DNA of 64,000 nt, from the NCBI RefSeq assembly GCF_003790525.1, contig NZ_CP033635.1; one strand, written 5' to 3'. How positions within the stretch are numbered: position 1 is the first letter of the stretch; every line of letters starts with the position of its first letter. The DNA comes from Escherichia coli. Its GTDB lineage: Bacteria; Pseudomonadota; Gammaproteobacteria; Enterobacterales; Enterobacteriaceae. A program made the position numbers and the translations under genes. This document shows positions 1 through 64,000 of the stretch, one piece after another. Under the pieces are notes generated by a model. The model did no database searches. It was given only the letters and a program-made list of their open reading frames with translations, and was not told where the DNA came from.

Positions 1-237
1 TATCTTTTATCCTGATTCGTAAGGGCTAAACAATAAATTCATTATAGTGATAATATTCATGCGATAATTTGTTTGCGGCGAGAGATAATTCGCTTTTAAC
101 ACCGAGCTTCTCCCGATAACCAGGATTAATCAGCGCAATTTTGATCTTAACCTGCCGCAAAACAACCGCGCTTCATGATACAAATGGATTCTCATTATCT
201 GAACAATACGCAGCACGTCTATGACAAAGGGCGAGTT

Positions 238-1008
238 ATGCAAACTGAGCAACAGCGAGCCGTAACACGGCTTTGTATCCAGTGTGGATTATTTCTTTTG
301 CAACATGGTGCGGAAAGCGCGTTGGTTGATGAGCTTTCCTCACGACTGGGTCGGGCGTTGGGAATGGACAGCGTCGAAAGTTCTATCTCTTCGAACGCCA
401 TAGTGCTGACAACTATTAAAGATGGGCAATGCCTGACATCTACACGTAAAAATCACGATCGCGGCATTAATATGCATGTGGTGACTGAAGTCCAGCACAT
501 TGTGATTCTGGCGGAGCACCATCTGCTGGATTACAAAGGCGTAGAGAAACGATTTAGCCAAATTCAGCCATTACGTTACCCAAGATGGCTGGTAGCCTTA
601 ATGGTTGGCCTTTCCTGCGCCTGTTTCTGTAAACTCAATAAAGGTGGCTGGGATGGTGCCGTCATCACCTTCTTTGCCAGTACGGCCGCGATGTATAACC
701 GCCAGCTACTGGCACAACGTCATCTTCATCCACAGATCAACTTTTGCCTCACCGCTTTCGCCGCCACCACCATTTCCGGATTGCTTTTGCAACTTCCCAC
801 TTTCAGCAATACCCCCACCATTGCGATGGCCGCCAGCGTTCTGCTGCTGGTGCCGGGCTTTCCGTTGATAAATGCCGTCGCCGATATGTTTAAAGGCCAC
901 ATCAATACCGGACTGGCACGCTGGGCGATCGCCAGTCTGCTGACACTGGCTACCTGTGTCGGCGTAGTAATGGCACTGACGATTTGGGGGCTACGCGGAT
1001 GGGTGTGA
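238..1008 (+). CDS. yjjP: YjjP, inner membrane protein (DUF1212 family)
   Basis: ORF 175..1008 translation recognised as K-12 YjjP; start placed at internal Met ([12 protein letters not shown]) to give the 256-aa length I recall; gene order matches K-12. Confidence 0.85.
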
Positions 1009-1472
1009 TCGAATTTCTGTTAGCGTTGGCGCAGGATATGATCCTCGCCGCCATTCCAGCGGTCGGCTTTGCAATGGTGTTCAACGTTCCCGTGCGGGCG
1101 TTACGCTGGTGTGCGCTGCTTGGCTCGATAGGTCATGGTTCCCGAATGATCTTAATGACCAGCGGGTTGAATATTGAGTGGTCAACTTTTATGGCTTCTA
1201 TGCTGGTCGGCACCATTGGTATTCAATGGTCGCGCTGGTATCTGGCACATCCGAAAGTGTTTACCGTGGCGGCTGTTATCCCTATGTTCCCTGGCATATC
1301 AGCTTATACCGCAATGATTTCGGCGGTAAAAATCAGCCAGCTAGGTTACAGCGAACCGTTGATGATTACCCTGTTAACCAACTTTCTTACAGCTTCATCG
1401 ATTGTTGGTGCGTTATCCATCGGTCTTTCCATTCCTGGATTATGGTTGTACCGCAAGCGCCCTCGCGTATAA
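999..1472 (+). CDS. yjjB: YjjB, inner membrane protein; overlaps yjjP 3' end
   Basis: ORF 984..1472; start set at [12 protein letters not shown] to give 157 aa; hydrophobic membrane protein; synteny. Confidence 0.85.
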
Positions 1473-1578
1473 AATTGCCTCGCTTAAGCACACGGATGAG
1501 AGACAGCCTCCTCTCCTCCGTGTGTTACTATAAAAGTTATCTCCCTTCTCGTTCATCGTTCCATATTTGAGAAACAGT

Positions 1579-2118
1579 ATGTCTTCCAGAGTTTTGACCC
1601 CGGACGTCGTTGGTATTGACGCCCTGGTACACGATCACCAAACCGTTCTGGCAAAAGCTGAAGGCGGTGTGGTTGCCGTATTTGCTAACAATGCCCCGGC
1701 GTTTTATGCTGTCACGCCTGCACGCCTGGCTGAACTGCTGGCGCTGGAAGAAAAGCTGGCGCGTCCGGGAAGCGATGTCGCTCTGGACGATCAACTCTAT
1801 CAGGAACCGCAAGCCGCTCCCGTTGCTGTACCCATGGGGAAATTCGCCATGTATCCGGACTGGCAACCCGATGCCGACTTTATCCGCCTGGCGGCGCTAT
1901 GGGGCGTGGCGCTAAGAGAGCCGGTGACCACCGAAGAACTGGCCTCATTCATTGCCTACTGGCAGGCGGAAGGTAAAGTCTTTCACCATGTGCAGTGGCA
2001 ACAAAAACTGGCGCGCAGCCTGCAAATCGGCCGTGCCAGCAACGGCGGACTGCCGAAACGAGATGTGAATACGGTCAGTGAACCTGACAGCCAAATTCCA
2101 CCAGGATTCAGAGGGTAA
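1579..2118 (+). CDS. dnaT: Primosomal protein DnaT
   Basis: ORF 1567..2118 (TTG-opened); in-frame ATG at 1579 gives [20 protein letters not shown]..., 179 aa, recognised as DnaT; immediately followed by dnaC. Confidence 0.95.
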
Positions 2119-2120
2119 CG

Positions 2121-2858
2121 ATGAAAAACGTTGGCGACCTGATGCAACGCCTGCAAAAAATGATGCCTGCCCATATCAAACCTGCGTTCAAAACGGGTGA
2201 AGAACTACTGGCCTGGCAGAAAGAACAAGGAGCGATCCGCTCCGCCGCTCTCGAACGTGAAAATCGGGCGATGAAAATGCAGCGCACCTTTAACCGCTCC
2301 GGTATTCGTCCACTGCATCAGAACTGCTCCTTTGAGAACTATCGCGTTGAGTGTGAAGGGCAGATGAATGCGTTAAGCAAAGCGCGCCAGTATGTCGAAG
2401 AATTTGACGGCAACATCGCCAGCTTCATCTTTTCTGGCAAGCCCGGAACCGGCAAAAACCATCTGGCGGCGGCAATCTGCAACGAACTGCTGCTACGCGG
2501 TAAATCCGTATTGATCATCACCGTGGCTGATATTATGTCGGCGATGAAAGATACCTTCAGGAATAGCGGTACCAGCGAAGAACAACTGCTTAGCGATCTG
2601 AGCAACGTTGATCTGCTGGTGATCGATGAGATCGGCGTGCAGACCGAATCGAAATACGAAAAAGTGATCATCAACCAGATCGTCGATCGCCGCTCTTCTT
2701 CCAAACGCCCAACTGGGATGCTGACCAACAGTAATATGGAAGAGATGACCAAGTTGCTGGGCGAACGCGTGATGGACCGTATGCGCCTGGGTAACAGTTT
2801 GTGGGTGATCTTCAACTGGGATAGCTACCGTAGCCGGGTAACGGGTAAAGAGTATTAA
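2121..2858 (+). CDS. dnaC: Helicase loader DnaC (AAA+ ATPase)
   Basis: 245 aa; Walker A GKPGTGKNHLAAAI, Walker B LLVIDEIG; start 2 nt after dnaT stop. Confidence 0.95.
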   Translation: MKNVGDLMQRLQKMMPAHIKPAFKTGEELLAWQKEQGAIRSAALERENRAMKMQRTFNRSGIRPLHQNCSFENYRVECEGQMNALSKARQYVEEFDGNIASFIFSGKPGTGKNHLAAAICNELLLRGKSVLIITVADIMSAMKDTFRNSGTSEEQLLSDLSNVDLLVIDEIGVQTESKYEKVIINQIVDRRSSSKRPTGMLTNSNMEEMTKLLGERVMDRMRLGNSLWVIFNWDSYRSRVTGKEY

Positions 2859-2906
2859 TCCCCGTTTCTGGCGGTATACTGCGACACAATTCCACCTTGA
2901 GTAATG

Positions 2907-3401
2907 ATGATGAAAACTGTTAAACATCTTCTGTGCTGTGCCATTGCCGCCAGCGCATTAATTTCCACCGGGGTGCATGCTGCGTCCTGGAAAGATGCGC
3001 TCTCCAGCGCAGCCAGCGAACTTGGCAACCAAAACAGCACGACACAGGAAGGCGGTTGGTCGCTCGCTTCATTAACTAGCTTGCTTAGCAGCGGGAACCA
3101 GGCCTTAAGCGCAGATAACATGAACAATGCCGCAGGCATACTGCAATACTGCGCGAAGCAGAAGTTGGCTTCGGTAACCGATGCCGAAAACATCAAGAAT
3201 CAGGTACTGGAAAAACTGGGCCTGAACAGTGAAGAGCAAAAAGAAGACACCAACTATCTGGATGGCATTCAGGGTTTGCTGAAAACCAAAGATGGTCAGC
3301 AACTCAATCTGGATAATATTGGAACGACTCCGCTGGCAGAAAAGGTGAAAACCAAAGCCTGCGATCTGGTGTTAAAGCAGGGGCTGAACTTCATTTCCTG
3401 A
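2907..3401 (+). CDS. yjjA: YjjA, secreted DUF2501-family protein
   Basis: ORF 2904..3401; signal-peptide-like N-terminus MKTVKHLLCCAIAASALISTGVHA; synteny. Confidence 0.85.
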   Translation: MMKTVKHLLCCAIAASALISTGVHAASWKDALSSAASELGNQNSTTQEGGWSLASLTSLLSSGNQALSADNMNNAAGILQYCAKQKLASVTDAENIKNQVLEKLGLNSEEQKEDTNYLDGIQGLLKTKDGQQLNLDNIGTTPLAEKVKTKACDLVLKQGLNFIS

Positions 3402-3654
3402 ACCGCGAAACGCCGCGTTTTAGCTGTTACCCGGCTGACGCGGCTCTCTCCTGCCCTTTTCCCTGCTCCTGGACGGTTTTACCCCTGTTACACGGGAAGC
3501 GACCGTAATCAAAAAAGTCTGTTTATAAACTAATTCCTAACAACATCGCATTTTTTTGACACTAGAATTGCAGCAATATGGCGACGCCATTACATTGTGC
3601 TTTTCAAAAAGCTTAAACGTTGGCTAAACGGCCCGGTTTAGTGAGGATCGCCCG

Positions 3655-5946
3655 TTGTCAGAACTACTCTCTTTCGCCCTTTTTCTCGCCTCTGTGCTGA
3701 TTTACGCATGGAAAGCGGGACGTAACACCTGGTGGTTTGCAGCCACGTTAACGGTGCTGGGGCTATTTGTCGTTTTAAATATCACCCTGTTTGCCAGCGA
3801 CTATTTTACTGGCGATGGTATTAACGACGCGGTTCTCTATACCTTAACCAACAGCCTGACCGGTGCTGGCGTCAGCAAATACATTCTGCCGGGTATCGGC
3901 ATTGTGCTGGGGCTGACAGCGGTGTTCGGTGCGCTGGGCTGGATCCTGCGCCGTCGTCGTCATCATCCGCACCATTTTGGTTACAGCCTGCTGGCACTCT
4001 TACTGGCGCTGGGTTCAGTGGATGCCAGCCCGGCATTTCGTCAGATAACGGAACTGGTGAAATCCCAGTCACGCGACGGCGACCCGGACTTTGCGGCTTA
4101 TTATAAAGAGCCGTCGAAAACTATCCCTGACCCGAAACTCAACCTGGTTTATATCTACGGCGAAAGTCTCGAGCGAACCTATTTTGATAACGAAGCTTTC
4201 CCGGATCTCACGCCTGAACTGGGCGCGTTGAAAAATGAAGGCCTGGATTTCAGCCACACGCAGCAGCTGCCAGGAACGGATTACACGATTGCGGGCATGG
4301 TGGCTTCTCAGTGCGGCATACCGCTGTTTGCCCCCTTTGAAGGCAACGCCTCCGCCTCTGTCTCCAGCTTCTTCCCGCAGAACATCTGTCTGGGCGATAT
4401 CCTGAAAAACTCGGGTTATCAGAACTATTTCGTGCAGGGCGCGAATCTGCGTTTTGCCGGTAAAGATGTGTTCCTGAAATCGCACGGCTTCGACCACTTA
4501 TTCGGCTCAGAAGAGCTGAAAAGCGTGGTGGCCGACCCGCACTATCGCAACGACTGGGGATTCTACGACGATACCGTTCTCGATGAAGCGTGGAAAAAGT
4601 TTGAAGAGCTTTCCCGCTCAGGTCAGCGATTCTCACTGTTTACCCTGACAGTCGATACCCATCACCCGGATGGTTTTATCTCGCGTACCTGTAACCGCAA
4701 AAAATATGATTTTGACGGTAAGCCGAATCAGTCATTCAGCGCGGTAAGTTGCAGTCAGGAGAATATCGCGACGTTTATCAACAAAATCAAAGCGTCACCG
4801 TGGTTTAAAGATACTGTTATCGTCGTCTCTTCTGACCATTTAGCGATGAACAACACGGCGTGGAAATACCTTAATAAACAGGATCGCAATAACCTGTTTT
4901 TTGTCATCCGTGGCGACAAGCCGCAGCAAGAGACGCTGGCGGTAAAGCGTAACACGATGGATAACGGCGCGACGGTGCTGGACATTCTCGGTGGCGATAA
5001 CTATCTCGGACTTGGTCGTAGCAGTTTATCCGGGCAGTCGATGTCGGAAATCTTCCTCAATATCAAAGAGAAAACATTGGCGTGGAAGCCGGATATCATC
5101 CGCCTGTGGAAATTCCCTAAAGAGATGAAAGAGTTCACCATCGACCAGCAGAAAAACATGATTGCCTTCTCGGGTAGCCATTTCCGTTTGCCGCTGCTGT
5201 TGCGGGTTTCAGACAAACGCGTGGAACCGCTGCCGGAAAGTGAATACTCAGCACCGCTGCGTTTCCAGCTGGCCGATTTCGCTCCACGCGACAATTTCGT
5301 CTGGGTTGACCGTTGCTACAAGATGGCACAACTTTGGGCTCCGGAACTGGCACTCTCCACCAACTGGTGTGTCTCGCAAGGGCAGCTTGGCGGTCAGCAA
5401 ATTGTCCAGCATGTTGACAAAACAACATGGAAGGGCAAAACGGCATTTAAAGATACGGTCATCGACATGGCGCGTTACAAAGGCAATGTCGATACGCTGA
5501 AGATTGTTGATAACGATATTCGCTACAAAGCCGACAGTTTCATCTTTAACGTCGCCGGTGCGCCGGAAGAGGTGAAACAGTTTAGCGGGATTTCTCGTCC
5601 GGAGTCGTGGGGCCGCTGGTCCAACGCTCAGCTGGGCGATGAAGTAAAAATCGAGTATAAGCATCCGCTGCCGAAGAAATTTGACCTGGTGATTACCGCC
5701 AAAGCATACGGCAATAACGCCAGCCGTCCTATTCCGGTACGCGTAGGCAATGAAGAACAAACCCTTGTACTGGGCAATGAAGTGACCACCACCACGCTGC
5801 ATTTCGATAACCCAACCGATGCCGACACGCTGGTAATTGTGCCGCCGGAACCTGTCTCAACCAACGAAGGGAATATCCTCGGACACTCGCCGCGTAAGCT
5901 CGGGATCGGCATGGTGGAGATTAAAGTGGTAGAACGTGAAGGGTAA
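3655..5946 (+). CDS. opgB: Phosphoglycerol transferase I (OPG biosynthesis), sulfatase-family
   Basis: 763 aa from TTG start; N-terminal TM helices then sulfatase-like domain; recognised as MdoB/OpgB; synteny. Confidence 0.9.
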
Positions 5947-6083
5947 TTCCTGACTGATTTGTAGGTCGCATAAGGTGCGGCCTACACGCCTTCTCCGGCT
6001 TACAACACACTATTAAGAAACAAAAAAAACAGCGCCCAACACTTCCCCGGACGCTGCATGGCAACTTTAATAATCTCGCCTTA

Positions 6084-7106
6084 TCAGAAAGTAATTACAC
6101 CCTTAATCAACTCACGATTGTTAATCACATCACGTTCGTAGGTTTCTGCCAGCGTGGCGAACGGGTAGCGATGGGTTAACATCATGTCGGCAGTGATTTT
6201 CCCTTCCGCCATCAATCGACCGACTTTAGCGAAATCTTCCGGCGTGGCGTTGCGGCTGCCCATCATCGTCGTTTCTTTTTTATGGAATTCCGGATCGGAG
6301 AACTGCAACTCACCTTTAAACAGACCGACAAATACCACCGTGCCGCCGTGACGAATCAGATTTACGGTGTTATTCATCGCATGTTGATTACCTGTCGCGT
6401 CGATCACTTTCTGCGCCAGCGAACCACCAAACTGCGCCCGCAGCTGCGCGTCAAAATCTTCGGCTGACGGGTCCAGTACAGGTAATTCCAGACGCGTTGC
6501 CACATGTTCACGGCGCGCCGGACTGGTATCCGCCACTACCACCTGTGCGCCATCGGCTTTAGCGATTGCCGCCGCGCCCAGACCGATTGGCCCCGCCCCG
6601 ACCACCAGCACCTGCTCGCCGGGAGCAATGGCTGCACGACGCACCGCATGTGCGCTAATAGCGAAAGGTTCAATCAATGCTGCCGCCTGCGGGTCAATAC
6701 CGTCTGCGGGCAAAATGTTCGCCACCGGCACGCTCAAATACTCACTAAAACCACCATCCTGATGCACACCAATAACTGAAATTTTTTCACAGCAATTGGT
6801 ACGACCGCTTTTACATGCAGGGCATTGCTGACAGGCAACATAAGGGATCACAGCAACTTGCTGACCATTTTTAAGATCAGCAATATTTTTACCCAGCCCA
6901 ACAATCTCCCCACATATTTCATGGCCTAAAACACGTGGATAACTAAAAAATGGTTGATTTCCACCCCAGGCATGAATATCGGTACCGCAAATCCCGACAG
7001 ACTTAATTTTTATTAATGCTTCATTGTCACCCGGAATAGGTATCTCGCGTTGTTTCCAGACTAATTCTTTCGGCTGCTGGCAAATTAAATCATTCATCGT
7101 AGACAT
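6084..7106 (-). CDS. lgoD: L-galactonate-5-dehydrogenase, Zn-dependent MDR family
   Basis: ORF 6084..7121; internal start MSTMNDLICQQ gives 340 aa; zinc-ADH motif GHEICGEIVGLG, Rossmann VVGAGPIGLG. Confidence 0.9.
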   Translation of the reverse strand: MSTMNDLICQQPKELVWKQREIPIPGDNEALIKIKSVGICGTDIHAWGGNQPFFSYPRVLGHEICGEIVGLGKNIADLKNGQQVAVIPYVACQQCPACKSGRTNCCEKISVIGVHQDGGFSEYLSVPVANILPADGIDPQAAALIEPFAISAHAVRRAAIAPGEQVLVVGAGPIGLGAAAIAKADGAQVVVADTSPARREHVATRLELPVLDPSAEDFDAQLRAQFGGSLAQKVIDATGNQHAMNNTVNLIRHGGTVVFVGLFKGELQFSDPEFHKKETTMMGSRNATPEDFAKVGRLMAEGKITADMMLTHRYPFATLAETYERDVINNRELIKGVITF

Positions 7107-7244
7107 GATTCGGCTCTCCATTTTTTGTTGCCTTAGATATCAATGAAAATGAAAAATGGCAGCGGAACGGAAAATCTGTTTTGTGAAAACACACGCATAA
7201 AAATGTTTTAAATCGGGTTTTAATGGACTCACAAGGAGGAAAAT

Positions 7245-8159
7245 ATGAGTCGCTCACAAAATTTACGCCACAATGTGATTAACCAGGTCATTGATGATAT
7301 GGCGCGGGGTCATATCCCTTCCCCACTTCCATCGCAAAGTGCGCTGGCGGAAATGTACAACATCAGCCGCACCACAGTGCGTCATATTCTCAGCCACTTA
7401 CGCGAATGCGGCGTCTTGACGCAGGTTGGAAACGATTATGTTATTGCGCGTAAACCTGACCACGATGACGGTTTCGCCTGTACTACCGCTTCAATGAGTG
7501 AACAAAACAAAGTGTTTGAGCAGGCTTTTTTCACGATGATAAACCAGCGTCAGTTACGCCCTGGGGAAACTTTTTCTGAACTGCAACTGGCGCGGGCCGC
7601 GGGTGTCAGCCCGGTGGTTGTAAGAGAATATCTTTTAAAATTCGGCCGTTATAATCTTATTCAAAGCGAAAAGCGCGGCCAGTGGAGCATGAAGCAATTC
7701 GATCAATCCTACGCCGAGCAGCTGTTTGAGCTACGCGAAATGCTCGAAACACATTCACTTCAGCACTTTCTCAACCTGCCTGATCACGATCCCCGCTGGC
7801 TGCAGGCGAAAACCGTGCTCGAACGTCATCGGCTACTGCGTGACAACATCGGCAATAGCTTTCGCATGTTCTCGCAACTTGACAGAGATTTTCACTCCTT
7901 ACTGCTTTCAGCTGCCGACAATATCTTTTTTGATCAATCGCTTGAGATCATCTCAGTCATCTTTCATTTTCACTATCAATGGGACGAAAGCGATCTTAAA
8001 CAGCGCAATATCATTGCCGTCGATGAGCATATGACCATTCTCAGTGCTCTGATTTGCCGCAGTGACCTGGATGCCACCCTTGCGCTCCGTAACCATTTGA
8101 ATTCAGCTAAACAATCAATGATTCGATCCATTAATGAGAACACGCGTTATGCTCATTAA
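7245..8159 (+). CDS. lgoR: GntR/FadR-family transcriptional regulator of L-galactonate operon
   Basis: 304 aa; N-terminal winged HTH; divergent from lgoD; synteny. Confidence 0.85.
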   Translation: MSRSQNLRHNVINQVIDDMARGHIPSPLPSQSALAEMYNISRTTVRHILSHLRECGVLTQVGNDYVIARKPDHDDGFACTTASMSEQNKVFEQAFFTMINQRQLRPGETFSELQLARAAGVSPVVVREYLLKFGRYNLIQSEKRGQWSMKQFDQSYAEQLFELREMLETHSLQHFLNLPDHDPRWLQAKTVLERHRLLRDNIGNSFRMFSQLDRDFHSLLLSAADNIFFDQSLEIISVIFHFHYQWDESDLKQRNIIAVDEHMTILSALICRSDLDATLALRNHLNSAKQSMIRSINENTRYAH

Positions 8160-8373
8160 GTACGGATTAAAAACAGCAAACTATTAGCGGGTGCACGGTT
8201 TTATCAAAAGATAAATACCGGGAAAATCCCGCTTACCTATGCTCACAATCAGTCGACTAAAAATGTTTTTGTGAGCGGTAGTAAAGTCCTAAAACTTTAA
8301 CCTGCCGTTAATGTCAACCTTGCGTAATGCACAATTACGTAAACAATTAAAATTATAAATACAGGAGTCCGGC

Positions 8374-9735
8374 GTGGAAAAAGAAAATATCACCCTCGAT
8401 CCGCGTTCTTCATTTACTCCATCTTCGTCGGCAGATATTCCCGTGCCACCAGATGGATTAGTTCAACGCAGTACCCGAATTAAACGCATTCAAACCACCG
8501 CCATGTTGTTATTATTTTTTGCGGCGGTAATCAATTATCTCGACCGCAGTTCGCTGTCGGTAGCAAATTTAACGATTCGTGAAGAATTGGGATTAAGTGC
8601 CACCGAAATCGGCGCTTTGCTCTCCGTGTTTTCACTCGCTTACGGGATTGCGCAACTTCCTTGCGGCCCACTATTGGATCGTAAAGGCCCGCGCCTGATG
8701 CTGGGACTGGGGATGTTCTTCTGGTCACTGTTCCAGGCCATGTCTGGCATGGTGCACAGCTTTACGCAGTTCGTGTTGGTGCGTATCGGTATGGGGATTG
8801 GTGAAGCGCCGATGAACCCATGCGGTGTAAAAGTCATTAACGACTGGTTCAACATCAAAGAGCGCGGACGCCCGATGGGCTTCTTCAACGCAGCTTCTAC
8901 CATTGGCGTTGCCGTAAGCCCACCGATTCTGGCGGCGATGATGCTGGTGATGGGCTGGCGCGGGATGTTTATTACTATTGGTGTACTGGGGATTTTTCTC
9001 GCCATCGGCTGGTATATGCTCTATCGCAACCGCGAGCACGTAGAACTGACTGCCGTTGAACAAGCTTATCTCAATGCAGGTAGCGTCAATGCCCGCCGAG
9101 ATCCGCTCAGTTTTGCCGAATGGCGCAGCCTGTTCCGTAACCGCACAATGTGGGGAATGATGCTCGGATTCAGTGGCATCAACTACACTGCGTGGCTGTA
9201 TCTGGCCTGGCTTCCTGGTTACCTGCAAACAGCCTATAACCTGGATTTAAAAAGCACAGGGTTGATGGCGGCTATCCCTTTCCTGTTTGGGGCTGCCGGG
9301 ATGCTGGTCAACGGTTACGTTACTGACTGGCTGGTCAAAGGGGGAATGGCTCCGATTAAAAGCCGTAAGATCTGCATTATTGCCGGGATGTTCTGTTCTG
9401 CCGCCTTTACGCTGGTCGTACCGCAAGCGACAACATCCATGACGGCGGTTCTGCTGATTGGTATGGCACTGTTTTGTATTCACTTTGCCGGAACATCCTG
9501 CTGGGGATTGATCCACGTCGCAGTAGCTTCTCGCATGACTGCGTCGGTGGGCAGTATCCAGAACTTTGCCAGCTTCATCTGCGCCTCTTTCGCGCCGATC
9601 ATTACTGGTTTTATTGTTGATACCACCCATTCATTCCGTCTGGCACTAATCATCTGCGGTTGCGTCACTGCGGCGGGTGCACTGGCGTACATCTTCCTGG
9701 TTCGTCAGCCGATCAACGACCCACGGAAAGATTAA
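8374..9735 (+). CDS. lgoT: L-galactonate:H+ symporter (MFS, ACS family)
   Basis: 453 aa polytopic membrane protein; synteny with lgoR/lgoD. Confidence 0.9.
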   Translation: MEKENITLDPRSSFTPSSSADIPVPPDGLVQRSTRIKRIQTTAMLLLFFAAVINYLDRSSLSVANLTIREELGLSATEIGALLSVFSLAYGIAQLPCGPLLDRKGPRLMLGLGMFFWSLFQAMSGMVHSFTQFVLVRIGMGIGEAPMNPCGVKVINDWFNIKERGRPMGFFNAASTIGVAVSPPILAAMMLVMGWRGMFITIGVLGIFLAIGWYMLYRNREHVELTAVEQAYLNAGSVNARRDPLSFAEWRSLFRNRTMWGMMLGFSGINYTAWLYLAWLPGYLQTAYNLDLKSTGLMAAIPFLFGAAGMLVNGYVTDWLVKGGMAPIKSRKICIIAGMFCSAAFTLVVPQATTSMTAVLLIGMALFCIHFAGTSCWGLIHVAVASRMTASVGSIQNFASFICASFAPIITGFIVDTTHSFRLALIICGCVTAAGALAYIFLVRQPINDPRKD

Positions 9736-9744
9736 TCTCCCTAT

Positions 9745-9776
9745 GCCCGATAACATTTTGCTTATCGGGCATTTTT
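9745..9776. terminator. Bidirectional intrinsic terminator between convergent lgoT and tsr
   Basis: Inverted repeat gcccgataa / ttatcgggc with 8-nt loop, followed by T-run atttttat; lies between lgoT stop (9735) and tsr stop (9784). Confidence 0.7.
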
Positions 9777-9783
9777 ATGGCGA

Positions 9784-11448
9784 TTAAAACGTTTCCCAGT
9801 TCTCCCCGCTATCTGCCACGGCCATTTTACGCGGCGCAGCTGGCGTCACGGTTTTTACCACAGCCGATGTTTCACGCTGATGTTGCTGCTGTTGCTGAAT
9901 CCGGAACACTGCCACAGCTTCGGTCAGGCGACTGGCCTGCTCTTCCAGCGCGGCGGCGGCAGCGGCAGATTCTTCCACCAGCGCAGCGTTCTGTTGAGTT
10001 ACCCGGTCCATCTCAGCAACCGCTAATCCAACCTGATCGATACCACGGCTCTGCTCATCAGAAGCAGAAGCTATTTCGCCCATAATGTCCGTCACGCGGG
10101 TCACAGCGCTGACAATCTCTGCCATGGTTTCCCCGGCGCTTTCGACCAGCGTAGAGCCAACATCCACTTTGCCCACCGAGTCTTCAATCAGGCTTTTAAT
10201 TTCGCGAGCCGCCTGAGCGCTACGCTGGGCCAGATTACGCACTTCTCCCGCAACCACCGCAAAACCGCGCCCTTGCTCACCCGCGCGCGCTGCTTCAACC
10301 GCCGCGTTCAAAGCGAGAATATTGGTCTGGAAGGCAATGCCGTCAATTACGCTGATAATATCGGCGATTTTCTGCGAACTGGTGGAGATATCGCGCATGG
10401 TCTGCACCACGTTATCCACCACTTTGCCGCCGCGTTGCGCCGTTTCAGAAGCACTTAACGCCAGGTGGCTGGCCTGGCGCGCATTTTCGGCGTTCTGCTT
10501 CACCGTTGCGGTCAGTTGCTCCATGCTGGCTGCCGTCTCTTCCAGCGAAGCGGCCTGTTGCTCGGTGCGCGAAGAGAGATCGTTATTGCCGGTAGCGATT
10601 TCGCTGGCACCGCTATAGATGGCATTGGCCCCGTTGCGCACATCACCGACGGTACGCATCAGCTCTCCCTGCATATGGCGCAAACTCTCAGCCAGTTGCC
10701 CCATCTCATTAGAGCCATCCACCTCAATCGGTTTCACCAGATCGCCGCCTGCAATATGACGAATGCTGTCAATCAGGCGATTCATTGGCGCTACCAACGA
10801 GGCTTTAATACCGAACCAGACGGCGAAGATGACCGCCAGTACGACGATCATCACGCCCACCAGAATCCACATCGCCTGGCTGTAGGAGGCATTATTATCG
10901 CTGACGGCGATATCATAGAGCCGATCGTTTTGCTCCATGTAAGCCACATACTGCTTCTCGAAACCGTCCTGATATCCCTGGGTTGGCTGATCAAAGAACT
11001 CGTTGATTTTGCCTGCACCTAACAGTTGGATCAGCTCCGCCAGCGCATTGTGATAAATATCGTAATTACGTTTGATCTCTGCCGCTGCGGCGGTGCTCTG
11101 ACGCGGGTCACGCGGCAACGCTTCGTAATCCGCCCAGTTTTTTTCCGCCTGTTTCAGCGAAATACTGGCACTCTGCATCAGCTCAGCAACGGTTGAACCG
11201 CTACCAATATTATTCTGATCCATCATGTAGCGGATACCCGCGCGGTTGAGGGTGTTACGCGTCTGCAACAACGCGACCCAGCTGCCATTCAGCGTGGATT
11301 GCTGCTGGCGAATGGTTTGTAAAACAGTGAAATTTTCTTTGTCATTCTTTAAGGCATTAAAGAACAGACCGCCTGATGTCAGTTGTAAAAGGCCAAAAAC
11401 GGCCAAAACCAGCAGTAAGCTGGTCACGATCTTGATACGTTTTAACAT
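9784..11448 (-). CDS. tsr: Methyl-accepting chemotaxis protein I (serine chemoreceptor)
   Basis: ORF 9784..11463, start placed at MLKRIKIV (ATG at 11448); HAMP and MCP signalling domains, C-terminal NWETF pentapeptide. Confidence 0.95.
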
Positions 11449-11479
11449 GGTTTCTCTTTCCACTAGACAGATACACTGG

Positions 11480-11506
11480 TTGTCGGCCTGGTGGTGGAAA
11501 ACTTTA
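11480..11506 (-). promoter_or_regulatory. Sigma-28 (FliA) class-3 flagellar promoter for tsr
   Basis: Minus strand reads TAAAGTTT-N11-GCCGACAA (consensus TAAAGTTT-N11-GCCGATAA), about 32 nt upstream of tsr ATG. Confidence 0.7.
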
Positions 11507-11587
11507 TGCTGTGGAAAAGCGTCGGCACTGCTTTTGTTGCAGCAAACTTGCGTTTTTTGTGAGGGTCACACTCTATAGCGGCAGTTT

Positions 11588-12493
11588 ATGGTACAAAGTA
11601 TCAATCTTCTTCGAACCAGTGATACTCCTATGGCTTATAGCATCGATATCATCTCCTGCATTACCGAACGGTTTATGGCGTTAACAGCCACTGAAAAGCG
11701 TATCGCACAATTTATTCTTGATGACGTCTCTGCCGCAGTAGAGTTGCCAATTGCTGAGCTGGCACGGTTAACGCAAACCAGTCAGGCGTCGGTGACGCGT
11801 TTTGCCCGTGCACTGGGGTGCAAAGATGTCCGCGAGTTGAAAGTCAAACTGGCGCAGTCACTGGCTGTCGGGCAGCGGTTTATTCTCGATGTACCGGATC
11901 TTGACGGTGTTCAGGGGATCTACGAAGCGATTATTAGCGTGCTGGAGACGCATCGTCGTTCGCTGGATATGAATGCCATCAGCCAGGCTGTAAGCTGGTT
12001 AAGTCAGGCGCGGCAAATTCTTGCGTTAGGAACTGGCGGCGGTTCCACTATCTGTTCACAGGAGATTCAGTACCGTTTATTCCGTCTGGGGCTACCGGTG
12101 GTCAGTCAGAATGATGCCCTGATGATGAGAATGATGTGCTCGGCAGTCATGCCGCAGGATGTGGTGATTGTGCTTTCGCTGGGCGGTTATACACCGGAAA
12201 TCATCGAAAGTGCGGCAATCGCCCGTCAGTATGGCGCGCGTGTTATTGCCATTACGCCAGCACAAACACCGCTGGCGGAACAGGTGGATCTGGTATTGCC
12301 GTTACTGGTTCAGGAAAGTGATTACATCTTTAAGCCCACCCCTTCCCGCTACGCGATGTTAGCCATGGTCGATGTACTGGCAACAGAACTGGCAATGGCA
12401 AATAAAGCGCAGGCGAAAGATCGCCTGCGGCGGATAAAACTCGTGTTAGACAGCCACCGTGGGGGCGCTAACCGCCAGCCACTTGGCGATTAG
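11588..12493 (+). CDS. RpiR/MurR-family transcriptional regulator (HTH + SIS domain)
   Basis: 301-aa ORF; N-terminal HTH (EKRIAQFILDDVSAAVELPIAELARLTQTSQASVTRFARALG) and C-terminal SIS-like region; true start may be an internal Met. Confidence 0.7.
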   Translation: MVQSINLLRTSDTPMAYSIDIISCITERFMALTATEKRIAQFILDDVSAAVELPIAELARLTQTSQASVTRFARALGCKDVRELKVKLAQSLAVGQRFILDVPDLDGVQGIYEAIISVLETHRRSLDMNAISQAVSWLSQARQILALGTGGGSTICSQEIQYRLFRLGLPVVSQNDALMMRMMCSAVMPQDVVIVLSLGGYTPEIIESAAIARQYGARVIAITPAQTPLAEQVDLVLPLLVQESDYIFKPTPSRYAMLAMVDVLATELAMANKAQAKDRLRRIKLVLDSHRGGANRQPLGD

Positions 12494-12502
12494 CATTGTC
12501 GG

Positions 12503-13972
12503 TTATGCTTCTTCAGGTTTGGTGATCACGACACTCTGGTTTTCACGCTCATTGGTGATAATAGCCAAAGCTTCTTCCCGGCTGACCTGACTTGCTGGCG
12601 TTACCAACGTCACCAGTACGCCAGCGACCAGGCTGCCCAGCACTGACGGAATACACGGGTTACCCCAGTAAGCCAGCCAGTCGGCATTCATCAGCACCAC
12701 AATTGACATCACCATACCACTCACTAACGCCGCCAGCGCGCCCTGCCAGTTAAAGCGTAGCCAGAAGCGACCGAGAATCGAGCAGATAAACAACCCGGAC
12801 ATCAGCATCGAAATCATTTTGGTAATGTAGCTGATGATGTCGTTAGAGGTCAGAGCAAAGACCAGCGCCAGGCCAATAACAAAGGTCAACATCCAGCGTG
12901 AGTAAGTGATTGCCTTATCCTCCGGCGGCATTCTGCCGGTAATCATGGTGTAGACGTCGCGCATCATAATCGCCACCGCCGCGATGGCATCGGAGCTGGC
13001 AGAAGACATGGTGGCTGAAAGCCCGGCAATCAGCACCACCAGCCCAAGAATGGCAGGTAAGAAACTGGTCGCGAACAAGAAGGCGTAGTTGCTGTTTTCC
13101 AGATTTGGGTTCATGGTGAACGCCGCCATGCCGATAATGGCAGGCAAAATCGAGAAGAACAGATATAACACCCCAGTAATAACAAACGAACGGCGTACAG
13201 AGGGAACATCTTTACCCGAGTAAATACGCTGGCGATAAGACGGTGTTGCCAGCACACCTACGCCAATAACCAGTGCCAGCGAAAGCGCAGGCAGCACGCC
13301 CATTTTATCAATCGCAAACAGGCTCATCGCTTTTGGGTCCATCGCCTGCTCAATCGCACTCCAGCCGCCAACGTGAACAACGGCAAGAATAGCCATTAAT
13401 ATAAAGCCAAAGAACAGAATTAGGGCCTGAATAGTATCTGTCCACACTACCGCCGAATAACCGCCGATAATAACGTAAATCGCAAAAGCTAAGGCAATAA
13501 TTAATTTTGCCACCGTAAGATCAATACCTGTTGCCCAGGCAAGATACATACTTCCACCTAATATATGCGCCCCCAGCCAGCCAATAGAGGCAATAAATAT
13601 CATCAGGCCGACAATATTTTTAATTAAATGGCTGCCGCCAGTATAATAAGATATTTCTTCACTCATGGTCATAAATCGTAATTTACGTACCGGTGCAAAC
13701 AGCCACGCCACCAGTAATATACCTACGGCCCCACCGACGCCATAAAGCATTCCGGCCCAGCCATTGCTGTAGCCAAAGCCCACTGCGCCCATACTGGAAC
13801 CCGTGCCAACCATCGTGGCAACGGTTGACCCCAGCGTCAGAAACAGCGGCAGCGAACGCCCGCCCAGCAGAAAATCTTCTCCGCTTTTCTGATTACGAGA
13901 AACAAACCAACCAAGCCAAATCATGGCGATGGCATAAATAATAAAGCCGACTAAAAAGATATGACTGTTCAT
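12503..13972 (-). CDS. Sodium:solute symporter (SSS family) transporter
   Basis: 489-aa polytopic membrane protein; first gene of minus-strand unit with RidA and D-aminoacylase. Confidence 0.7.
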   Translation of the reverse strand: MNSHIFLVGFIIYAIAMIWLGWFVSRNQKSGEDFLLGGRSLPLFLTLGSTVATMVGTGSSMGAVGFGYSNGWAGMLYGVGGAVGILLVAWLFAPVRKLRFMTMSEEISYYTGGSHLIKNIVGLMIFIASIGWLGAHILGGSMYLAWATGIDLTVAKLIIALAFAIYVIIGGYSAVVWTDTIQALILFFGFILMAILAVVHVGGWSAIEQAMDPKAMSLFAIDKMGVLPALSLALVIGVGVLATPSYRQRIYSGKDVPSVRRSFVITGVLYLFFSILPAIIGMAAFTMNPNLENSNYAFLFATSFLPAILGLVVLIAGLSATMSSASSDAIAAVAIMMRDVYTMITGRMPPEDKAITYSRWMLTFVIGLALVFALTSNDIISYITKMISMLMSGLFICSILGRFWLRFNWQGALAALVSGMVMSIVVLMNADWLAYWGNPCIPSVLGSLVAGVLVTLVTPASQVSREEALAIITNERENQSVVITKPEEA

Positions 13973-14074
13973 AATTCACATCCTGCCAGTAGAGAGAAAT
14001 TAATGTAAGAGTTCCCGGAGTGCTGAATGTATTCAGCACTCAATTGCGGTCTGTTTTTTTAATTCTTAAATTTA

Positions 14075-14470
14075 TTAGCGGGTCGCGTTATAACAGGTCA
14101 CATCGACTTCGACTTTACAATCGACAACCAGATCAGCCACACAACAAATACGTGCAGGTGGATTCTCGCCAAAAAATTCTCTGAATACTTTATTAAATGA
14201 CTGGAAATAGCGGGCGTCGGTCAGGATCACTTTCACGTGAACCACATCCACCAGGCTATAACCGGCTTCAGTCATGATGTCGACACAGTTTTGAATCGCC
14301 AGTCGTGACTGTTCAACGATTCCGCCTTCTACCACTTCACCGTTTTTCATGGGTGTTTGCCCGGAGACGTACAGCCAGCCGCCCGCCTCAACCGCCCTGG
14401 CAAAAGGCAAATGCTGCCCGCCAGTGCCTGTTCCACCTTCCGTACCGTAACGTTTAATGCTCATATTCAC
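14075..14470 (-). CDS. RidA/YjgF-family reactive enamine/imine deaminase
   Basis: 131 aa, size and sequence typical of RidA/YjgF/TdcF family; 3 nt downstream of the aminoacylase gene. Confidence 0.7.
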   Translation of the reverse strand: MNMSIKRYGTEGGTGTGGQHLPFARAVEAGGWLYVSGQTPMKNGEVVEGGIVEQSRLAIQNCVDIMTEAGYSLVDVVHVKVILTDARYFQSFNKVFREFFGENPPARICCVADLVVDCKVEVDVTCYNATR

Positions 14471-14473
14471 TCC

Positions 14474-15925
14474 TTAATGTGAGGTCTGCCGGCGCAGGAA
14501 GCGTCCCGCACGGCCTGTAATATGTTTATCGGGACCATAGCTCATAACGCCGTTCACCATCACCGCCTCAATGCCATCTGCCGGGCGTTTGGGATCAGAA
14601 AAGCTGGCAACATCACGAATGGTTTGTGGATCGAACAACACCAGGTCCGCAAAATAGCCAACTTTCACCAGCCCACGCTGGGGCAGGCGAAAACGGCTGG
14701 CAGAAAGCCCGGTCATTTTGTGGATAGCCGTGGTCAGTGGGAATAAGCCTTCATCACGGCAATAGTGGCCCAGCACGCGAGGGAAGGCGCCCCATAAACG
14801 TGGATGCGGCATGGGATCATTGGGCAGGCCGTCAGAGCCAATCATACTGACCGGATAACTCAACACTCGGCGGACGTCGCGCTCGTCCATGTTGTAATAG
14901 ATAGCCCCGGCAGGCATTAGCAGCTTCGCGGCCTCCAGCATACTCATCTGCCAGTCGATGGCGATTTGCGCCAGTGTTTTCCCGGCCTGCTGCGGATGTG
15001 TTTGTGACCAGGTGATCACAATATCGAATTCGTCGGTGACTTGTTTGAGATCCAGCGTTGAAGAGCTGGCTGAGTAAGGGTAGACATCGCAGCCAATTTC
15101 CTGGTGTTGACGCATTTGGTCAAAAAAGGCCAACGTTTCTTTTGTCCGCCCCCAGTTTTTCGCCCCGGCGCATTTATGGTGGGAAACCACGACAGGCACT
15201 TTGCCATGACGCCCAATACGAAACGCCTCATCCAGGGCATCGAGAATCGGTTCAAATTCAGAACGCAGATGGGTGGTATAAACGCCCTTCTCACCGGCTA
15301 ATTCTTCCGCCAGCGCCATGACTTCTTCGGTAGTCGCCTGAAATGCCGTTGCATAGGCCAGCCCGGAACTTAACCCCAGCGCCCCCTGACTCAACGCCAG
15401 ACGTAAGTCGGCACGCATAGCGGCAATTTCATCCACCGTCGCCGGGCGAAACAGGTCGTCCATATGGTTATTACGCAGCGCCGTATGACCAATCAGCGTG
15501 CCAACGTTCAGTGACGGCCTGGCTGCTTCCACTGCCTGGGCATAGCTTTCAACGGTAGGATAAATAAAGTGCTCTGCTTCCCCCAACAGATTCATCGGGT
15601 CAGGAACTTCACCTTTCATTTTCGCCGACGCCGCACTAATCCCGCAGTTACCGACAATCACCGTAGTGATCCCCTGGCTGATCTTTGGCAGATATTCCGG
15701 GATGCGAATAACGTTGATATCGTCATGGGTATGAACGTCGATAAACCCTGGTGCCAGCACCCGCCCTTCCCCGTCAATGACCTGCTGCGCCGTAACGTTA
15801 AGCGCAGGGGCAATATCGACAATCCGATCACCTGTTATTGCCACGTCACCGCGAAATTCAGGGCCGCCGCTACCGTCGATAACGGTCACATTTTTGATTA
15901 ACCAGTCAACCTGCATGTTCGTCAC
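14474..15925 (-). CDS. N-acyl-D-amino-acid deacylase (D-aminoacylase), amidohydrolase superfamily
   Basis: 483 aa; metal-binding GFIDVHTHDD, and blocks PKISQGITTVIVGNCGIS, VPVVVSHHK, MIGSDGLP, HPRLWGAFPRVLGHY that match D-aminoacylases as I recall them. Confidence 0.8.
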   Translation of the reverse strand: MTNMQVDWLIKNVTVIDGSGGPEFRGDVAITGDRIVDIAPALNVTAQQVIDGEGRVLAPGFIDVHTHDDINVIRIPEYLPKISQGITTVIVGNCGISAASAKMKGEVPDPMNLLGEAEHFIYPTVESYAQAVEAARPSLNVGTLIGHTALRNNHMDDLFRPATVDEIAAMRADLRLALSQGALGLSSGLAYATAFQATTEEVMALAEELAGEKGVYTTHLRSEFEPILDALDEAFRIGRHGKVPVVVSHHKCAGAKNWGRTKETLAFFDQMRQHQEIGCDVYPYSASSSTLDLKQVTDEFDIVITWSQTHPQQAGKTLAQIAIDWQMSMLEAAKLLMPAGAIYYNMDERDVRRVLSYPVSMIGSDGLPNDPMPHPRLWGAFPRVLGHYCRDEGLFPLTTAIHKMTGLSASRFRLPQRGLVKVGYFADLVLFDPQTIRDVASFSDPKRPADGIEAVMVNGVMSYGPDKHITGRAGRFLRRQTSH

Positions 15926-16116
15926 TCCATTTCTGCAATGGTGACAAGTTAACCATTTACAAGGACGAAAAACAGTGGAAAACTACGCAAAACCCAGATG
16001 ATTTTATGATACTTTTATTCATAAATAATAAGATAAATAAACTAAATATTTATATTTCATTTAGTTACAAATGATACTCACATCCGATACGGTGAAAAAC
16101 TTAAAAGGTAAATGTT

Positions 16117-17337
16117 ATGAAATACCACTCAGAACCTCTGGTTCCCCATAAATCTGCCCTGATGCAAATGCCCGCAAATCTCCTTGCCGAAGATGTCTGT
16201 TTACCTGCCGCGATCATTAAAAAGCAGGCCCTGGAGAACAACATTACGTGGATGCAACGCTACGCTGACGCGCGCGGCGTTTCACTGGCACCGCACGGTA
16301 AAACCACCATGACGCCGTGGATTTTTCAGGCGCAGCAGGCGGCTGGTGCCTGGGCAATAGGTGTCGGTAGCGCATGGCAGGCTGGTGCGGCAATGGCGAG
16401 CGGTATTCAGCGAGTGCTGATGGTTAACCAGCTGGTCGGCAAGGCGAATATGCAGTTGATTGCCCAGTTGCAACGACATTACCCGACGGTCGATTTTATC
16501 AGCTGTATCGACAGCATTGAGAACGCCCGCGCTTTGTCTGCCTTTTTTGCCAGTCAGCAACAGACACTGAACGTGATGATTGAGTTGGGTGTCCCCGGCG
16601 GGCGCTGTGGTTGCCGCTCAAGGGATGCCGCACTGACACTGGCTAAACAGGCAGCCCAATTACCGGGGTTACGCCTGCGGGGGCTTGAGTTATATGAAGG
16701 CGTTTTACACGGTGACGATCCACAACCGCAGGTAGAAGCTCTGCTGCGGGATGCCGCACAACTGGCCTGTGATATGGCAAGTCTGGTTGATGGCGAGTTT
16801 ATTCTCACCGGAGCAGGCACGGTCTGGTATGACGTGGTGTGCAATATCTGGCTGGCGGCAGAAAAGCCTGATAACTGCCGCATTGTTATTCGCCCTGGCT
16901 GCTACATCACTCACGACACCGGGATCTACGACGCGGCACAACAACAGTTGCTTGCCCGTGATCCTGTGGCTTGCGATCTGGCAGGCGATCTCACATCTGC
17001 ACTGGAACTGGTCGCCATGGTGCAATCGGTGCCGGAAGCTGATCGTGCGGTGGTTAATTTTGGTAAGCGTGATTGCGCCTTCGACGCCGGACTGCCGCAA
17101 CCAGTCGCCCACTATCGCAACGGCAAATCACTGGCATTTGATCCACAGGCGATTCGCAGTACAGGCATTATGGATCAGCACTGCATGTTGCAGTTGGGTG
17201 CCGACAGCGACGTGCAAGTGGGGGATATTCTGGTGTTTGGCACATCGCATCCGTGCCTGACCTTCGACAAATGGAAAACGTTGTTATTGACTGATGACGA
17301 CTACAACGTACTGGCAGAATTAGACACTCTCTTCTAA
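16117..17337 (+). CDS. PLP-dependent D-amino-acid dehydratase/aldolase, alanine-racemase-N fold (DSD1-like)
   Basis: 406 aa; candidate PLP lysine in APHGKTTM; divergent from the aminoacylase unit across an AT-rich promoter region. Confidence 0.6.
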   Translation: MKYHSEPLVPHKSALMQMPANLLAEDVCLPAAIIKKQALENNITWMQRYADARGVSLAPHGKTTMTPWIFQAQQAAGAWAIGVGSAWQAGAAMASGIQRVLMVNQLVGKANMQLIAQLQRHYPTVDFISCIDSIENARALSAFFASQQQTLNVMIELGVPGGRCGCRSRDAALTLAKQAAQLPGLRLRGLELYEGVLHGDDPQPQVEALLRDAAQLACDMASLVDGEFILTGAGTVWYDVVCNIWLAAEKPDNCRIVIRPGCYITHDTGIYDAAQQQLLARDPVACDLAGDLTSALELVAMVQSVPEADRAVVNFGKRDCAFDAGLPQPVAHYRNGKSLAFDPQAIRSTGIMDQHCMLQLGADSDVQVGDILVFGTSHPCLTFDKWKTLLLTDDDYNVLAELDTLF

Positions 17338-17604
17338 GAACGCCCCTTCGGTTAATTATCGAAGGGGCATTTTTATTGTGATCTCAATCACATATCCACC
17401 CGACGAATAATTCTTGCCCAACCGCTCACCGCCATTCCTGACCGCTTACATCCCTAAAATAACCACTCAGTTATTTACCTTACTTTACGCGCGCGTAACT
17501 CTGGCAACATCACTGCAGGATAGCGGTCAATTTACCTCCTCAAACGCAACGCAAACCTAGAACGGCTTCGGCCAACTATTAATCAATACATGCCAGGTTT
17601 TACT

Positions 17605-19755
17605 ATGGATACTAAAAAGATATTCAAGCACATACCCTGGGTGATTCTCGGAATCATCGGTGCATTCTGCCTCGCGGTAGTTGCATTACGTCGGGGGGAG
17701 CACGTCAGTGCCCTGTGGATCGTGGTCGCCTCTGTGTCGGTGTATCTGGTGGCTTATCGCTACTACAGTCTGTACATCGCCCAGAAGGTGATGAAACTCG
17801 ACCCCACGCGCGCGACGCCTGCGGTTATTAACAACGACGGTCTGAACTATGTTCCGACCAACCGTTACGTGTTGTTTGGTCACCACTTCGCCGCTATCGC
17901 CGGTGCTGGTCCGCTGGTTGGTCCGGTTCTCGCCGCGCAGATGGGCTACCTGCCTGGCACGCTGTGGCTGCTGGCGGGGGTAGTGCTGGCCGGTGCGGTA
18001 CAGGACTTTATGGTGCTGTTTATCTCCTCTCGCCGTAACGGCGCATCTCTCGGTGAGATGATCAAAGAAGAGATGGGACCAGTACCGGGGACTATCGCGC
18101 TGTTTGGCTGTTTCTTAATCATGATCATCATCCTTGCCGTCCTGGCGCTGATTGTGGTTAAAGCCCTGGCCGAAAGTCCGTGGGGTGTCTTCACCGTTTG
18201 CTCAACCGTACCGATTGCGCTGTTTATGGGTATCTACATGCGCTTTATTCGTCCGGGGCGTGTGGGTGAAGTCTCTGTCATTGGTATCGTGCTGCTGGTT
18301 GCCTCTATCTACTTCGGTGGCGTGATTGCTCACGATCCGTACTGGGGTCCGGCACTGACCTTTAAAGACACCACCATTACCTTCGCGCTGATTGGCTATG
18401 CGTTTGTTTCCGCACTGCTGCCAGTGTGGCTGATCCTCGCACCGCGCGACTATCTGGCAACCTTCCTGAAAATCGGCGTTATCGTCGGCCTGGCGCTGGG
18501 TATCGTGGTGCTGAACCCGGAACTGAAAATGCCTGCGATGACCCAGTACATTGACGGTACTGGCCCGCTGTGGAAAGGCGCTCTGTTCCCGTTCCTGTTC
18601 ATCACCATCGCCTGTGGTGCGGTATCTGGCTTCCACGCGCTGATCTCTTCCGGTACGACGCCGAAACTGCTGGCTAACGAAACCGACGCGCGTTTCATTG
18701 GCTACGGCGCAATGCTGATGGAGTCCTTCGTGGCGATTATGGCGCTGGTTGCTGCGTCCATCATCGAACCGGGTCTTTACTTCGCGATGAACACCCCGCC
18801 TGCTGGCCTTGGCATCACCATGCCTAACCTGCATGAAATGGGTGGCGAGAACGCGCCGATCATCATGGCGCAGCTGAAAGACGTTACCGCACACGCGGCA
18901 GCGACCGTCAGCTCCTGGGGCTTCGTGATTTCGCCAGAGCAGATCCTGCAAACAGCGAAAGATATTGGTGAGCCTTCTGTCCTGAACCGTGCAGGTGGTG
19001 CGCCGACGCTGGCGGTAGGTATCGCTCACGTGTTCCACAAAGTGCTGCCGATGGCTGACATGGGCTTCTGGTATCACTTCGGTATTCTGTTCGAAGCCCT
19101 GTTCATCCTGACCGCGCTGGATGCGGGTACCCGTTCTGGCCGCTTTATGCTGCAAGACCTGCTGGGTAACTTCATCCCGTTCCTGAAAAAAACCGACTCT
19201 CTGGTTGCCGGTATCATCGGTACTGCGGGCTGTGTGGGTCTGTGGGGGTACCTGCTGTATCAGGGCGTGGTCGATCCGCTGGGCGGCGTTAAGAGCCTGT
19301 GGCCGCTGTTCGGTATCTCCAACCAGATGCTGGCAGCCGTAGCGCTGGTACTGGGCACCGTTGTGCTGATTAAGATGAAGCGCACCCAATACATCTGGGT
19401 AACTGTTGTTCCGGCTGTATGGCTGCTTATCTGCACCACCTGGGCGCTGGGCCTGAAACTGTTCAGCACCAACCCGCAGATGGAAGGCTTCTTCTACATG
19501 GCAAGCCAGTACAAAGAGAAGATTGCTAACGGTACTGACCTGACGGCACAGCAGATTGCCAACATGAACCACATCGTTGTGAACAACTACACCAACGCGG
19601 GCCTGAGTATTCTGTTCCTGATTGTGGTGTACAGCATCATCTTCTACGGTTTCAAAACCTGGCTGAAGGTGCGTAACAGCGACAAACGTACTGACAAAGA
19701 AACTCCGTACGTTCCAATCCCGGAAGGCGGCGTGAAGATCTCTTCGCACCACTAA
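17605..19755 (+). CDS. btsT: Pyruvate/H+ symporter BtsT (CstA family)
   Basis: ORF 17590..19755; start set at MDTKKIFKHIPW to give 716 aa; recognised as YjiY/BtsT. Confidence 0.95.
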   Translation: MDTKKIFKHIPWVILGIIGAFCLAVVALRRGEHVSALWIVVASVSVYLVAYRYYSLYIAQKVMKLDPTRATPAVINNDGLNYVPTNRYVLFGHHFAAIAGAGPLVGPVLAAQMGYLPGTLWLLAGVVLAGAVQDFMVLFISSRRNGASLGEMIKEEMGPVPGTIALFGCFLIMIIILAVLALIVVKALAESPWGVFTVCSTVPIALFMGIYMRFIRPGRVGEVSVIGIVLLVASIYFGGVIAHDPYWGPALTFKDTTITFALIGYAFVSALLPVWLILAPRDYLATFLKIGVIVGLALGIVVLNPELKMPAMTQYIDGTGPLWKGALFPFLFITIACGAVSGFHALISSGTTPKLLANETDARFIGYGAMLMESFVAIMALVAASIIEPGLYFAMNTPPAGLGITMPNLHEMGGENAPIIMAQLKDVTAHAAATVSSWGFVISPEQILQTAKDIGEPSVLNRAGGAPTLAVGIAHVFHKVLPMADMGFWYHFGILFEALFILTALDAGTRSGRFMLQDLLGNFIPFLKKTDSLVAGIIGTAGCVGLWGYLLYQGVVDPLGGVKSLWPLFGISNQMLAAVALVLGTVVLIKMKRTQYIWVTVVPAVWLLICTTWALGLKLFSTNPQMEGFFYMASQYKEKIANGTDLTAQQIANMNHIVVNNYTNAGLSILFLIVVYSIIFYGFKTWLKVRNSDKRTDKETPYVPIPEGGVKISSHH

Positions 19756-19763
19756 CCGTGTTT

Positions 19764-19791
19764 AGCCCCGCTTCGGCGGGGCTTTGTTCTT
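19764..19791 (+). terminator. Intrinsic terminator after btsT
   Basis: GC-rich hairpin agccccgc-ttcg-gcggggct followed by ttgttctt. Confidence 0.7.
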
Positions 19792-19804
19792 ATCAGAGTG
19801 AACT

Positions 19805-20008
19805 ATGTTTGGTAACTTAGGACAGGCAAAAAAATATCTCGGCCAGGCGGCGAAGATGTTGATTGGCATTCCAGACTACGACAACTACGTCGAGCATATG
19901 AAGACCAACCATCCCGACAAGCCGTACATGAGCTATGAAGAATTCTTCCGCGAACGCCAGAACGCGCGCTACGGCGGCGATGGTAAAGGCGGTATGCGCT
20001 GTTGTTAA
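19805..20008 (+). CDS. yjiX: YjiX (DUF466-family small protein)
   Basis: 67-aa ORF immediately downstream of btsT, conserved partner in K-12. Confidence 0.85.
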
Positions 20009-20018
20009 TGGAGAGAGC

Positions 20019-20975
20019 ATGAACCCGATTGCAGTTACCCTACTCACCGGTTTTTTAGGCGCGGGCAAAACCACCCTGCTGCGCCATATTCTTAATGAAC
20101 AGCACGGCTACAAAATTGCCGTGATTGAAAACGAATTCGGCGAAGTCTCCGTTGATGATCAACTGATTGGCGATCGCGCCACGCAGATCAAAACGCTGAC
20201 CAACGGCTGCATCTGTTGTTCGCGCTCCAACGAGCTGGAGGACGCGCTACTCGACCTGCTGGATAATCTCGACAAGGGCAATATTCAGTTCGACCGTCTG
20301 GTCATTGAATGCACAGGCATGGCCGATCCCGGCCCGATTATTCAGACCTTTTTCTCCCATGAGATTTTATGCCAGCGTTACCTGCTGGACGGCGTGATTG
20401 CGCTGGTGGATGCGGTACATGCCGATGAGCAGATGAACCAGTTCACCATCGCCCAGTCACAGGTTGGCTACGCCGACCGTATTCTGCTGACTAAAACCGA
20501 CGTCGCAGGTGAAGCAGAAAAACTGCGCGAACGCCTGGCACGCATCAACGCCCGCGCACCGGTCTACACCGTCACCCACGGCGACATCGACCTGGGCCTG
20601 TTGTTCAACACCAACGGTTTTATGCTGGAAGAAAACGTCGTCAGCACCAAACCGCGTTTCCACTTTATCGCGGATAAACAAAACGATATTTCGTCGATTG
20701 TGGTGGAACTGGATTACCCGGTAGATATCAGCGAAGTTTCCCGCGTGATGGAAAACCTGCTGCTGGAATCGGCGGATAAACTGCTGCGTTACAAAGGGAT
20801 GCTGTGGATTGACGGCGAACCTAACCGCCTGCTGTTCCAGGGTGTCCAGCGCCTCTACAGCGCCGACTGGGACAGGCCATGGGGCGATGAAAAACCGCAT
20901 AGCACGATGGTGTTTATCGGGATTCAGCTGCCGGAGGAAGAGATTCGGGCGGCGTTTGCGGGGTTAAGGAAGTAA
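20019..20975 (+). CDS. yjiA: Zn-associated P-loop GTPase YjiA (CobW/COG0523 family)
   Basis: Start at MNPIAVTLLTGFLGAGKTTLL (P-loop), 318 aa; CxCC motif NGCICCS. Confidence 0.9.
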   Translation: MNPIAVTLLTGFLGAGKTTLLRHILNEQHGYKIAVIENEFGEVSVDDQLIGDRATQIKTLTNGCICCSRSNELEDALLDLLDNLDKGNIQFDRLVIECTGMADPGPIIQTFFSHEILCQRYLLDGVIALVDAVHADEQMNQFTIAQSQVGYADRILLTKTDVAGEAEKLRERLARINARAPVYTVTHGDIDLGLLFNTNGFMLEENVVSTKPRFHFIADKQNDISSIVVELDYPVDISEVSRVMENLLLESADKLLRYKGMLWIDGEPNRLLFQGVQRLYSADWDRPWGDEKPHSTMVFIGIQLPEEEIRAAFAGLRK

Positions 20976-21305
20976 TACCCTTAACCTACTAATACGAAGC
21001 GGACGAGGATAAAACCCTATCATTTTCCGTTCGCTTCACTATTTTATTTCGTTCCAACACCCATTAAAATTAAAAATATAATTCTGCCATAATTTCCTGA
21101 ACACAGATGTAATTACATTGCCACCACTCATACTTTTAAAAATAATTTATATGATAGACGTCCTATTGAGGCGTAATAGATGTATTAATTTCCAAATACG
21201 CAAACATTCTGGTACAGTCCAAAAAAGAAAAATCATCAACCAAAACAATCAGCAAATAAATTAACAACGATTGAATCATAATCAACACGAATACAAGAGA
21301 TTAAC

Positions 21306-23156
21306 ATGGCAACAATAATCCCAACAATCAGTAGCTGCAACGATAAAATTACTGCCGGAGAGAAAAGGCTGGCAAGAATTCTGGAAAGAGGACTAGGCGA
21401 AGAGTGCTGCTGTTGGTATGACATTCCCACGGGTGATAAGCATCTTCACCCAGATTTTATGATACTTTCGCCAGAAAAAGGCATTATTTTTCTCGAGGTA
21501 AAAGATTGGTTTATTACAAAAATAAAAAAAGCCAACAAGTCTAATGTGTTGTATGAGACACAAAATGGTATTCAATCTTTAAAGAATCCGATAGAACAAG
21601 TTAGGCGATATGCTTTCGAAGCTGTAAACCAGTTAAAAAAAGACCCCCTATTGTGCCAACAGGATGATCGTTACAATGGCAATCTTCTTTTCCCCTATGG
21701 ATATGGCGTCTACTTTAGTAATATTACACGAGAAGCATTAAATAATAAATTTACTCAAGAAGAGCTGCTCGGGATCTTCCCATCAGATCTCATCATCTGC
21801 AAAGACGAAATAAATGAATTCATGTCAAAAGAGGATGTTTCATCCAAAATACATTCGTTGATTAAATATGACTTCAAATGTCATGCTACACAAGAACAGT
21901 TGAACAGGATTAGATGGCACTTATACCCCGATGTCAGAATAGAAAGGGAAAAGAGAAGTAAAAACCGTGATGAATTTAGTGTCGATGCACCAACCATCAT
22001 TTCTATCCTGGATACTCAACAGGAACAACTTGCCAGAAGTATGAGAGATGGCCACCGGATCATTCATGGTGTTGCAGGTTCAGGGAAGACATTGATCCTC
22101 TATCATCGCTGTCAGGAATTAGCGAAAAAAAATGACAGCGAAAAGCCAATTCTTGTCATTTGCTACAATATTACTTTAGCCAAAAAACTTCGGTCGATGT
22201 TCATCAATCATCCCTTTGCAGAGAAAATAAAGGTTAAAAATTTTCATGCTTGGTGTTTCCAACAAATTAAAGAAAACAAGATCACTATTCCAGAAGGGGA
22301 TAATATTTTTGAAAATATGGAGCTAGCGTTGACTGATGGTTTCAAGACAGGAAAAATAAAACCAGAACAATACAGCGCTGTATTAATTGATGAAGGACAT
22401 GATTTTAAGCCAGAATGGTTAAAAATCCTGGCAAAAATGACTGACTCTCAGGACGAGAATTTGCTATTCCTTTATGATGATGCTCAGTCAATTTACCAAA
22501 AAAAGAAAGCATTAGACTTTACACTGTCCAGCGTAGATATTAAAGCGACAGGACGCACAACCATTCTTAATATAAATTATAGAAACACACAGCAAATCCT
22601 ACACTTTGCCAGTTGCATTGCATTTAATTATCTTAATAGCCATATCGATAGTTCTTTAACCTATCATAAACCTGCTGCGGGAGGAATGAATGGCGATTAT
22701 CCCAACCTTGAACATTTCGACACACAGGACGAAGAAATAGCACGAGCAGTCGAATGGATTACAGAGCAAAATGAACAAGGGATTCCGTGGTCTGAAATTG
22801 CTATACTAAGTCCATCAACTCACACCCTTTCTAACTCTCTAAGCTCTGTACTTGAATCGAAAAACATCCCCTTTAATCTTATTGTAAGCTCTGCAGATAA
22901 AAAGTCCTGGACGCCAGAACAAGAGCGTATTTCTGTTATGCCATTACCCAGCAGTAAAGGACTTGAGTTTCACTCAGTTGTCATTATTGATGCAGCGAGA
23001 ACACGGGATAATAGCGATGATTTGAGTGAGGATATAAAGAGACTCTATGTAGGTTTTACCCGAGCACGTTGCAATCTCTTGGTAACCTTGCACGGTGAAG
23101 GTGCGTTAAATGAGCATCTACTAAAAACCTATGAGCAAAGCCCACAATATATGTAA
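21306..23156 (+). CDS. NERD-domain nuclease fused to SF1 (UvrD-like) helicase; candidate single-gene anti-phage protein (Nhi-like architecture)
   Basis: 616 aa; NERD/PD-(D/E)xK-like N-terminus (HPDFMILSPEKGIIFLEVKDW); Walker A GVAGSGKT; Walker B VLIDEGHDF; UvrD_C-like RLYVGFTRARCNLLV; sits in an AT-rich block in the slot K-12 uses for mrr-hsdRMS. Confidence 0.75.
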   Translation: MATIIPTISSCNDKITAGEKRLARILERGLGEECCCWYDIPTGDKHLHPDFMILSPEKGIIFLEVKDWFITKIKKANKSNVLYETQNGIQSLKNPIEQVRRYAFEAVNQLKKDPLLCQQDDRYNGNLLFPYGYGVYFSNITREALNNKFTQEELLGIFPSDLIICKDEINEFMSKEDVSSKIHSLIKYDFKCHATQEQLNRIRWHLYPDVRIEREKRSKNRDEFSVDAPTIISILDTQQEQLARSMRDGHRIIHGVAGSGKTLILYHRCQELAKKNDSEKPILVICYNITLAKKLRSMFINHPFAEKIKVKNFHAWCFQQIKENKITIPEGDNIFENMELALTDGFKTGKIKPEQYSAVLIDEGHDFKPEWLKILAKMTDSQDENLLFLYDDAQSIYQKKKALDFTLSSVDIKATGRTTILNINYRNTQQILHFASCIAFNYLNSHIDSSLTYHKPAAGGMNGDYPNLEHFDTQDEEIARAVEWITEQNEQGIPWSEIAILSPSTHTLSNSLSSVLESKNIPFNLIVSSADKKSWTPEQERISVMPLPSSKGLEFHSVVIIDAARTRDNSDDLSEDIKRLYVGFTRARCNLLVTLHGEGALNEHLLKTYEQSPQYM

Positions 23157-23173
23157 AAATGATAAATTATCTC

Positions 23174-23205
23174 CATAACGCCCGGTAACGCTGTACCGGG
23201 CGTTA
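23174..23205 (+). terminator. Perfect 13-bp stem-loop downstream of NERD-helicase gene
   Basis: ataacgcccggta-acgctg-taccgggcgttat, 18 nt after stop; no strong T-run, so may be a structural element rather than a classic terminator. Confidence 0.5.
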
Positions 23206-23288
23206 TGAATGTATATCTAAGATATTAGTCACGCCTGATAGCCGCTACCAAAAACGCCATCATCTCCCTCTCATCTTTGCTGTGATAA

Positions 23289-23594
23289 AAGCGTACCATT
23301 TTGCTGTTAAATTCCAGCGCTTTAGCCACTGGAATTAACAAGTTCAAACTTCCGACAACGAAGTTCCAGTTATTACAAAAATTACTGGCAAAAGAGATGA
23401 AAAGCGTAGTTGACAACACATCGAAATATACTGACTGGAGTAAACGCGATGATATTAAAGCGAAACTGAAAGTTGAACTTATTCTGCTTCTACACAAGCA
23501 TAAGTTCCCGCCAGTAGCGAATGATGATGTTTATATGGGTGTGCTGGCACAGGCAGAGAATTTTAAAGAACATCATATGAGTGCTTTAAATTAA
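23289..23594 (+). pseudogene. Frame-closed 3' gene fragment, possibly the C-terminal domain of a type I restriction HsdR subunit
   Basis: Open frame begins straight after a TAA with no ATG or SD (track ORF 23301..23594 opens on TTG); helical, K/E-rich sequence ...VDNTSKYTDWSKRDDIKAKLKVELILLLHKHKFPPV... that I associate with HsdR C-termini (recollection, not verified). Confidence 0.3.
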
Positions 23595-23602
23595 TTATGA
23601 AG

Positions 23603-23628
23603 GCCGGATACACTTTGTTATCCGGCCA
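23603..23628 (+). terminator. Hairpin after the gene fragment
   Basis: ggccggata-cactttgt-tatccggcc, 9-bp stem, 8 nt after the fragment stop. Confidence 0.45.
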
Positions 23629-23713
23629 TTGTGAATTAACGTTAATTTCTCTTCCAGATATTTCCAGTAACGCTTTTATTATTTTCTATTTTTAGCTGGA
23701 CTTTCCCTGTATT

Positions 23714-23733
23714 TACTGATGATATGTCCAGGT
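23714..23733 (+). promoter_or_regulatory. Candidate LexA (SOS) box upstream of symE
   Basis: tactgatgatatgtccaggt contains CTG-N10-CAG about 80 nt upstream of symE ATG; K-12 symE is SOS-inducible. Confidence 0.45.
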
Positions 23734-23769
23734 ATTTAGCGCGGTGCGAATGTGCGCCAACACACCCGC

Positions 23770-23850
23770 ACCGCTCATCACAATCACTATTTATGGAGAA
23801 TAGTAATCATGACTGACACGCATTCTATTGCACAACCGTTCGAAGCAGAA
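23770..23850 (-). ncRNA. symR: SymR antisense sRNA (antitoxin) opposite the symE 5' end; position approximate
   Basis: Inferred from K-12 arrangement, where SymR is encoded antisense across the symE start; not independently visible in sequence. Confidence 0.4.
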
Positions 23851-24150
23851 GTCTCCCCGGCAAATAACCGTCAATTAACCGTGAGTTATGCGAGTCGCTA
23901 CCCGGATTACAGCCGTATTCCCGCCATCACCCTGAAAGGTCAGTGGCTGGAAACCGCCGGTTTTGCTACCGGCACGGCGGTAGATGTCAAAGTGATGGAA
24001 GGCTGTATTGTCCTCACCGCCCAACCACCCACCGCCGAAGAGAGCGAACTGATGCAGTCACTGCGCCAGGTGTGCAAGCTGTCAGCGCGTAAACAAAAGC
24101 AGGTGCGGGAATTTATTGGGGTGATTGCCGGTAAACAGAAAGTCGCCTGA
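23809..24150 (+). CDS. symE: SOS-induced toxin SymE (AbrB/SpoVT-fold endoribonuclease-like)
   Basis: In-frame ATG within ORF 23752..24150 gives [30 protein letters not shown]..., 113 aa, recognised as SymE. Confidence 0.9.
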
Positions 24151-24158
24151 TACATTGA

Positions 24159-24182
24159 CCCGGTAGCGCCAGTGCTACCGGG
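24159..24182. terminator. Bidirectional hairpin between convergent symE and GmrSD-like gene
   Basis: cccggtagc-gccagt-gctaccggg, 9-bp stem, in the 46-bp convergent gap. Confidence 0.6.
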
Positions 24183-24196
24183 TATTATTCGCCGTG

Positions 24197-26290
24197 TTAG
24201 ACCAACGCGCTCTCCATCTGTTTTTCAAATGCCTGACGAATTAATCCCATAACGTAAGGAAGTTGTGCGAGGTCGCTGAAACCAATTTCCACATCACCAT
24301 TGCCCCAGCGCCCAACATTTGTCACATCTTTGGCAATACCTTTCGGATCGACCAGTTCATGAAACTGCATATTAAGCGACAATCGCAGTCGGCTTTTTTG
24401 CGGCACAACATCAACAAAATTCGTTTCCGCTTTAAACGCAATATAGAGCTTCAATACTTCCTGCGTGATCCCTGCGTCCAGGCGCATAACTTCATCGCGA
24501 AGATGATCAAATAACACCCGGCTATGCGAACCATCAGCAAGAAAAGGATAATCACTCAGGCTATAACTGGTTTTGTTTTCAGGCTGCGCCCGATAAACAG
24601 CTAAAACCTCTTCAGGAAGAGCAGGCGCTTGCCAGACCTGAACCGCGAGATCGGCCAGACGATCGGCACGGGCGCGAATGGCGGCTTCATCCCATTTTTC
24701 GCACTGTCCAAGACCGATATTCAAATAAAGCGGGCTATGCTTAAAGCCGTCTTCAATATCGCGTTTTTCCGCGAAAGGTCTGTCACTGTAGCGGGAGTTA
24801 TAGCGCGTTAATGTGAGATTCCCCAACGTATGTAACAGTTCTTTATGCACACGCTGCCAGTCGCTTCCCAGCTCTTCACGCCATTTAGCCGACAAATTTT
24901 CGTTCTGCGGCATAATATGCTCAATCGTAAACTCTTCCACGCGCTCTCTGCGTTTATCGTTTTCCAGTCGTCGTAACCAGTAGCTGCGACTGCGGAAGTT
25001 ATAGAGATCGCGAACTTTTAATTCCCGTTTAAATTCATCATCGTTGGGGAAACGACGATATGAAGGCAGATTCAGAAAATGTACCTGAATACTTTCCAGA
25101 TATTTTTCTTTAATAATGACCTTATAAAAGGTAGCAAACGTCTTGTTAAGAGAATTTGTCGGAATCGCACATACTGCACGGCGGAAAACATAAGATTCAA
25201 TTAAACGAATTATGCTCAGGAAATCTTCGTGAGGCAAATCGCCATTTTTATAGTCATGATAAAGCGCCAGTAAGAAAGGATACGCCACATCGACCTTTAA
25301 CTCGCGCAAATCCTGAAAAGCCGTAGCAAGCGATTTGTCACTTTCTTTACCCAATGCCATTGCACAGTAATACTCCGCGTAGATGTGAATATCTTCAACC
25401 AGGTGATCCACGCCTTTTTCAGCAACACTCTGGCTGCGGGCATGGAGTTTAAATGCCTCATAGACTTCATCTGTACGAGGGATCTCCCCCGTTTTTACCG
25501 TCAGATAATGACGCATAAAGCTGTCAAAATATTCGCTGTAACCTTGCTGACCAAAAGCGACTTCCATTGGACGCCAGTGATCTTCATACAACCGGGTTTG
25601 ATGCTCTGGTTCGAGACCCATCAGAATAAAATTGCGCACCAGATCGGCCTGACTTAACGCCTTACCGGTAGAGTTCATACTTTCAAAAATCAGTTGCGGA
25701 TTATCCTGACCACGATTAAGCGCCACATCGACAATTAATAATTTTGCTAACCCACGACATAAGGGGATCAAGTCATCACCGAGTTTGGCAATTTGCTCAT
25801 CAAAGAAAGTAAAGTTTTCCATTATTCGATGGGAATAGTTTTCTGGCATTGGTCTTTGTTTTATTAACGCCAGCAAACTGTCTTTATCAGTCTCGGTCAG
25901 CAGTAATTTAAATCCTTTCTCGCCGGACTCATAAGGATTGAGTAAATAATAATTACGCAATTTCATTGCTGAAAAGCCATCAAAAACTTCGTCTTCGCCA
26001 AGATGACGCGATAAAGCCTCAATCAGCAACATTGCGGTCGTCAGCCTTTGTTGACCATCAATGACCAGTAACGGAGAAATACCAGAAACCTGATACAACC
26101 CCTGCTCAATATAAACAACCGAACCGATAAAATGCGCTGATATATCGTCACGCTTTCCGGCACGAATGATGTCGTCCCAAAGTTGCCGACATTGTTGTTC
26201 TGTCCATGAATAAGTCCGTTGATAAATGGGAATCACAAACTGCTGCGAACGTTTTAAAAAATCGAGTAGGCGGGCTTCTGTAGCTTTCAT
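24197..26290 (-). CDS. DUF262 (ParB-like NTPase) + DUF1524 (His-Me finger nuclease) protein: GmrSD-family type IV restriction-type enzyme
   Basis: 697 aa; DUF262 signature LVIDGQQRLTT near N-terminus; C-terminal HNH-like block EHIMPQN ... LHTLGNLTL; occupies the mcrBC side of the immigration control region. Confidence 0.8.
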   Translation of the reverse strand: MKATEARLLDFLKRSQQFVIPIYQRTYSWTEQQCRQLWDDIIRAGKRDDISAHFIGSVVYIEQGLYQVSGISPLLVIDGQQRLTTAMLLIEALSRHLGEDEVFDGFSAMKLRNYYLLNPYESGEKGFKLLLTETDKDSLLALIKQRPMPENYSHRIMENFTFFDEQIAKLGDDLIPLCRGLAKLLIVDVALNRGQDNPQLIFESMNSTGKALSQADLVRNFILMGLEPEHQTRLYEDHWRPMEVAFGQQGYSEYFDSFMRHYLTVKTGEIPRTDEVYEAFKLHARSQSVAEKGVDHLVEDIHIYAEYYCAMALGKESDKSLATAFQDLRELKVDVAYPFLLALYHDYKNGDLPHEDFLSIIRLIESYVFRRAVCAIPTNSLNKTFATFYKVIIKEKYLESIQVHFLNLPSYRRFPNDDEFKRELKVRDLYNFRSRSYWLRRLENDKRRERVEEFTIEHIMPQNENLSAKWREELGSDWQRVHKELLHTLGNLTLTRYNSRYSDRPFAEKRDIEDGFKHSPLYLNIGLGQCEKWDEAAIRARADRLADLAVQVWQAPALPEEVLAVYRAQPENKTSYSLSDYPFLADGSHSRVLFDHLRDEVMRLDAGITQEVLKLYIAFKAETNFVDVVPQKSRLRLSLNMQFHELVDPKGIAKDVTNVGRWGNGDVEIGFSDLAQLPYVMGLIRQAFEKQMESALV

Positions 26291-26386
26291 TCTGACGTCT
26301 TTCCGTGAAGCGATGATTTCGCAATAATAACCACTTCCTTGTGGAGGTTATAGAGAAATCCTGTTTATCCGCGACGAACTGCCCCA

Positions 26387-26551
26387 TCACTCCACATCCT
26401 CCCTGCGTAACCCAATATCCCTCAACCGCTCATCACTCATCTGCTGTAACACCCGCCGGGCCTGCATTTGCCGCCGCCAACGCCTCACTGCCTGCCAGAG
26501 TTGCACAAGTCCAATAAACGGTGCTTTAGCTTTGTTTTCGTGAAATTCCAT
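26387..26551 (-). CDS. yjiS: YjiS, DUF1127 small protein
   Basis: Hand-translated 54-aa ORF (below the track cutoff): MEFHENKAKAPFIGLVQLWQAVRRWRRQMQARRVLQQMSDERLRDIGLRREDVE; recognised as K-12 YjiS. Confidence 0.8.
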   Translation of the reverse strand: MEFHENKAKAPFIGLVQLWQAVRRWRRQMQARRVLQQMSDERLRDIGLRREDVE

Positions 26552-26727
26552 CTGCTGCCTCCTCATCTTTCAGAGGCTTCATCATCCGCCTTCTGGCAGT
26601 TCACAATACAGATGCAAATATTAGTTTTATTTAACATACAGACAGGTTAAAACAGCATCTGCATCCGGTTTTTTAGCCTCATCTGTACCGGTTTTTCTCT
26701 CTGTATGGTCCAAATAAGGAATACAGC

Positions 26728-28140
26728 ATGACGCGTTATCAACATCTGGCGACTTTGCTTGCCGAGCGGATTGAGCAAGGGCTGTATCGTCACGGGGAGA
26801 AATTGCCGTCGGTGCGCAGCTTAAGTCAGGAGCACGGCGTCAGCATCAGTACCGTGCAGCAGGCGTACCAGACGCTGGAAACGATGAAGCTCATCACTCC
26901 GCAGCCGCGTTCGGGTTATTTTGTCGCACAACGTAAAGCCCAGCCGCCAGTACCGCCGATGACGCGTCCGGTGCAGCGCCCGGTGGAAATTACCCAGTGG
27001 GATCAGGTGCTGGATATGCTGGAGGCGCATAGCGACAGTTCCATTGTTCCGTTAAGTAAAAGCACGCCGGATGTCGAAACGCCCAGCCTGAAACCGCTGT
27101 GGCGGGAGCTAAGCCGGGTGGTGCAGCATAATCTGCAAACCGTTCTCGGTTATGACTTGTTAGCCGGCCAGCGGGTATTGCGCGAGCAGATTGCCCGCCT
27201 GATGCTCGACAGCGGCTCGGTGGTCACCGCCGATGACATCATCATCACCAGCGGCTGCCATAACTCGATGTCGCTGGCGTTGATGGCAGTGTGTAAACCG
27301 GGCGATATTGTCGCGGTCGAATCCCCCTGTTATTACGGTTCGATGCAGATGCTGCGCGGCATGGGCGTGAAAGTGATTGAAATCCCCACCGATCCAGAAA
27401 CAGGCATCAGCGTTGAAGCGCTGGAACTGGCGCTGGAGCAGTGGCCGATTAAAGGCATCATTCTGGTGCCAAACTGTAATAATCCGCTGGGATTTATTAT
27501 GCCGGACGCGCGCAAACGGGCCGTTCTCTCTCTCGCTCAGCGTCATGATATTGTGATTTTTGAAGATGATGTCTACGGCGAACTGGCGACGGAGTATCCG
27601 CGCCCGCGGACCATTCATTCCTGGGATATCGACGGGCGAGTGCTGTTGTGCAGCTCGTTCAGTAAAAGTATTGCTCCAGGCCTGCGCGTGGGTTGGGTCG
27701 CACCGGGGCGCTATCACGATAAACTGCTGCATATGAAATATGCCATCAGCAGCTTTAATGTGCCGTCCACGCAAATGGCGGCGGCAACGTTTGTGCTGGA
27801 AGGTCACTATCATCGCCATATCCGGCGGATGCGGCAGATCTATCAGCGCAATTTGGCGCTTTATACCTGCTGGATACGGGAATATTTTCCCTGCGAAATC
27901 TGTATTACGCGCCCGAAAGGCGGATTTTTACTGTGGATCGAATTGCCTGAACAGGTCGATATGGTTTGCGTTGCGCGGCAGCTATACCGCATGAAAATCC
28001 AGGTGGCGGCAGGCTCGATTTTCTCAGCTTCCGGCAAATACCGTAATTGTCTGCGCATCAACTGCGCTTTGCCGCTCAGCGAAACCTATCGCGAAGCACT
28101 GAAGCAAATTGGCGAAGCCGTGTATCGGGCAATGGAATGA
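26728..28140 (+). CDS. yjiR: MocR-family regulator (GntR HTH fused to aminotransferase-like domain)
   Basis: 470 aa; N-terminal GntR HTH, large PLP-fold C-terminal domain; synteny. Confidence 0.9.
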   Translation: MTRYQHLATLLAERIEQGLYRHGEKLPSVRSLSQEHGVSISTVQQAYQTLETMKLITPQPRSGYFVAQRKAQPPVPPMTRPVQRPVEITQWDQVLDMLEAHSDSSIVPLSKSTPDVETPSLKPLWRELSRVVQHNLQTVLGYDLLAGQRVLREQIARLMLDSGSVVTADDIIITSGCHNSMSLALMAVCKPGDIVAVESPCYYGSMQMLRGMGVKVIEIPTDPETGISVEALELALEQWPIKGIILVPNCNNPLGFIMPDARKRAVLSLAQRHDIVIFEDDVYGELATEYPRPRTIHSWDIDGRVLLCSSFSKSIAPGLRVGWVAPGRYHDKLLHMKYAISSFNVPSTQMAAATFVLEGHYHRHIRRMRQIYQRNLALYTCWIREYFPCEICITRPKGGFLLWIELPEQVDMVCVARQLYRMKIQVAAGSIFSASGKYRNCLRINCALPLSETYREALKQIGEAVYRAME

Positions 28141-28326
28141 ATTCGAAATAGTGGCGAGCCCCCTGATTTCCTCTCACGAATAGCGTGTGACTCGTTTTAT
28201 CTTTGCAGGGTCATCTCCACGTTCCAGCATGGCTTAGGCAAAATGCGCTTCGTTCATGCCGGATGCCATGTGAACACCTTACCAGGTCTACAAAATCTTT
28301 AAAATTCAATATATTTAATGGGTTAT

Positions 28327-28355
28327 GTAGACCTGATAAGCGTAGCGCATCAGGC
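28327..28355. repeat. REP (repetitive extragenic palindromic) element
   Basis: gtagacctgataagcgtagcgcatcaggc resembles the REP consensus (...GCCTGATGCG...CTTATCAGGCCTAC); a partial second copy (caggtctaca) lies about 35 nt upstream. Confidence 0.6.
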
Positions 28356-28382
28356 TGCTTTGCGTTTGTCATCAGTCTCTGA

Positions 28383-29339
28383 TTAGTACTCGATCCATGG
28401 ATCGCGCTTGCTTTCAGGCAAGGGCTGCTCTAATGCCTGCATTTGCTCTGCCGAAAGTCCGGTATATCGTTGTATCCATTCAGGATCCGCCCCATTCTGC
28501 AACAACAATCGGAGGAGGCTCTTTTCCCCTTCTTCTTTCCCTTCTTTCCTCCCCCTCTCCCTTCCCAACAGCCATCCATCATTATGAATTCGCTCTGCAA
28601 TCGTCATTATTCGCTCCCTGTGTTGTGGCATTCGACGGATAAGTTCGCTGATAAACTCATTAAAACGCGCTTCATCGCCAGTCAGTAAAATGTAATTTAA
28701 CAGCGCGGTTATCTGGCTGTCATTAGCGCACCCTGTAACCAGTAATACTGCCAGTTGATCAATAAGCCCCATTAGATCGCGCTGGCGAATATGCTTTTGG
28801 ATCAACTCCAGCAGGGCGACTCTGCGATGCTGCACAATCTCGTCGTCTGGCACGACAGTGACATCCACCAGCGGGAACGCTGCGGTATAAAGCTTCCGCG
28901 CGGTAGCCGGGTCGGCAAATTCATCCAGCCAGCACAAAGACCAGGGGTAAGGACTACGGCTACTGTGATAAAACAGCATCGGGATGACCAGCGGTAGCGG
29001 CCGGCGTTTATCATGCTCGATATGGCGCTGCATCACCGCCATGGAATATCGCATCAGGCGAAAGGCCATATGGATATCCTCGCGGCTCTGATGTTCAATC
29101 ACCACATAAATATAGCCATCTCCTTCGCGGGTCTTTACCGACCACAGAATATCGGAATGTAGCGCCCGCAATTTTTCATCGACAAAGCTGGCGTATTCCA
29201 GTTTTAAGCTGTCGAGATCGCACAGTTCACGTAAATCTTTGGGTAAGTGGATCTCCATAAAATCCCGCGCGGTGTCAGGGTGGGTGAGAAAAGATTTAAA
29301 TAATGCGTCATGCGGCGTGCTGGTCGTGAAGTTTGTCAT
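28383..29339 (-). CDS. rpnD: Rpn-family recombination-promoting nuclease (PD-(D/E)xK, YhgA-like), intact
   Basis: 318-aa uninterrupted ORF recognised as YjiP/YjiQ (RpnD); acidic/lysine-rich C-terminal tail. Confidence 0.8.
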
Positions 29340-29805
29340 GGCGATCCGTCACCTGTAGATAAGATGGCCCGACTGTAGCGACTAACAAAACCATTCTCAC
29401 CCGGCAATTTCTCGTTCCCCGAGGTGCTTTCCAGGCTATTTTTGTTCCTCTGCAAACGATACATTTTTCCGGAAACAGGCTCGCGTTTTACATTTCCTGT
29501 ACCCGGCAGATATTCCCCTTTCCACCGCACTCTTTTGATTAACCGCAAATTTTAATTACACTTAAGGTGTATATTTTCTATGCAACCCATCAATTCAAGA
29601 GGTGTAATGTGCTGATGACTATTTGTAATCGTTATACATTCTGACCTGGAGTCAGAAGGTATTTCTCTGTCTGTGTGTTCACAGGCAGTGTGGTTGATTA
29701 CATGAAATTCAGTACATTTGCCCTTCTCGCCTGCCTTTCGTCATTACCGACGGTATTGAATTTCGTTTTCCCCATTGGGGTTCTCCGGACAAGGAGTTGT
29801 TTGTT

Positions 29806-42500: not shown

Positions 42501-44754
42501 AAGTAGTGAGACCGCCCGCACCGATGCAAACGGTGATGCCGTGGTTACATTGCGAGGCACAAAAGCGGGTGAGTTTACAGTTACGGCGACGCTGACCAGA
42601 AATAACACCGTTGCTCATCAGCAAGTCACTTTTATTGGGGATACAAACAGTGCGCAGCTCCAGCCGCTGACTGCCTCATTAAATACCATTGTTGCGGGTG
42701 ACAGTACGGGGAGTACCCTGACGGCAACGATCCTGGACGCTTACCAAAATCCGCTTAAAGACCAGCTGGTCACTTTCCAGAGTAACGATGTCACTCTAAG
42801 TGGAACAGAAGTCACCACCAATACGCTGGGTCAGGCGACGGTAACAATGACCAGCAATATTGCCGGGCAACATAACGTCGTGGTGAGCCGGAAAGCGCAA
42901 GTCTCCGATAATAAAACGTTTAGTTTATCAGTGCTGCCGGATGAAAGTTCGGCGAAGGTAATAAGTATAACCGGAGCCGAAAAAACGATAACGGTTGGCG
43001 AAAACATCACGCTACGGATACTCGTCCAGGACGCGTTTAACAATGTAATATCAGGTCAACGCGTCAGATTAAGTGCGCAGCCAACAGCTAACATTACGAT
43101 AGGCGATACGGCTTACACCGATAATAACGGTTATGCATACGTTAACCTTATTAGCACCCAGCCTGGGGTTTATCAGGTGACGGCAACGCTGGACAATAAC
43201 AGTAGTAGTAAGGTTGACGTGAATGTGGCAAATGGCAAGCTCGAGTTAACATCATCGAAGCCAGAAACCACGGTCCATAACAGTGAAGGTATTACGCTTA
43301 CCGCAACGGCGAGAAATGCGCGGGATGAATTGATGCCTGGGCAAATTATCACCTTTAGCGTAACGCCTGAAGGTGCAACGCTAAGCAATACAGGGGAAAT
43401 CCTTACTGACCAGTCTGGTCAGGCCAAAGTGACGCTGACCAGTAACAAAGTGAATGTCTATACCGTTACGGCCACAATGGGCAAAGATGTTCCCGTTCAG
43501 AGCCAGGTAACGGTTGCGGTTAAGGCAGATGCTAAAACGGCACATGTTGTGAGCGTCGTGGCTTCTCCTGACACCATAACCGCCGACGGCGTTGATAGCA
43601 GCACCATCACGTCACGAGTAGAAGATGATTACGGATTCCCGGTTGAAGGTGTCGATGTTAGTTATGCCTTAGACACCAAAGGCAGCCCGGTAGTTAATAT
43701 TCCAACTACGCGTACCGATCAGTCCGGGCAAGTCACGGCGACAATAACCAGTACATTGGCAGAAACCTTAATAGTCAATGTGCAAGTTCCTGGTACAGCC
43801 AACCAATCCGCAACCATTACATTGGTTGCCGGCACGGCCGATGAAAGTAAGTCAATTTTGAAATCCGACGTTGACACTCTGAAGGCTGACTACCAGCAGA
43901 GCGCAAAACTTACGCTAACATTGCAAGACAAGTACGGTAACCCGATAGTGACGTCTGATCATCTGGAATTTGTCCAGTCAGGCCCCTTCGTGAACTTTCT
44001 CAAGTTGAGCGATATTGATTACAGCCAAAGAAATTATGGCGAGTACACCGTGACTGTCACTGGCGGAAAAGAGGGAACAGCGACTCTCATTCCCATGCTG
44101 AACGGGGTTCATCAGGCAAACTTAAGCGTATCGCTGAATCTCATCCGCTCGATAAAAGAAATGTCCGGTCATGTCACTGCAAACAACCATACCTTCTCCA
44201 CGGCTAAATTCCCGAGCGAAGGTTTTGCAGGAGCGTATTACACACTCAACAATGATAACTTTGAAGCGGGTAAAACCGTTGATGATTATATGTTTTCAAG
44301 TTCACAGAGTTGGGTGTCGGTCGATGCGTCAGGTAAGGTTTCTTTCGCAAATATCGGCGATCAAACGTCAGTCACAATAAGCGCTGTTCCCCGACAAGGA
44401 GGTACAACCTACCAGACCTTAATTAAGCTGAAAGGCTGGTGGGTGAATAATGGAAATCATACCAATATCTGGCTAGCTGCCAATGCGCTCTGTCATGCTA
44501 AAAATGATGGATATACTCTTCCTGCCATCACACATTTGACGTCTGGAGAAAACCAACGCACACAGGGATCGCTATATGGTGAATGGGGGAACGTTGGAGC
44601 GTTTTCCAGTAATTCGCAATTTACACAAGGTGCTTACTGGACAAGTGAATCTGATGATTACAATCGGCACTACTATGTGCAGATGCTAACGGGTATGACC
44701 GGAAGCGACGCTGATTCCAGCCCCCAACTGACCGCCTGCCGTAAATCACTTTAA
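39514..44754 (+). CDS. Inverse autotransporter adhesin (intimin/invasin family): LysM, beta-barrel, tandem Big_1 repeats, C-type-lectin-like tip
   Basis: 1746 aa; signal/LysM-like N-terminus, intimin/invasin-like beta-domain (about aa 150-440), roughly a dozen 90-100-aa Ig-like repeats, C-terminal lectin-like domain ending ...CRKSL; absent from this position in K-12. Confidence 0.85.
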   Translation: MASTNAHQIKNNDQNSLCGLGDKIRRLTAGVCLFTQIFFPVMATAQNVVHAKPQTTVSSPSPLIENNTVPYTLGALESAQSVADRFGISLEELRRLNQFRTFARGFDNVRQGEELDVPATTLQKSHEQQNAVPPANGENTLENQIASTSQRVGPLLSQDMNSEQASGMARGWASSEASGAMTDWLNNFGTAKISLGVDEDFSLKNSQFDFLHPWYDTPDYLLFSQHTLHRTDDRTQINTGLGWRHFTPSWMSGINLFFDHDLSRYHSRAGLGAEYWRDYLKLSSNAYIGLTGWRSAPELDNDYEARPANGWDLRAEGWLPAWPQLGGKLVYEQYYGDEVALFDKNDRQSNPHAITAGLNYTPFPLLTLSAEQRQGKQGENDTRFAVDLTWQPSSSMQKQLNPDEVAGRRSLAGSRYDLIDRNNNIVLEYRKKELIHLSLQDPVKGKSGEIKPLVSSIQTKYALKGYNIEAAALEAAGGKVRTSGKDITVTLPGYRFTNTPETDNTWSIDVTAEDVKGNLSRHEQSMVVIQAPTLSQKDSLLSVNPLTVAADKKSTTTLTVTAHDSDGTPVPGLALQTRSEGVQDITLSDWTDNGDGSYTQMLTAGTTSGSVTLTPQINGESAVKESIVVNIVPVVSSRDHSSITIDNVSYYAGDDIKVRVELKDDSNQPVAYQKEELVKAVTVENSKPGATIVWHEEQPGVYAANYPAHKQGTALRAQLSLHNWNAPLQSHIYNIEANQNKARVATLSATNNDVYADKKTFNTLTINVTDESDNPLTNHQVTFKNEKGSAEFVEPPQQNTDAYGVATINMVSQVAEENTISATLPNGFSQRIIAKFVSDSSTPKFKQLVADPDTIIAGNSQGSTLTATVTDFHNNPLKDMKVNFVAPGGSQLDNTTATTDQSGIVRVHLTSSKAGSYSVDASLEADKNIHQSVTITVVPNREQSVMTLNAGSGSAIANNTNTVILTASVKDVYGHPLPDEDVKFTLPASMTGNFTLSSETARTDANGDAVVTLRGTKAGEFTVTATLTRNNTVAHQQVTFIGDTNSAQLQPLTASLNTIVAGDSTGSTLTATILDAYQNPLKDQLVTFQSNDVTLSGTEVTTNTLGQATVTMTSNIAGQHNVVVSRKAQVSDNKTFSLSVLPDESSAKVISITGAEKTITVGENITLRILVQDAFNNVISGQRVRLSAQPTANITIGDTAYTDNNGYAYVNLISTQPGVYQVTATLDNNSSSKVDVNVANGKLELTSSKPETTVHNSEGITLTATARNARDELMPGQIITFSVTPEGATLSNTGEILTDQSGQAKVTLTSNKVNVYTVTATMGKDVPVQSQVTVAVKADAKTAHVVSVVASPDTITADGVDSSTITSRVEDDYGFPVEGVDVSYALDTKGSPVVNIPTTRTDQSGQVTATITSTLAETLIVNVQVPGTANQSATITLVAGTADESKSILKSDVDTLKADYQQSAKLTLTLQDKYGNPIVTSDHLEFVQSGPFVNFLKLSDIDYSQRNYGEYTVTVTGGKEGTATLIPMLNGVHQANLSVSLNLIRSIKEMSGHVTANNHTFSTAKFPSEGFAGAYYTLNNDNFEAGKTVDDYMFSSSQSWVSVDASGKVSFANIGDQTSVTISAVPRQGGTTYQTLIKLKGWWVNNGNHTNIWLAANALCHAKNDGYTLPAITHLTSGENQRTQGSLYGEWGNVGAFSSNSQFTQGAYWTSESDDYNRHYYVQMLTGMTGSDADSSPQLTACRKSL

Positions 44755-44770
44755 TTTCAGCAGGTTATTA

Positions 44771-44798
44771 AGGATACCCTTGTGCGAGGGTATCCTTT
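44771..44798 (+). terminator. Hairpin downstream of adhesin gene
   Basis: aggataccc-ttgtgcga-gggtatcct followed by tt; 17 nt after stop. Confidence 0.55.
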
Positions 44799-44874
44799 CC
44801 GACTGATAACAAACGCTACATTGCCTGATCCGCTGCGCTTATCAGTCCTATATAACCCCTGCAATATCTTGAAT

Positions 44875-45459
44875 TTATTGTTTTTGTAACCCAGCCGGCA
44901 TGAACGGCCACTCAAGAAACTCAACAGCAACCGTTGATGTCAGCCAGACCCCGTTTTCCGCTTGCCAGAAAGGGAGGCCTCGTTTCGCCATTTCCTGTGC
45001 TTTGACGGTTAAAATAACCGGCGATCCGTGTCTTGCTCCCACTTTGCGTGCCGTTGCTTCATCAGCAGAGAGATGTACGTAGTGACGCTCACCTGCAATC
45101 AGCCCCTGTTTTTTTATCTCGTCAAGGAAACGGCTTGCCGTACCGTGGTAGAGAAACTGTGGCGGTGTTTTTTCGGCAAAGGAAATAGCGACCTGCGAAG
45201 TCGAATGCCCCTGAACCGCGCGGATGCACCTACCATCACTGGAATAACTAAAACGCTTTTTATCGCTGGTGGCGACAACGGTATCCAGCAATGCACGGGT
45301 TAACCGCTTGCCCGCTTTTTGGGCACAAAGTATGAGCTTATCGATATCCGCCCATCCTTCACGGTCCAGTACGATACCAATCGACTCCGGTTTGTGTCGG
45401 AGGACAAAACTTAAAAACTTGCTCGTATCCGCCAGCTCTTTTTCGTTGTACTTTGCCAT
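44875..45459 (-). CDS. kptA: RNA 2'-phosphotransferase (Tpt1 family)
   Basis: 194-aa [28 protein letters not shown]... recognised as KptA; synteny. Confidence 0.85.
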
Positions 45460-45708
45460 CTCGTTTTCGTCCCTGGATTTTCTGTTTTTATTTACTTATG
45501 TCATTGTCACTGGGTTTATGAATTTACTGCAATTCAATCCAGCGCAGAACCTTTTCCCTATAGCGTAATTTTTCCGCTATGCAAAAAACGCATAGCCAGA
45601 AACATACTTGCATTTTCCCCATACCCACATGGCTGATAAGGCTTTTCAGCTCCAGGAATTTTCCTGGCTCAAGCAACACACAAACACAAAAAAACAATGG
45701 GGATTGTT

Positions 45709-46392
45709 ATGACACAACAAGGGGATGCTGTAGCCGGGGAGCTGGCGACAGAAAAAGTGGGTATTAAAGGGTATCTGGCTTTTTTTCTCACCATAATCTT
45801 TTTTTCCGGTGTTTTTTCCGGAACAGACAGCTGGTGGCGCGTTTTTGATTTTTCCGTTCTGAACGGATCGTTTGGGCAACTGCCTGGTGCGAACGGAGCC
45901 ACCACCTCGTTTCGCGGGGCGGGTGGCGCGGGGGCTAAAGATGGCTTTCTCTTTGCGCTGGAGCTGGCACCGTCAGTCATTCTCTCTCTGGGAATTATCT
46001 CGATTACCGATGGTCTTGGCGGATTGCGCGCCGCGCAGCAGTTAATGACGCCCGTGCTAAAACCGTTGTTGGGCATTCCAGGGATCTGCTCGCTGGCGCT
46101 GATCGCTAACCTGCAAAACACCGATGCCGCCGCCGGTATGACCAAAGAGCTGGCGCAGGAAGGTGAAATTACCGAACGTGATAAAGTGATATTCGCCGCA
46201 TATCAAACCAGCGGTAGCGCCATTATCACCAACTACTTCTCTTCCGGCGTCGCGGTGTTTGCCTTTCTGGGCACGTCCGTAATCGTACCTTTAGCCGTCA
46301 TCCTGGTGTTTAAATTTGTCGGAGCCAACATTTTGCGCGTCTGGCTTAACTTCGAAGAACGTCGCAACCCAACGCAAGGAGCGCAAGCATGA
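45709..46392 (+). CDS. yjiH: YjiH, nucleoside-recognition-domain membrane protein
   Basis: ORF 45697..46392; start set at MTQQGD with SD GGGGA upstream, giving 227 aa. Confidence 0.85.
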   Translation: MTQQGDAVAGELATEKVGIKGYLAFFLTIIFFSGVFSGTDSWWRVFDFSVLNGSFGQLPGANGATTSFRGAGGAGAKDGFLFALELAPSVILSLGIISITDGLGGLRAAQQLMTPVLKPLLGIPGICSLALIANLQNTDAAAGMTKELAQEGEITERDKVIFAAYQTSGSAIITNYFSSGVAVFAFLGTSVIVPLAVILVFKFVGANILRVWLNFEERRNPTQGAQA

Positions 46393-46850
46393 CAACTCAG
46401 GTCCGCAAAAACGTCATGGATATGTTTATCGATGGCGCGCGCCGTGGCTTTACTATCGCCACCACCAACCTGCTGCCAAACGTGGTGATGGCGTTTGTCA
46501 TCATTCAGGCGCTGAAAATTACCGGCCTGCTCGACTGGGTGGGGCATATCTGTGAACCGGTAATGGCGCTGTGGGGATTGCCAGGTGAAGCGGCAACCGT
46601 CCTTTTAGCCGCATTAATGAGTATGGGCGGCGCAGTCGGTGTTGCCGCCAGTCTGGCGACCGCTGGCGCATTAACCGGCCACGATGTCACCGTTTTACTG
46701 CCCGCGATGTATTTAATGGGCAACCCGGTGCAAAATGTCGGTCGCTGCCTGGGGACAGCCGAAGTGAATGCCAAATATTACCCGCATATCATTACGGTCT
46801 GCGTGATTAACGCATTGCTGTCGATCTGGGTTATGCAGCTTATTGTTTAA
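46389..46850 (+). CDS. yjiG: YjiG, SpmB-like membrane protein
   Basis: 153 aa, 4-nt overlap with yjiH. Confidence 0.85.
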   Translation: MTTQVRKNVMDMFIDGARRGFTIATTNLLPNVVMAFVIIQALKITGLLDWVGHICEPVMALWGLPGEAATVLLAALMSMGGAVGVAASLATAGALTGHDVTVLLPAMYLMGNPVQNVGRCLGTAEVNAKYYPHIITVCVINALLSIWVMQLIV

Positions 46851-46862
46851 CAAGGAGTTACC

Positions 46863-48035
46863 ATGATTGATTATACCGCAGCCGGTTTTACCCTGCTGCA
46901 GGGAGCGCATTTGTATGCGCCGGAAGATCGGGGAGTTTGCGATGTCCTCGTCGCTAACGGCAAAATTATCGCCGTTGCCAGTAATATCCCTTCTGACATT
47001 GTACCGGACTGCACGGTTGTCGATCTCAGCGGGCAGATCCTCTGCCCAGGTTTTATTGATCAACACGTTCATTTGATTGGCGGTGGCGGTGAAGCAGGTC
47101 CCACGACGCGCACGCCGGAAGTGGCGTTAAGTCGCCTGACGGAAGCGGGCGTCACGTCAGTGGTTGGTCTGCTGGGCACCGACTCTATCTCTCGCCACCC
47201 GGAATCCCTGCTCGCCAAGACCCGTGCGCTCAATGAAGAAGGCATCAGCGCCTGGATGCTGACCGGCGCTTATCATGTCCCTTCCCGCACTATTACGGGT
47301 TCCGTGGAAAAAGACGTGGCGATTATCGATCGCGTGATTGGTGTGAAATGCGCCATCTCTGATCACCGTTCTGCCGCACCGGACGTTTATCACCTGGCTA
47401 ATATGGCGGCGGAATCCCGCGTTGGCGGTTTGCTTGGCGGTAAACCTGGCGTCACCGTGTTCCACATGGGCGACAGTAAAAAGGCGTTACAGCCTGTCTA
47501 TGACCTGCTGGAAAACTGCGATGTGCCGATCAGCAAGCTGCTGCCGACCCACGTTAACCGCAACGTTCCGTTGTTTGAGCAGGCGCTGGAGTTTGCGCAC
47601 AAAGGCGGCACTATCGACATCACCAGCAGCATTGACGAACCGGTCGCCCCTGCCGAAGGTATTGCCCGCGCCGTTCAGGCGGGTATTCCGCTGGCACGCG
47701 TCACCCTCAGCTCCGACGGCAACGGTAGCCAGCCGTTCTTCGATGACGAAGGGAATTTAACCCATATCGGTGTTGCCGGTTTTGAAACGTTGCTGGAAAC
47801 CGTGCAGGTGCTGGTCAAAGACTATGATTTCAGTATCAGCGATGCCCTGCGCCCGCTCACCAGTAGCGTAGCCGGTTTCCTTAACCTGACCGGGAAAGGC
47901 GAAATTCTGCCAGGCAATGATGCAGACTTACTGGTCATGACGCCAGAATTGCGCATTGAGCAGGTATACGCTCGCGGCAAACTGATGGTCAAAGACGGCA
48001 AAGCCTGCGTGAAAGGAACGTTTGAAACGGCTTAA
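46863..48035 (+). CDS. iadA: Isoaspartyl dipeptidase (amidohydrolase superfamily)
   Basis: 390 aa; metal-binding HxH (DQHVHLIGGGGE); synteny. Confidence 0.9.
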   Translation: MIDYTAAGFTLLQGAHLYAPEDRGVCDVLVANGKIIAVASNIPSDIVPDCTVVDLSGQILCPGFIDQHVHLIGGGGEAGPTTRTPEVALSRLTEAGVTSVVGLLGTDSISRHPESLLAKTRALNEEGISAWMLTGAYHVPSRTITGSVEKDVAIIDRVIGVKCAISDHRSAAPDVYHLANMAAESRVGGLLGGKPGVTVFHMGDSKKALQPVYDLLENCDVPISKLLPTHVNRNVPLFEQALEFAHKGGTIDITSSIDEPVAPAEGIARAVQAGIPLARVTLSSDGNGSQPFFDDEGNLTHIGVAGFETLLETVQVLVKDYDFSISDALRPLTSSVAGFLNLTGKGEILPGNDADLLVMTPELRIEQVYARGKLMVKDGKACVKGTFETA

Positions 48036-48099
48036 ACGGTTGTCAGCCGCCCGAATGGACGTAGAATGCCCGCAAGGGCGGCTGACAGAGTAAAACGTA

Positions 48100-49011
48100 A
48101 TGGATGGCTGTGGTGCGGTTTTGCATAATATTGAAACAAAATGGCTTTATGATTTTCTGACCCTGGAAAAATGCCGCAACTTTTCCCAGGCGGCAGTCAG
48201 TCGCAACGTCTCGCAACCGGCATTCAGCCGCCGCATCCGTGCACTGGAACAGGCGATTGGCGTTGAATTGTTTAACCGCCAGGTGACGCCGCTGCAACTC
48301 TCGGAACAAGGGAAAATCTTTCATTCGCAGATCCGCCATCTGTTGCAACAGTTAGAAAGCAACCTGGCAGAGCTGCGTGGCGGCAGCGATTACGCGCAAC
48401 GTAAAATCAAGATAGCCGCTGCACACTCTCTTTCCCTCGGTCTGTTACCGTCCATTATCAGCCAGATGCCGCCGCTCTTTACCTGGGCGATTGAAGCCAT
48501 TGATGTCGATGAAGCGGTCGATAAACTGCGTGAAGGGCAAAGTGACTGTATTTTTTCCTTTCACGACGAAGATTTGCTGGAAGCACCATTTGACCACATT
48601 CGCTTATTTGAATCTCAATTGTTCCCCGTCTGCGCCAGTGACGAACACGGAGAAGCACTTTTTAACCTCGCGCAGCCACACTTTCCGTTACTGAATTACA
48701 GCCGCAATTCCTACATGGGGCGATTGATTAATCGCACCCTGACGCGCCACAGTGAGTTAAGTTTCAGCACCTTTTTTGTCTCTTCGATGAGCGAGCTTTT
48801 AAAGCAGGTTGCCCTCGACGGCTGTGGGATTGCCTGGCTACCGGAGTACGCCATACAACAAGAAATTCGCAGCGGGCAGCTCGTTGTGCTTAATCGGGAC
48901 GAACTGGTGATCCCGATTCAGGCTTACGCATACAGGATGAACACCCGTATGAATCCCGTTGCCGAACGCTTCTGGCGTGAACTGCGCGAGCTGGAGATTG
49001 TGCTTAGCTGA
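48100..49011 (+). CDS. hypT: LysR-family hypochlorite-responsive regulator
   Basis: 303 aa; N-terminal LysR HTH (KWLYDFLTLEKCRNFSQAAVSRNVSQPAFSRRIRALE). Confidence 0.85.
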   Translation: MDGCGAVLHNIETKWLYDFLTLEKCRNFSQAAVSRNVSQPAFSRRIRALEQAIGVELFNRQVTPLQLSEQGKIFHSQIRHLLQQLESNLAELRGGSDYAQRKIKIAAAHSLSLGLLPSIISQMPPLFTWAIEAIDVDEAVDKLREGQSDCIFSFHDEDLLEAPFDHIRLFESQLFPVCASDEHGEALFNLAQPHFPLLNYSRNSYMGRLINRTLTRHSELSFSTFFVSSMSELLKQVALDGCGIAWLPEYAIQQEIRSGQLVVLNRDELVIPIQAYAYRMNTRMNPVAERFWRELRELEIVLS

Positions 49012-49097
49012 CATTATTCTGCAGAACATGGAATTTTGACATTAACGCCGGATGGAGATTAATCCATCCGGCAAACGCATTTATTATCTTGAATAAC

Positions 49098-50501
49098 TCA
49101 GGCCTTTGCTTCGTTGAAGCGCAGTAAACGGAAACCTGTAGAAGCATAGATCAACGCAAATATCATCGAGCAGAAACAGAATACACAGTACGGCAAGTAA
49201 CTAAACGTCGGCACGCCTAGTGTTGTCGCCATATACAATCCGGCAGCTGACCACGGAATAATTGGCGCGCTCATGGTGCCAAAATCTTCCAGCGTTCGGG
49301 CTAAGACTAACGGTGATAAATTAAGATCTTCGAATTTCTTCATCATCAATTCAGATATAACAATCTTATTCAAACCATCAGAACCGGTAAGTAAGTTAAT
49401 GATGATCGCTAAAACACCGCTTGCCAGAATAGCGCCAAAGGCACTTTTTATTTTGTTTGCCGCACTTTGTAATGTGACATCCATCATTCCTGTTCCCGTC
49501 AGGATGCCAGCAAACATCATGGCGCAGATAATAAATGACAGGAATCCGCCCTGATTATTCAGGCCGCCTTGTTCAAGCAGTTCTTTCACAGAAGGTAACA
49601 GCGTCGTTGAATCAGTGATCATCGTCAGACGGAAACCACTCATTGTGGCCTTAATACCTTCGGCCAGCGGGAAACCTTGATACAGCCATCCAACCAATAC
49701 GGCCACGAACGCACTGCTTAATAATGCCGGTACTGTAGGCAAACGCAAAAAGGTAAAGCACAGAACAATAAGCATAGGCAGTAGCGGTAACAGACCAAAC
49801 TTATATAACTCTTTGAGCTGTACCAGCATCTGCATGCTTTCTGGTGAAATAGAGCCCGTAGAAGTATGAATCATTCCCAGCCAGGTAAAAAACAGCAGGC
49901 TAATAATCGTTGATGGGATGGTCGTCCAGAGTAGATATTTAATCAGATCATAAAGTTTAGTTTTGGTTACCGCTGAAGTCAGGTTAGTGGTATCACTTAA
50001 CGGTGAAAGTTTGTCGCCAAAATAAGCCCCGGTAACAATGGCTGCCGCCAGAATTGGAAGATCGGCATGTAAGCCGGAACCGATGCCCATTAATGCAACA
50101 CCAATAGAAGCGACAGATCCCCATGATGCCCCGGAAACATAGGACAATACTGCGTTCAGAAAAAACGCTATAGCATAAAGCCATGCGGGCGCAACCAGTA
50201 ACATACCGTAATAAACCAGCATCGGCAGTGTACCTGCATAGCTCCATGTCGCGACCATAAAGCCAACGAAAATAACGATAAGTACCGGTGCCATCACCGC
50301 CGAAATCTTATCGATAATAAACCCCTGGATTTCATCCCAGGTATATTTCAGCTTAGCCATTGCAATAATGCAGGAAAACGCCGCTGAAATTAATAAACAG
50401 ACGCTGGCAGGCCAGCCCATAACACCGATGCCAACAACCAACACGATCATCATAAAAATGATCGGTGTAAGCGCGACATAAAAACTGGGTTTTTCTCTCA
50501 T
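49098..50501 (-). CDS. NhaC-family Na+/H+ antiporter-type transporter
   Basis: 467-aa polytopic membrane protein; 14 nt downstream of FAD oxidoreductase (50516..51886). Confidence 0.65.
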   Translation of the reverse strand: MREKPSFYVALTPIIFMMIVLVVGIGVMGWPASVCLLISAAFSCIIAMAKLKYTWDEIQGFIIDKISAVMAPVLIVIFVGFMVATWSYAGTLPMLVYYGMLLVAPAWLYAIAFFLNAVLSYVSGASWGSVASIGVALMGIGSGLHADLPILAAAIVTGAYFGDKLSPLSDTTNLTSAVTKTKLYDLIKYLLWTTIPSTIISLLFFTWLGMIHTSTGSISPESMQMLVQLKELYKFGLLPLLPMLIVLCFTFLRLPTVPALLSSAFVAVLVGWLYQGFPLAEGIKATMSGFRLTMITDSTTLLPSVKELLEQGGLNNQGGFLSFIICAMMFAGILTGTGMMDVTLQSAANKIKSAFGAILASGVLAIIINLLTGSDGLNKIVISELMMKKFEDLNLSPLVLARTLEDFGTMSAPIIPWSAAGLYMATTLGVPTFSYLPYCVFCFCSMIFALIYASTGFRLLRFNEAKA

Positions 50502-50515
50502 AACTTTATTCCCTG

Positions 50516-51886
50516 TTAAAAGACTTTTACGCCATTTTGCTGTAAGCGTTCCTGTACCGTCTGAATATCTACCTGTGAAACGGTAGTGTTATTTTTAATG
50601 GCAATAGCAGCGGCAGTCCCTGCACCTTCTCCAGTGACAATACAACACCCCATATTACGGATTGTCGCATAGGCGAAATTATCTGCATCGATTGCCCGTC
50701 CGCAAACCAACAGGTTTTCAACTTGCTGCGGAATCATTACGCCATAAGGGATTTGAAAATAGTTCGCTTCAAGAGGTAATTTAAGATGACCATTTCCATC
50801 TATAAACTCAGGGAATACCCCTATTGAATCCGCATGACGTCCCTCATTACAAATATCATTTTCCGTAAGCTGGACTCGCCCAATAATATGTCTTGATTCT
50901 CTTGTTCCCACCGTCATACCGAAATTTTTTAATTGTGCCTGTTCAAATCCTGGCTGGAATTGACGCAACGCTTCAATCGCCTGCATGGCTTGCTTGCGGC
51001 CTTCTATTTCTGCACGCGTCAGGTCAAAAACATCCGTACAATCGACGGCAGGGATGCTGACAACGTTCAAGTAATTCGCATCACCATACTCGGTGACCGT
51101 ACTCCAGGAACCGCCTAACGTCACATCTTTTGGAATAATTCCTGCCGACTTTCCTTTCGCAAAGACTTTACCCAGATAAGGGCTAAACATATCGCGACAA
51201 GATTCATGAACATCATAAGACCAGTTTTTATTTTCTTCATCCGCCCCCCAGTCTCCATATTTAGGTTCCGTGCTCTTAATATTTTGCATGAACGCGTTTT
51301 TATTTATATTTGCGCAACTAAAAACGGTTGTCATACACATTAGCTCTTCGCGTTCACGCTTAATAAATGGTGCTCCGGCAAACCATGCAATATCGGCATC
51401 GCCAGTACAGTCAATAATGACATTCGCCAAAATAGCCTGACGACCAGATTTACTCTCTGTTATTACGCCGAGTAAATTATTGCCCTGCTTAATAACATCA
51501 ACGGCGGTAATGTGTAGTACGCGGCGCACACCTGCCTGTTCAAGCATTGCATCCGCAACCAGTTTGAAACGCTCGGCGTTAATAGCCTGACTATTCGATT
51601 GCGGCTCAGGGCTGGACGCCCCCATTGATTTTGCCGTTTCTTCTATTTCGCGTGCCAGTCCACCTGACTCTACCGTATTTTCATGACGCCACCAGGCAAT
51701 TGACTCGACGCCAGCCGTTGTCATCATTCCGCCAAAACAACCGAAACGTTCAATCAGCATAGTAGCTGCGCCTTCACGAGCGGCACTCATTGCTGCGGCA
51801 ATACCCGATGGACCACCACCAACAACTAACACTTCCGTGGTTGCCAGTACAGGTATATTACGAGCGGGTTCCAGATAAAATTCCAT
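50516..51886 (-). CDS. FAD-dependent oxidoreductase (paralog 1)
   Basis: 456 aa; N-terminal dinucleotide-binding VVGGGPSGIAAAMSAAREG; shares many blocks with 61055..62449 (e.g. DCTGDADIA, FDCTDVFDLTKAEI / VDCTDVFDLTRAEI, GIFPEFIDG, MRNM.CC.VTGE). Confidence 0.7.
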   Translation of the reverse strand: MEFYLEPARNIPVLATTEVLVVGGGPSGIAAAMSAAREGAATMLIERFGCFGGMMTTAGVESIAWWRHENTVESGGLAREIEETAKSMGASSPEPQSNSQAINAERFKLVADAMLEQAGVRRVLHITAVDVIKQGNNLLGVITESKSGRQAILANVIIDCTGDADIAWFAGAPFIKREREELMCMTTVFSCANINKNAFMQNIKSTEPKYGDWGADEENKNWSYDVHESCRDMFSPYLGKVFAKGKSAGIIPKDVTLGGSWSTVTEYGDANYLNVVSIPAVDCTDVFDLTRAEIEGRKQAMQAIEALRQFQPGFEQAQLKNFGMTVGTRESRHIIGRVQLTENDICNEGRHADSIGVFPEFIDGNGHLKLPLEANYFQIPYGVMIPQQVENLLVCGRAIDADNFAYATIRNMGCCIVTGEGAGTAAAIAIKNNTTVSQVDIQTVQERLQQNGVKVF

Positions 51887-52172
51887 ACTTTATCTCCGTA
51901 TTCAATAATTGAGTAAAACAATCCCCCGCGCTTATATAAGCGCGTTGATATTTTTAATTATTAACAAGCAACATCATGCTAATACAGACATACAAGGAGA
52001 TCATCTCTCTTTGCCTGTTTTTTATTATTTCAGGAGTGTAAACACATTTTCCGTCTCCCTGGCTAATAACCACATTGGCATTTATGGAGCACATCACAAT
52101 ATTTCAATACCATTAAAGCACTGCATCAAAATGAAACACTGCGATATTAAAATTCTTTCAATTTGAAAAGCA

Positions 52173-54122
52173 TCAATCTGCATGCTCAACATTTGGATAG
52201 AGATTATAGATTTTAAGCTTGCGCCATAATGTTGTACGACCAATTTTTAATACTTCAGCTGCTTTAGTTAGATTCCATTCGCAGACACGACATGTATGCT
52301 CAATAGCTTGCATCTCCAATTCTGCCAGTGAAGTAAGATGAGGGATATCATCGTCGCCACTACTGTTATTTTGTCGGATATCCAGAGGAATATTCTCTAA
52401 TCCGAGGACAAGCCGATTGCAGTTAATAAATACCTTCTCCATTCGATTTTTGAACTCGGAGATGTTTCCAGGCCAACGGTACTCAAGCAGAACTGAATTT
52501 GCGTCAGGCGTGATTGTCATTTTTTTTCGAGTGCGCTCCTGATACTTATCAATAATATCGTCAATCATTTGCTTGAGATCTTCACGACGTTTGCGCAATG
52601 GCGGAATTTCAATTTCATTCATGGAGATCTCATAATATAGCTGTCGGCTAAAAGCCCCTTGTTGCACGTACTCACGTAAAGAACTACTGGTACATGTAAT
52701 CAGGCGAAAGCGTACGGGGATCAAACGATGACTGTCTGAGCGAGTAACAAGCCCCGTTTTCAATACTTTCAATAAAACACTCTGAACTTCCCCTGATAGA
52801 TATTCGACTTTATCCAGATATAAGGTGCCATTATGAGCCAGTTCAAATTTCGATGGCGAAGGACCAACATCAGAGCCAAGAAGTTCGTGTAAGATATTTT
52901 CTGGTGATAGCATCTGACAATCTACAGAAATAAATGGCCCATCACGTTGCTCGCTCTCATTATGTATTGCCATCGCCAAACTCAATTTTCCCACACCTTC
53001 TTCGCCATTGATCAAAATCGGAGAGATGGATTTAATTGCCCGGCGAGCGATAAGTAATACCTGCTTCATACCACCTGAAGCCGCATGTAAACTGTCAAAG
53101 GTAAAATTTGCATTAGTGCTTATTTGCTGTTGGGCTATTTTCCTGATTTTGTCTAATGGATGAAGAAAAAGCAAAAACGAACCATCGCTTAACGGGCGAA
53201 GGGTAACCATAAGTTCAATAAATTCGCCACGGCATTCGAGGACAATTTGCTTTTGCGATAGTTTGTTCCGTTGTGTAATTGCCTCATTCAAAATCGGCGG
53301 AAATACGAATCCTTTTCGGATGTTCTGACCAATTAAACTTTCTTTATCAATATTCAGTAGTGTTTGTGCTTGAGAATTAACCATCGTAATTAAAGAATGA
53401 CTATTCCAACAAATAAAACCGTCATCCATGCATTCAATCACAGCATTATGCTGGCAAAGTACTTTGTTTATTAACTTTTGTTCATTCTCAATATAGATAT
53501 AATTAGCGATTTCTGTTGCACATGAATATGATGTTTTTAATTTAACAAGCTCGGCGGTAGTTTCAATTATACATACAATGTATCCATGGATATTACCATA
53601 ATAATCAATGACCGGAGCAGCGCTCATCGCATAACAATGTAGCTGTTCACTAAAATGTTCTGCTCCTTCCAGTTGTGTATATAAATTTGTTTCCCGACAA
53701 AGACTATATACATTGGTTCCAATGCCATCTTCGGCCCATGACATACCAGATTCAATTCCTAACTCTCGCAATTGACTGGAATAATCGCCTGCTGCATTCA
53801 ACGATAGAACCCAGCCGTGTGGGTCAATGATCAAAAATGCCAACCGGTCGTCACCAGCCAGGGTGAAATGGTCTTCAACAACTCTTTGTGAAATTCTAAT
53901 AAACTCTTCGTTACGAGAAAAAATCGTCTGCAATGTTTGCCCGGAAGCTTTGACAGGCGTGTTCCAGTGGCGAGGGTCACAATGCTTGAGACATTTTTGC
54001 CATGACCTCAGCATCACATGATTAGTCGAATTTGTCGCGACCCAACCATGCTTAACAAACATTTTCCATTTATTTTTTAGATCATTATGATACGACTCTT
54101 TATTCATTATAATAATATCCAT
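52173..54122 (-). CDS. Enhancer-binding-protein-like AAA+ transcriptional regulator with degenerate sigma-54 contact and Walker B motifs, C-terminal Fis-type HTH
   Basis: 649 aa; sensory N-terminal domain; Walker A-like GEEGVGKLS; GAFTGA position reads LGSDVGPSPS; Walker B reads TLYLDKV (not ..DE..); C-terminal HTH ...LTKAAEVLKIGRTTLWRKLK; AT-rich gene. Confidence 0.7.
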   Translation of the reverse strand: MDIIIMNKESYHNDLKNKWKMFVKHGWVATNSTNHVMLRSWQKCLKHCDPRHWNTPVKASGQTLQTIFSRNEEFIRISQRVVEDHFTLAGDDRLAFLIIDPHGWVLSLNAAGDYSSQLRELGIESGMSWAEDGIGTNVYSLCRETNLYTQLEGAEHFSEQLHCYAMSAAPVIDYYGNIHGYIVCIIETTAELVKLKTSYSCATEIANYIYIENEQKLINKVLCQHNAVIECMDDGFICWNSHSLITMVNSQAQTLLNIDKESLIGQNIRKGFVFPPILNEAITQRNKLSQKQIVLECRGEFIELMVTLRPLSDGSFLLFLHPLDKIRKIAQQQISTNANFTFDSLHAASGGMKQVLLIARRAIKSISPILINGEEGVGKLSLAMAIHNESEQRDGPFISVDCQMLSPENILHELLGSDVGPSPSKFELAHNGTLYLDKVEYLSGEVQSVLLKVLKTGLVTRSDSHRLIPVRFRLITCTSSSLREYVQQGAFSRQLYYEISMNEIEIPPLRKRREDLKQMIDDIIDKYQERTRKKMTITPDANSVLLEYRWPGNISEFKNRMEKVFINCNRLVLGLENIPLDIRQNNSSGDDDIPHLTSLAELEMQAIEHTCRVCEWNLTKAAEVLKIGRTTLWRKLKIYNLYPNVEHAD

Positions 54123-54500
54123 TCAAGTCATTTTCAGAACTTGTATCAGAATGCTATGCCAGTAAGCTTGATCAAACGCAATAATATCTAGTCTGGATCA
54201 TTACAAAAACAGACCTTATCAACAATGTAACCATACATACATTAGAAAGAATAACCGTTAAAGCAATAAAAAACGAATAATACATTAGATAAATTTTAAA
54301 AATGCCAACAACATCTGAAATCTTTGCGTTTGATATTTATCATTATTCAAACTGAAACAACACAGGCATACGAGTTGTTTCACTGTGAAACAGTGCAGCG
54401 AAATTTGTTCTGCCCTTTTATTTCCTCAAAGATATTTCGTCGTTAAATTCCAAAATTGACTGACTATTCAACTCAGCGTAAATATCAGGAGAAATAATGT

Positions 54501-56240
54501 ATGGCGAGGATGCGTGCAATCGAAGCTGCAGTAGAAATACTGAAAAAAGAAGGCATTAGCGTTGCTTTTGGTGTACCCGGCGCAGCAATCAACCCACTCT
54601 ATGCCGCGATGAAAAAATCAGGCGGTATTGATCATATTCTGGCCCGTCATGTTGAGGGCGCCTCGCATATGGCTGAAGGTTACACCCGCAGTCAGAATGG
54701 CAATATTGGCGTGTGTATTGGCACATCAGGCCCTGCGGGCACTGATATGATTACGGGGCTTTATTCCGCCTCCGCGGATTCCATTCCTATTCTCTGCATT
54801 ACTGGTCAAGCTCCCGTAGGAAAACTTCATAAAGAAGATTTCCAGGCCGTCGATATTGAGGCTATCGCCACGCCAGTAACCAAAATGGCTCGCACAATTC
54901 TCGAAGCGGGTCAGTTGCCGGGGATATTCCAGAAAGCCTTCTGGGAAATGCGTTCAGGCCGCCCTGGCCCGGTTCTTTTAGATCTCCCTTTTGATGTTCA
55001 GATGACCGAAATTGAGTTTGATATCGATCTCTATCAGCCACTAACCCCCTGGCAACCTCAGGCAACACGGGCCCAGGCCGTACGCGCATTAGAAATGCTA
55101 AATGGCGCCGAAAAGCCCGTCATCATCGCTGGCGGTGGCATTATTAACGCCAAAGCGAGTGAATTGTTGCGTGAGTTTGTCGAGTTAACTGGCGTTCCCG
55201 TCATTCAAACCTTACGCGGTTGGGGCGCATTATCAGATGATCATCCCCTAATGATTGGTCGCATGGGATGTCAGGCGGGTCATCGCTATGGTAACGCCAG
55301 TTATCTGGCCTCCGATTTTGTTTTTGGTATCGGTAACCGTTGGGCAAACCGTCATACCGGAGCCATTGAGACCTACACCGAAGGCCGCAAATTCATTCAT
55401 GTTGATATCGAACCTGCACAAATTGGCCGGATATTTGCGCCGGATCTGGGCATTGTTTCTGATGCTGAAAGCGCCTTAACGCTATTTATTCAGGTCGCCC
55501 GTGATATGAAGTCACGTGGAGAACTGAAAGACCGCAGTCGCTGGATTGCCGAATGTGCCGAGCGTAAACGCACAATGCTTCGTCGTTCAGACTTTGACTG
55601 CAATCCAATTAAACCGCAGCGCGTGTATCACGAAATGAATAAGGTTTTCGGACCGGAGACACGCTATATTTCGACAATTGGTCTGGCGCAAATCGCCGCA
55701 AACCAATTTTTACATGTTTACCGCCCACGCCACTGGATTAATGCCTGTCAGGCTGGGCCGCTAGGCTGGACAATGCCCGCAGCACTGGGCGCGGTAAAAG
55801 CTGATCCATCTGTTCCCGTTGTGGCAATATCCGGTGATTACGATTTTCAATTCTTGATTGAAGAATTAGCCGTCGGCGCACAATTTAATCTTCCGTATAT
55901 CCATATTTTACTTAACAACGCTTATCTTGGTTTGATTCGTCAATCACAACGTGCATTTGATATTGATTATTGCGTTCAACTGTCATTTGAAAATATTAAT
56001 GCTCCAGAAATTAATGGTTATGGCGTTGATCATAAAGCTGTGGTTGAAGGATTAGGATGTAAAGCGATTCGCGTATTCGCATCACAGGATATTGCGCCTG
56101 CACTGCAAGAAGCCCAGCGTTTGCGTGACGAATTTCACGTACCTGTTGTTGTGGAAATTATTGCTGAACGCGTGACTAATATCGCTATGGGACCTGACAT
56201 TAATAAAGTCACAGAATTTGAAGAAATTCTCGATTTATAA
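54501..56240 (+). CDS. Glyoxylate carboligase-like ThDP enzyme (second gcl-type gene)
   Basis: 579 aa; extended N-terminal similarity to Gcl as I recall it (MAxMRAxxAAxxxLx[14 protein letters not shown]...[39 protein letters not shown]); SD AGGAG upstream. Confidence 0.8.
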
Positions 56241-56252
56241 GGAAACAGGATT

Positions 56253-57035
56253 ATGGCAAAGTTTGCAGCAAATTTATCTATGCTCTTTACCGAGTATCCA
56301 TTTATTGAACGTTTTGCACAGGCAAGTCACGCAGGATTCCACGGCGTTGAGTATCTTTTCCCCTATGACTTTTCTGCAGATGAGTTGGTTTCGCAACTGC
56401 ATCAACATAATCTGACGCAGGTTCTGTTTAATCTTCCTGCGGGTAACTGGCAAGAGGGTGAACGGGGTATTGCATGTCATCCTGGTCGGGCAAAAGAATT
56501 TCAGGAGAGCGTTTCCAGGGCAATAGAGTATGCATTGGCCCTTAATTGTTCACAAGTTAATTGCCTTGCAGGAAAACATCCAGGTGGTTATTCGCATGAA
56601 CAATGTCATGAAACACTGGTCGAAAATTTGCGCTATGCGGTAGATAAATTGGCTTCTCATGGGATAAAGTTAGTTCTGGAAGCCATTAATACAAAAGATA
56701 TTCCCGGTTTTTTTGTTAACAATACCAGACAAGCTCTCAATATTATTCATGATGTAAAACATCCTGATTTGCGCTACCAATACGATATTTATCATATGCA
56801 AATCATGGAAGGGAATATTGCTACAACAATCAAAAACAACCTGAATAACATTGGACATATTCAATTAGCCGATAACCCTGGGCGTCATGAACCAGGGACG
56901 GGAGAAATTAATTACCCGTGGTTGTTAAATTATATAGACCAGATTGGTTATCAGGGATGGATTGGTTGCGAATATATTCCATCTACGACAACGACTGAAA
57001 GTCTACGCTGGCTAAAAAACGAGACTCAATTTTAA
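56253..57035 (+). CDS. Hydroxypyruvate isomerase-like (TIM-barrel)
   Basis: 260 aa; FAANLSMLFTEYPF..., NLPAGNW..GERGIA, IGH.QLADNPGRHEPGTGEINY, matching the Hyi pattern as I recall it. Confidence 0.8.
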   Translation: MAKFAANLSMLFTEYPFIERFAQASHAGFHGVEYLFPYDFSADELVSQLHQHNLTQVLFNLPAGNWQEGERGIACHPGRAKEFQESVSRAIEYALALNCSQVNCLAGKHPGGYSHEQCHETLVENLRYAVDKLASHGIKLVLEAINTKDIPGFFVNNTRQALNIIHDVKHPDLRYQYDIYHMQIMEGNIATTIKNNLNNIGHIQLADNPGRHEPGTGEINYPWLLNYIDQIGYQGWIGCEYIPSTTTTESLRWLKNETQF

Positions 57036-57052
57036 TCCCTGAGGTATTTATC

Positions 57053-57940
57053 ATGAATATTGGATTTATCGGCACCGGCATAATGGGTAAGCCGATGGCT
57101 TATAATTTACAACAAGCCGGACATACTCTTTATTTTTCAGCGCATTTTGAACCTGCACCGCAAGAGCTTATTGGTGAACGTGGCATTGTTTGCTCTACAC
57201 CGCGTGAAGTCGCGCAGGAGTGTGAGGTCATCATCACCATGCTCCCTGATACCCCACATGTTGAGGATGTTCTTTTTCATCCCAACTATGGCGTAATACA
57301 CGGTTTAAGCCACGGGAAAATTGTCATTGATATGAGTTCAATTTCCCCGGTTGCCACCAAAGCATTTGCACAACGTATTATCGCGGGAGGCGCGGAATAT
57401 ATCGATGCGCCCGTCTCTGGCGGTGAAGTTGGCGCGAAAGCCGGGACGCTTTCCATTATGGTTGGCGGATGTGAAGAGGTTTATTTACAGATCAAACCGA
57501 TTCTGGAATTGATGGGTAAAAATATCACTCTGGTCGGGAACGTCGGTGATGGTCAAACGTGCAAAGTCGCTAACCAAATTATTGTTGCACTGAATATTGA
57601 AGCGGTGGCTGAAGCCCTGCTCTTTGCCAGTAAATCAGGTGCCGATCCCGCCCGCGTACGTGAAGCTCTGATGGGGGGTTTTGCTTCCTCTCGTGTATTG
57701 GAAGTTCATGGCGAACGGATGATCAAAGGGACATTCGCCCCTGGTTTTCGAATTAGCCTGCATCAAAAAGATCTGAATCTGGCACTGGAGAATGCTCGCC
57801 TGTTGAATACCCCGCTTCCTAACACGGCTATGACGCAACAATTATTTAGCGCCTGCGCCGCGCTCGGTGGTAAAGAGTGGGATCATTCTGCGTTAATTCG
57901 GGCGCTTGAAACACAAGCCAATTTCACTATCCGTAAATAA
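57053..57940 (+). CDS. Tartronate-semialdehyde (2-hydroxy-3-oxopropionate) reductase-like, beta-hydroxyacid dehydrogenase family
   Basis: 295 aa; N-terminal Rossmann IGFIGTGIMGKPMAYNL; order gcl-hyi-reductase mirrors the K-12 gcl-hyi-glxR arrangement. Confidence 0.8.
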   Translation: MNIGFIGTGIMGKPMAYNLQQAGHTLYFSAHFEPAPQELIGERGIVCSTPREVAQECEVIITMLPDTPHVEDVLFHPNYGVIHGLSHGKIVIDMSSISPVATKAFAQRIIAGGAEYIDAPVSGGEVGAKAGTLSIMVGGCEEVYLQIKPILELMGKNITLVGNVGDGQTCKVANQIIVALNIEAVAEALLFASKSGADPARVREALMGGFASSRVLEVHGERMIKGTFAPGFRISLHQKDLNLALENARLLNTPLPNTAMTQQLFSACAALGGKEWDHSALIRALETQANFTIRK

Positions 57941-58014
57941 TGAATTAAGGGAACCACCGGTTCCCTTCGTTCACTCGTTGCCCTGCCCCATTCCCCTATT
58001 TTGAGAGACCTGCT

Positions 58015-59157
58015 ATGAAGATAGTTATCTCCCCCGACTCCTTTAAAGAATGCCTTCCCGCATGGAAAGTCGCCGAAGCGCTGGCAACCGGCTGGCGCAA
58101 GGTCCTGCCTGGCAGCCAACTGGTGTGTTTGCCCGTGGCTGACGGCGGCGAAGGCACGCTCGAAACACTCATTCATGCGACTGACGGTACGTTTTACACT
58201 AAAAAAGTCACCGGACCGCTTGGCGAATCAATACATGCGCAATACGGTATTTTAGGCAACCAAACCACCGCAGTGATAGAACTGGCACAAGCTTCAGGGC
58301 TGGAACTGGTTTCTCCTGTCCAGCGTTCTCCCCTTTATACGACGTCGTTTGGCACTGGCGAACTTATTCTCGCCGCCCTGGAACACAATATTGATACCGT
58401 TATTCTATGCCTGGGTGGCAGTGCTACAAATGATGGCGGTATTGGGTTGATGTCGGCACTTGGCGCATCGTTTACAGACGCCGAAGGGCTATCAGTCTCT
58501 GTTAATGGGATGGGGCTGGCGGCAATTCACCACATTGACTTACAGCACCTCGATCCACGATTGAAAAATGTGAAATTTATTGCAGCCTGTGATGTCACCA
58601 ACCCACTAACCGGCGATAACGGCGCGACTCGGGTTTTTGCTCAACAAAAAGGGGCCAGTGCTGACAACCTTGAGCAACTGGAACAGGGAATGAAAAACTA
58701 TGCCCGTTGCATCTACCGTTGTTGTGGTAAAGAAGTCGATACGATACCCGGTTCTGGGGCGGCTGGCGGCGTTGGCGCGGCCTTGATGGCTTTTCTCGAT
58801 GCTCGCTTACAACCGGGTATTTCGCTCGTGCTGGAAGCGATTCAATATACCCAACATTTAAAATATGCAGCATTGGCGATTGTCGGTGAAGGTAAATTAG
58901 ACCGTCAAAGCCTGAATGGCAAAGCACCTGTGGGGGCGGCCAAAATCGCCCAGATGATGGGCGTTCCGGTTATCGCAATTGCCGGGTATATCGATGATCA
59001 ACTTGATTTGAATGAGTTACGCCAGTGTGGAATCGAAGCCTGTTTTTCCGTCGTCAATGGTCCTTGTGATTTACCCACCGCGCTGAGTCAGGGGGAAAAT
59101 AATTTAATTCGTCTCGGAGAAAATTTGGCAGGGTATTTTCATGCAGTCCTGAGTTAA
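58015..59157 (+). CDS. Glycerate kinase (GarK/GlxK family)
   Basis: 380 aa; MKIVISPDSFKECL... N-terminus typical of glycerate kinases. Confidence 0.8.
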   Translation: MKIVISPDSFKECLPAWKVAEALATGWRKVLPGSQLVCLPVADGGEGTLETLIHATDGTFYTKKVTGPLGESIHAQYGILGNQTTAVIELAQASGLELVSPVQRSPLYTTSFGTGELILAALEHNIDTVILCLGGSATNDGGIGLMSALGASFTDAEGLSVSVNGMGLAAIHHIDLQHLDPRLKNVKFIAACDVTNPLTGDNGATRVFAQQKGASADNLEQLEQGMKNYARCIYRCCGKEVDTIPGSGAAGGVGAALMAFLDARLQPGISLVLEAIQYTQHLKYAALAIVGEGKLDRQSLNGKAPVGAAKIAQMMGVPVIAIAGYIDDQLDLNELRQCGIEACFSVVNGPCDLPTALSQGENNLIRLGENLAGYFHAVLS

Positions 59158-59212
59158 TTCCCGTTCGGTAAAATGCCCGATAATGCAAATTACCGGGCAT
59201 TCCTGAACATCA

Positions 59213-60754
59213 TTATTCATCTCTCGCGGTTTTCTCTTCAGCCGCAAGCTGTGTCAAAAAACTCTTCAATAAAATAAACACTACGCCGCAAAGCGGTAGT
59301 CCGGCCAGGATAGAGACCGTTTGTAGCGGTTGCAGACTTTGCGCATCAAGAAGATAGAGTGTGATTGCGACGATTCCGGTCATAATCAACCAAAATGCCA
59401 CGTTCCAGAATGCCGGTTCACTCTCACTATCTGCCCGTTTTTGCGTCGCAAAACCGAGGGCATAACCCACAGTACAGTGTCCGGTAATATATGAAATTAA
59501 TGCTATAGCCCCAAAAGCAACCAAAAACACCTGACTTGCGGGTAGCTGCTCCAGTAAACGAGAAACGACAACGCCTCGCCCTTGTTCGTTAAGTATGGGA
59601 ACAAAATCGATGACATGAGTTGTCTGCAACGATAAGCCGAAATTAGCCAGTACCATGTAAAAAACCATGCATCCCAATGAACCTGCCAGAGTTCCACATA
59701 CAATCAATTGCCGGATCGTCCTTCCTTTTGAAATACGGGCGATAAATAAACCGAATGGGATGGCATACACGACCCACCATGAAAAATAAAATACGGTCCA
59801 CATCTGTGGAAATCCGCTACGACCAATAGCATCGGTACTTAAACTCATCGCTACAAAATTTTGCAGCATCAGGCCGAAACCATCAATTGATTGGTTAAGT
59901 ATAAAAGCTGTCGGTCCACAAATCAGTATTGCCAGTAGCATAAAAATATCGGCACGAATATTCCAGTTACTGGCCCATGCCACACCTTTTTTAAGTCCAA
60001 AAAAGAGAATTAATAATGGCACTAGCGTCCAGATAAAAATAACCATGACATTGATAAACTGCCCGGCAGGATCCAGATGGAACACATGGCAAAATACGGC
60101 AGAAATCATCGGCGTTCCCAGCGCCAGAGACGTTACCGCGCCGCCGAGCAAACCAAACATGTAGAAAAAATTCACACAATGCCCGCAAAAACCATCAGCA
60201 CGTGCCCCCAGACACCCACGGCATAAATCACTGACCTTTAATGAGTTCGTTTTCTTAACATGCATAAACCAACCAATGGGAACGGCACAAATCAGATACC
60301 ATGCCCATGCGGACGGCCCCCAATGGAACATGCCATAAGCAGAGGCCCAACGAGCAGCCTGAGCGCTTCCTGCTGTCGCGCCAAAAGGCGGTTGCTGAAT
60401 GATCCAAATCCACTCTACAGAGGCCAGATATAACAAGCTGCCCCCCGTTCCAGAAGTAAAAATAAGTCCAAGCCAGGTTAACAAGCTGAAGTCAGGCTTT
60501 TCTCCCGACTGACCTAACAAGATATCGCCATAACGTGAGAAGGCCAGCCACAGACAACAAAGTACAACCAGAAAAGTCATGACCAGAAAAATCCCGCCCA
60601 TTTCCCAGGTTAAAAAATGATGTATTTTATTTATATACCGGCTGGTATCTTGTGGATATATCGTCAAACACAGAATGATTACCGCAATAAATAATATTGC
60701 TGGGATAAACACATTCAGTTCAATCAAAGAAAAGCGTTTTTTTAAATATTGCAT
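59213..60754 (-). CDS. BCCT-family (betaine/carnitine/choline-type) transporter
   Basis: ORF 59213..60898 opens on GTG; likely start is in-frame ATG (MQYLKKRFSL...), about 513 aa; polytopic with Trp-rich segments. Confidence 0.6.
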   Translation of the reverse strand: MQYLKKRFSLIELNVFIPAILFIAVIILCLTIYPQDTSRYINKIHHFLTWEMGGIFLVMTFLVVLCCLWLAFSRYGDILLGQSGEKPDFSLLTWLGLIFTSGTGGSLLYLASVEWIWIIQQPPFGATAGSAQAARWASAYGMFHWGPSAWAWYLICAVPIGWFMHVKKTNSLKVSDLCRGCLGARADGFCGHCVNFFYMFGLLGGAVTSLALGTPMISAVFCHVFHLDPAGQFINVMVIFIWTLVPLLILFFGLKKGVAWASNWNIRADIFMLLAILICGPTAFILNQSIDGFGLMLQNFVAMSLSTDAIGRSGFPQMWTVFYFSWWVVYAIPFGLFIARISKGRTIRQLIVCGTLAGSLGCMVFYMVLANFGLSLQTTHVIDFVPILNEQGRGVVVSRLLEQLPASQVFLVAFGAIALISYITGHCTVGYALGFATQKRADSESEPAFWNVAFWLIMTGIVAITLYLLDAQSLQPLQTVSILAGLPLCGVVFILLKSFLTQLAAEEKTARDE

Positions 60755-60777
60755 TTCAGTCTCCTGAATGTTTTCAT

Positions 60778-61002
60778 TCAATGAGGACGAATATTTCGCC
60801 GTTCCTTTTTCATGTGTTGCAATTGTCGGGAAAGGCGTAAAGAAAAAAAGGCGCAAATAAGTGAAAGTACCGCAATACAATACAGAGCTAAACCACACTG
60901 ATGCTGTTGCAGCATGAACAGGAATATCCCCAAAAAGAGGCCGCAGAGAACTGTGGTTATCCAGTAATTGGCACTTAAGTGCTCCAGGTCATCATCCCTC
61001 AT
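60778..61002 (-). CDS. Small two-helix membrane protein (hypothetical)
   Basis: In-frame ATG at 61002 inside ORF 60778..61182, preceded by SD AGGAG (caggagaaagaccATG); 74 aa with two hydrophobic segments; between FAD oxidoreductase and BCCT genes. Confidence 0.5.
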   Translation of the reverse strand: MRDDDLEHLSANYWITTVLCGLFLGIFLFMLQQHQCGLALYCIAVLSLICAFFSLRLSRQLQHMKKERRNIRPH

Positions 61003-61054
61003 GGTCTTTCTCCTGCAAGGCGCAGAGAGGCTTTCAGCTCTCTGCGCCTTGTTG

Positions 61055-62449
61055 TTATGCCAGACGTACGCCCTGCTGTTGCAGCGTGTTTTGCAAATCA
61101 GGAATAGCAACCTGACGCACGGTGCAATGTTGCTGTAGCGAAACCACGGCGGCAGTGCCTGCGGCCTCACCGGTAACGGCACAACACATCATGTTGCGCA
61201 TAGAAGTATGTGCAACTACGCCTGCGGAAATACAGCGACCGGCGACCAAAAGGTTCTCCACTTTTTGTGGCACCAGACAGCCATAGGGGATCTGAAAGAA
61301 ACGCCCGGTCGTTGGCAAAATGAGATAACCGGAACCATCAATAAATTCCGGGAAAATCCCTACACTGTCCGAACAACGCCCCTGATTAAGGACGTAATCA
61401 TCAGCAATACGTATTTCCCCCTCAATAAGCCGTGATTCGCGTGTACCCAGCGTGGCGCCAAAATTGCGTAACCGTACATTTTCAAAGCCCGGAACATAAT
61501 GGCGTAGAGCGTCAATTGCCCATAATGCTTGCTGCCTTCCGGCGATTTCTGCTTTGGTTAAATCGAAGACATCGGTACAGTCAAAACCAAAGGCGTACAC
61601 CATATTCATCTGAAACGCTTCGCCGCTTTCAGAAAAGGTTGACCAGGTTCCGGCAATCGCCTGGGCGTCGCCTGGAATCACACCATCCTGCTGCGCCCGG
61701 GTAAAAATATCCTCCATATAAGGGCTAAACATCTGGTCTTCTTTGCCCGTGGTTTGAATCGTCCAGTTTTTTCCCCAATCCGCGTAGGTCGGCTTAAGTT
61801 CTTCCGCAACAAAACGGTTAAAGCGCGCCACATCGACACCTGCGCAACTGAACATCACGGTGACGCCCATCAGTTGGTCCTTTCCCCGTTTCGTCCAGGG
61901 CGCGCCTGCACGAGCAGCAATATCAGCATCCCCCGTGCAATCGACGATTCTTTTCGCCAGAATTGCCCCTCGTCCTGATTTGTTCTCGACAATAACACCG
62001 CATAACGTATCCCCTTCCTTGATCACATCCACAACCCAGGAGTGATATAACGGCTCAACGCCAGCTTCCGTTATCATCTGATCGGCAACAACTTTAAATC
62101 CTTCAGTATCTATAACTTCGCTAATTGACTGAGGTTCTGGTCGCGTGAAGCCCAATGCTCGCGCGCGGCCTTCATATTCACGACAAATCCCTTCACAATC
62201 TTCCGTCCCCGGATGGCGATACCAGGCAAAACTTTCCACACCAACCTGCGTCAATACGCCGCCTAGTGAGCCGTAACGCTCAACAATCATGGTTCTGGCA
62301 CCTAGCCGCCCCGCCGCTATCGCCGCCGTTAATCCTGCCGGACCGCCCCCGATAACCAGAACGTCCGTTTGTGCAATGACTGGCGTTTGCCGTGCACTTT
62401 CATTAATCATGTCCACCATTGGTTCCCCCATCAGATTCAGGATGCGCAA
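61055..62449 (-). CDS. FAD-dependent oxidoreductase (paralog 2)
   Basis: 464-aa ORF (start may be internal MINESARQ); VIGGGPAGLTAAIAAGRLG dinucleotide-binding motif; paralog of 50516..51886; 13-nt overlap with upstream MFS gene. Confidence 0.7.
   Translation of the reverse strand: MRILNLMGEPMVDMINESARQTPVIAQTDVLVIGGGPAGLTAAIAAGRLGARTMIVERYGSLGGVLTQVGVESFAWYRHPGTEDCEGICREYEGRARALGFTRPEPQSISEVIDTEGFKVVADQMITEAGVEPLYHSWVVDVIKEGDTLCGVIVENKSGRGAILAKRIVDCTGDADIAARAGAPWTKRGKDQLMGVTVMFSCAGVDVARFNRFVAEELKPTYADWGKNWTIQTTGKEDQMFSPYMEDIFTRAQQDGVIPGDAQAIAGTWSTFSESGEAFQMNMVYAFGFDCTDVFDLTKAEIAGRQQALWAIDALRHYVPGFENVRLRNFGATLGTRESRLIEGEIRIADDYVLNQGRCSDSVGIFPEFIDGSGYLILPTTGRFFQIPYGCLVPQKVENLLVAGRCISAGVVAHTSMRNMMCCAVTGEAAGTAAVVSLQQHCTVRQVAIPDLQNTLQQQGVRLA

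Positions 62450-64000: not shown

Follow-up and report, generated by a model that had tools for sequence, protein, structure and literature searches.

The 697-codon open reading frame at 24197..26290 of the 64-kb window (the whole stretch of Escherichia coli SMS-3-5 DNA that was analysed) is best explained as an intact, self-contained, single-polypeptide GmrSD defence nuclease of the CLS_001 clade, acting in type IV restriction of modified phage DNA. We put the probability of this reading at about 0.7. The gene, called gmrSD here, and its domains are as follows.

24197..26290, minus strand: GmrSD-family open reading frame, 697 aa, ATG start, intact; EcSMS35_4888 in GenBank, a member of CLS_001
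25625..26266, minus strand: GmrSD_N / DUF262 (PF03235), ParB-like NTPase domain, residues 9-222, Pfam-A E 9.4e-35
25049..25624, minus strand: helical linker or central domain, residues ~223-414, with helices H228-H406 in an AF2 model (pLDDT 90.8)
24650..25048, minus strand: GmrSD_C / DUF1524 (PF07510), His-Me finger nuclease domain, residues 415-547, Pfam-A E 1.1e-26
24221..24520, minus strand: C-terminal DUF5655 (PF18899), residues 591-690, Pfam-A E 2.6e-13

No internal stop interrupts the 697-codon frame, and its translation contains both VIDGQQRLTT and TIEHIMPQN...LGNLTLTRYNS. The sequence-only reading had assigned the protein to the GmrSD family (DUF262 + DUF1524) and had staked that assignment on an HMM search; the search found both domains, with Pfam and PADLOC scores far beyond the level expected by chance, and two PADLOC DUF262+DUF1524 models matched end to end. 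The highest-scoring PADLOC family was the Orf5/DndI-type model PDLC02693 (738 bits, residues 10-553), and the HEC-06 model PDLC04155 also matched (E 3e-67, with residues 8-555 aligned to positions 12-560 of its 562). The DGQQR motif, likewise recognized in that reading, lies at residues 78-82 (codons at about 26045-26059), and an alignment of 72 homologues showed D78, Q80, Q81 and R82 to be invariant and G79 nearly so. The predicted catalytic residues E457-H458-I-M-P461, N491 and N498 (codons about 24797-24922) are conserved in the same 72-sequence alignment. The His-Me finger that had been described as C-terminal is present but lies at residues ~455-500 of 697, upstream of a DUF5655 domain that had been overlooked. 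The whole-protein AF2 model is confident (pLDDT 90.8, pTM 0.81), with DUF262 and DUF1524 on a single chain, joined by helices spanning residues ~228-406, and DUF5655 folded as a YdhG/YjbR/frataxin-like alpha-beta sandwich. An NCBIfam search with the 697-aa protein returned zero family matches, and the protein therefore has no curated equivalog name; a literature search for DUF5655 found no paper mentioning that domain.

The location of gmrSD is also established, by DNA alignment with K-12, and involves the following features.

[quoted passage not shown]
26387..26551, minus strand: yjiS (DUF1127), conserved, flanking gmrSD immediately upstream on the same strand and separated from it by a 96-nt spacer
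23809..24150, plus strand: symE, the other conserved flank, convergent with gmrSD
23738-23814, minus strand: symR, an sRNA antisense to symE
24158..24183, no strand: hairpin with a perfect 10-bp stem, ACCCGGTAGC-ACTGGC-GCTACCGGGT, located between the stops of the convergent genes gmrSD and symE and read from the sequence by eye

Homology to K-12 stops a few bases past the yjiS stop (~26381) and restarts at the symE stop (~24146), and in K-12 the interval holds yjiT-yjiV'-mcrC-mcrB. The gene thus lies precisely in the yjiS-symE slot, the site of mcrBC in K-12, as its earlier placement on the mcrBC side of the locus had implied. YjiT, whose gene takes up the yjiS-proximal position in K-12, was ruled out as a diverged or truncated homologue (best BLASTP E 0.19). 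The further claim that the enzyme replaces McrBC holds insofar as the slot is the same, in agreement with He et al. (PMC4437046), but the word is K-12-centric and the exchange may have run in either direction: of 5426 complete E. coli genomes, 1358 (~25%) contain the gmrSD cassette, compared with 582 that carry K-12-type mcrBC. Several alternative cassettes can fill this slot; gmrSD is one of them, and the McrBC of K-12 is a less common one. The hairpin is a candidate bidirectional terminator, although a terminator scan based on T-runs did not pick it up. In a consensus scan for promoters and terminators around gmrSD, sites were no more frequent than in shuffled sequence, and none lay upstream of the ATG. 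No modification genes lie near gmrSD, no dnd, ssp or BREX genes are annotated within the 64-kb window, and the type I system of SMS-3-5 is reduced to an hsdR fragment.

The current RefSeq annotation of SMS-3-5 suggests a different state of the gene, as it contains an incomplete DUF262 pseudogene (ECSMS35_RS29980) and a separate 387-aa coding sequence (RS29985), even though the open reading frame is intact. If taken at face value, this split implies that gmrSD is a decaying relic, and lesions of that kind do exist in other strains: O157:H7 carries a 1-nt deletion, codon 330 is a stop in O55:H7, and other copies are truncated or have IS1 insertions. The SMS-3-5 frame, by contrast, is open over all 697 codons and retains every catalytic residue, its product is colinear with ~700-aa homologues and with the HMMs over their full length, an earlier RefSeq release carried a single 697-aa protein at the same coordinates (ECSMS35_RS29565 / WP_000648224.1), and dN/dS is 0.065. 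We therefore reject the pseudogene reading for SMS-3-5 and regard decay of this copy as very improbable. Current RefSeq/PGAP annotation splits gmrSD in eight of the nine allelic copies examined (H38-H40 from the match table only), giving a 387-aa C-terminal feature and, for DUF262, a partial feature that is a pseudogene or, in O157:H7, a coding sequence of its own. Because these products match the two coding sequences created by the O157:H7 frameshift, the likeliest explanation of the split is an artefact arising from annotation evidence. Among the cluster members seen, WP accessions belong only to the truncated 387-aa ones; defence censuses that draw on the proteins of current RefSeq may therefore well overlook or mis-score gmrSD.

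The gene is under purifying selection, with a dN/dS of about 0.065 between E. coli alleles. The lesions listed above arose independently, and such repeated inactivation across lineages suggests that gmrSD is dispensable or costly. Homologues of ~700 aa with the same three domains and 70-84% identity occur in other Enterobacteriaceae, other Gammaproteobacteria and Kiritimatiella, and 2782 clusters (at 50% identity) match the 697-aa protein at E<=1e-30. Type I restriction-modification (R-M) operons contain some of the homologues, at 71-73% identity, while others stand alone among housekeeping genes, indicating that the protein has no obligate partner.

Homology to characterized enzymes suggests how such a protein may work. 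The N-terminal ParB-like DUF262 domain would bind and hydrolyse NTP through DGQQR, the helical middle domain would connect the two ends and probably mediate dimerisation, and the DUF1524 His-Me finger (E457/H458, N491 and N498) would nick or cut DNA. DUF5655, which resembles a 'double-wing' domain, may be an accessory module that possibly binds DNA or a ligand. Dependence on modification and the nature of the substrate are likewise predicted by homology: gmrSD is a lone gene with no modification genes nearby, and its host must tolerate it, so its product most likely leaves unmodified host DNA intact and targets incoming phage DNA that contains modified bases. Several observations count against this explanation, among them the identity of only about 24% between Eco94GmrSD and APECO1_2080, the independent inactivations, and the lack of a promoter above chance level upstream of the gene.

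Alternatively, the nuclease could be activated by a trigger in the manner of PrrC, being held latent, perhaps through DUF5655 and perhaps by a type I R-M complex, and firing in response to a phage factor or to inhibition of R-M. In EcoprrI, PrrC sits between hsdS and hsdR, the position taken in Kiritimatiella and Salinivibrio by homologues of the 697-aa protein at 71% identity, where stop and start codons overlap; the Oceanimonas homologue directly follows hsdR. DUF5655 is also present in the defence-embedded candidate PDC-S18, and Payne et al. report that GmrSD-like genes are often embedded in type I R-M systems. In SMS-3-5, however, gmrSD is intact and its family under purifying selection although only the hsdR fragment of the type I system remains, some homologues are alone among housekeeping genes, and embedded GmrSD relatives such as BrxU work independently of the host system. 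We consider trigger activation distinctly unlikely. A broader proposal, that DUF5655 gives the DUF262-DUF1524-DUF5655 clade a different mode of recognition or control (directed at a non-cytosine hypermodification, or through PrrC-like coupling to type I R-M), and that the clade is not simply one more hmC-directed GmrSD, is unlikely too; it would fit the unusually high (70%+) identity across distant phyla and the embedding of the gene there between hsdS and hsdR.

The protein could instead be an effector like SspE or DndI, one that takes a backbone or base modification of the host, for example phosphorothioate, as the mark of 'self' and nicks DNA that lacks it. Profile searches against the PDB ranked DndI first (E 4.5e-39) and SspE second (E 5.5e-22) and left BrxU undetected at E<=0.01, Foldseek gave the same order, and the top PADLOC family, Orf5, is DndI. 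In addition, Tyr23 aligns with the phosphorothioate-sensing residue Y25 of DndI (Y30 of SspE), but because it sits within the generic YQRxYxW motif of DUF262 it is not diagnostic of phosphorothioate sensing. The 64-kb window contains no dnd or ssp genes, and about 25% of the complete E. coli genomes carry the gmrSD cassette, whereas the EcoSal review (PMC12707154, Table 3) lists Dnd at the island hotspot 37 and gives it as 2% of the loci there. Moreover, DndI is reported to be nuclease-active and to damage the cell's own DNA when phosphorothioate is absent, so a DndI-like copy without its partners should be selected against, yet gmrSD is maintained at the low dN/dS given above. Together these data make a self-sensing effector improbable, and type IV restriction of modified phage DNA remains our preferred reading.

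The gene, the strain and the interpretation were already published, and the present finding is correct but ordinary. He et al. 2015 listed EcSMS35_4888 in the legend to Fig. 8 (PMC4437046), stating that gmrSD takes the place of mcrBC in these genomes, and theirs was the only paper returned when the literature was searched with the locus tags and accessions. Supplementary Data 6 of Silas et al. 2025 assigns ECSMS35_RS29565 (5005139..5007232, WP_000648224.1) to CLS_001, at coordinates identical to those of the match of this open reading frame in NC_010498.1; the same authors describe CLS_001 as their most common enterobacterial GmrSD cluster. They tried one representative of each of 15 GmrSD groups against T-even phages and report five further systems to be active; a literature search found no experiment on the CLS_001 clade, the per-cluster results of Silas et al. 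being given in figures. GmrSD is recorded in 12% of enterobacterial ICR loci in the EcoSal Plus 2025 review, and a paper on the deoxyarchaeosine phage 9g raised the GmrSD of the ICR as a prospect only, with no test reported. As Fig. 8 of He et al. and the CLS_001 listing by Silas et al. both include the gene, its identification carries little weight as a discovery. The present analysis adds new details: the genome counts, the dN/dS estimate, repeated inactivation, the RefSeq split, the closeness to DndI and SspE, the fold of DUF5655, and the homologues embedded in type I R-M operons. Intact gmrSD together with its independently inactivated alleles (frameshift, nonsense and IS1) offers a convenient natural series in which the costs and benefits of carrying a type IV enzyme can be compared.

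Among characterized GmrSD enzymes, CT596, Eco94GmrSD and the UTI89 enzyme 'UT' share with EcSMS35_4888 a single chain composed of DUF262 with DGQQR, a helical linker and DUF1524 with an acidic-His...N...N arrangement, and all are encoded by stand-alone E. coli genes. The prototypes, which act against glucosyl-hmC and hmC DNA, are prophage-borne, ~600-630 aa long and without DUF5655, whereas EcSMS35_4888 is chromosomal and located in the ICR. Eco94GmrSD requires D507/H508/N522 for endonuclease activity, and it is only 24% identical to APECO1_2080, a homologue at the yjiS-symE locus (He et al., PMC4437046).

By both sequence and fold, the 697-aa clade is nearer to DndI and SspE than to BrxU. The closest solved structure is DndI (PDB 9JFL; profile E 4.5e-39 over core residues 6-555, Foldseek E 2e-16), an NTPase and His-Me nickase that is the 'Orf5' of dndBCDE-orf5-dndFGH in Salmonella Cerro 87. 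Its identity to the 697-aa protein is about 19%, it has no DUF5655, and it pairs with DndBCDE phosphorothioation and senses phosphorothioate, whereas dnd genes are absent from the 64-kb window. SspE (PDB 6JIV/7DRS) was the second-best structural match (profile E 5.5e-22, Foldseek E 1e-13), with sequence similarity largely confined to the N-terminal ~100 residues of the protein. Like the 697-aa protein it combines a DGQQR-containing DUF262 with a DUF1524 nicking domain, but it has 771 aa and a different middle region and requires SspABCD phosphorothioation of host DNA. The sequence-only reading had grouped SspE-type enzymes with those that target modified DNA, which is incorrect, as SspE and DndI instead sense the host's own phosphorothioate; that these nearest solved relatives are not modification-dependent cutters counts against a type IV role for gmrSD. 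Since the clade lies closer to these two enzymes than to BrxU and the prototype GmrSDs, specificity for hmC or glucosyl-hmC should not be assumed.

BrxU was not found by sequence, either with phmmer or with a profile against the PDB at E<=0.01, and was matched at the fold level only (PDB 7P9K, Foldseek E 7e-5). It follows the same overall domain logic and restricts phages with modified cytosines independently of host BREX, but it is embedded in the BREX systems of pEFER and ECOR21, whereas the 64-kb window contains no BREX. HEC-06, a validated GmrSD-like defence in which mutation of DGQQR or of EH abolishes phage defence (Payne et al. 2024, 10.1101/2024.01.29.577857), is embedded in Hma, a context absent here; its model fits the protein at full model length (~560 positions, leaving the DUF5655 region uncovered), although the Orf5 model scores far higher. 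McrBC of K-12 is recorded as two subunits, McrB and McrC, of a 5-methylcytosine-specific enzyme. McrB is an AAA+ GTPase and McrC a PD-(D/E)xK nuclease, and no homology to the GmrSD protein was found in either. Although unrelated, McrBC occupies the same yjiS-symE slot and carries out the modification-dependent and NTP-dependent restriction that is also the role proposed for gmrSD.

The DNA at 24197-26290 (minus strand) is one open frame of 697 codons that begins with ATG and has no interruption. Pfam-A profiles identified three domains in the predicted protein:

Residues 9-222, GmrSD_N/DUF262 (E 9.4e-35)
Residues 415-547, GmrSD_C/DUF1524 (E 1.1e-26)
Residues 591-690, DUF5655 (E 2.6e-13), which the sequence-only reading had missed

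The first two domains bear out that reading's assignment of the protein to the GmrSD family. PADLOC defence models of the DUF262+DUF1524 type align end to end with the ORF, the best being 'Orf5' (PDLC02693, 738 bits, residues 10-553), followed by HEC-06 (3e-67) and, more weakly, a generic type IV model and SspE; no NCBIfam model matched the 697-aa protein. Across 72 full-length homologues (34-82% identity), D78, Q80, Q81, R82, N206, N220, R370, P461 and N491 are invariant and G79, E457, H458 and N498 nearly so, indicating that both the DGQQR motif and His-Me finger are genuine and intact, although the finger, described earlier as C-terminal, sits two-thirds along the protein. Most of the 50 AFDB50 matches listed for DUF5655 are DUF262 proteins of ~690-700 aa, complete or fragmentary, found in both Bacteria (Helicobacter, Bacteroides, Eubacterium, Proteus) and Archaea (Methanobrevibacter), and the domain also resembles the C-terminus of PADLOC candidate PDC-S18. 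Because DUF5655 is missing, or other C-terminal additions are present, in some close ~560-aa relatives, we regard it as an accessory module, one that, judging from its fold, may plausibly function in DNA binding or sensing.

The current RefSeq annotation cuts this ORF in two:

RS29980, 'DUF262 domain-containing protein, incomplete, missing C-terminus', marked as a pseudogene
RS29985, 'GmrSD restriction endonuclease domain-containing protein', a separate CDS of 387 aa

The open frame, the abundance of full-length homologues and an earlier RefSeq release, in which 5005139..5007232 was a single protein (WP_000648224.1), all speak against this division. Three-domain homologues of 697-701 aa are numerous (the cluster at 90% identity comprises 3852 proteins, many proteins are 70-84% identical, and E<=1e-30 is reached by 2782 of the 50% identity clusters), and the identical 697-aa sequence is present on 729 contigs under the name 'conserved hypothetical protein [E. 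coli SMS-3-5]'. In O157:H7 one nucleotide is deleted at ORF position 801, and the allele is recorded as two proteins, a DUF262 protein of 293 aa and another of 387 aa; intact alleles from B2 strains receive the same two-part annotation; we infer from this pattern that the frameshifted O157:H7 allele is probably the source of the RefSeq/PGAP split. A start 36 codons farther upstream is possible in these B2 strains and would lengthen the product to 733 aa, matching APECO1_2080 in He et al.; a small hypothetical gene is annotated upstream of the ATG, and there is no yjiS within 300 bp upstream.

The pseudogene label on the N-terminal part would suit a relic, a reading that we consider highly improbable given a frame open over 697 codons and a dN/dS of ~0.065 between the SMS-3-5 allele and three other main-type alleles. 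That value, together with 0.062 against a second, 76% identical allele, indicates that the family is under strong purifying selection. The gene has nevertheless been inactivated repeatedly: codon 330 is a stop in the O55:H7 allele, and further strains (including ETEC1746 and those in rows H38-H40 of our E. coli genome match table) show either an IS1 insertion or loss of the 3' half in association with IS1. These lesions and the O157:H7 frameshift arose independently in separate lineages. Defence genes commonly show this mixture of selection and repeated loss of function.

Window positions 20000-30000 match the reverse strand of E. coli SMS-3-5 NC_010498.1 at 100% identity, and the gene order (tsr, btsT, yjiX, yjiA, a 616-aa gene, an hsdR fragment, symE, the gmrSD ORF on the minus strand, yjiS, yjiR, rpn, mdtM) is that of the immigration control region (ICR). 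Features near the ORF and farther along the window are:

21306-23156, plus strand, 616-aa NERD + UvrD-type helicase gene (PADLOC C3a187 'NERD+UvrD', 1.3e-140)
23385-23594, plus strand, hsdR remnant, the C-terminal end of a type I gene, directly upstream of symE
23738-23814, minus strand, symR (Rfam symR, 92.8 bits)
23809-24150, plus strand, symE, forming with symR an intact toxin-antitoxin pair
34987-36960, plus strand, 657-aa pentapeptide-repeat protein, between a DUF3343 gene and an SdiA-regulated-domain gene

The 616-aa gene, which RefSeq names '3'-5' exonuclease', is probably a further single-gene defence candidate; it has low GC (0.36-0.38), weaker PADLOC matches to GajB, Nhi and AbiO-like models, and a position between yjiA and symE, where K-12 has mrr-hsdRMS. 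The hsdR remnant suggests that the SMS-3-5 lineage once had an M-S-R type I system that was deleted or replaced. The symE gene of O157:H7 carries a frameshift. The pentapeptide-repeat gene, whose neighbours are called ytiA and yjiK in another strain's record, looks horizontally acquired; its GC is very low (0.34-0.36), its product had no PADLOC match, and no Pfam domain was found in the N-terminal ~380 residues. Elsewhere, ibeA (~50516-51886, minus strand) adjoins dhaR and gcl-hyi-glycerate kinase genes, a region that looks like GimA, an ExPEC-associated island, here in an environmental strain.

The proposal that the ORF replaces McrBC is correct as to position. Homology with K-12 stops a few bases past the yjiS stop (~26381) and restarts at the symE stop (~24146); this interval holds yjiT, the pseudogene yjiV, mcrC and mcrB in K-12 and the gmrSD ORF alone in SMS-3-5. 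K-12 YjiT proved unrelated to the GmrSD protein. Among 5426 complete E. coli genomes, 1358 carry the cassette (match at >=80% coverage) and 582 carry K-12-type mcrBC, making McrBC the rarer occupant of the slot; a recent review gives GmrSD in 12% and McrBC in 6% of 9040 ICR loci (EcoSal Plus 2025, PMC12707154). The second allele (73.5% nucleotide identity) occupies another part of the ICR in other strains, where its neighbours are Fic/BrnA genes and a type I operon of M-S-R order.

Homologues outside E. coli occupy varied contexts:

Kiritimatiella glycovorans (L006, 8001-10103), 71% identity, between type I hsdS and hsdR, stop and start codons overlapping
Salinivibrio (L008, 8001-10103), 71% identity, the same arrangement
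Oceanimonas (L004, 8001-10100), 73% identity, after hsdR, behind a BrxR regulator

The hsdS-hsdR position is that of PrrC in EcoprrI. A Nitrincola homologue adjoins Mks-like genes, and one metagenomic contig has a homologue amid housekeeping genes. Identities of 71-73% across phyla point to recent horizontal spread, and such variety of context shows that no partner is obligate, which fits a self-contained enzyme. GmrSD-like genes often sit inside type I systems (Payne et al. 2024, 10.1101/2024.01.29.577857).

We favour, at a probability of roughly 70%, an intact stand-alone GmrSD-family nuclease: DUF262 would hydrolyse NTP, hydrolysis would license the His-Me finger, and the licensed finger would cut incoming modified DNA. 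The analysis demonstrates the domains, motifs, fold, selection and genomic position; the enzymatic activity, the need for a modification and the substrate are deduced from homology. That the nuclease is instead of a trigger or guard type seems unlikely to us. A third possibility is raised by the closest relatives. A profile search of PDB sequences placed DndI (9JFL) best (E 4.5e-39 over the whole core) and SspE next (5.5e-22), with BrxU absent at E<=0.01, and Foldseek with the AF2 model (pLDDT 90.8, pTM 0.81) gave the same ranking (DndI 2e-16, SspE 1e-13, BrxU 7e-5). PADLOC 'Orf5' is itself DndI, orf5 of dndBCDE-orf5-dndFGH (PMC4198939). DndI and SspE act as sensors of the host's phosphorothioate and are not cutters of modified DNA, so the earlier grouping of GmrSD, BrxU and SspE as enzymes targeting modified DNA was loose. 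A comparable sensor of host self-modification is nonetheless very unlikely here, since we found no dnd, ssp or BREX genes in the 64-kb window; the cassette is in ~25% of E. coli genomes, versus Dnd in 2% of the loci of hotspot 37, the island to which the review (PMC12707154) assigns it; and DndI reportedly harms its own cell's DNA without phosphorothioate, such that a partner-less enzyme acting likewise would be disfavoured, yet purifying selection is seen.

The stand-alone nuclease is already known as a gene: He et al. 2015 (PMC4437046, Fig. 8) list 'E. coli SMS-3-5 = EcSMS35_4888' among ICR GmrSD homologues and describe gmrSD as taking the place of mcrBC in such genomes, the EcoSal Plus review covers the family, and Silas et al. 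2025 (PMC12373910) place it in CLS_001 (Suppl. Data 6), the first of the 20 commonest enterobacterial GmrSD clusters (116 members), and, having challenged one representative of each of 15 GmrSD groups with T-even phages, report five further systems as active. What remains of interest is the annotation artefact, the specificity of so common a clade, and DUF5655 as an uncharacterised module. Among known systems, the protein is also related to HEC-06, whose defence needs its DGQQR and EH motifs (Payne et al. 2024).

Follow-up and report, generated by a model that had tools for sequence, protein, structure and literature searches.

The question raised by this locus is what a long run of pyrimidines does inside the coding region of an intact nuclease gene, rpnD of Escherichia coli. 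For the stretch of DNA analysed here (64,000 nucleotides, hereafter the window), an earlier note had proposed a slippage-prone and possibly triplex-forming tract at which the gene might be switched or inactivated. We consider it very likely that the run belongs to a toxin-antitoxin and antiphage module built as a gene within a gene, and that it forms the hypervariable region of four-amino-acid (12-nt) repeats in this module. As a variable Rpn repeat the tract is already known, and the case brings no new biology.

Identity and genomic context of rpnD

The gene for the full-length toxin, rpnD_L (yjiP), occupies positions 28383..29339 on the minus strand and is an uninterrupted ORF of 318 aa for an Rpn-family PD-(D/E)XK nuclease. 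That it is intact, as the earlier note had stated, was borne out by the open frame, by Pfam and NCBIfam matches and by identity to a known product. The Pfam model Transposase_31/YhgA-like (PF04754) aligned to residues 8-210 with an E-value of 4.9e-85 and covered profile positions 1-202 of 203, which places the Transposase_31/PD-(D/E)XK nuclease domain at 28710..29318 (minus strand), while the NCBIfam Rpn family model TIGR01784 gave 168.9 bits (cutoff 52.1). The product is 100% identical to that of the E. coli SMS-3-5 gene for WP_000181181.1, and about 500 complete genomes, among them one of an O25b:H4-ST131 strain, carry a gene that matches this allele with at least 99% identity along its full length. 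The gene is located between mdtM and yjiR, with identical synteny in SMS-3-5 and in a K-12 strain, where the copy is a pseudogene; nucleotide identity to the K-12 pseudogene and K-12-type records is about 94% (93.7%). By sequence and position, the window gene is the ortholog of rpnD/yjiP.

Residues D11, D63, E82, Q84 and R94 (RpnA numbering) are functionally essential in RpnA (PMC5350276), and RpnD carries identical residues at these positions, together with a PDDE motif at 164-167; RpnA activity likewise depends on this motif, near residue 165. Judged from the sequence, the RpnD_L/RpnD_S pair of SMS-3-5 is intact and probably functional. A repaired K-12 RpnD was reported to be toxic, to induce the SOS response early, to raise RecA-independent recombination about 5-fold (4.7-fold) and to show 94% toxicity where recA was deleted (PMC4498929, PMC5350276). 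The overexpression and recombination experiment proposed in the earlier note has thus already been published for this repaired allele.

With respect to its surroundings, rpnD lies at the border of the immigration-control region and adjoins a GmrSD-type type IV restriction gene, symE and hsd remnants. The neighbouring ORF of 697 aa was called GmrSD/type IV restriction-like by PADLOC, and RpnD itself was unmatched in PADLOC 2.0.0 (2023 library). An Rfam scan of 26000-31000 gave no matches.

The pyrimidine tract and its repeat units

A pyrimidine run of about 60 nt had been claimed for 28500-28565. The run is real, but its perfect part comprises 48 nt at 28519..28566 on the plus strand (the coding strand being homopurine), and 28500..28518 (CAACAACAATCGGAGGAGG) is not rich in pyrimidines. 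It is the longest homopurine/homopyrimidine run of the window, with a segment score of 48 compared to at most 21 for any other segment, and by our own arithmetic a run of 48 nt would be expected by chance about 1e-9 times in 64 kb. The tract encodes G259-K273 of RpnD_L, which correspond to residues 15-29 of the short protein RpnD_S described below. This peptide opens the C-terminal domain and stands 45 residues ahead of the C-terminus; the tract does not encode a C-terminal tail, as had been assumed.

Read in codons, the tract consists of four degenerate 12-nt (4-aa) repeat units at 28518..28565 (minus strand), namely GGAAGGGAGAGG, GGGAGGAAAGAA, GGGAAAGAAGAA and GGGGAAAAGAGC. Codon table and allele alignments identify these units as the helix 1 hypervariable repeat, common to RpnD_L and RpnD_S. 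The unit follows the pattern G-[KR]-E-[EKR], glycine or charged residues only, and is encoded by purines throughout in the window allele. Tandem Repeats Finder (TRF) detected a period of 12 with 2.2 copies and 80% match, as well as a period of 9 with 2 copies. Runs of G5, G4 and A4 are present, and no homopolymer in the tract exceeds 5 nt.

Given the peptide and the codon usage of the window, an all-purine codon choice has a probability of only about 5e-6. It is very unlikely to follow from the peptide alone because rare codons are used (AGG three times, GGG and GGA). Such a tract invites the thought of unusual DNA structure, and the earlier note had suggested triplex or H-DNA. Its length and purity (48 bp, perfect) would suit this idea. 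However, intramolecular H-DNA requires mirror symmetry, and in the tract this symmetry is weak, since the best arms, of 10 nt, contain 1 mismatch and those free of mismatches are no longer than 4 nt. The terminator-like hairpins found in and beside the tract are weak as well (5-7 pairs) and lie inside the coding region.

An internal start and the short protein RpnD_S

Within rpnD, an in-frame ATG (Met245) at 28605..28607 on the minus strand is preceded by the Shine-Dalgarno sequence AGGGAG at 28614..28619 (minus strand), 6 nt 5' of the internal ATG. Both elements are conserved in every allele compared, the latter as AGGGAG or AGAGAG. From this internal start, an in-frame ORF of 74 codons extends over 28383..28607 (minus strand); it would encode RpnD_S, a predicted antitoxin ending in ...WIEY. 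This gene within the gene, whose first helix is encoded by the tract, had been overlooked in the earlier note, and the PGAP and RefSeq annotations of rpnD list the long product only.

Ribo-RET peaks at in-frame internal start sites were observed in all five rpn genes (bioRxiv 10.1101/520783), and for K-12 rpnD internal translation was demonstrated by Ribo-RET/Onc112 profiling and SPA tagging, with RpnD_S detected (PMC10400941; bioRxiv 10.1101/520783). The proven internal start of RpnA is Met244, and an internal transcription start was reported in all rpn genes (PMC10400941). In the window, a candidate internal promoter for a short rpnD_S transcript is found at 28694..28723 (minus strand), comprising ATGACA, an 18-nt spacer and TAAATT. 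A TG precedes the -10 hexamer (extended -10) and both hexamers are invariant in 8/8 alleles compared, although the consensus scan that delivered the candidate found 3 sites where 1.9 were expected by chance.

The repeats of RpnD_S begin at its residue 15, after the internal Met, and Rpn repeats start 8-20 residues past the initiating Met (Zhong et al. 2023, PMC10400941). Free-standing ORFs of the RpnD_S type have been called elsewhere at 62, 66, 70 and 74 aa in a large protein database. A homologue search with the C-terminal 93 aa returned fragments and short ORFs only; it illustrates the diversity of repeat number and is unfit as a census.

Length variation across E. coli

The variable segment lies between conserved anchors, ...CATAATGATGGA on one side and CGATTGTT...GCAGAA on the other. 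In 13 sequenced E. coli alleles it measures 27, 39, 51 or 63 nt, giving proteins of 306, 310, 314 and 318 aa. The steps are always 12 nt or 4 aa, corresponding to 0, 1, 2 or 3 extra units, and the window allele belongs to the longest E. coli class (63 nt, 318 aa), three units above the K-12-type allele. Natural alleles with 0, 1, 2 and 3 extra units are those of K-12/UTI89, F765, G6/7 and SMS-3-5, respectively. The length variability between strains that the earlier note had expected is therefore supported.

In total, 4,242 E. coli genomes carry rpnD. Counts by identity band from short allele-specific BLAST queries were confounded by partial matches, in that partial 34-nt matches scored as at least 99%; therefore, evenly spaced rows spread over the matches were taken as the sample. 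In a systematic sample of 60 of the 4,242 rows, match lengths assigned about 22, 16, 5 and 16 rows to the classes of 63, 51, 39 and 27 nt, respectively, and further samples were consistent with this. Each of the four lengths is common in E. coli. A related metagenomic allele (L014) has a variable segment of 87 nt with 5 extra units; it was ruled out as belonging to E. coli, whose genomes match it at 82% identity at best. Anatomy, conservation and in-frame variation of the rpnD tract in the population are thus matters of direct observation.

The allele comparison bears on the H-DNA idea as well, according to which the run would form an intramolecular triplex that regulates rpnD transcription or drives repeat expansion and contraction. 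The tract is the only 48-bp perfect homopurine/homopyrimidine sequence of the window, its codon choice is improbable from the peptide, and the mechanism of dodecamer expansion is given as unknown by Zhong et al. (PMC10400941). However, the perfect purine run is limited to the window-type allele, while other alleles that vary just as much are interrupted by ATG, GTA or CGG codons. The 5-unit metagenomic allele uses GGT, TGC and GAT codons in its repeats, and the repeats of other Rpn paralogs include hydrophobic codons, e.g., KGIE in RpnC; the repeats can therefore vary without homopurine DNA. Together with the weak mirror symmetry, this makes a role of H-DNA quite improbable. Nothing that we saw suggests that a need for non-B DNA lies behind the all-purine composition.

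Inactivated alleles

In several lineages rpnD is a pseudogene, which would fit a contingency locus, where replication slippage in the tract shifts the frame and toggles a genotoxic nuclease. The low complexity of the tract with its G5, G4 and A4 runs is in line with such a switch. So are rare frameshifted variants at such runs in a large protein database (P0046, P0050, P0055, P0057 and P0058, each represented by 1-3 sequences), for example a G4-to-G3 deletion seen in both an NCBI assembly and a Logan assembly. However, many of these rare singletons contain several indels, as is typical of assembly error. The common length classes are all multiples of 12 nt apart, none of about 140 systematically sampled genome rows showed an out-of-frame change of 1 or 2 nt in tract length, and about 500 genomes from a range of hosts share one exact 137-nt segment. 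Furthermore, known phase-variable repeats have longer homopolymers or less degenerate units than the rpnD tract, with its homopolymers of at most 5 nt and its degenerate units.

The disrupted alleles themselves argue against a switch, too. Five were sequenced through, and in 5/5 the lesion lies outside the tract: stops at codons 72 and 104, a frameshift near codon 133, a 25-bp duplication and an IS421 insertion. The duplication, in the O157:H7 allele, is upstream of the tract and the insertion just beyond it. The premature stop at codon 104 is that of K-12 rpnD, an allele of the 306-aa type whose variable segment of 27 nt holds no extra units. Judged by their reading frames, the K-12 and O157:H7 alleles are dead as toxins, and the antitoxin ORF is still open. 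Consequently, neither the switch by slippage nor the inactivation hotspot of the earlier note is supported, and we regard a contingency locus as exceedingly unlikely. Since the variation is strictly in frame, what changes is the length of a helix, and the gene is not switched off. The opposite outcome envisaged in the earlier note, an invariant tract with intact alleles elsewhere, did not apply either, as tract length varies and some strains are inactivated.

Homology and predicted fold of the C-terminal domain

The C-terminal domain relates RpnD to the structurally characterized RpnA. A profile of RpnD_S alleles matched PDB entry 7TH0 (RpnA-S, a three-helix bundle) with an E-value of 0.0018, and in PDB sequence searches RpnD_S resembled this solved structure only weakly in sequence (E 0.002-0.03). 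Over the whole protein, the NCBIfam RpnA profile aligned to RpnD residues 3-304 at profile positions 3-291 of 292. PF27070 is listed for the RpnD C-terminal domain in a large protein database; when RpnD_S by itself was scanned against a Pfam copy that apparently lacks PF27070, noise alone was returned up to an E-value of 10. Homology to ankyrins was considered and rejected. Designed ankyrin repeats dominate the PDB sequence searches because one 19-residue stretch resembles the ankyrin consensus; the single stretches are each non-significant and are thus taken as motif resemblance, not homology.

In an AlphaFold2 model of RpnD_S (pLDDT 66), residues 3-16, 21-37, 42-49 and 53-59 are predicted to form the helices of a bundle. 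The tract region has the lowest confidence (pLDDT 54-63) and is predicted as helical except for a break at residues 17-20. In a Foldseek search of this low-confidence model against the PDB, 7TH0 ranked first, with a non-significant E-value of 1.9 and a TM-score of 0.53 normalised to the target.

One might argue from such a model that the tract encodes a neutral linker, a disordered Gly/Arg/Lys/Glu spacer between the nuclease and C-terminal domains whose length drifts without functional consequence. Low model confidence and the predicted break would fit this, as would a Gly at each fourth residue, which is unusual in a stable helix, and the frequent occurrence of each of the four length classes in E. 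coli. However, linker drift would permit 1-aa steps, whereas 4-aa steps alone are found. The position agrees with the repeat insertion point, which was mapped to helix 1 of the RpnA-S crystal structure, and one repeat added to RpnC_S or RpnC_L alone abolishes inhibition (PMC10400941). A neutral linker therefore appears very unlikely to us.

A gene-within-a-gene toxin-antitoxin module

In the Rpn family, one frame yields a full-length toxic RpnL and a small antitoxin RpnS, and the repeat in helix 1 sets L/S pairing (PMC10400941). Inhibition of the cognate RpnL by RpnS or protection from phages was shown for RpnA, RpnB, RpnC and RpnP2 (PMC10400941). For RpnD, inhibition of RpnD_L by RpnD_S is absent from the main text of that study, whose inhibition assays concern RpnA, RpnB and RpnC. 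By homology, we infer antitoxin activity of RpnD_S, specificity for repeat number and a function in phage defence.

Accepting the hypervariable repeat as the most plausible reading of the tract, the module would work as follows. From rpnD, the full-length PD-(D/E)XK DNA endonuclease RpnD_L (318 aa) would be produced, while the internal Shine-Dalgarno sequence and the Met245 ATG would give rise to the 74-aa RpnD_S, probably from its own shorter transcript. RpnD_S, identical in sequence to the C-terminal domain of RpnD_L, would bind RpnD_L via its long first helix and block the nuclease, in analogy to RpnA, RpnB and RpnC. The tract would fall in this first helix, so that each 12-nt unit gained or lost would add or remove four residues, about one turn. 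Since both proteins would be read from the same DNA, they would vary jointly and remain matched to each other, and they would be mismatched to Rpn proteins of other repeat number. The all-purine composition probably stems from the origin of the units, a dodecamer for G-[KR]-E-E made of purines only having been duplicated at the DNA level.

Comparison with known systems

The closest counterpart is K-12 RpnD (YjiP/YjiQ; repaired as 'yjiPc', Kingston et al. 2015, 2017), which shares the mdtM-rpnD-yjiR locus, the nuclease residues and the internal start. It differs by its stop and its lack of extra units, whereas in the window allele the frame is open and three such units are present. RpnA_L/RpnA_S (Zhong et al. 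2023; 7TH0) resembles RpnD in domain order, in the internal start (Met244 versus Met245) and in the insertion point on helix 1. However, RpnA is a paralog with a weakly similar C-terminal domain, K-12 RpnA lacks inserted repeats, and the biochemistry of nuclease inhibition and complex formation was done on RpnA, not on RpnD. RpnC_L/RpnC_S likewise possesses a variable number of 4-aa units shortly past the internal start, and for this pair L/S repeat matching was demonstrated experimentally. While its unit KGIE contains a hydrophobic residue, the RpnD unit consists of Gly and three charged residues and lacks the hydrophobic residue that is typical according to Zhong et al.

Outside the family, the TAEL repeats of HsdS in EcoR124I/EcoR124II are cited as an analogy by Zhong et al. 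(PMC10400941). There, too, the number of 12-nt (4-aa) repeats in a helix of a defence protein alters specificity. However, the proteins are unrelated, and the TAEL repeat sets the spacer length in DNA recognition, whereas the RpnD repeat is thought to set protein-protein pairing. Contingency loci of Neisseria, Haemophilus and Campylobacter share with rpnD an intragenic repetitive tract that differs in length between strains. Yet these consist of long perfect homopolymers or 2-7-nt units and shift the frame, while rpnD has degenerate 12-nt units and its common variants stay in frame.

Implications

The purine-only codons leave a clue toward a process at the DNA or RNA level that shaped the tract beyond selection on the protein, although we think that such a process is unlikely. 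In one possible form, slippage, triplex-assisted duplication or duplication initiated by the RpnD nuclease itself would multiply purine dodecamers and thereby create new RpnL/RpnS pairing specificities. In another possible form, rare AGG codons in a cluster, together with the Shine-Dalgarno-like GGAGG just 3' of the internal start, would tune the RpnS:RpnL ratio. If true, shaping at this level would offer a concrete handle on how dodecamer repeats expand and contract, a question left by Zhong et al.

For the hypervariable repeat itself, the meaning lies in annotation and in a natural experiment. A slippery-looking tract in a 'putative transposase' may turn out to be the repeat that determines specificity in an antiphage toxin-antitoxin pair whose two proteins share one reading frame. 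The repeat-matching model was so far tested only by one engineered repeat added to RpnC (PMC10400941), and the series of rpnD alleles with 0, 1, 2 and 3 extra units would provide a natural test set for it.

Identity of rpnD and of the Tract

The window gene at 28383..29339 (minus strand) is an ortholog of K-12 rpnD (yjiP) and belongs to the Rpn L/S family. The earlier note was right to call it intact, since its 318 codons run without interruption, residues 8-210 match Pfam Transposase_31/YhgA-like (E 4.9e-85), the protein scores above the NCBIfam Rpn-family threshold, mdtM and yjiR flank it at the same place as the K-12 pseudogene, and the residues essential in RpnA (D11, D63, E82, Q84), as well as R94 and the PDDE motif, which matter too (PMC5350276), are found at the same positions. 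The gene is 100% identical to that of E. coli SMS-3-5 (NC_010498.1 5002090-5003046). Between its stop codon and yjiR lies a REP-like imperfect palindrome, GACCTGATAAGCGTAGCGCATCAGGC (~28330..28365), that recurs, in variant forms, in most of the other alleles. M22546 and 21AH007 differ in that the sequence 3' of the stop is replaced and a truncated yjiR directly abuts rpnD.

A pyrimidine run does exist within rpnD, but not one of about 60 nt as first described: it is a perfect 48-nt run on the plus strand (28519..28566), shorter and sharper, and the bases of 28500-28518, which are not pyrimidine-rich, fall outside it. Its segment score is 48, against at most 21 for the runner-up purine or pyrimidine segment in the whole 64 kb. 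The coding strand comprises 15 consecutive all-purine codons, G259-K273, which do not form the protein's tail but begin its C-terminal domain.

Fifteen codons upstream of the tract lies an internal in-frame ATG (Met245, 28607..28605, minus strand), preceded at 6 nt by the Shine-Dalgarno sequence AGGGAG and further upstream by a candidate promoter-like site (ATGACA, 18 nt, TAAATT, with TG; 28723..28694, minus strand). All three are conserved across every allele compared, and a 74-aa frame, RpnD_S, is open from Met245 (28607..28383, minus strand). Judged from its sequence, this layout is the arrangement of Zhong et al. (2023; PMC10400941), in which RpnS, the small product, binds RpnL, the toxic full-length nuclease, and inhibits it, while hypervariable four-amino-acid (dodecamer) repeats start 8-20 residues past the internal Met and are located in the long first helix, the dimer interface. 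The same authors detected RpnD_S in MG1655 (PMC10400941) and, independently, Ribo-RET revealed that each gene from rpnA to rpnE has an internal start in frame (bioRxiv 10.1101/520783).

Homology of the C-terminal domain to that of RpnA is weakly supported. The RpnA NCBIfam profile aligns with RpnD residues 3-304, reaching its own end, a profile of RpnD_S alleles matches 7TH0, the crystal structure of RpnA-S, at E 0.0018, and 7TH0 ranks top in Foldseek for the RpnD_S model, with a non-significant match. This AF2 model is helical (3-16, 21-37, 42-49, 53-59; pLDDT 66 overall, 54-63 in the tract). RpnD residues 267-285 (28484..28540, minus strand) closely resemble the ankyrin-repeat consensus AENGHKEIVKLLLSKGADPN; designed ankyrin proteins top PDB sequence searches via this segment, with no single stretch reaching significance, and the resemblance probably reflects convergence on a helix-turn motif. 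RpnD_S codons 16-20 (28550..28562, minus strand) read AGG GAG AGG GGG AGG, thus three AGG in five codons, accompanied by an SD-like GGAGG. Among the Arg codons of the window AGG is the least used (25/766), and this cluster together with GGAGG might affect translation of RpnD_L, the full-length product, and RpnD_S.

Length Classes and Allele Mosaicism

Of the 5,426 E. coli genomes that are complete, 4,242 carry rpnD. Thirteen alleles were fetched and aligned, and the variable segment was measured between ...GATGGA and CGATTG.... It falls into four classes with 12 nt at each step: 27 nt (GYIKGEQR; 306-aa type; K-12, M22546, SCU-111), 39 nt (GWLLG-REEG-EQR; 310 aa; F765, O157), 51 nt (GWLLG-MEKG-KEEG-EQR; 314 aa; G6/7) and 63 nt (peptide ending [E/V]EG-E[K/R]S; 318 aa; 504211, STEC306 and the window allele, which is therefore a member of the longest E. 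coli class). With classes assigned from match length for rows without fetched sequence, an evenly spaced 60-row sample held ~22 alleles of 63 nt, 16 of 51 nt, 5 of 39 nt and 16 of 27 nt, plus 1 partial match; two more 40-row samples were consistent with these frequencies. An exact match to the 137-nt segment of the window was seen in ~6 of 40 rows, equal to roughly 500 genomes, in agreement with 495 genomes whose entire gene is at least 99% identical. Five extra units are carried by a related metagenomic allele from outside E. coli, two perfect GGTAAAGAAGAA copies among them, and separately called RpnD_S-type ORFs of 62, 66, 70 and 74 aa are present in a large protein database.

Repeat number occurs with differing N-terminal backgrounds and C-terminal tails. 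One 2-unit and one 3-unit allele, for instance, share 99.1% identity across the first 700 nt. Such mixing points either to intragenic recombination or to repeat number having changed recurrently. The alleles are mosaic also in that three C-terminal tails (two being ...ERERYSWLKS and ...DREHDSWLES/Y) and RY/KI variants assort freely with repeat number. Divergence between allele groups amounts to 4-5% over the N-terminal 700 nt, a high value for a chromosomal gene of E. coli. Mosaicism and divergence together suggest recombination or diversifying selection beside the immigration control region.

Phase Variation and Purine Purity

The cross-genome comparison called for in the earlier note thus confirmed variable length (27/39/51/63 nt) but no out-of-frame change: none of ~140 sampled genome rows showed a tract-length difference that was not a multiple of 12. 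The tract was suspected to be slippage-prone and phase-variable, and a 5.8-billion-protein database indeed holds rare frameshifted variants at short G and A runs. However, each has 1-3 member sequences, several bear multiple indels, and one G4-to-G3 deletion was found in two assemblies; these variants are indistinguishable from assembly errors and negligible against the in-frame classes. Furthermore, the architecture is not that of a contingency locus, because the four 12-nt units of the window allele are degenerate (TRF 2.2 copies, 80% match) and its longest homopolymer does not exceed 5 nt.

All five disrupted alleles examined are likewise broken outside the tract. K-12 (JB41, L001 1501-2421) has the published stop at codon 104 (Kingston et al., 2015), Br_167 an internal stop at codon 72, and 20Ec-P-124 a 1-nt deletion near codon 133. 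In SW07091 (L010 ~1520-1580) an IS421 (IS4-like) insertion 2-3 nt beyond the 3' end of the tract (window ~28515) cuts the gene to 275 aa, a single case. O157:H7 Rafaela_II (L005 1133-1182), whose allele length is also seen in matches H38-H41, carries a 25-bp tandem duplication, ATGACGATTGCAGAGCGAATTCATA, directly upstream of the tract (window 28583..28607). It takes in the internal start codon and the first 8 codons and frameshifts RpnD_L, which stops after 260 aa and loses the C-terminal domain, while the second ATG copy restores a complete RpnD_S ORF, now not preceded by the Shine-Dalgarno sequence. In strain F765 this allele lacks the duplication and is intact at 310 aa. In K-12, Br_167 and the metagenomic 5-unit allele (L014 801-1766; two stops in the N-terminal domain, low-coverage contig) the nuclease part is dead and the RpnD_S ORF with its SD/ATG intact, so that an orphan antitoxin could have been kept after toxin loss in several lineages. 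Taken together, a phase-variable contingency locus is not supported.

Formation of H-DNA was also raised, and a perfect 48-nt homopurine/homopyrimidine run would be in its favor. An intramolecular triplex requires mirror symmetry, however, and the tract shows little of it, its arms reaching 10 nt with a mismatch and no more than 4 nt when perfect. Nor is purine purity conserved: among the alleles examined only that of the window has a perfect run, as GTA and CGG interrupt other 63-nt alleles, ATG interrupts the 51-nt alleles, and units of the 5-unit allele include GGT, TGC and GAT. Conservation applies instead to the 12-nt register. H-DNA may still form here, but nothing indicates it as the function, and this reading is not supported either. 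Given the peptide, the chance of 15/15 purine-only codons is ~5e-6 when codon usage is taken from 35 long ORFs of the window, where AGA and AGG make up 8% of Arg codons and GGA/GGG 31% of Gly codons; in the tract, AGG encodes Arg at three positions, and GGA or GGG encodes Gly at four. This codon choice argues that the composition was inherited at the DNA level from a purine-only dodecamer and does not follow from amino-acid composition alone.

The tract is hence a real feature, correctly spotted and already explained. That most strains have an intact yjiP and K-12 a stop was published in 2015 (Kingston et al., 2015), and the overexpression test proposed earlier had been carried out on repaired K-12 RpnD, which kills cells deleted for recA, triggers early SOS induction and increases RecA-independent recombination ~5-fold (PMC4498929, PMC5350276). 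Our small additions are the allele series with approximate frequencies, the place of the window allele in the longest E. coli class as sole carrier of a perfect 48-nt purine run among alleles examined, the sparing of the tract by the inactivating lesions examined, and the codon-usage case for its DNA-level origin.

Putative Mechanism and Defence Setting

In the most likely mechanism, RpnD_L is a toxic, non-specific PD-(D/E)XK endonuclease. RpnD_S, translated from the internal start and probably more abundant, would neutralise it through helix-helix pairing. The tract would set the length of the pairing helix and, because it is common to both products, a 12-nt gain or loss would alter both together. 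RpnD_L and RpnD_S would thereby stay matched while being shielded from Rpn proteins, whether paralogous or incoming, whose repeat number differs. Such specificity was demonstrated with RpnC (PMC10400941) and, by analogy, may hold for RpnD.

The adjoining DUF262/GmrSD-type ORF (24197..26290, minus strand; 697 aa, uninterrupted) was assigned by PADLOC to Orf5 (E 1.7e-222), HEC-06 and type IV methyl-directed restriction enzyme. RefSeq annotates this stretch of SMS-3-5 as two pieces, one a partial pseudogene, which looks like an annotation artefact. Since rpnD borders the immigration-control region, with this GmrSD-like type IV restriction gene, symE and hsd remnants nearby, its location is compatible with a role in defence.

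Follow-up and report, generated by a model that had tools for sequence, protein, structure and literature searches.

How a protein built like a sigma-54 enhancer-binding protein (EBP) can regulate transcription when the GAFTGA loop that contacts sigma-54 is missing, and what it regulates, is the question raised by one gene in a 64,000-nucleotide stretch of Escherichia coli DNA (the window). A 649-aa open reading frame was confirmed at 52173..54122 on the minus strand; the gene is ibeR, which belongs to the GimA island of E. coli. The mechanically defined frame reaches 54122; in RefSeq and in every orthologue translation begins at the second ATG, at 54107, which gives a protein of 644 aa. The gene order at GimA is hypT, then ibeT-ibeA-ibeR, then gcl...dhaKL-ptsP, then iraD. 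Of 5426 complete E. coli genomes, 246 carry the island, and in 245 of these 246 the ibeR reading frame runs to full length with an identity of 99% or more; an IS903B element interrupts it in one genome. Comparison with the gene of [Enterobacter] lignolyticus (pN 0.14, pS 0.83) places ibeR under strong purifying selection. The GimA regulon was still termed elusive in a 2026 paper.

Profile searches assign IbeR to the DhaR family. It scores 985.8 bits against the NCBIfam DhaR model (NF008485; cut-off 551), with model positions 8-643 of 643 covered. With the TyrR model (NF008085) the score is 144.8 bits, short of the cut-off of 576, and the NifA, NtrC and PrpR models are matched below threshold. 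IbeR is 33% identical to K-12 DhaR over its full length (E 2e-117), and ibeR is a second E. coli copy, a paralogue, of the gene for the dihydroxyacetone regulator DhaR. A 'distant' blastn search of E. coli genomes with ibeR did not reach core dhaR because the two sequences are too diverged. Pfam domains of IbeR comprise GAF (75-185), PAS (227-322), Sigma54_activat (348-504, E 5.6e-31), AAA_lid_14 (510-589) and HTH_8 (598-638), with no ACT domain among them. The N-terminal sensor is homologous to 4lrx_C, the DhaR(N) chain crystallized with DhaK and DhaL. All 12 DhaR-family sequences sampled share one recognition helix, IGRTTLWRK, which is not that of TyrR, NtrC or PspF. The gene and its domains are located as follows:

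52173..54107, minus strand: ibeR coding sequence, DhaR-family regulator, 644 aa from the conserved start
53121..54017, minus strand: N-terminal sensor, GAF-like plus PAS, aa 36-334 (4lrx_C match, E 5.1e-40, and Pfam)
52611..53081, minus strand: degenerate Sigma54_activat AAA+ core, aa 348-504 (Pfam)
52209..52331, minus strand: HTH_8 DNA-binding domain (Pfam)

The AAA+ core was aligned with K-12 NtrC, PspF, TyrR and DhaR, and the losses were numbered against PspF. The GAFTGA of NtrC and PspF is replaced in IbeR by ELLGSDVGPSPSKF (L415-S424), about 7 residues shorter, and the Walker B stretch reads LYLDK as against FLDE. At the positions of the two arginine fingers, R162 and R168 in PspF, IbeR has S492 and E498; in place of the sensor II arginine, R227 in PspF, it has S555. 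The positions taken from this alignment are:

52986..53006, minus strand: Walker A GEEGVGK, aa 373-379, intact
52851..52880, minus strand: L1 loop remnant LGSDVGPSPS, aa 415-424, at the GAFTGA position
52809..52814, minus strand: Walker B D437-K438, DK replacing DE
52626..52652, minus strand: FSRQLYYEI, aa 491-499, both arginine-finger positions lost
52446..52475, minus strand: WPGNISEFKN, aa 550-559, sensor II arginine lost

The original prediction, made from the sequence alone, had reported LGSDVGPSPS in place of GAFTGA and DK in place of DE; the alignment confirms both and adds the arginine-finger and sensor II losses. IbeR is without the GAFTGA loop and four catalytic ATPase determinants, and should therefore be unable to remodel the sigma-54 holoenzyme. 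That it is sigma-54-independent and probably non-hydrolysing, as had been proposed, fits all of the sequence evidence. The accompanying label 'TyrR type' named the wrong family and is imprecise, since IbeR is of the DhaR type by the bit scores given above. The prediction also recognized neither the named gene ibeR of GimA nor how widely the motif loss is spread. Among the 86 full-length DhaR-family homologues tabulated (two clades), none has GAFTGA or the Walker B glutamate, and nearly all have also lost the two arginine fingers and the arginine of sensor II, while the Walker A lysine is present in every tabulated member. More distant sigma-54 activators in the same table retain all these determinants. 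The missing sigma-54 loop and dead ATPase motifs are an already known trait of the whole DhaR family and not a peculiarity of ibeR.

Promoters were sought for both sigma factors. The sigma-54 pattern TGGCAC-N5-TTGCW detected the positive controls glnAp2 and pspAp at 1 mismatch each. In eight GimA intergenic regions the best match had at least 3 mismatches, and no correctly oriented site carried the GG/GC core; the earlier observation that the spacers flanking ibeR contain no convincing GG-N10-GC promoter holds. Over the whole window 293 matches were counted, compared with 329 +/- 17 by chance, that is, at or below chance. The sigma-70 part of the scan suggested for these spacers was uninformative, with 14 promoter-like matches against 9.6 expected and no convincing -35/-10 pair near the predicted operator boxes described below; inspection of the gcl leader by eye revealed weak -35/-10 candidates only.

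The dhaK-dhaR spacer of K-12 contains a paired 17-bp palindrome, TGTTTCA-N3-TGAAACA, with boxes 31-34 bp apart, which would correspond to the footprinted DhaR sites. The same pair is present at three GimA spacers, namely between gcl and ibeR, between ibeR and ibeA, and between gldA and dhaK (this last just beyond the window edge), and these three spacers front all four GimA operons. Four boxes lie within the window, each identified by box scan, shuffles, conservation and weight matrix:

54343..54359, no strand assigned: predicted operator box A, TTATTCAAACTGAAACA, in the divergent ibeR-gcl spacer
54376..54392, no strand assigned: predicted operator box B, the perfect palindrome TGTTTCACTGTGAAACA
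52122..52138, no strand assigned: predicted operator box, TGCATCAAAATGAAACA, between ibeR and ibeA
52154..52170, no strand assigned: predicted operator box, TCTTTCAATTTGAAAAG

Predicted box B is 117 bp upstream of the gcl ATG. The box at 52154..52170 lies 3 nt past the ibeR stop codon and 32 bp from its partner; these ibeA-proximal boxes are weaker, with 2-3 mismatches, and the distance to the ATG of ibeA is about 240 bp. The boxes are conserved and statistically significant. At a threshold of 3 mismatches, 0 of 300 dinucleotide shuffles produced a pair for any locus, and the boxes form conserved islands inside diverged spacers. Pairs adjoin homologues in seven other genera ([Enterobacter] lignolyticus, Citrobacter, Vibrio, Serratia microhaemolytica, Photobacterium, Klebsiella and Pantoea), of which the Citrobacter pairs miss the threshold, their partner boxes having 4 mismatches at distances of 32 and 34 bp. 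A weight matrix trained without any E. coli GimA site ranked the four boxes flanking ibeR as its top four matches over the 64-kb window, in which box pairs are limited to island spacers. The new point here is a modest one, namely the predicted box pairs fronting GimA operons, including that of the virulence gene ibeA.

The genes next to these boxes are the candidate targets of IbeR:

49098..51886, minus strand: ibeA (50516-51886) and ibeT/nhaC-like gene (49098-50501), downstream of ibeR; candidate targets
54501..59157, plus strand: gcl-hyi-glxR-glycerate kinase operon (GimA3), transcribed divergently to ibeR; candidate target for activation

The same island contains genes for a PTS-dependent dihydroxyacetone kinase, dhaK-dhaL-ptsP, 11 kb from ibeR, where ptsP is an Enzyme I (EI)-fused dhaM; GimA DhaK and DhaL are 59% and 55% identical to their K-12 counterparts. 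In Citrobacter, Vibrio and Photobacterium dhaK, dhaL and dhaM genes adjoin the ibeR homologue, and the linkage of the regulator to dha and gcl genes holds across genera. Deletion of ibeR leads to a rise in ibeA mRNA (PMC4359115), which is what binding of IbeR to the boxes before ibeA would predict, although the rise could also be a read-through artefact of the deletion.

Taken as a whole, these data are best explained by IbeR being a DhaR-type regulator of GimA that acts at sigma-70 promoters through the paired boxes and is controlled by DhaK and DhaL, a reading that we consider likely. In K-12, DhaR is described as being without the sigma-54 motif and working at a sigma-70 promoter, with DhaL as activator and DhaK as repressor (PMC10084136; PMC3162934). 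The DhaR family, IbeR included, descends from sigma-54 EBPs, and IbeR has kept the P-loop. By analogy with K-12 DhaR, IbeR is most likely a conventional DNA-bound activator and repressor at sigma-70 promoters, and is predicted to bind the paired palindromes through the family-invariant HTH domain. By the same analogy, its GAF-PAS sensor may be switched by the island's own DhaK, as antagonist, and ADP-loaded DhaL, as co-activator, which would couple expression of the island, including ibeA, to the availability of dihydroxyacetone and glycerol. Between the IbeR sensor and DhaR(N) identity is only about 30%, and therefore the partner proteins could differ. A bolder proposal, whose chances we put slightly below even, takes IbeR for a pseudo-ATPase that senses dihydroxyacetone and glycerol and directly controls all four GimA operons through conserved operator pairs, one of them upstream of the invasion and virulence gene ibeA. 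On this proposal the two paralogues would cross-talk, since core DhaR matches IbeR in both recognition helix and box, and virulence genes of ExPEC would be wired to triose metabolism and not to an 'RpoS-like' function.

Three other readings of IbeR were weighed and rejected on motif, HMM and conservation evidence. A genuine sigma-54-dependent EBP, activating -24/-12 promoters through ATP hydrolysis, would be in keeping with the Sigma54_activat match (E 5.6e-31), the sub-threshold matches to NifA, NtrC and PrpR, and the name 'sigma-54 dependent Fis family regulator' in some databases. It is nevertheless highly improbable for a protein in which GAFTGA is deleted, the Walker B glutamate is a lysine, and the arginine fingers and sensor II arginine are gone; the GimA spacers lack a sigma-54 promoter in a scan that detected its controls, and the type member of the family is described as sigma-70-dependent in the literature cited above. 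No better are the prospects of a TyrR-type protein that is sigma-70-dependent, binds a small-molecule ligand and ATP, and oligomerizes on TyrR-like boxes. Loss of GAFTGA, a PAS-AAA+-HTH layout and the 144.8-bit match speak for it; on the other hand, the 576-bit cut-off is missed, there is no ACT domain, the N-terminus is GAF-PAS as in DhaR(N), and in TyrR the recognition helix is another one, Walker B still reads DE, and neither the arginine fingers nor the arginine of sensor II has been lost. The lowest probability falls to decay, in which the degenerate motifs would mark a non-functional regulator on an island in reductive evolution. Many B2 strains have indeed lost GimA or hold it as a remnant (PMC2878320), and IS903B sits inside ibeR in one genome, but the near-invariant reading frame in 245 of 246 genomes, the strong purifying selection, the fixation of the same substitutions throughout the DhaR family, and mutant phenotypes with reported complementation (PMC4359115) all argue against it.

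A rival of greater weight, though still an unlikely one, comes from the ExPEC literature, where IbeR is proposed to be chiefly a global, RpoS-like regulator for the stationary phase and stress with targets outside GimA; the boxes would then be autoregulatory or irrelevant. Mutants in ibeR show stress sensitivity, reduced invasion and attenuation, and the expression of many genes outside the island shifts (PMC4359115), phenotypes that a narrow dihydroxyacetone regulon does not obviously explain. However, IbeR is a DhaR equivalog that does not resemble sigma factors, the box pairs in the 64-kb window occur in island spacers only, and the dha and gcl linkage recurs across genera. Altered triose or methylglyoxal metabolism, for instance, could bring about the global effects indirectly.

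A protein that looks like an EBP but has neither GAFTGA nor the Walker B glutamate carries the established DhaR signature and in itself opens no new question. IbeR has so far been discussed as "RpoS-like", and its recognition as the island's DhaR paralogue alters the picture for ExPEC. The operators predicted before gcl, ibeA and dhaK/gldA offer a testable model in which a virulence locus is tied to dihydroxyacetone and glycerol metabolism, and which would account for the published rise of ibeA in the ibeR mutant.

Among known systems, NtrC, PspF, NtrC1 and ZraR have the AAA+ fold, lid and Fis-type HTH in common with IbeR, whereas their defining sigma-54-contact and ATP-hydrolysis determinants are all absent from it. 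VpsR of Vibrio cholerae, HupR and NtrX are atypical EBPs that, like IbeR, have no GAFTGA and a non-consensus Walker B; VpsR switches on a sigma-70 promoter without ATP hydrolysis (PMC6158489). Unlike IbeR, these three are receiver-domain response regulators controlled via phosphorylation or c-di-GMP and not by binding of metabolic enzymes, and the VpsR AAA+ domain (7v2b) matches IbeR at E 2.8e-26 only. TyrR and PhhR are likewise EBP-derived proteins without GAFTGA that partner with sigma-70, that is, sigma-70-dependent atypical EBPs, but TyrR differs in its ACT-PAS sensor and its HTH, and in having kept the arginine fingers, sensor II and the DE of Walker B. K-12 DhaR (b1201), the regulator of dhaKLM, has the GAF-PAS-AAA+-HTH_8 architecture of IbeR and has lost the same GAFTGA loop, Walker B glutamate (EK in DhaR, DK in IbeR), arginine fingers and sensor II arginine. 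Both proteins have the recognition helix IGRTTLWRK, the same paired boxes in an adjacent spacer, and linkage to dhaK and dhaL. In contrast to DhaR, IbeR falls in a separate clade with proteins of [Enterobacter] lignolyticus, Citrobacter, Vibrio and Photobacterium, and the DhaM that accompanies this clade is a long one (about 794-831 aa) in which a complete Enzyme I is the fusion partner, as against the 472-aa DhaM found with K-12 DhaR. Core dhaR is present in 5385 of 5426 genomes, compared with 246 of 5426 for ibeR's accessory island, and the predicted targets of IbeR add gcl-hyi-glxR-glxK and ibeA-ibeT.

A 2.8-kb region of the GimA island occurs, at 95% identity or higher, in 246 of 5426 complete Escherichia coli genomes, and it is chromosomal every time. 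In strain SMS-3-5 the gene order is hypT(yjiE); ibeT(nhaC-like)–ibeA–regulator; gcl–hyi–glxR–glycerate kinase; BCCT–FAD oxidoreductase–MFS–gldA; dhaK–dhaL–ptsP; iraD(yjiD). This order matches GimA, which lies between yjiD and yjiE and comprises the operons ptnIPKC, cglDTEC, gcxKRCI and ibeRAT (PMC2878320), and thus the regulator gene is ibeR. The island is AT-rich (GC 0.40–0.45 against about 0.50–0.55 in its flanks). Two other stretches outside GimA, window 20001–24000 and 34001–38000, have a similar GC content (about 0.40–0.45); the latter holds, upstream of iatD, genes for a pentapeptide-repeat protein and for a protein with an SdiA-regulated domain.

The minus-strand open reading frame at 52173..54122 encodes 649 aa. 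On identical DNA, RefSeq starts at the second ATG (54107), giving 644 aa, and all orthologues start at this position with MNKESY or MDKESY. The mechanical reading frame adds five codons (MDIII; window 54107–54122) upstream of the MNKESY start, and a strong Shine-Dalgarno sequence precedes neither ATG. Five Pfam domains were recognized in the product.

Pfam domains of IbeR
aa 75–185, GAF
aa 227–322, PAS
aa 348–504, Sigma54_activat (E 5.6e-31)
aa 510–589, AAA_lid_14
aa 598–638, HTH_8

IbeR is a DhaR-family protein that lacks the sigma-54 contact loop and the catalytic ATPase residues. It scores 985.8 bits with the NCBIfam DhaR equivalog model (cut-off 551), 144.8 bits with the TyrR model (cut-off 576), and far under the cut-off with every NCBIfam sigma-54 activator model. 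Its N-terminal 300 residues resemble the crystallised DhaR sensor domain (4lrx, 4lry, 4lrz; E 5e-40). Membership of the TyrR family is thereby rejected. The original assignment to the TyrR type was imprecise: TyrR, unlike IbeR, still has the DE of Walker B as well as its arginine fingers and sensor II, and its sensor and recognition helix are different. Homologues from a search space of 5.8 billion proteins fall in two clades. The IbeR clade includes [Enterobacter] lignolyticus (77% identity), Citrobacter (62%), and Vibrio, Photobacterium, Salinivibrio and Serratia microhaemolytica (about 41–47%); the other clade, from Enterobacteriaceae, includes K-12 DhaR, which aligns with IbeR end to end at 33% identity, a level typical of that clade. 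The clades co-vary with DhaM architecture: IbeR-clade loci (L007, L008 and L010; GimA ptsP at 35095–37476 of L001, the GimA locus that reaches past the window end) encode a fusion of EIIA, HPr and full Enzyme I of about 794–831 aa, whereas K-12-clade loci (L002, the K-12 dhaK–dhaR locus, L011 and L012) encode a DhaM of about 472 aa with the N-terminal part of EI only.

Alignments with E. coli K-12 NtrC, PspF, TyrR and DhaR, and with 114 full-length homologues, bore out the absence of GAFTGA and the Walker B DK in place of DE. Both arginine fingers and sensor II, on which the original prediction had not remarked, are lost as well.

AAA+ motifs of sigma-54 activators and their counterparts in IbeR
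L1 loop: GAFTGA in activators; ELLGSDVGPSPSKF in IbeR, about 7 residues shorter
Walker B: FLDE in activators; LYLDK in IbeR (D437 K438)
Arginine fingers: R162 and R168 in PspF; S492 and E498 in IbeR
Sensor II: R227 in PspF; S555 in IbeR
Walker A: GxxGxGK in activators; GEEGVGK in IbeR, intact

The same losses run through the family. In all 86 full-length DhaR-family sequences of the motif table (P0002–P0092, both clades) GAFTGA is absent, the Walker B glutamate is replaced by K, N, Q, H, R or S, and the Walker A lysine is retained; in nearly all, both arginine fingers and the arginine of sensor II are gone too. None of the motifs is missing from the remoter homologues P0106–P0120. A few Chloroflexota-like sequences (P0087, P0090, P0092, P0098 and P0101) are intermediate: GAFTGA and the Walker B glutamate are gone, but the second arginine finger and the arginine of sensor II persist; one such cluster carries the source label Chloroflexota. 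These sequences may capture a sigma-54 activator partway through a stepwise decay. DhaR, TyrR and HupR have been described as sigma-70-dependent paralogues of enhancer-binding proteins in which a small GAFTGA deletion cost the interaction with sigma-54 (PMC3162934). The losses in ibeR are real, yet, being family-wide and stated in the literature for the type member, already explained at family level: they are the recognised signature of an established family, and the gene already has a name and a good automatic annotation.

GimA contains no sigma-54 promoters. A scan with TGGCAC-N5-TTGCW recovered the controls glnAp2 and pspAp at one mismatch and gave no site under three mismatches in the eight GimA intergenic regions, in agreement with the original prediction. 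The sole GG/GC-core match among these regions faces away from ibeA, and sigma-54-like matches across the 64-kb window were no commoner than in shuffles. As far as sequence can decide the matter, IbeR is no true sigma-54 activator. Reading ibeR as a pseudogene is contradicted by its conservation and by mutant phenotypes; the gene keeps 99% identity or more across 245 of the 246 genomes, pN is 0.14 and pS 0.83 against the E. lignolyticus orthologue, and by these sequence measures it is not decaying. In strain XDL (NZ_CP043033.1, hits H1 and H16; 1 of 246 genomes) an IS903B (IS5-like) transposase splits the ibeR match in two, and this strain is a natural ibeR knockout. IbeR has also been called an "RpoS-like global regulator" (PMC4359115), which may hold as a description of phenotype; the protein family gives this no support, and the global effects may arise indirectly, through the metabolism of the island.

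The island operons are fronted by conserved operator-like pairs. In the K-12 dhaK–dhaR spacer a perfect palindrome, TGTTTCA-TAG-TGAAACA, is accompanied by an imperfect second copy 31 bp off, and we infer that these are the experimentally footprinted DhaR sites. The paired arrangement recurs three times in GimA.

Predicted box pairs in GimA
Window 54343–54359 and 54376–54392, between ibeR and gcl; second box perfect, 117 bp from the gcl ATG
Window 52122–52138 and 52154–52170, between ibeR and ibeA; second box begins 3 nt past the ibeR stop
L001 33240–33256 and 33272–33288, between gldA and dhaK, just past the window end

Such pairs (at most 3 mismatches, 31–33 bp spacing) occurred in none of 300 dinucleotide-preserving shuffles of any locus. 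Equivalent pairs are found in E. lignolyticus (between gcl and the regulator gene, and between the latter and ibeA), in Citrobacter (gldA–dhaK and gcl–regulator spacers, 3–4 mismatches), in S. microhaemolytica (upstream of gcl and of the BCCT gene), and by the homologues of Vibrio, Photobacterium, Klebsiella and Pantoea in corresponding spacers; the boxes stand as conserved blocks in spacers diverged elsewhere. With a weight matrix trained solely on sites outside E. coli GimA, the top four matches in the 64-kb window were the four ibeR-flanking boxes. A shared operator is explained by the recognition helix IGRTTLWRK, which is identical in 12 of 12 sampled DhaR-family sequences from both clades; it differs in TyrR, NtrC and PspF. 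An in-vitro NtrC gSELEX peak at 1,250,156 lies in the K-12 dhaK–dhaR spacer (L002 5840–6066) (PMC8743547), a hint that another HTH of the enhancer-binding family may recognise this spacer. The ibeA start codon is preceded, at a distance of 41 bp, by a perfect 18-bp palindrome, CGCGCTTATATAAGCGCG (window 51927–51944), which is called terminator-like on the plus strand; the palindrome could be an ibeR/ibeA terminator or attenuator, or a site for another regulator, and is partially conserved in E. lignolyticus as CACGCATTTATTTGCG.

IbeR would act at sigma-70 promoters without hydrolysing ATP; its P-loop is conserved, a sign that IbeR may still bind nucleotide or that the loop has kept a structural role. 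IbeR would activate the operon whose start codon lies about 95–135 bp from the nearest box, that is gcl at ibeR, and dhaK in GimA, K-12, Vibrio and Photobacterium, and would probably also autoregulate and modulate ibeA–ibeT. Deleting ibeR raises ibeA mRNA (PMC4359115), which fits repression from the predicted ibeA-proximal boxes, the alternative being read-through from the deletion. IbeA ('invasin'; window 50516–51886) is itself 51% identical over its full length to the island's second FAD-dependent oxidoreductase (window 61055–62419, L001 29256–30620), whose gene adjoins that of a BCCT transporter in S. microhaemolytica and E. lignolyticus, which fits a metabolic rather than surface-adhesin origin.

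A literature search found no link between IbeR and dihydroxyacetone, and as late as 2026 the GimA regulon was described in print as elusive. The new element is modest: an operator prediction that would tie all four GimA operons, ibeA among them, to a DhaR-type switch. GimA DhaK and DhaL share 59% and 55% identity with their K-12 counterparts, and IbeR may be switched by them as K-12 DhaR is by its own. Since nearly every genome (5385 of 5426) has core dhaR, GimA-positive strains possess both paralogues, which share recognition helix and box, and this makes cross-talk between core DhaR and IbeR plausible.

Follow-up and report, generated by a model that had tools for sequence, protein, structure and literature searches.

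Which elements lie between the FAD-dependent oxidoreductase and BCCT transporter genes of this Escherichia coli locus, where an inverted repeat precedes a short open reading frame (ORF), and what could they contribute to the operon that contains them? The window, the whole 64-kb stretch of DNA that was analyzed, matches E. coli SMS-3-5 at 100%, and the locus corresponds to the cglDTEC operon of the GimA (ibeA) island, flanked by hypT/nhaC/ibeA/dhaR/gcl and further genes and by dhaKLM/iraD. GimA is a virulence-associated island that has been studied in meningitis-causing and avian pathogenic E. coli. In its published description, it comprises 14 ORFs, including the cglDTEC operon (PMC2878320), and these ORFs have been published as four operons. 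Our findings show that GimA has a 15th conserved gene, which is annotated in some strains only. Taken as a whole, the explanation developed here, in which the cgl operon holds one gene beyond the published 14-ORF description, together with the role proposed for its product and for the adjoining hairpin, is the best available to us, and we regard it as moderately probable.

Layout of the cgl operon

The features on which the analysis is based are as follows:

59170..59203, minus strand: 15-bp stem-loop followed by UUUU, 10 nt past the BCCT stop codon (junction fold, -25.3 kcal/mol)
59213..60754, minus strand: cglC, BCCT-family transporter gene (PF02028), with its own AGGAG at 60765-60761
60778..61002, minus strand: small ORF of 74 codons plus TGA, predicted two-helix inner-membrane protein (sequence, codon analysis and synteny)
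61010..61014, minus strand: Shine-Dalgarno AGGAG of the small ORF, 7 nt upstream of the ATG
61016..61051, minus strand: intercistronic stem-loop, 14 perfect bp and an 8-nt loop, with no U-tract 3' of it
61055..62419, minus strand: cglE, FAD-dependent oxidoreductase gene (PF12831), stop codon TAA at 61057-61055
62437..63705, minus strand: cglT, MFS transporter gene, upstream in the same operon
63741..63763, minus strand: second intercistronic stem-loop, between cglD (glycerol dehydrogenase) and cglT (MFS)

The operon would thus read cglD, hairpin, cglT, cglE, hairpin, small gene, cglC and terminator, and the stem-loop at 59170..59203 is likely the operon end, convergent with a glycerate kinase gene. 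The ATG of cglC, at 60754, lies 23 nt downstream of the small-ORF stop codon, and no minus-strand promoter-like site was found between cglE and cglC. Both neighbors of the small ORF are of the families that the sequence-only reading had named, a PF12831 FAD oxidoreductase upstream and a PF02028 BCCT transporter downstream. GimA-type islands are regulated by a DhaR-type σ54 activator.

The small ORF is a conserved gene

The small ORF starts with ATG at 61002-61000 and ends with TGA at 60780-60778 on the minus strand. Its 74 codons and its AGGAG at 61014-61010, 7 nt ahead of the ATG, agree with what had been read from the letters. A 134-aa version starting at GTG 61182, present in a mechanical ORF list, was rejected because of its overlap with cglE and its unconserved N-terminus. 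Orthologues all begin with M-R/K-D-D. The possibility that the ORF is a fragment split from the BCCT or the oxidoreductase gene was also discarded, as both neighbors span their full Pfam profiles.

The frame is open, between the same neighbors, in six lineages, namely E. coli, E. albertii, Pluralibacter, [Enterobacter] lignolyticus and two metagenomic ones. Codon counts in these six lineages are 74, 74, 76, 74, 74 and 74, and the sole length difference is an in-frame 6-nt insertion. A further lineage, P0014, encodes 73 residues and shares the order MFS, oxidoreductase and small gene on a short contig. Six of the seven other lineages retain a purine-rich Shine-Dalgarno; that of P0014 is weak (GAGAAA). 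Codon analysis of five lineages gave pN values of 0.11-0.20 against saturated pS values of 0.52-0.80, with omega between 0.05 and 0.14. Within E. coli, the 20 full-length copies that were compared are all intact, and their polymorphisms comprise 10 synonymous and 6 non-synonymous changes. This codon-level comparison shows a protein-coding gene under purifying selection.

The opposite view is that the ORF is not a gene and owes its conservation to that of the island DNA as a whole, or to an RNA or regulatory element within an extended intergenic region. It would account for the lack of a RefSeq annotation in SMS-3-5 and in 9 of 14 sampled E. coli genomes, and is in line with our finding no proteomic or ribosome-profiling evidence for the protein. 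However, synonymous sites are saturated between lineages, yet the frame, the length and the amino acids persist, and the variable columns, 33, 21 and 60 of 74 by codon position, place changes in third positions about two to three times as often as in first or second ones. Moreover, relatives with 30-40% identity are encoded in other bacterial families, within unrelated DNA contexts. We consider this view close to refuted and extremely improbable.

Where RefSeq includes the gene, as in APEC O1, LF82 and LR-28, it is labeled "hypothetical protein," and a literature search for the accessions of the small protein found no mention of them. Because the gene is annotated only in some strains, knockout or expression work on cglE and cglC may have affected it without this being noticed. 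The outcome is an annotation correction and a modest lead, and current understanding is not overturned.

Predicted structure and family of the small protein

The Kyte-Doolittle profile of the small protein displays two hydrophobic peaks, at residues ~15-31 and ~38-55, and an AlphaFold2 model (mean pLDDT 72) places helices at residues 3-32 and 38-71, so that the two hydrophobic helices described earlier are seen by both approaches. The model suggests that the gene encodes a 74-residue helical-hairpin inner-membrane protein. Its N-tail carries a net charge of -3 and its C-tail one of +6; with an acidic N-tail and a strongly basic C-tail, both ends are therefore predicted to be cytoplasmic according to the positive-inside rule.

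Profile searches recovered relatives of 73-84 residues in Enterobacterales and Vibrionaceae, in which N, Y, W and T are invariant. In the small protein, these positions correspond to N12-Y13-W14-x-x-T17, and they belong to a juxtamembrane motif, H-x-x-A/V-N-Y-W-x-x-T, that is conserved in the family. To locate family members in species-representative genomes and metagenomes, we used a degenerate DNA pattern of the motif. In species-representative genomes, it marked eight stretches, seven with a family member and one without, presumed to be a chance match. In metagenomes, half of the 36 stretches found (18) were E. coli GimA copies; the others comprised one E. albertii-type, one Pluralibacter-type and two Photobacterium-type stretches, 13 without a family member, and a last one on an E. 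coli-like contig in which the caller found no small ORF.

This two-helix family of 73-84 residues is undescribed. Scans of 12 family members against Pfam (E <= 1) and NCBIfam had the same outcome, with no family reaching its cut-off; the weak matches below it (DUF4131, DUF7313, LapA_dom, PspM and others) are typical of transmembrane composition. A profile search of PDB sequences returned zero matches, and in a Foldseek comparison of the AlphaFold2 model with the PDB, every match had E > 1 and was a generic helical hairpin or a designed protein. A sharply conserved motif, combined with the lack of a Pfam or NCBIfam model, makes the family a defined target for small-protein research.

Gene neighborhoods across the family

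Within GimA-type islands, the distance from the small gene to the BCCT gene is 23 nt in four lineages, ~60 nt in P0005 and ~220 nt in P0008. In P0014, the first 20 residues encoded by the gene after the small gene resemble a BCCT N-terminus. Outside GimA-type islands, family genes have no adjacent BCCT gene. In Citrobacter NCU1, for instance, the small gene lies between gldA and the FAD oxidoreductase gene with no BCCT gene within 8 kb; its product visibly resembles the small protein of P0014. Similarly, none is present within 7-8 kb in four Vibrio loci. In Serratia sp. L9, a BCCT gene with 50% identity is found in the same cluster, 6.5 kb away.

A different neighbor characterizes the Vibrio and Serratia loci, where a DeoR gene adjoins the small gene, which lies downstream of it, in six out of six cases. 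Four of the six show a 4-nt overlap between the two genes, which implies their translational coupling, and the Vibrio and Serratia DeoR proteins are homologous (32% identity, E 3e-30). The Photobacterium and S. aquatilis copies stand alone as monocistronic genes. Clusters with gldA, dihydroxyacetone kinase, MFS or gcl-hyi-glxR genes recur around family members. Contexts this varied, some of them monocistronic, do not imply any single partner.

Possible roles of the small protein

These contexts suggest that the small membrane protein has an accessory or regulatory part in catabolic clusters of the glycerol/dihydroxyacetone type, where it would modulate one component of the cluster, either a transporter, which here could be CglC or CglT, or the cluster regulator; the latter option is suggested by the relatives that appear translationally coupled to a DeoR repressor gene.

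Small two-helix proteins are encoded upstream of several sodium:solute symporters, as in YjcH/DUF485-ActP, YhdT/DUF997-PanF, DUF4212 and DUF3311. With a size in the range of ~70-100 residues, two transmembrane helices and a gene that immediately precedes a secondary transporter gene of its operon, the GimA protein resembles these subunits; however, the transporter here is a BCCT rather than a sodium:solute symporter, and the adjacency is not family-wide. None of DUF485, DUF997, DUF4212 and DUF3311 was among the Pfam matches shown for the 12 family members at E <= 1. The likeness to symporter accessory subunits that the sequence-only reading had drawn is accordingly unsupported, as BCCT adjacency is also limited to GimA-type islands. 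A second comparison involves GutM, a small membrane-associated activator whose gene, in the glucitol operon, adjoins that of SrlR, a DeoR-family repressor. The relatives in Vibrio and Serratia are likewise small and hydrophobic, and their genes stand next to one for a DeoR-type regulator within polyol-catabolic clusters, whereas the GimA copy has no DeoR neighbor, and the GutM Pfam family is absent among the matches listed for the 12 family members. Small membrane proteins that modulate transporters include AcrZ for AcrB, MgtS for MgtA/PitA, SgrT for PtsG and MgtR/MgtU for MgtB (PMC10710835). By analogy with these, a small hydrophobic protein such as the one studied here may tune the activity or stability of a transporter, although these modulators are mostly of fewer than 50 residues with one helix and share no homology with the 74-residue, two-helix GimA protein.

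Could the protein serve the BCCT transporter CglC as a dedicated accessory subunit, in the manner of the two-helix proteins upstream of some sodium:solute symporters? The small gene does lie directly upstream of the BCCT gene in every GimA-type lineage in which the downstream gene is visible, and the BCCT-like start of the P0014 downstream gene and the BCCT gene of the Serratia sp. L9 cluster point in the same direction. Nevertheless, the protein matches no symporter small-subunit, Pfam or NCBIfam family, close relatives lack a BCCT gene within 7-8 kb (Citrobacter NCU1 and the four Vibrio loci), others are monocistronic, and an insertion of ~220 nt parts the two genes in one lineage; a 2023 review of transporter modulators names no small-protein partner of any BCCT (PMC10710835). 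We therefore consider a dedicated CglC subunit unlikely. As the family does not stand beside a BCCT gene outside GimA-type islands, a dedicated BCCT subunit is unsupported, and this distribution indicates that the small protein is not an obligate one. The true partner might instead be a transcription regulator, with the protein acting as a membrane-embedded modulator or tether of the cluster repressor and the GimA copy having been relocated. The DeoR gene adjacent in all six Vibrio and Serratia loci, overlapping by 4 nt in four of them, the homology of the DeoR proteins of the two orders, and the fact that the best-conserved part of the protein is a predicted cytoplasm-facing N-terminal juxtamembrane motif would agree with such a tether. 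GimA-type islands, however, contain no DeoR gene, their regulator being the DhaR-type σ54 activator, and several family genes are flanked by no regulator or transporter gene; we give a regulator partner a low probability, comparable to that of the CglC subunit. Equally tentative is a wider reading of the accessory or regulatory protein that we favor, as the founding and experimentally tractable member of a small-membrane-protein family (H-x-x-A-N-Y-W-x-x-T) that would link transport to regulation in glycerol/dihydroxyacetone-type clusters and would provide either the first small-protein BCCT partner or a DeoR tether or modulator.

The intercistronic hairpin is kept by compensatory change

The inverted repeat reported between the oxidoreductase stop codon and the small ORF is present and perfect, and it is longer than first described, with a 14-bp stem at 61016-61051. 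Its 14-nt arms, 61016-61029 and 61038-61051, are 100% complementary and enclose an 8-nt loop; the hairpin begins 3 nt past the cglE stop codon and ends 1 nt ahead of the Shine-Dalgarno. The 64 kb contain just one other perfect inverted repeat that combines a length of 14 nt or more with a short loop; the pattern of the hairpin has one match in the window at up to three mismatches and is absent in 100 shuffles of the window. The fold of the junction reaches -31.4 kcal/mol versus -16.5 +/- 3.0 for shuffles (z = -5), with -27.7 kcal/mol for the element alone. An Rfam scan of 60600-61300 at E <= 10 returned only noise, the best E-values of 1.9-6.4 being far below gathering scores.

A hairpin is found at the same junction in eight lineages, with fold z-scores from -1.5 to -5.0. 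Arm sequences change and complementarity stays, while the loop varies from 4 to 8 nt. Across the eight sequences, 9 of 15 pairs have changed on both sides; 82% of cells are paired versus 40-54% when partners are slid, and none of 500 shuffles reached the observed covariation score. At the base of the stem, the pairs C-G, A-U and G-C never vary among the eight. Read on the sense strand, the stems of E. albertii and the P0005 lineage contain internal G-U pairs; the strand test of G-U versus A-C pairs over all 15 columns is a tie, 8 vs 8, and only the in-stem G-U pairs favor the sense strand. Although drawn from only eight sequences, this covariation shows a selected structure whose pairing on the sense mRNA appears to be maintained through compensatory changes.

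Within E. coli, the inner stem is unprotected. The stem is perfect in only 18 of the 246 genomes that have the hairpin, a G-G mismatch occurs in the inner stem of 19 out of 20 copies, with two further changes in some, and the alleles fold at -27.7, -23.9 and -18.0 kcal/mol. Three other identities were considered and rejected. A dispersed extragenic palindrome (REP/BIME or ERIC) does not fit an element found at a single site in each of the 246 E. coli genomes that carry it; an antisense plus-strand terminator would depend on the T-rich run TTGTTGTTAT after the stem, which is not kept in E. albertii or other lineages; and a CsrA-type GGA loop motif was dismissed since the loops are not conserved.

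What the hairpin may do

Intercistronic stem-loops that give segmental mRNA stability include the malE-malF REP, the hairpins of the Rhodobacter puf operon and papB-papA. Like these, the cgl element is a stable stem-loop without a U-tract just 3' of the upstream cistron inside an operon, and the cgl operon has a second stem-loop at another junction; unlike dispersed REP elements, it is single-copy. Its inner stem is eroding within E. coli. By analogy, the most likely role of the hairpin is in mRNA stability or processing between the two cistrons, and the sequence-only suggestion of an RNA-processing site is plausible. The hairpin would act as a barrier or processing boundary that shields either the upstream cglD-T-E segment from 3'-exonucleases or the 5' end of the downstream segment, would determine how strongly the upstream genes are expressed relative to the small gene and cglC, and would leave the adjacent Shine-Dalgarno unpaired.

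The other suggestion of that reading was an attenuator, and a leaky terminator or attenuator curbing transcription into the small gene and cglC would suit a very stable GC-rich stem right after a stop codon, in an operon with a similar stem after cglD. The element indeed shares a GC-rich stem of 10-14 bp and a short loop with Rho-independent terminators and attenuators, but differs from them in having no U-tract after the stem in any of the eight lineages, which weakens this interpretation: on the transcribed strand, the stem is followed by CAGGAGAAAG, with no U in E. coli, and at most three U are found in the eight bases 3' of the stem in any lineage. A terminator scan does not list the hairpin, and the 4-21 nt that separate stop codon and stem showed no alternative antiterminator pairing. 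Attenuation is thus improbable, and from these features we infer that the hairpin does not terminate transcription. Still less credible, in our judgment, is that the palindrome is the DNA binding site of a dimeric regulator, that is, an internal operator. Its symmetry is perfect in this strain and the three stem-base pairs are invariant in eight lineages, which would favor an operator; however, the arms change yet stay complementary, the loop length is variable, in-stem G-U pairs would be tolerated only as RNA, and the minus strand has no promoter-like site nearby.

The second hairpin, after cglD, also keeps its position in other lineages, with different, covarying stem sequences. Two covarying intercistronic hairpins in one operon offer a simple, testable case of within-operon expression tuning.

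A small gene inside the GimA island

The 601 bases spanning the finding are a 100% match to NC_010498.1 (Escherichia coli SMS-3-5). The annotated neighbourhood comprises hypT, nhaC, ibeA, dhaR, gcl, hyi, and the 2-hydroxy-3-oxopropionate reductase and glycerate kinase genes, followed by the BCCT, FAD oxidoreductase, MFS, and glycerol dehydrogenase genes and then dhaK, dhaL, ptsP, and iraD, which identifies the locus as the GimA island. GimA has been described as four operons with 14 ORFs, cglDTEC among them (PMC2878320). Among 5426 complete E. coli genomes, 246 carry the locus, each time as a single chromosomal copy. Between its FAD oxidoreductase (cglE) and BCCT transporter (cglC) genes lie a small gene and a hairpin, both of them real and under selection. 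The features concerned are the following:

60778-61002, minus strand: small gene of 74 codons, ATG at 61002, TGA at 60780-60778
61016-61029 paired with 61038-61051: hairpin of 14 perfect base pairs with an 8-nt loop
63741-63763, minus-strand operon: second intercistronic stem-loop, ACGGCCUG...CAGGCCGU, between the glycerol dehydrogenase (cglD) and MFS genes
59170-59203: 15-bp stem followed by UUUU, 10 nt past the BCCT stop, a probable terminator shared by the BCCT gene and the glycerate kinase gene, which converge here (missed by a simple terminator scan)

The small gene is new to the GimA gene list and to the annotation of this genome, from both of which it is absent; some annotations already carry it as a "hypothetical protein." For instance, RefSeq gives this name to the identical 225-nt ORF in APEC O1 and LF82 (WP_001204018.1) and to the same 225-nt ORF in LR-28 (WP_115439193.1), while the SMS-3-5 RefSeq annotation lacks the ORF and skips locus tag RS24440 between the neighbours RS24445 and RS24435. 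This treatment is inconsistent between strains (window 60778-61002; locus L001, 12155-12456), and the ORF is annotated in 5 of 14 genomes sampled across the ranking.

The sequence-only reading had described a 74-residue ORF with a Shine-Dalgarno sequence and two hydrophobic helices, and this description holds. An AGGAG lies 7 nt upstream of the ATG, hydropathy reveals two hydrophobic stretches (residues ~15-31 and ~38-55), and AlphaFold2, based on a 39-sequence alignment, predicts helices at 3-32 and 38-71 (mean pLDDT 72). The N-terminal tail is acidic (net -3), the six-residue loop uncharged, and the C-terminal tail very basic (+6); by the positive-inside rule, both termini would face the cytoplasm. 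The BCCT gene starts 23 nt past the small gene's stop and has its own AGGAG. A promoter scan found no minus-strand promoter-like site between cglE and cglC, so the operon transcript probably serves both cglC and the small gene. A plus-strand promoter-like site (60968-60995; TTGGCA, 16 nt, CATCAT; 9 of 12 matches) runs antisense to the 5' end of the small gene, inside it; chance is the probable explanation, since such sites are fewer than in shuffles. A mechanical ORF list contains a 134-residue version (60778-61182) with an upstream GTG start and an overlap with the oxidoreductase gene; NCBI contains a 120-residue partial form of this version under the name hypothetical protein (P0001).

Conservation and coding potential

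A protein search identified relatives of 73-76 residues in E. albertii (79% identity), Pluralibacter (69%), [Enterobacter] lignolyticus (68%), and two metagenomic lineages. Conservation alongside the BCCT neighbours, a check set in advance, was found: the order MFS, FAD oxidoreductase, small gene, BCCT is common to all six lineages, E. coli included. Between five of these, synonymous sites of the small gene are saturated (pS 0.52-0.80), as are those of the neighbouring genes (0.39-0.81), while non-synonymous change is 0.11-0.20 and omega 0.05-0.14. Variable columns at codon positions 1, 2, and 3 number 33, 21, and 60, and the sole length difference in the five-lineage comparison comes from 6 nt inserted in frame. 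With omega at 0.01-0.07, the neighbours are under tighter constraint; the small gene is thus moderately constrained, yet clearly protein-coding.

Within E. coli, the gene is intact in all 20 full-length copies (the window strain, three RefSeq strains, and metagenome contigs), among which there are 10 synonymous and 6 non-synonymous polymorphisms, together with one stop-loss variant. The latter, in a single copy, changes TGA to TGC at the position equivalent to 60778, and its product would be about a dozen residues longer, running across the BCCT start. In the metagenomic lineage of P0005 (loci L006 and L007, 6584-7945), two independent assemblies show the FAD oxidoreductase gene in three ORFs; the BCCT start codon is lost (ATA), and the small gene is still intact, with an in-frame two-codon insertion. 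In another metagenomic lineage (L008, 8226-8446), an insertion of ~220 nt lies between the small gene and the BCCT gene and has ends, CCCGTCATACTTCAAGTTGC ... GCAACTCGAATTATTTAGGGTATGG, that resemble an ERIC-type enterobacterial intergenic repeat.

A new family and its gene neighbourhoods

The family was delimited by searching 1.84 billion representative proteins with a profile and then running a second search with a wider alignment. It comprises proteins of 73-84 residues in Escherichia, Pluralibacter, Citrobacter, Serratia, Vibrio, and Photobacterium. They share four invariant residues (N12, Y13, W14, and T17) and four nearly invariant ones (H8, G21, F23, and L24), so that helix 1 opens with the motif H-x-x-A/V-N-Y-W-x-x-T. 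Pfam and NCBIfam scans returned no model at its cut-off, a PDB sequence search gave no match, and a fold search recovered generic helical hairpins only. This is a previously undescribed family with a sharp motif.

The sequence-only reading had likened the protein to accessory subunits of solute symporters. That proposal is not borne out, given the lack of a Pfam or NCBIfam match and the restriction of BCCT adjacency to GimA-type islands, and a dedicated BCCT subunit is accordingly unlikely. In four Vibrionaceae loci (three Vibrio species and one Vibrionaceae MAG) and two Serratia loci, the family gene instead lies directly behind a DeoR-family regulator gene, overlapping it by 4 nt in 4 of the 6 pairs; the Vibrio and Serratia regulators are homologous (32% identity, E 3e-30). 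This arrangement suggests a partner of the regulator, a reading that we likewise consider doubtful, since what recurs across the family loci is a catabolic cluster. An MFS gene together with one for a Zn-dependent alcohol dehydrogenase is visible in three of the four Vibrionaceae clusters; the two longer loci additionally show a gldA-like gene and a gene for a fused dihydroxyacetone kinase, and a BCCT gene was seen in none of the four over the distance covered (up to 7 kb). In Serratia, the cluster goes on to gcl, hyi, glxR, and a dhaR-like gene, with a BCCT gene (50% identity) 6.5 kb away. The order in Citrobacter sp. NCU1 is gldA, small gene, FAD oxidoreductase gene, and a different MFS gene, and no gene for a BCCT transporter occurs within 8 kb. 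The family gene has only unrelated genes around it in Photobacterium species and Serratia aquatilis. The recurrent theme of the gene order is a glycerol/dihydroxyacetone/glyoxylate-type catabolic cluster with no particular transporter. The best-supported position is broader than either partnership: the protein would be a small accessory or regulatory membrane protein of such clusters. That the family is not tied to BCCT transporters and is instead often coupled to a DeoR regulator gene is a new observation.

In Citrobacter sp. NCU1 (L025, 6127-6342), where this gene set takes a third order, spacers of ~400-480 nt flank the family member on either side. In Serratia sp. L9 (L015, 7514-13542), where the gene caller left large parts uncalled, the gcl, glxR, and dhaR-like genes are each in two or three ORF pieces, which represent either assembly frameshifts or pseudogenes.

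A hairpin maintained by compensatory change

The inverted repeat reported by the sequence-only reading between the oxidoreductase stop and the ORF is present and perfect, with a stem of 14 bp rather than 12. It begins 3 nt past the stop codon and finishes 1 nt ahead of the Shine-Dalgarno sequence. The pattern is absent from shuffled sequence, and the junction folds at -31.4 kcal/mol, compared with -16.5 +/- 3.0 in shuffles. A stem-loop occupies this site in all eight lineages examined (two E. coli alleles, E. albertii, Pluralibacter, [E.] lignolyticus, and three metagenomic), with arms that vary in sequence: GGCGCAGAGAG/CUCUCUGCGCC, GAAGACAGAGAG/CUUUCUGUCUUC, ACAGGGCGCC/GGCGCCCUGU, ACAGAGAGUG/CACUCUCUGU, and ACAGGGAAG/CUUCCCUGU. 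In a MAFFT alignment, 9 of 15 pairs have changed on both sides, 82% of cells are paired (40-54% once partners have been shifted by 1-3 columns), and the observed covariation score was reached by none of 500 shuffles. The base of the stem has three invariant pairs (C-G, A-U, and G-C), and the G-U pairs inside the stems of E. albertii and the P0005 lineage are consistent with the sense RNA.

Within E. coli, the perfect stem is an unusual form: the exact 56-nt junction occurs in only 18 of the 246 genomes, and in 19 of the 20 copies compared a C-to-G change produces a G-G mismatch, with one or two extra substitutions in the inner 3' arm of some. Across alleles, the stability of the element falls from -27.7 to -23.9 to -18.0 kcal/mol, and the outer 8-bp GC-rich stem is unchanged.

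No U-tract follows the stem in any of the eight lineages, and the hairpin is missing from the output of the terminator scan; it is therefore not a canonical terminator. New here is that the hairpin is kept by compensatory change without being a terminator. It is single-copy per genome and matches no Rfam family, and it is a familiar kind of element, whose role is suggested by analogy with known intercistronic stem-loops. As such, it would act as a barrier or processing boundary, setting how strongly upstream and downstream genes are expressed relative to each other, and it may hold the adjacent Shine-Dalgarno sequence accessible. The site of the second stem-loop, between cglD and the MFS gene, is kept in E. 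albertii and two metagenomic lineages with differing stems (ACAGCCUC/GGGGCUGU and ACAGCUCGC/GCGGGCUGU).
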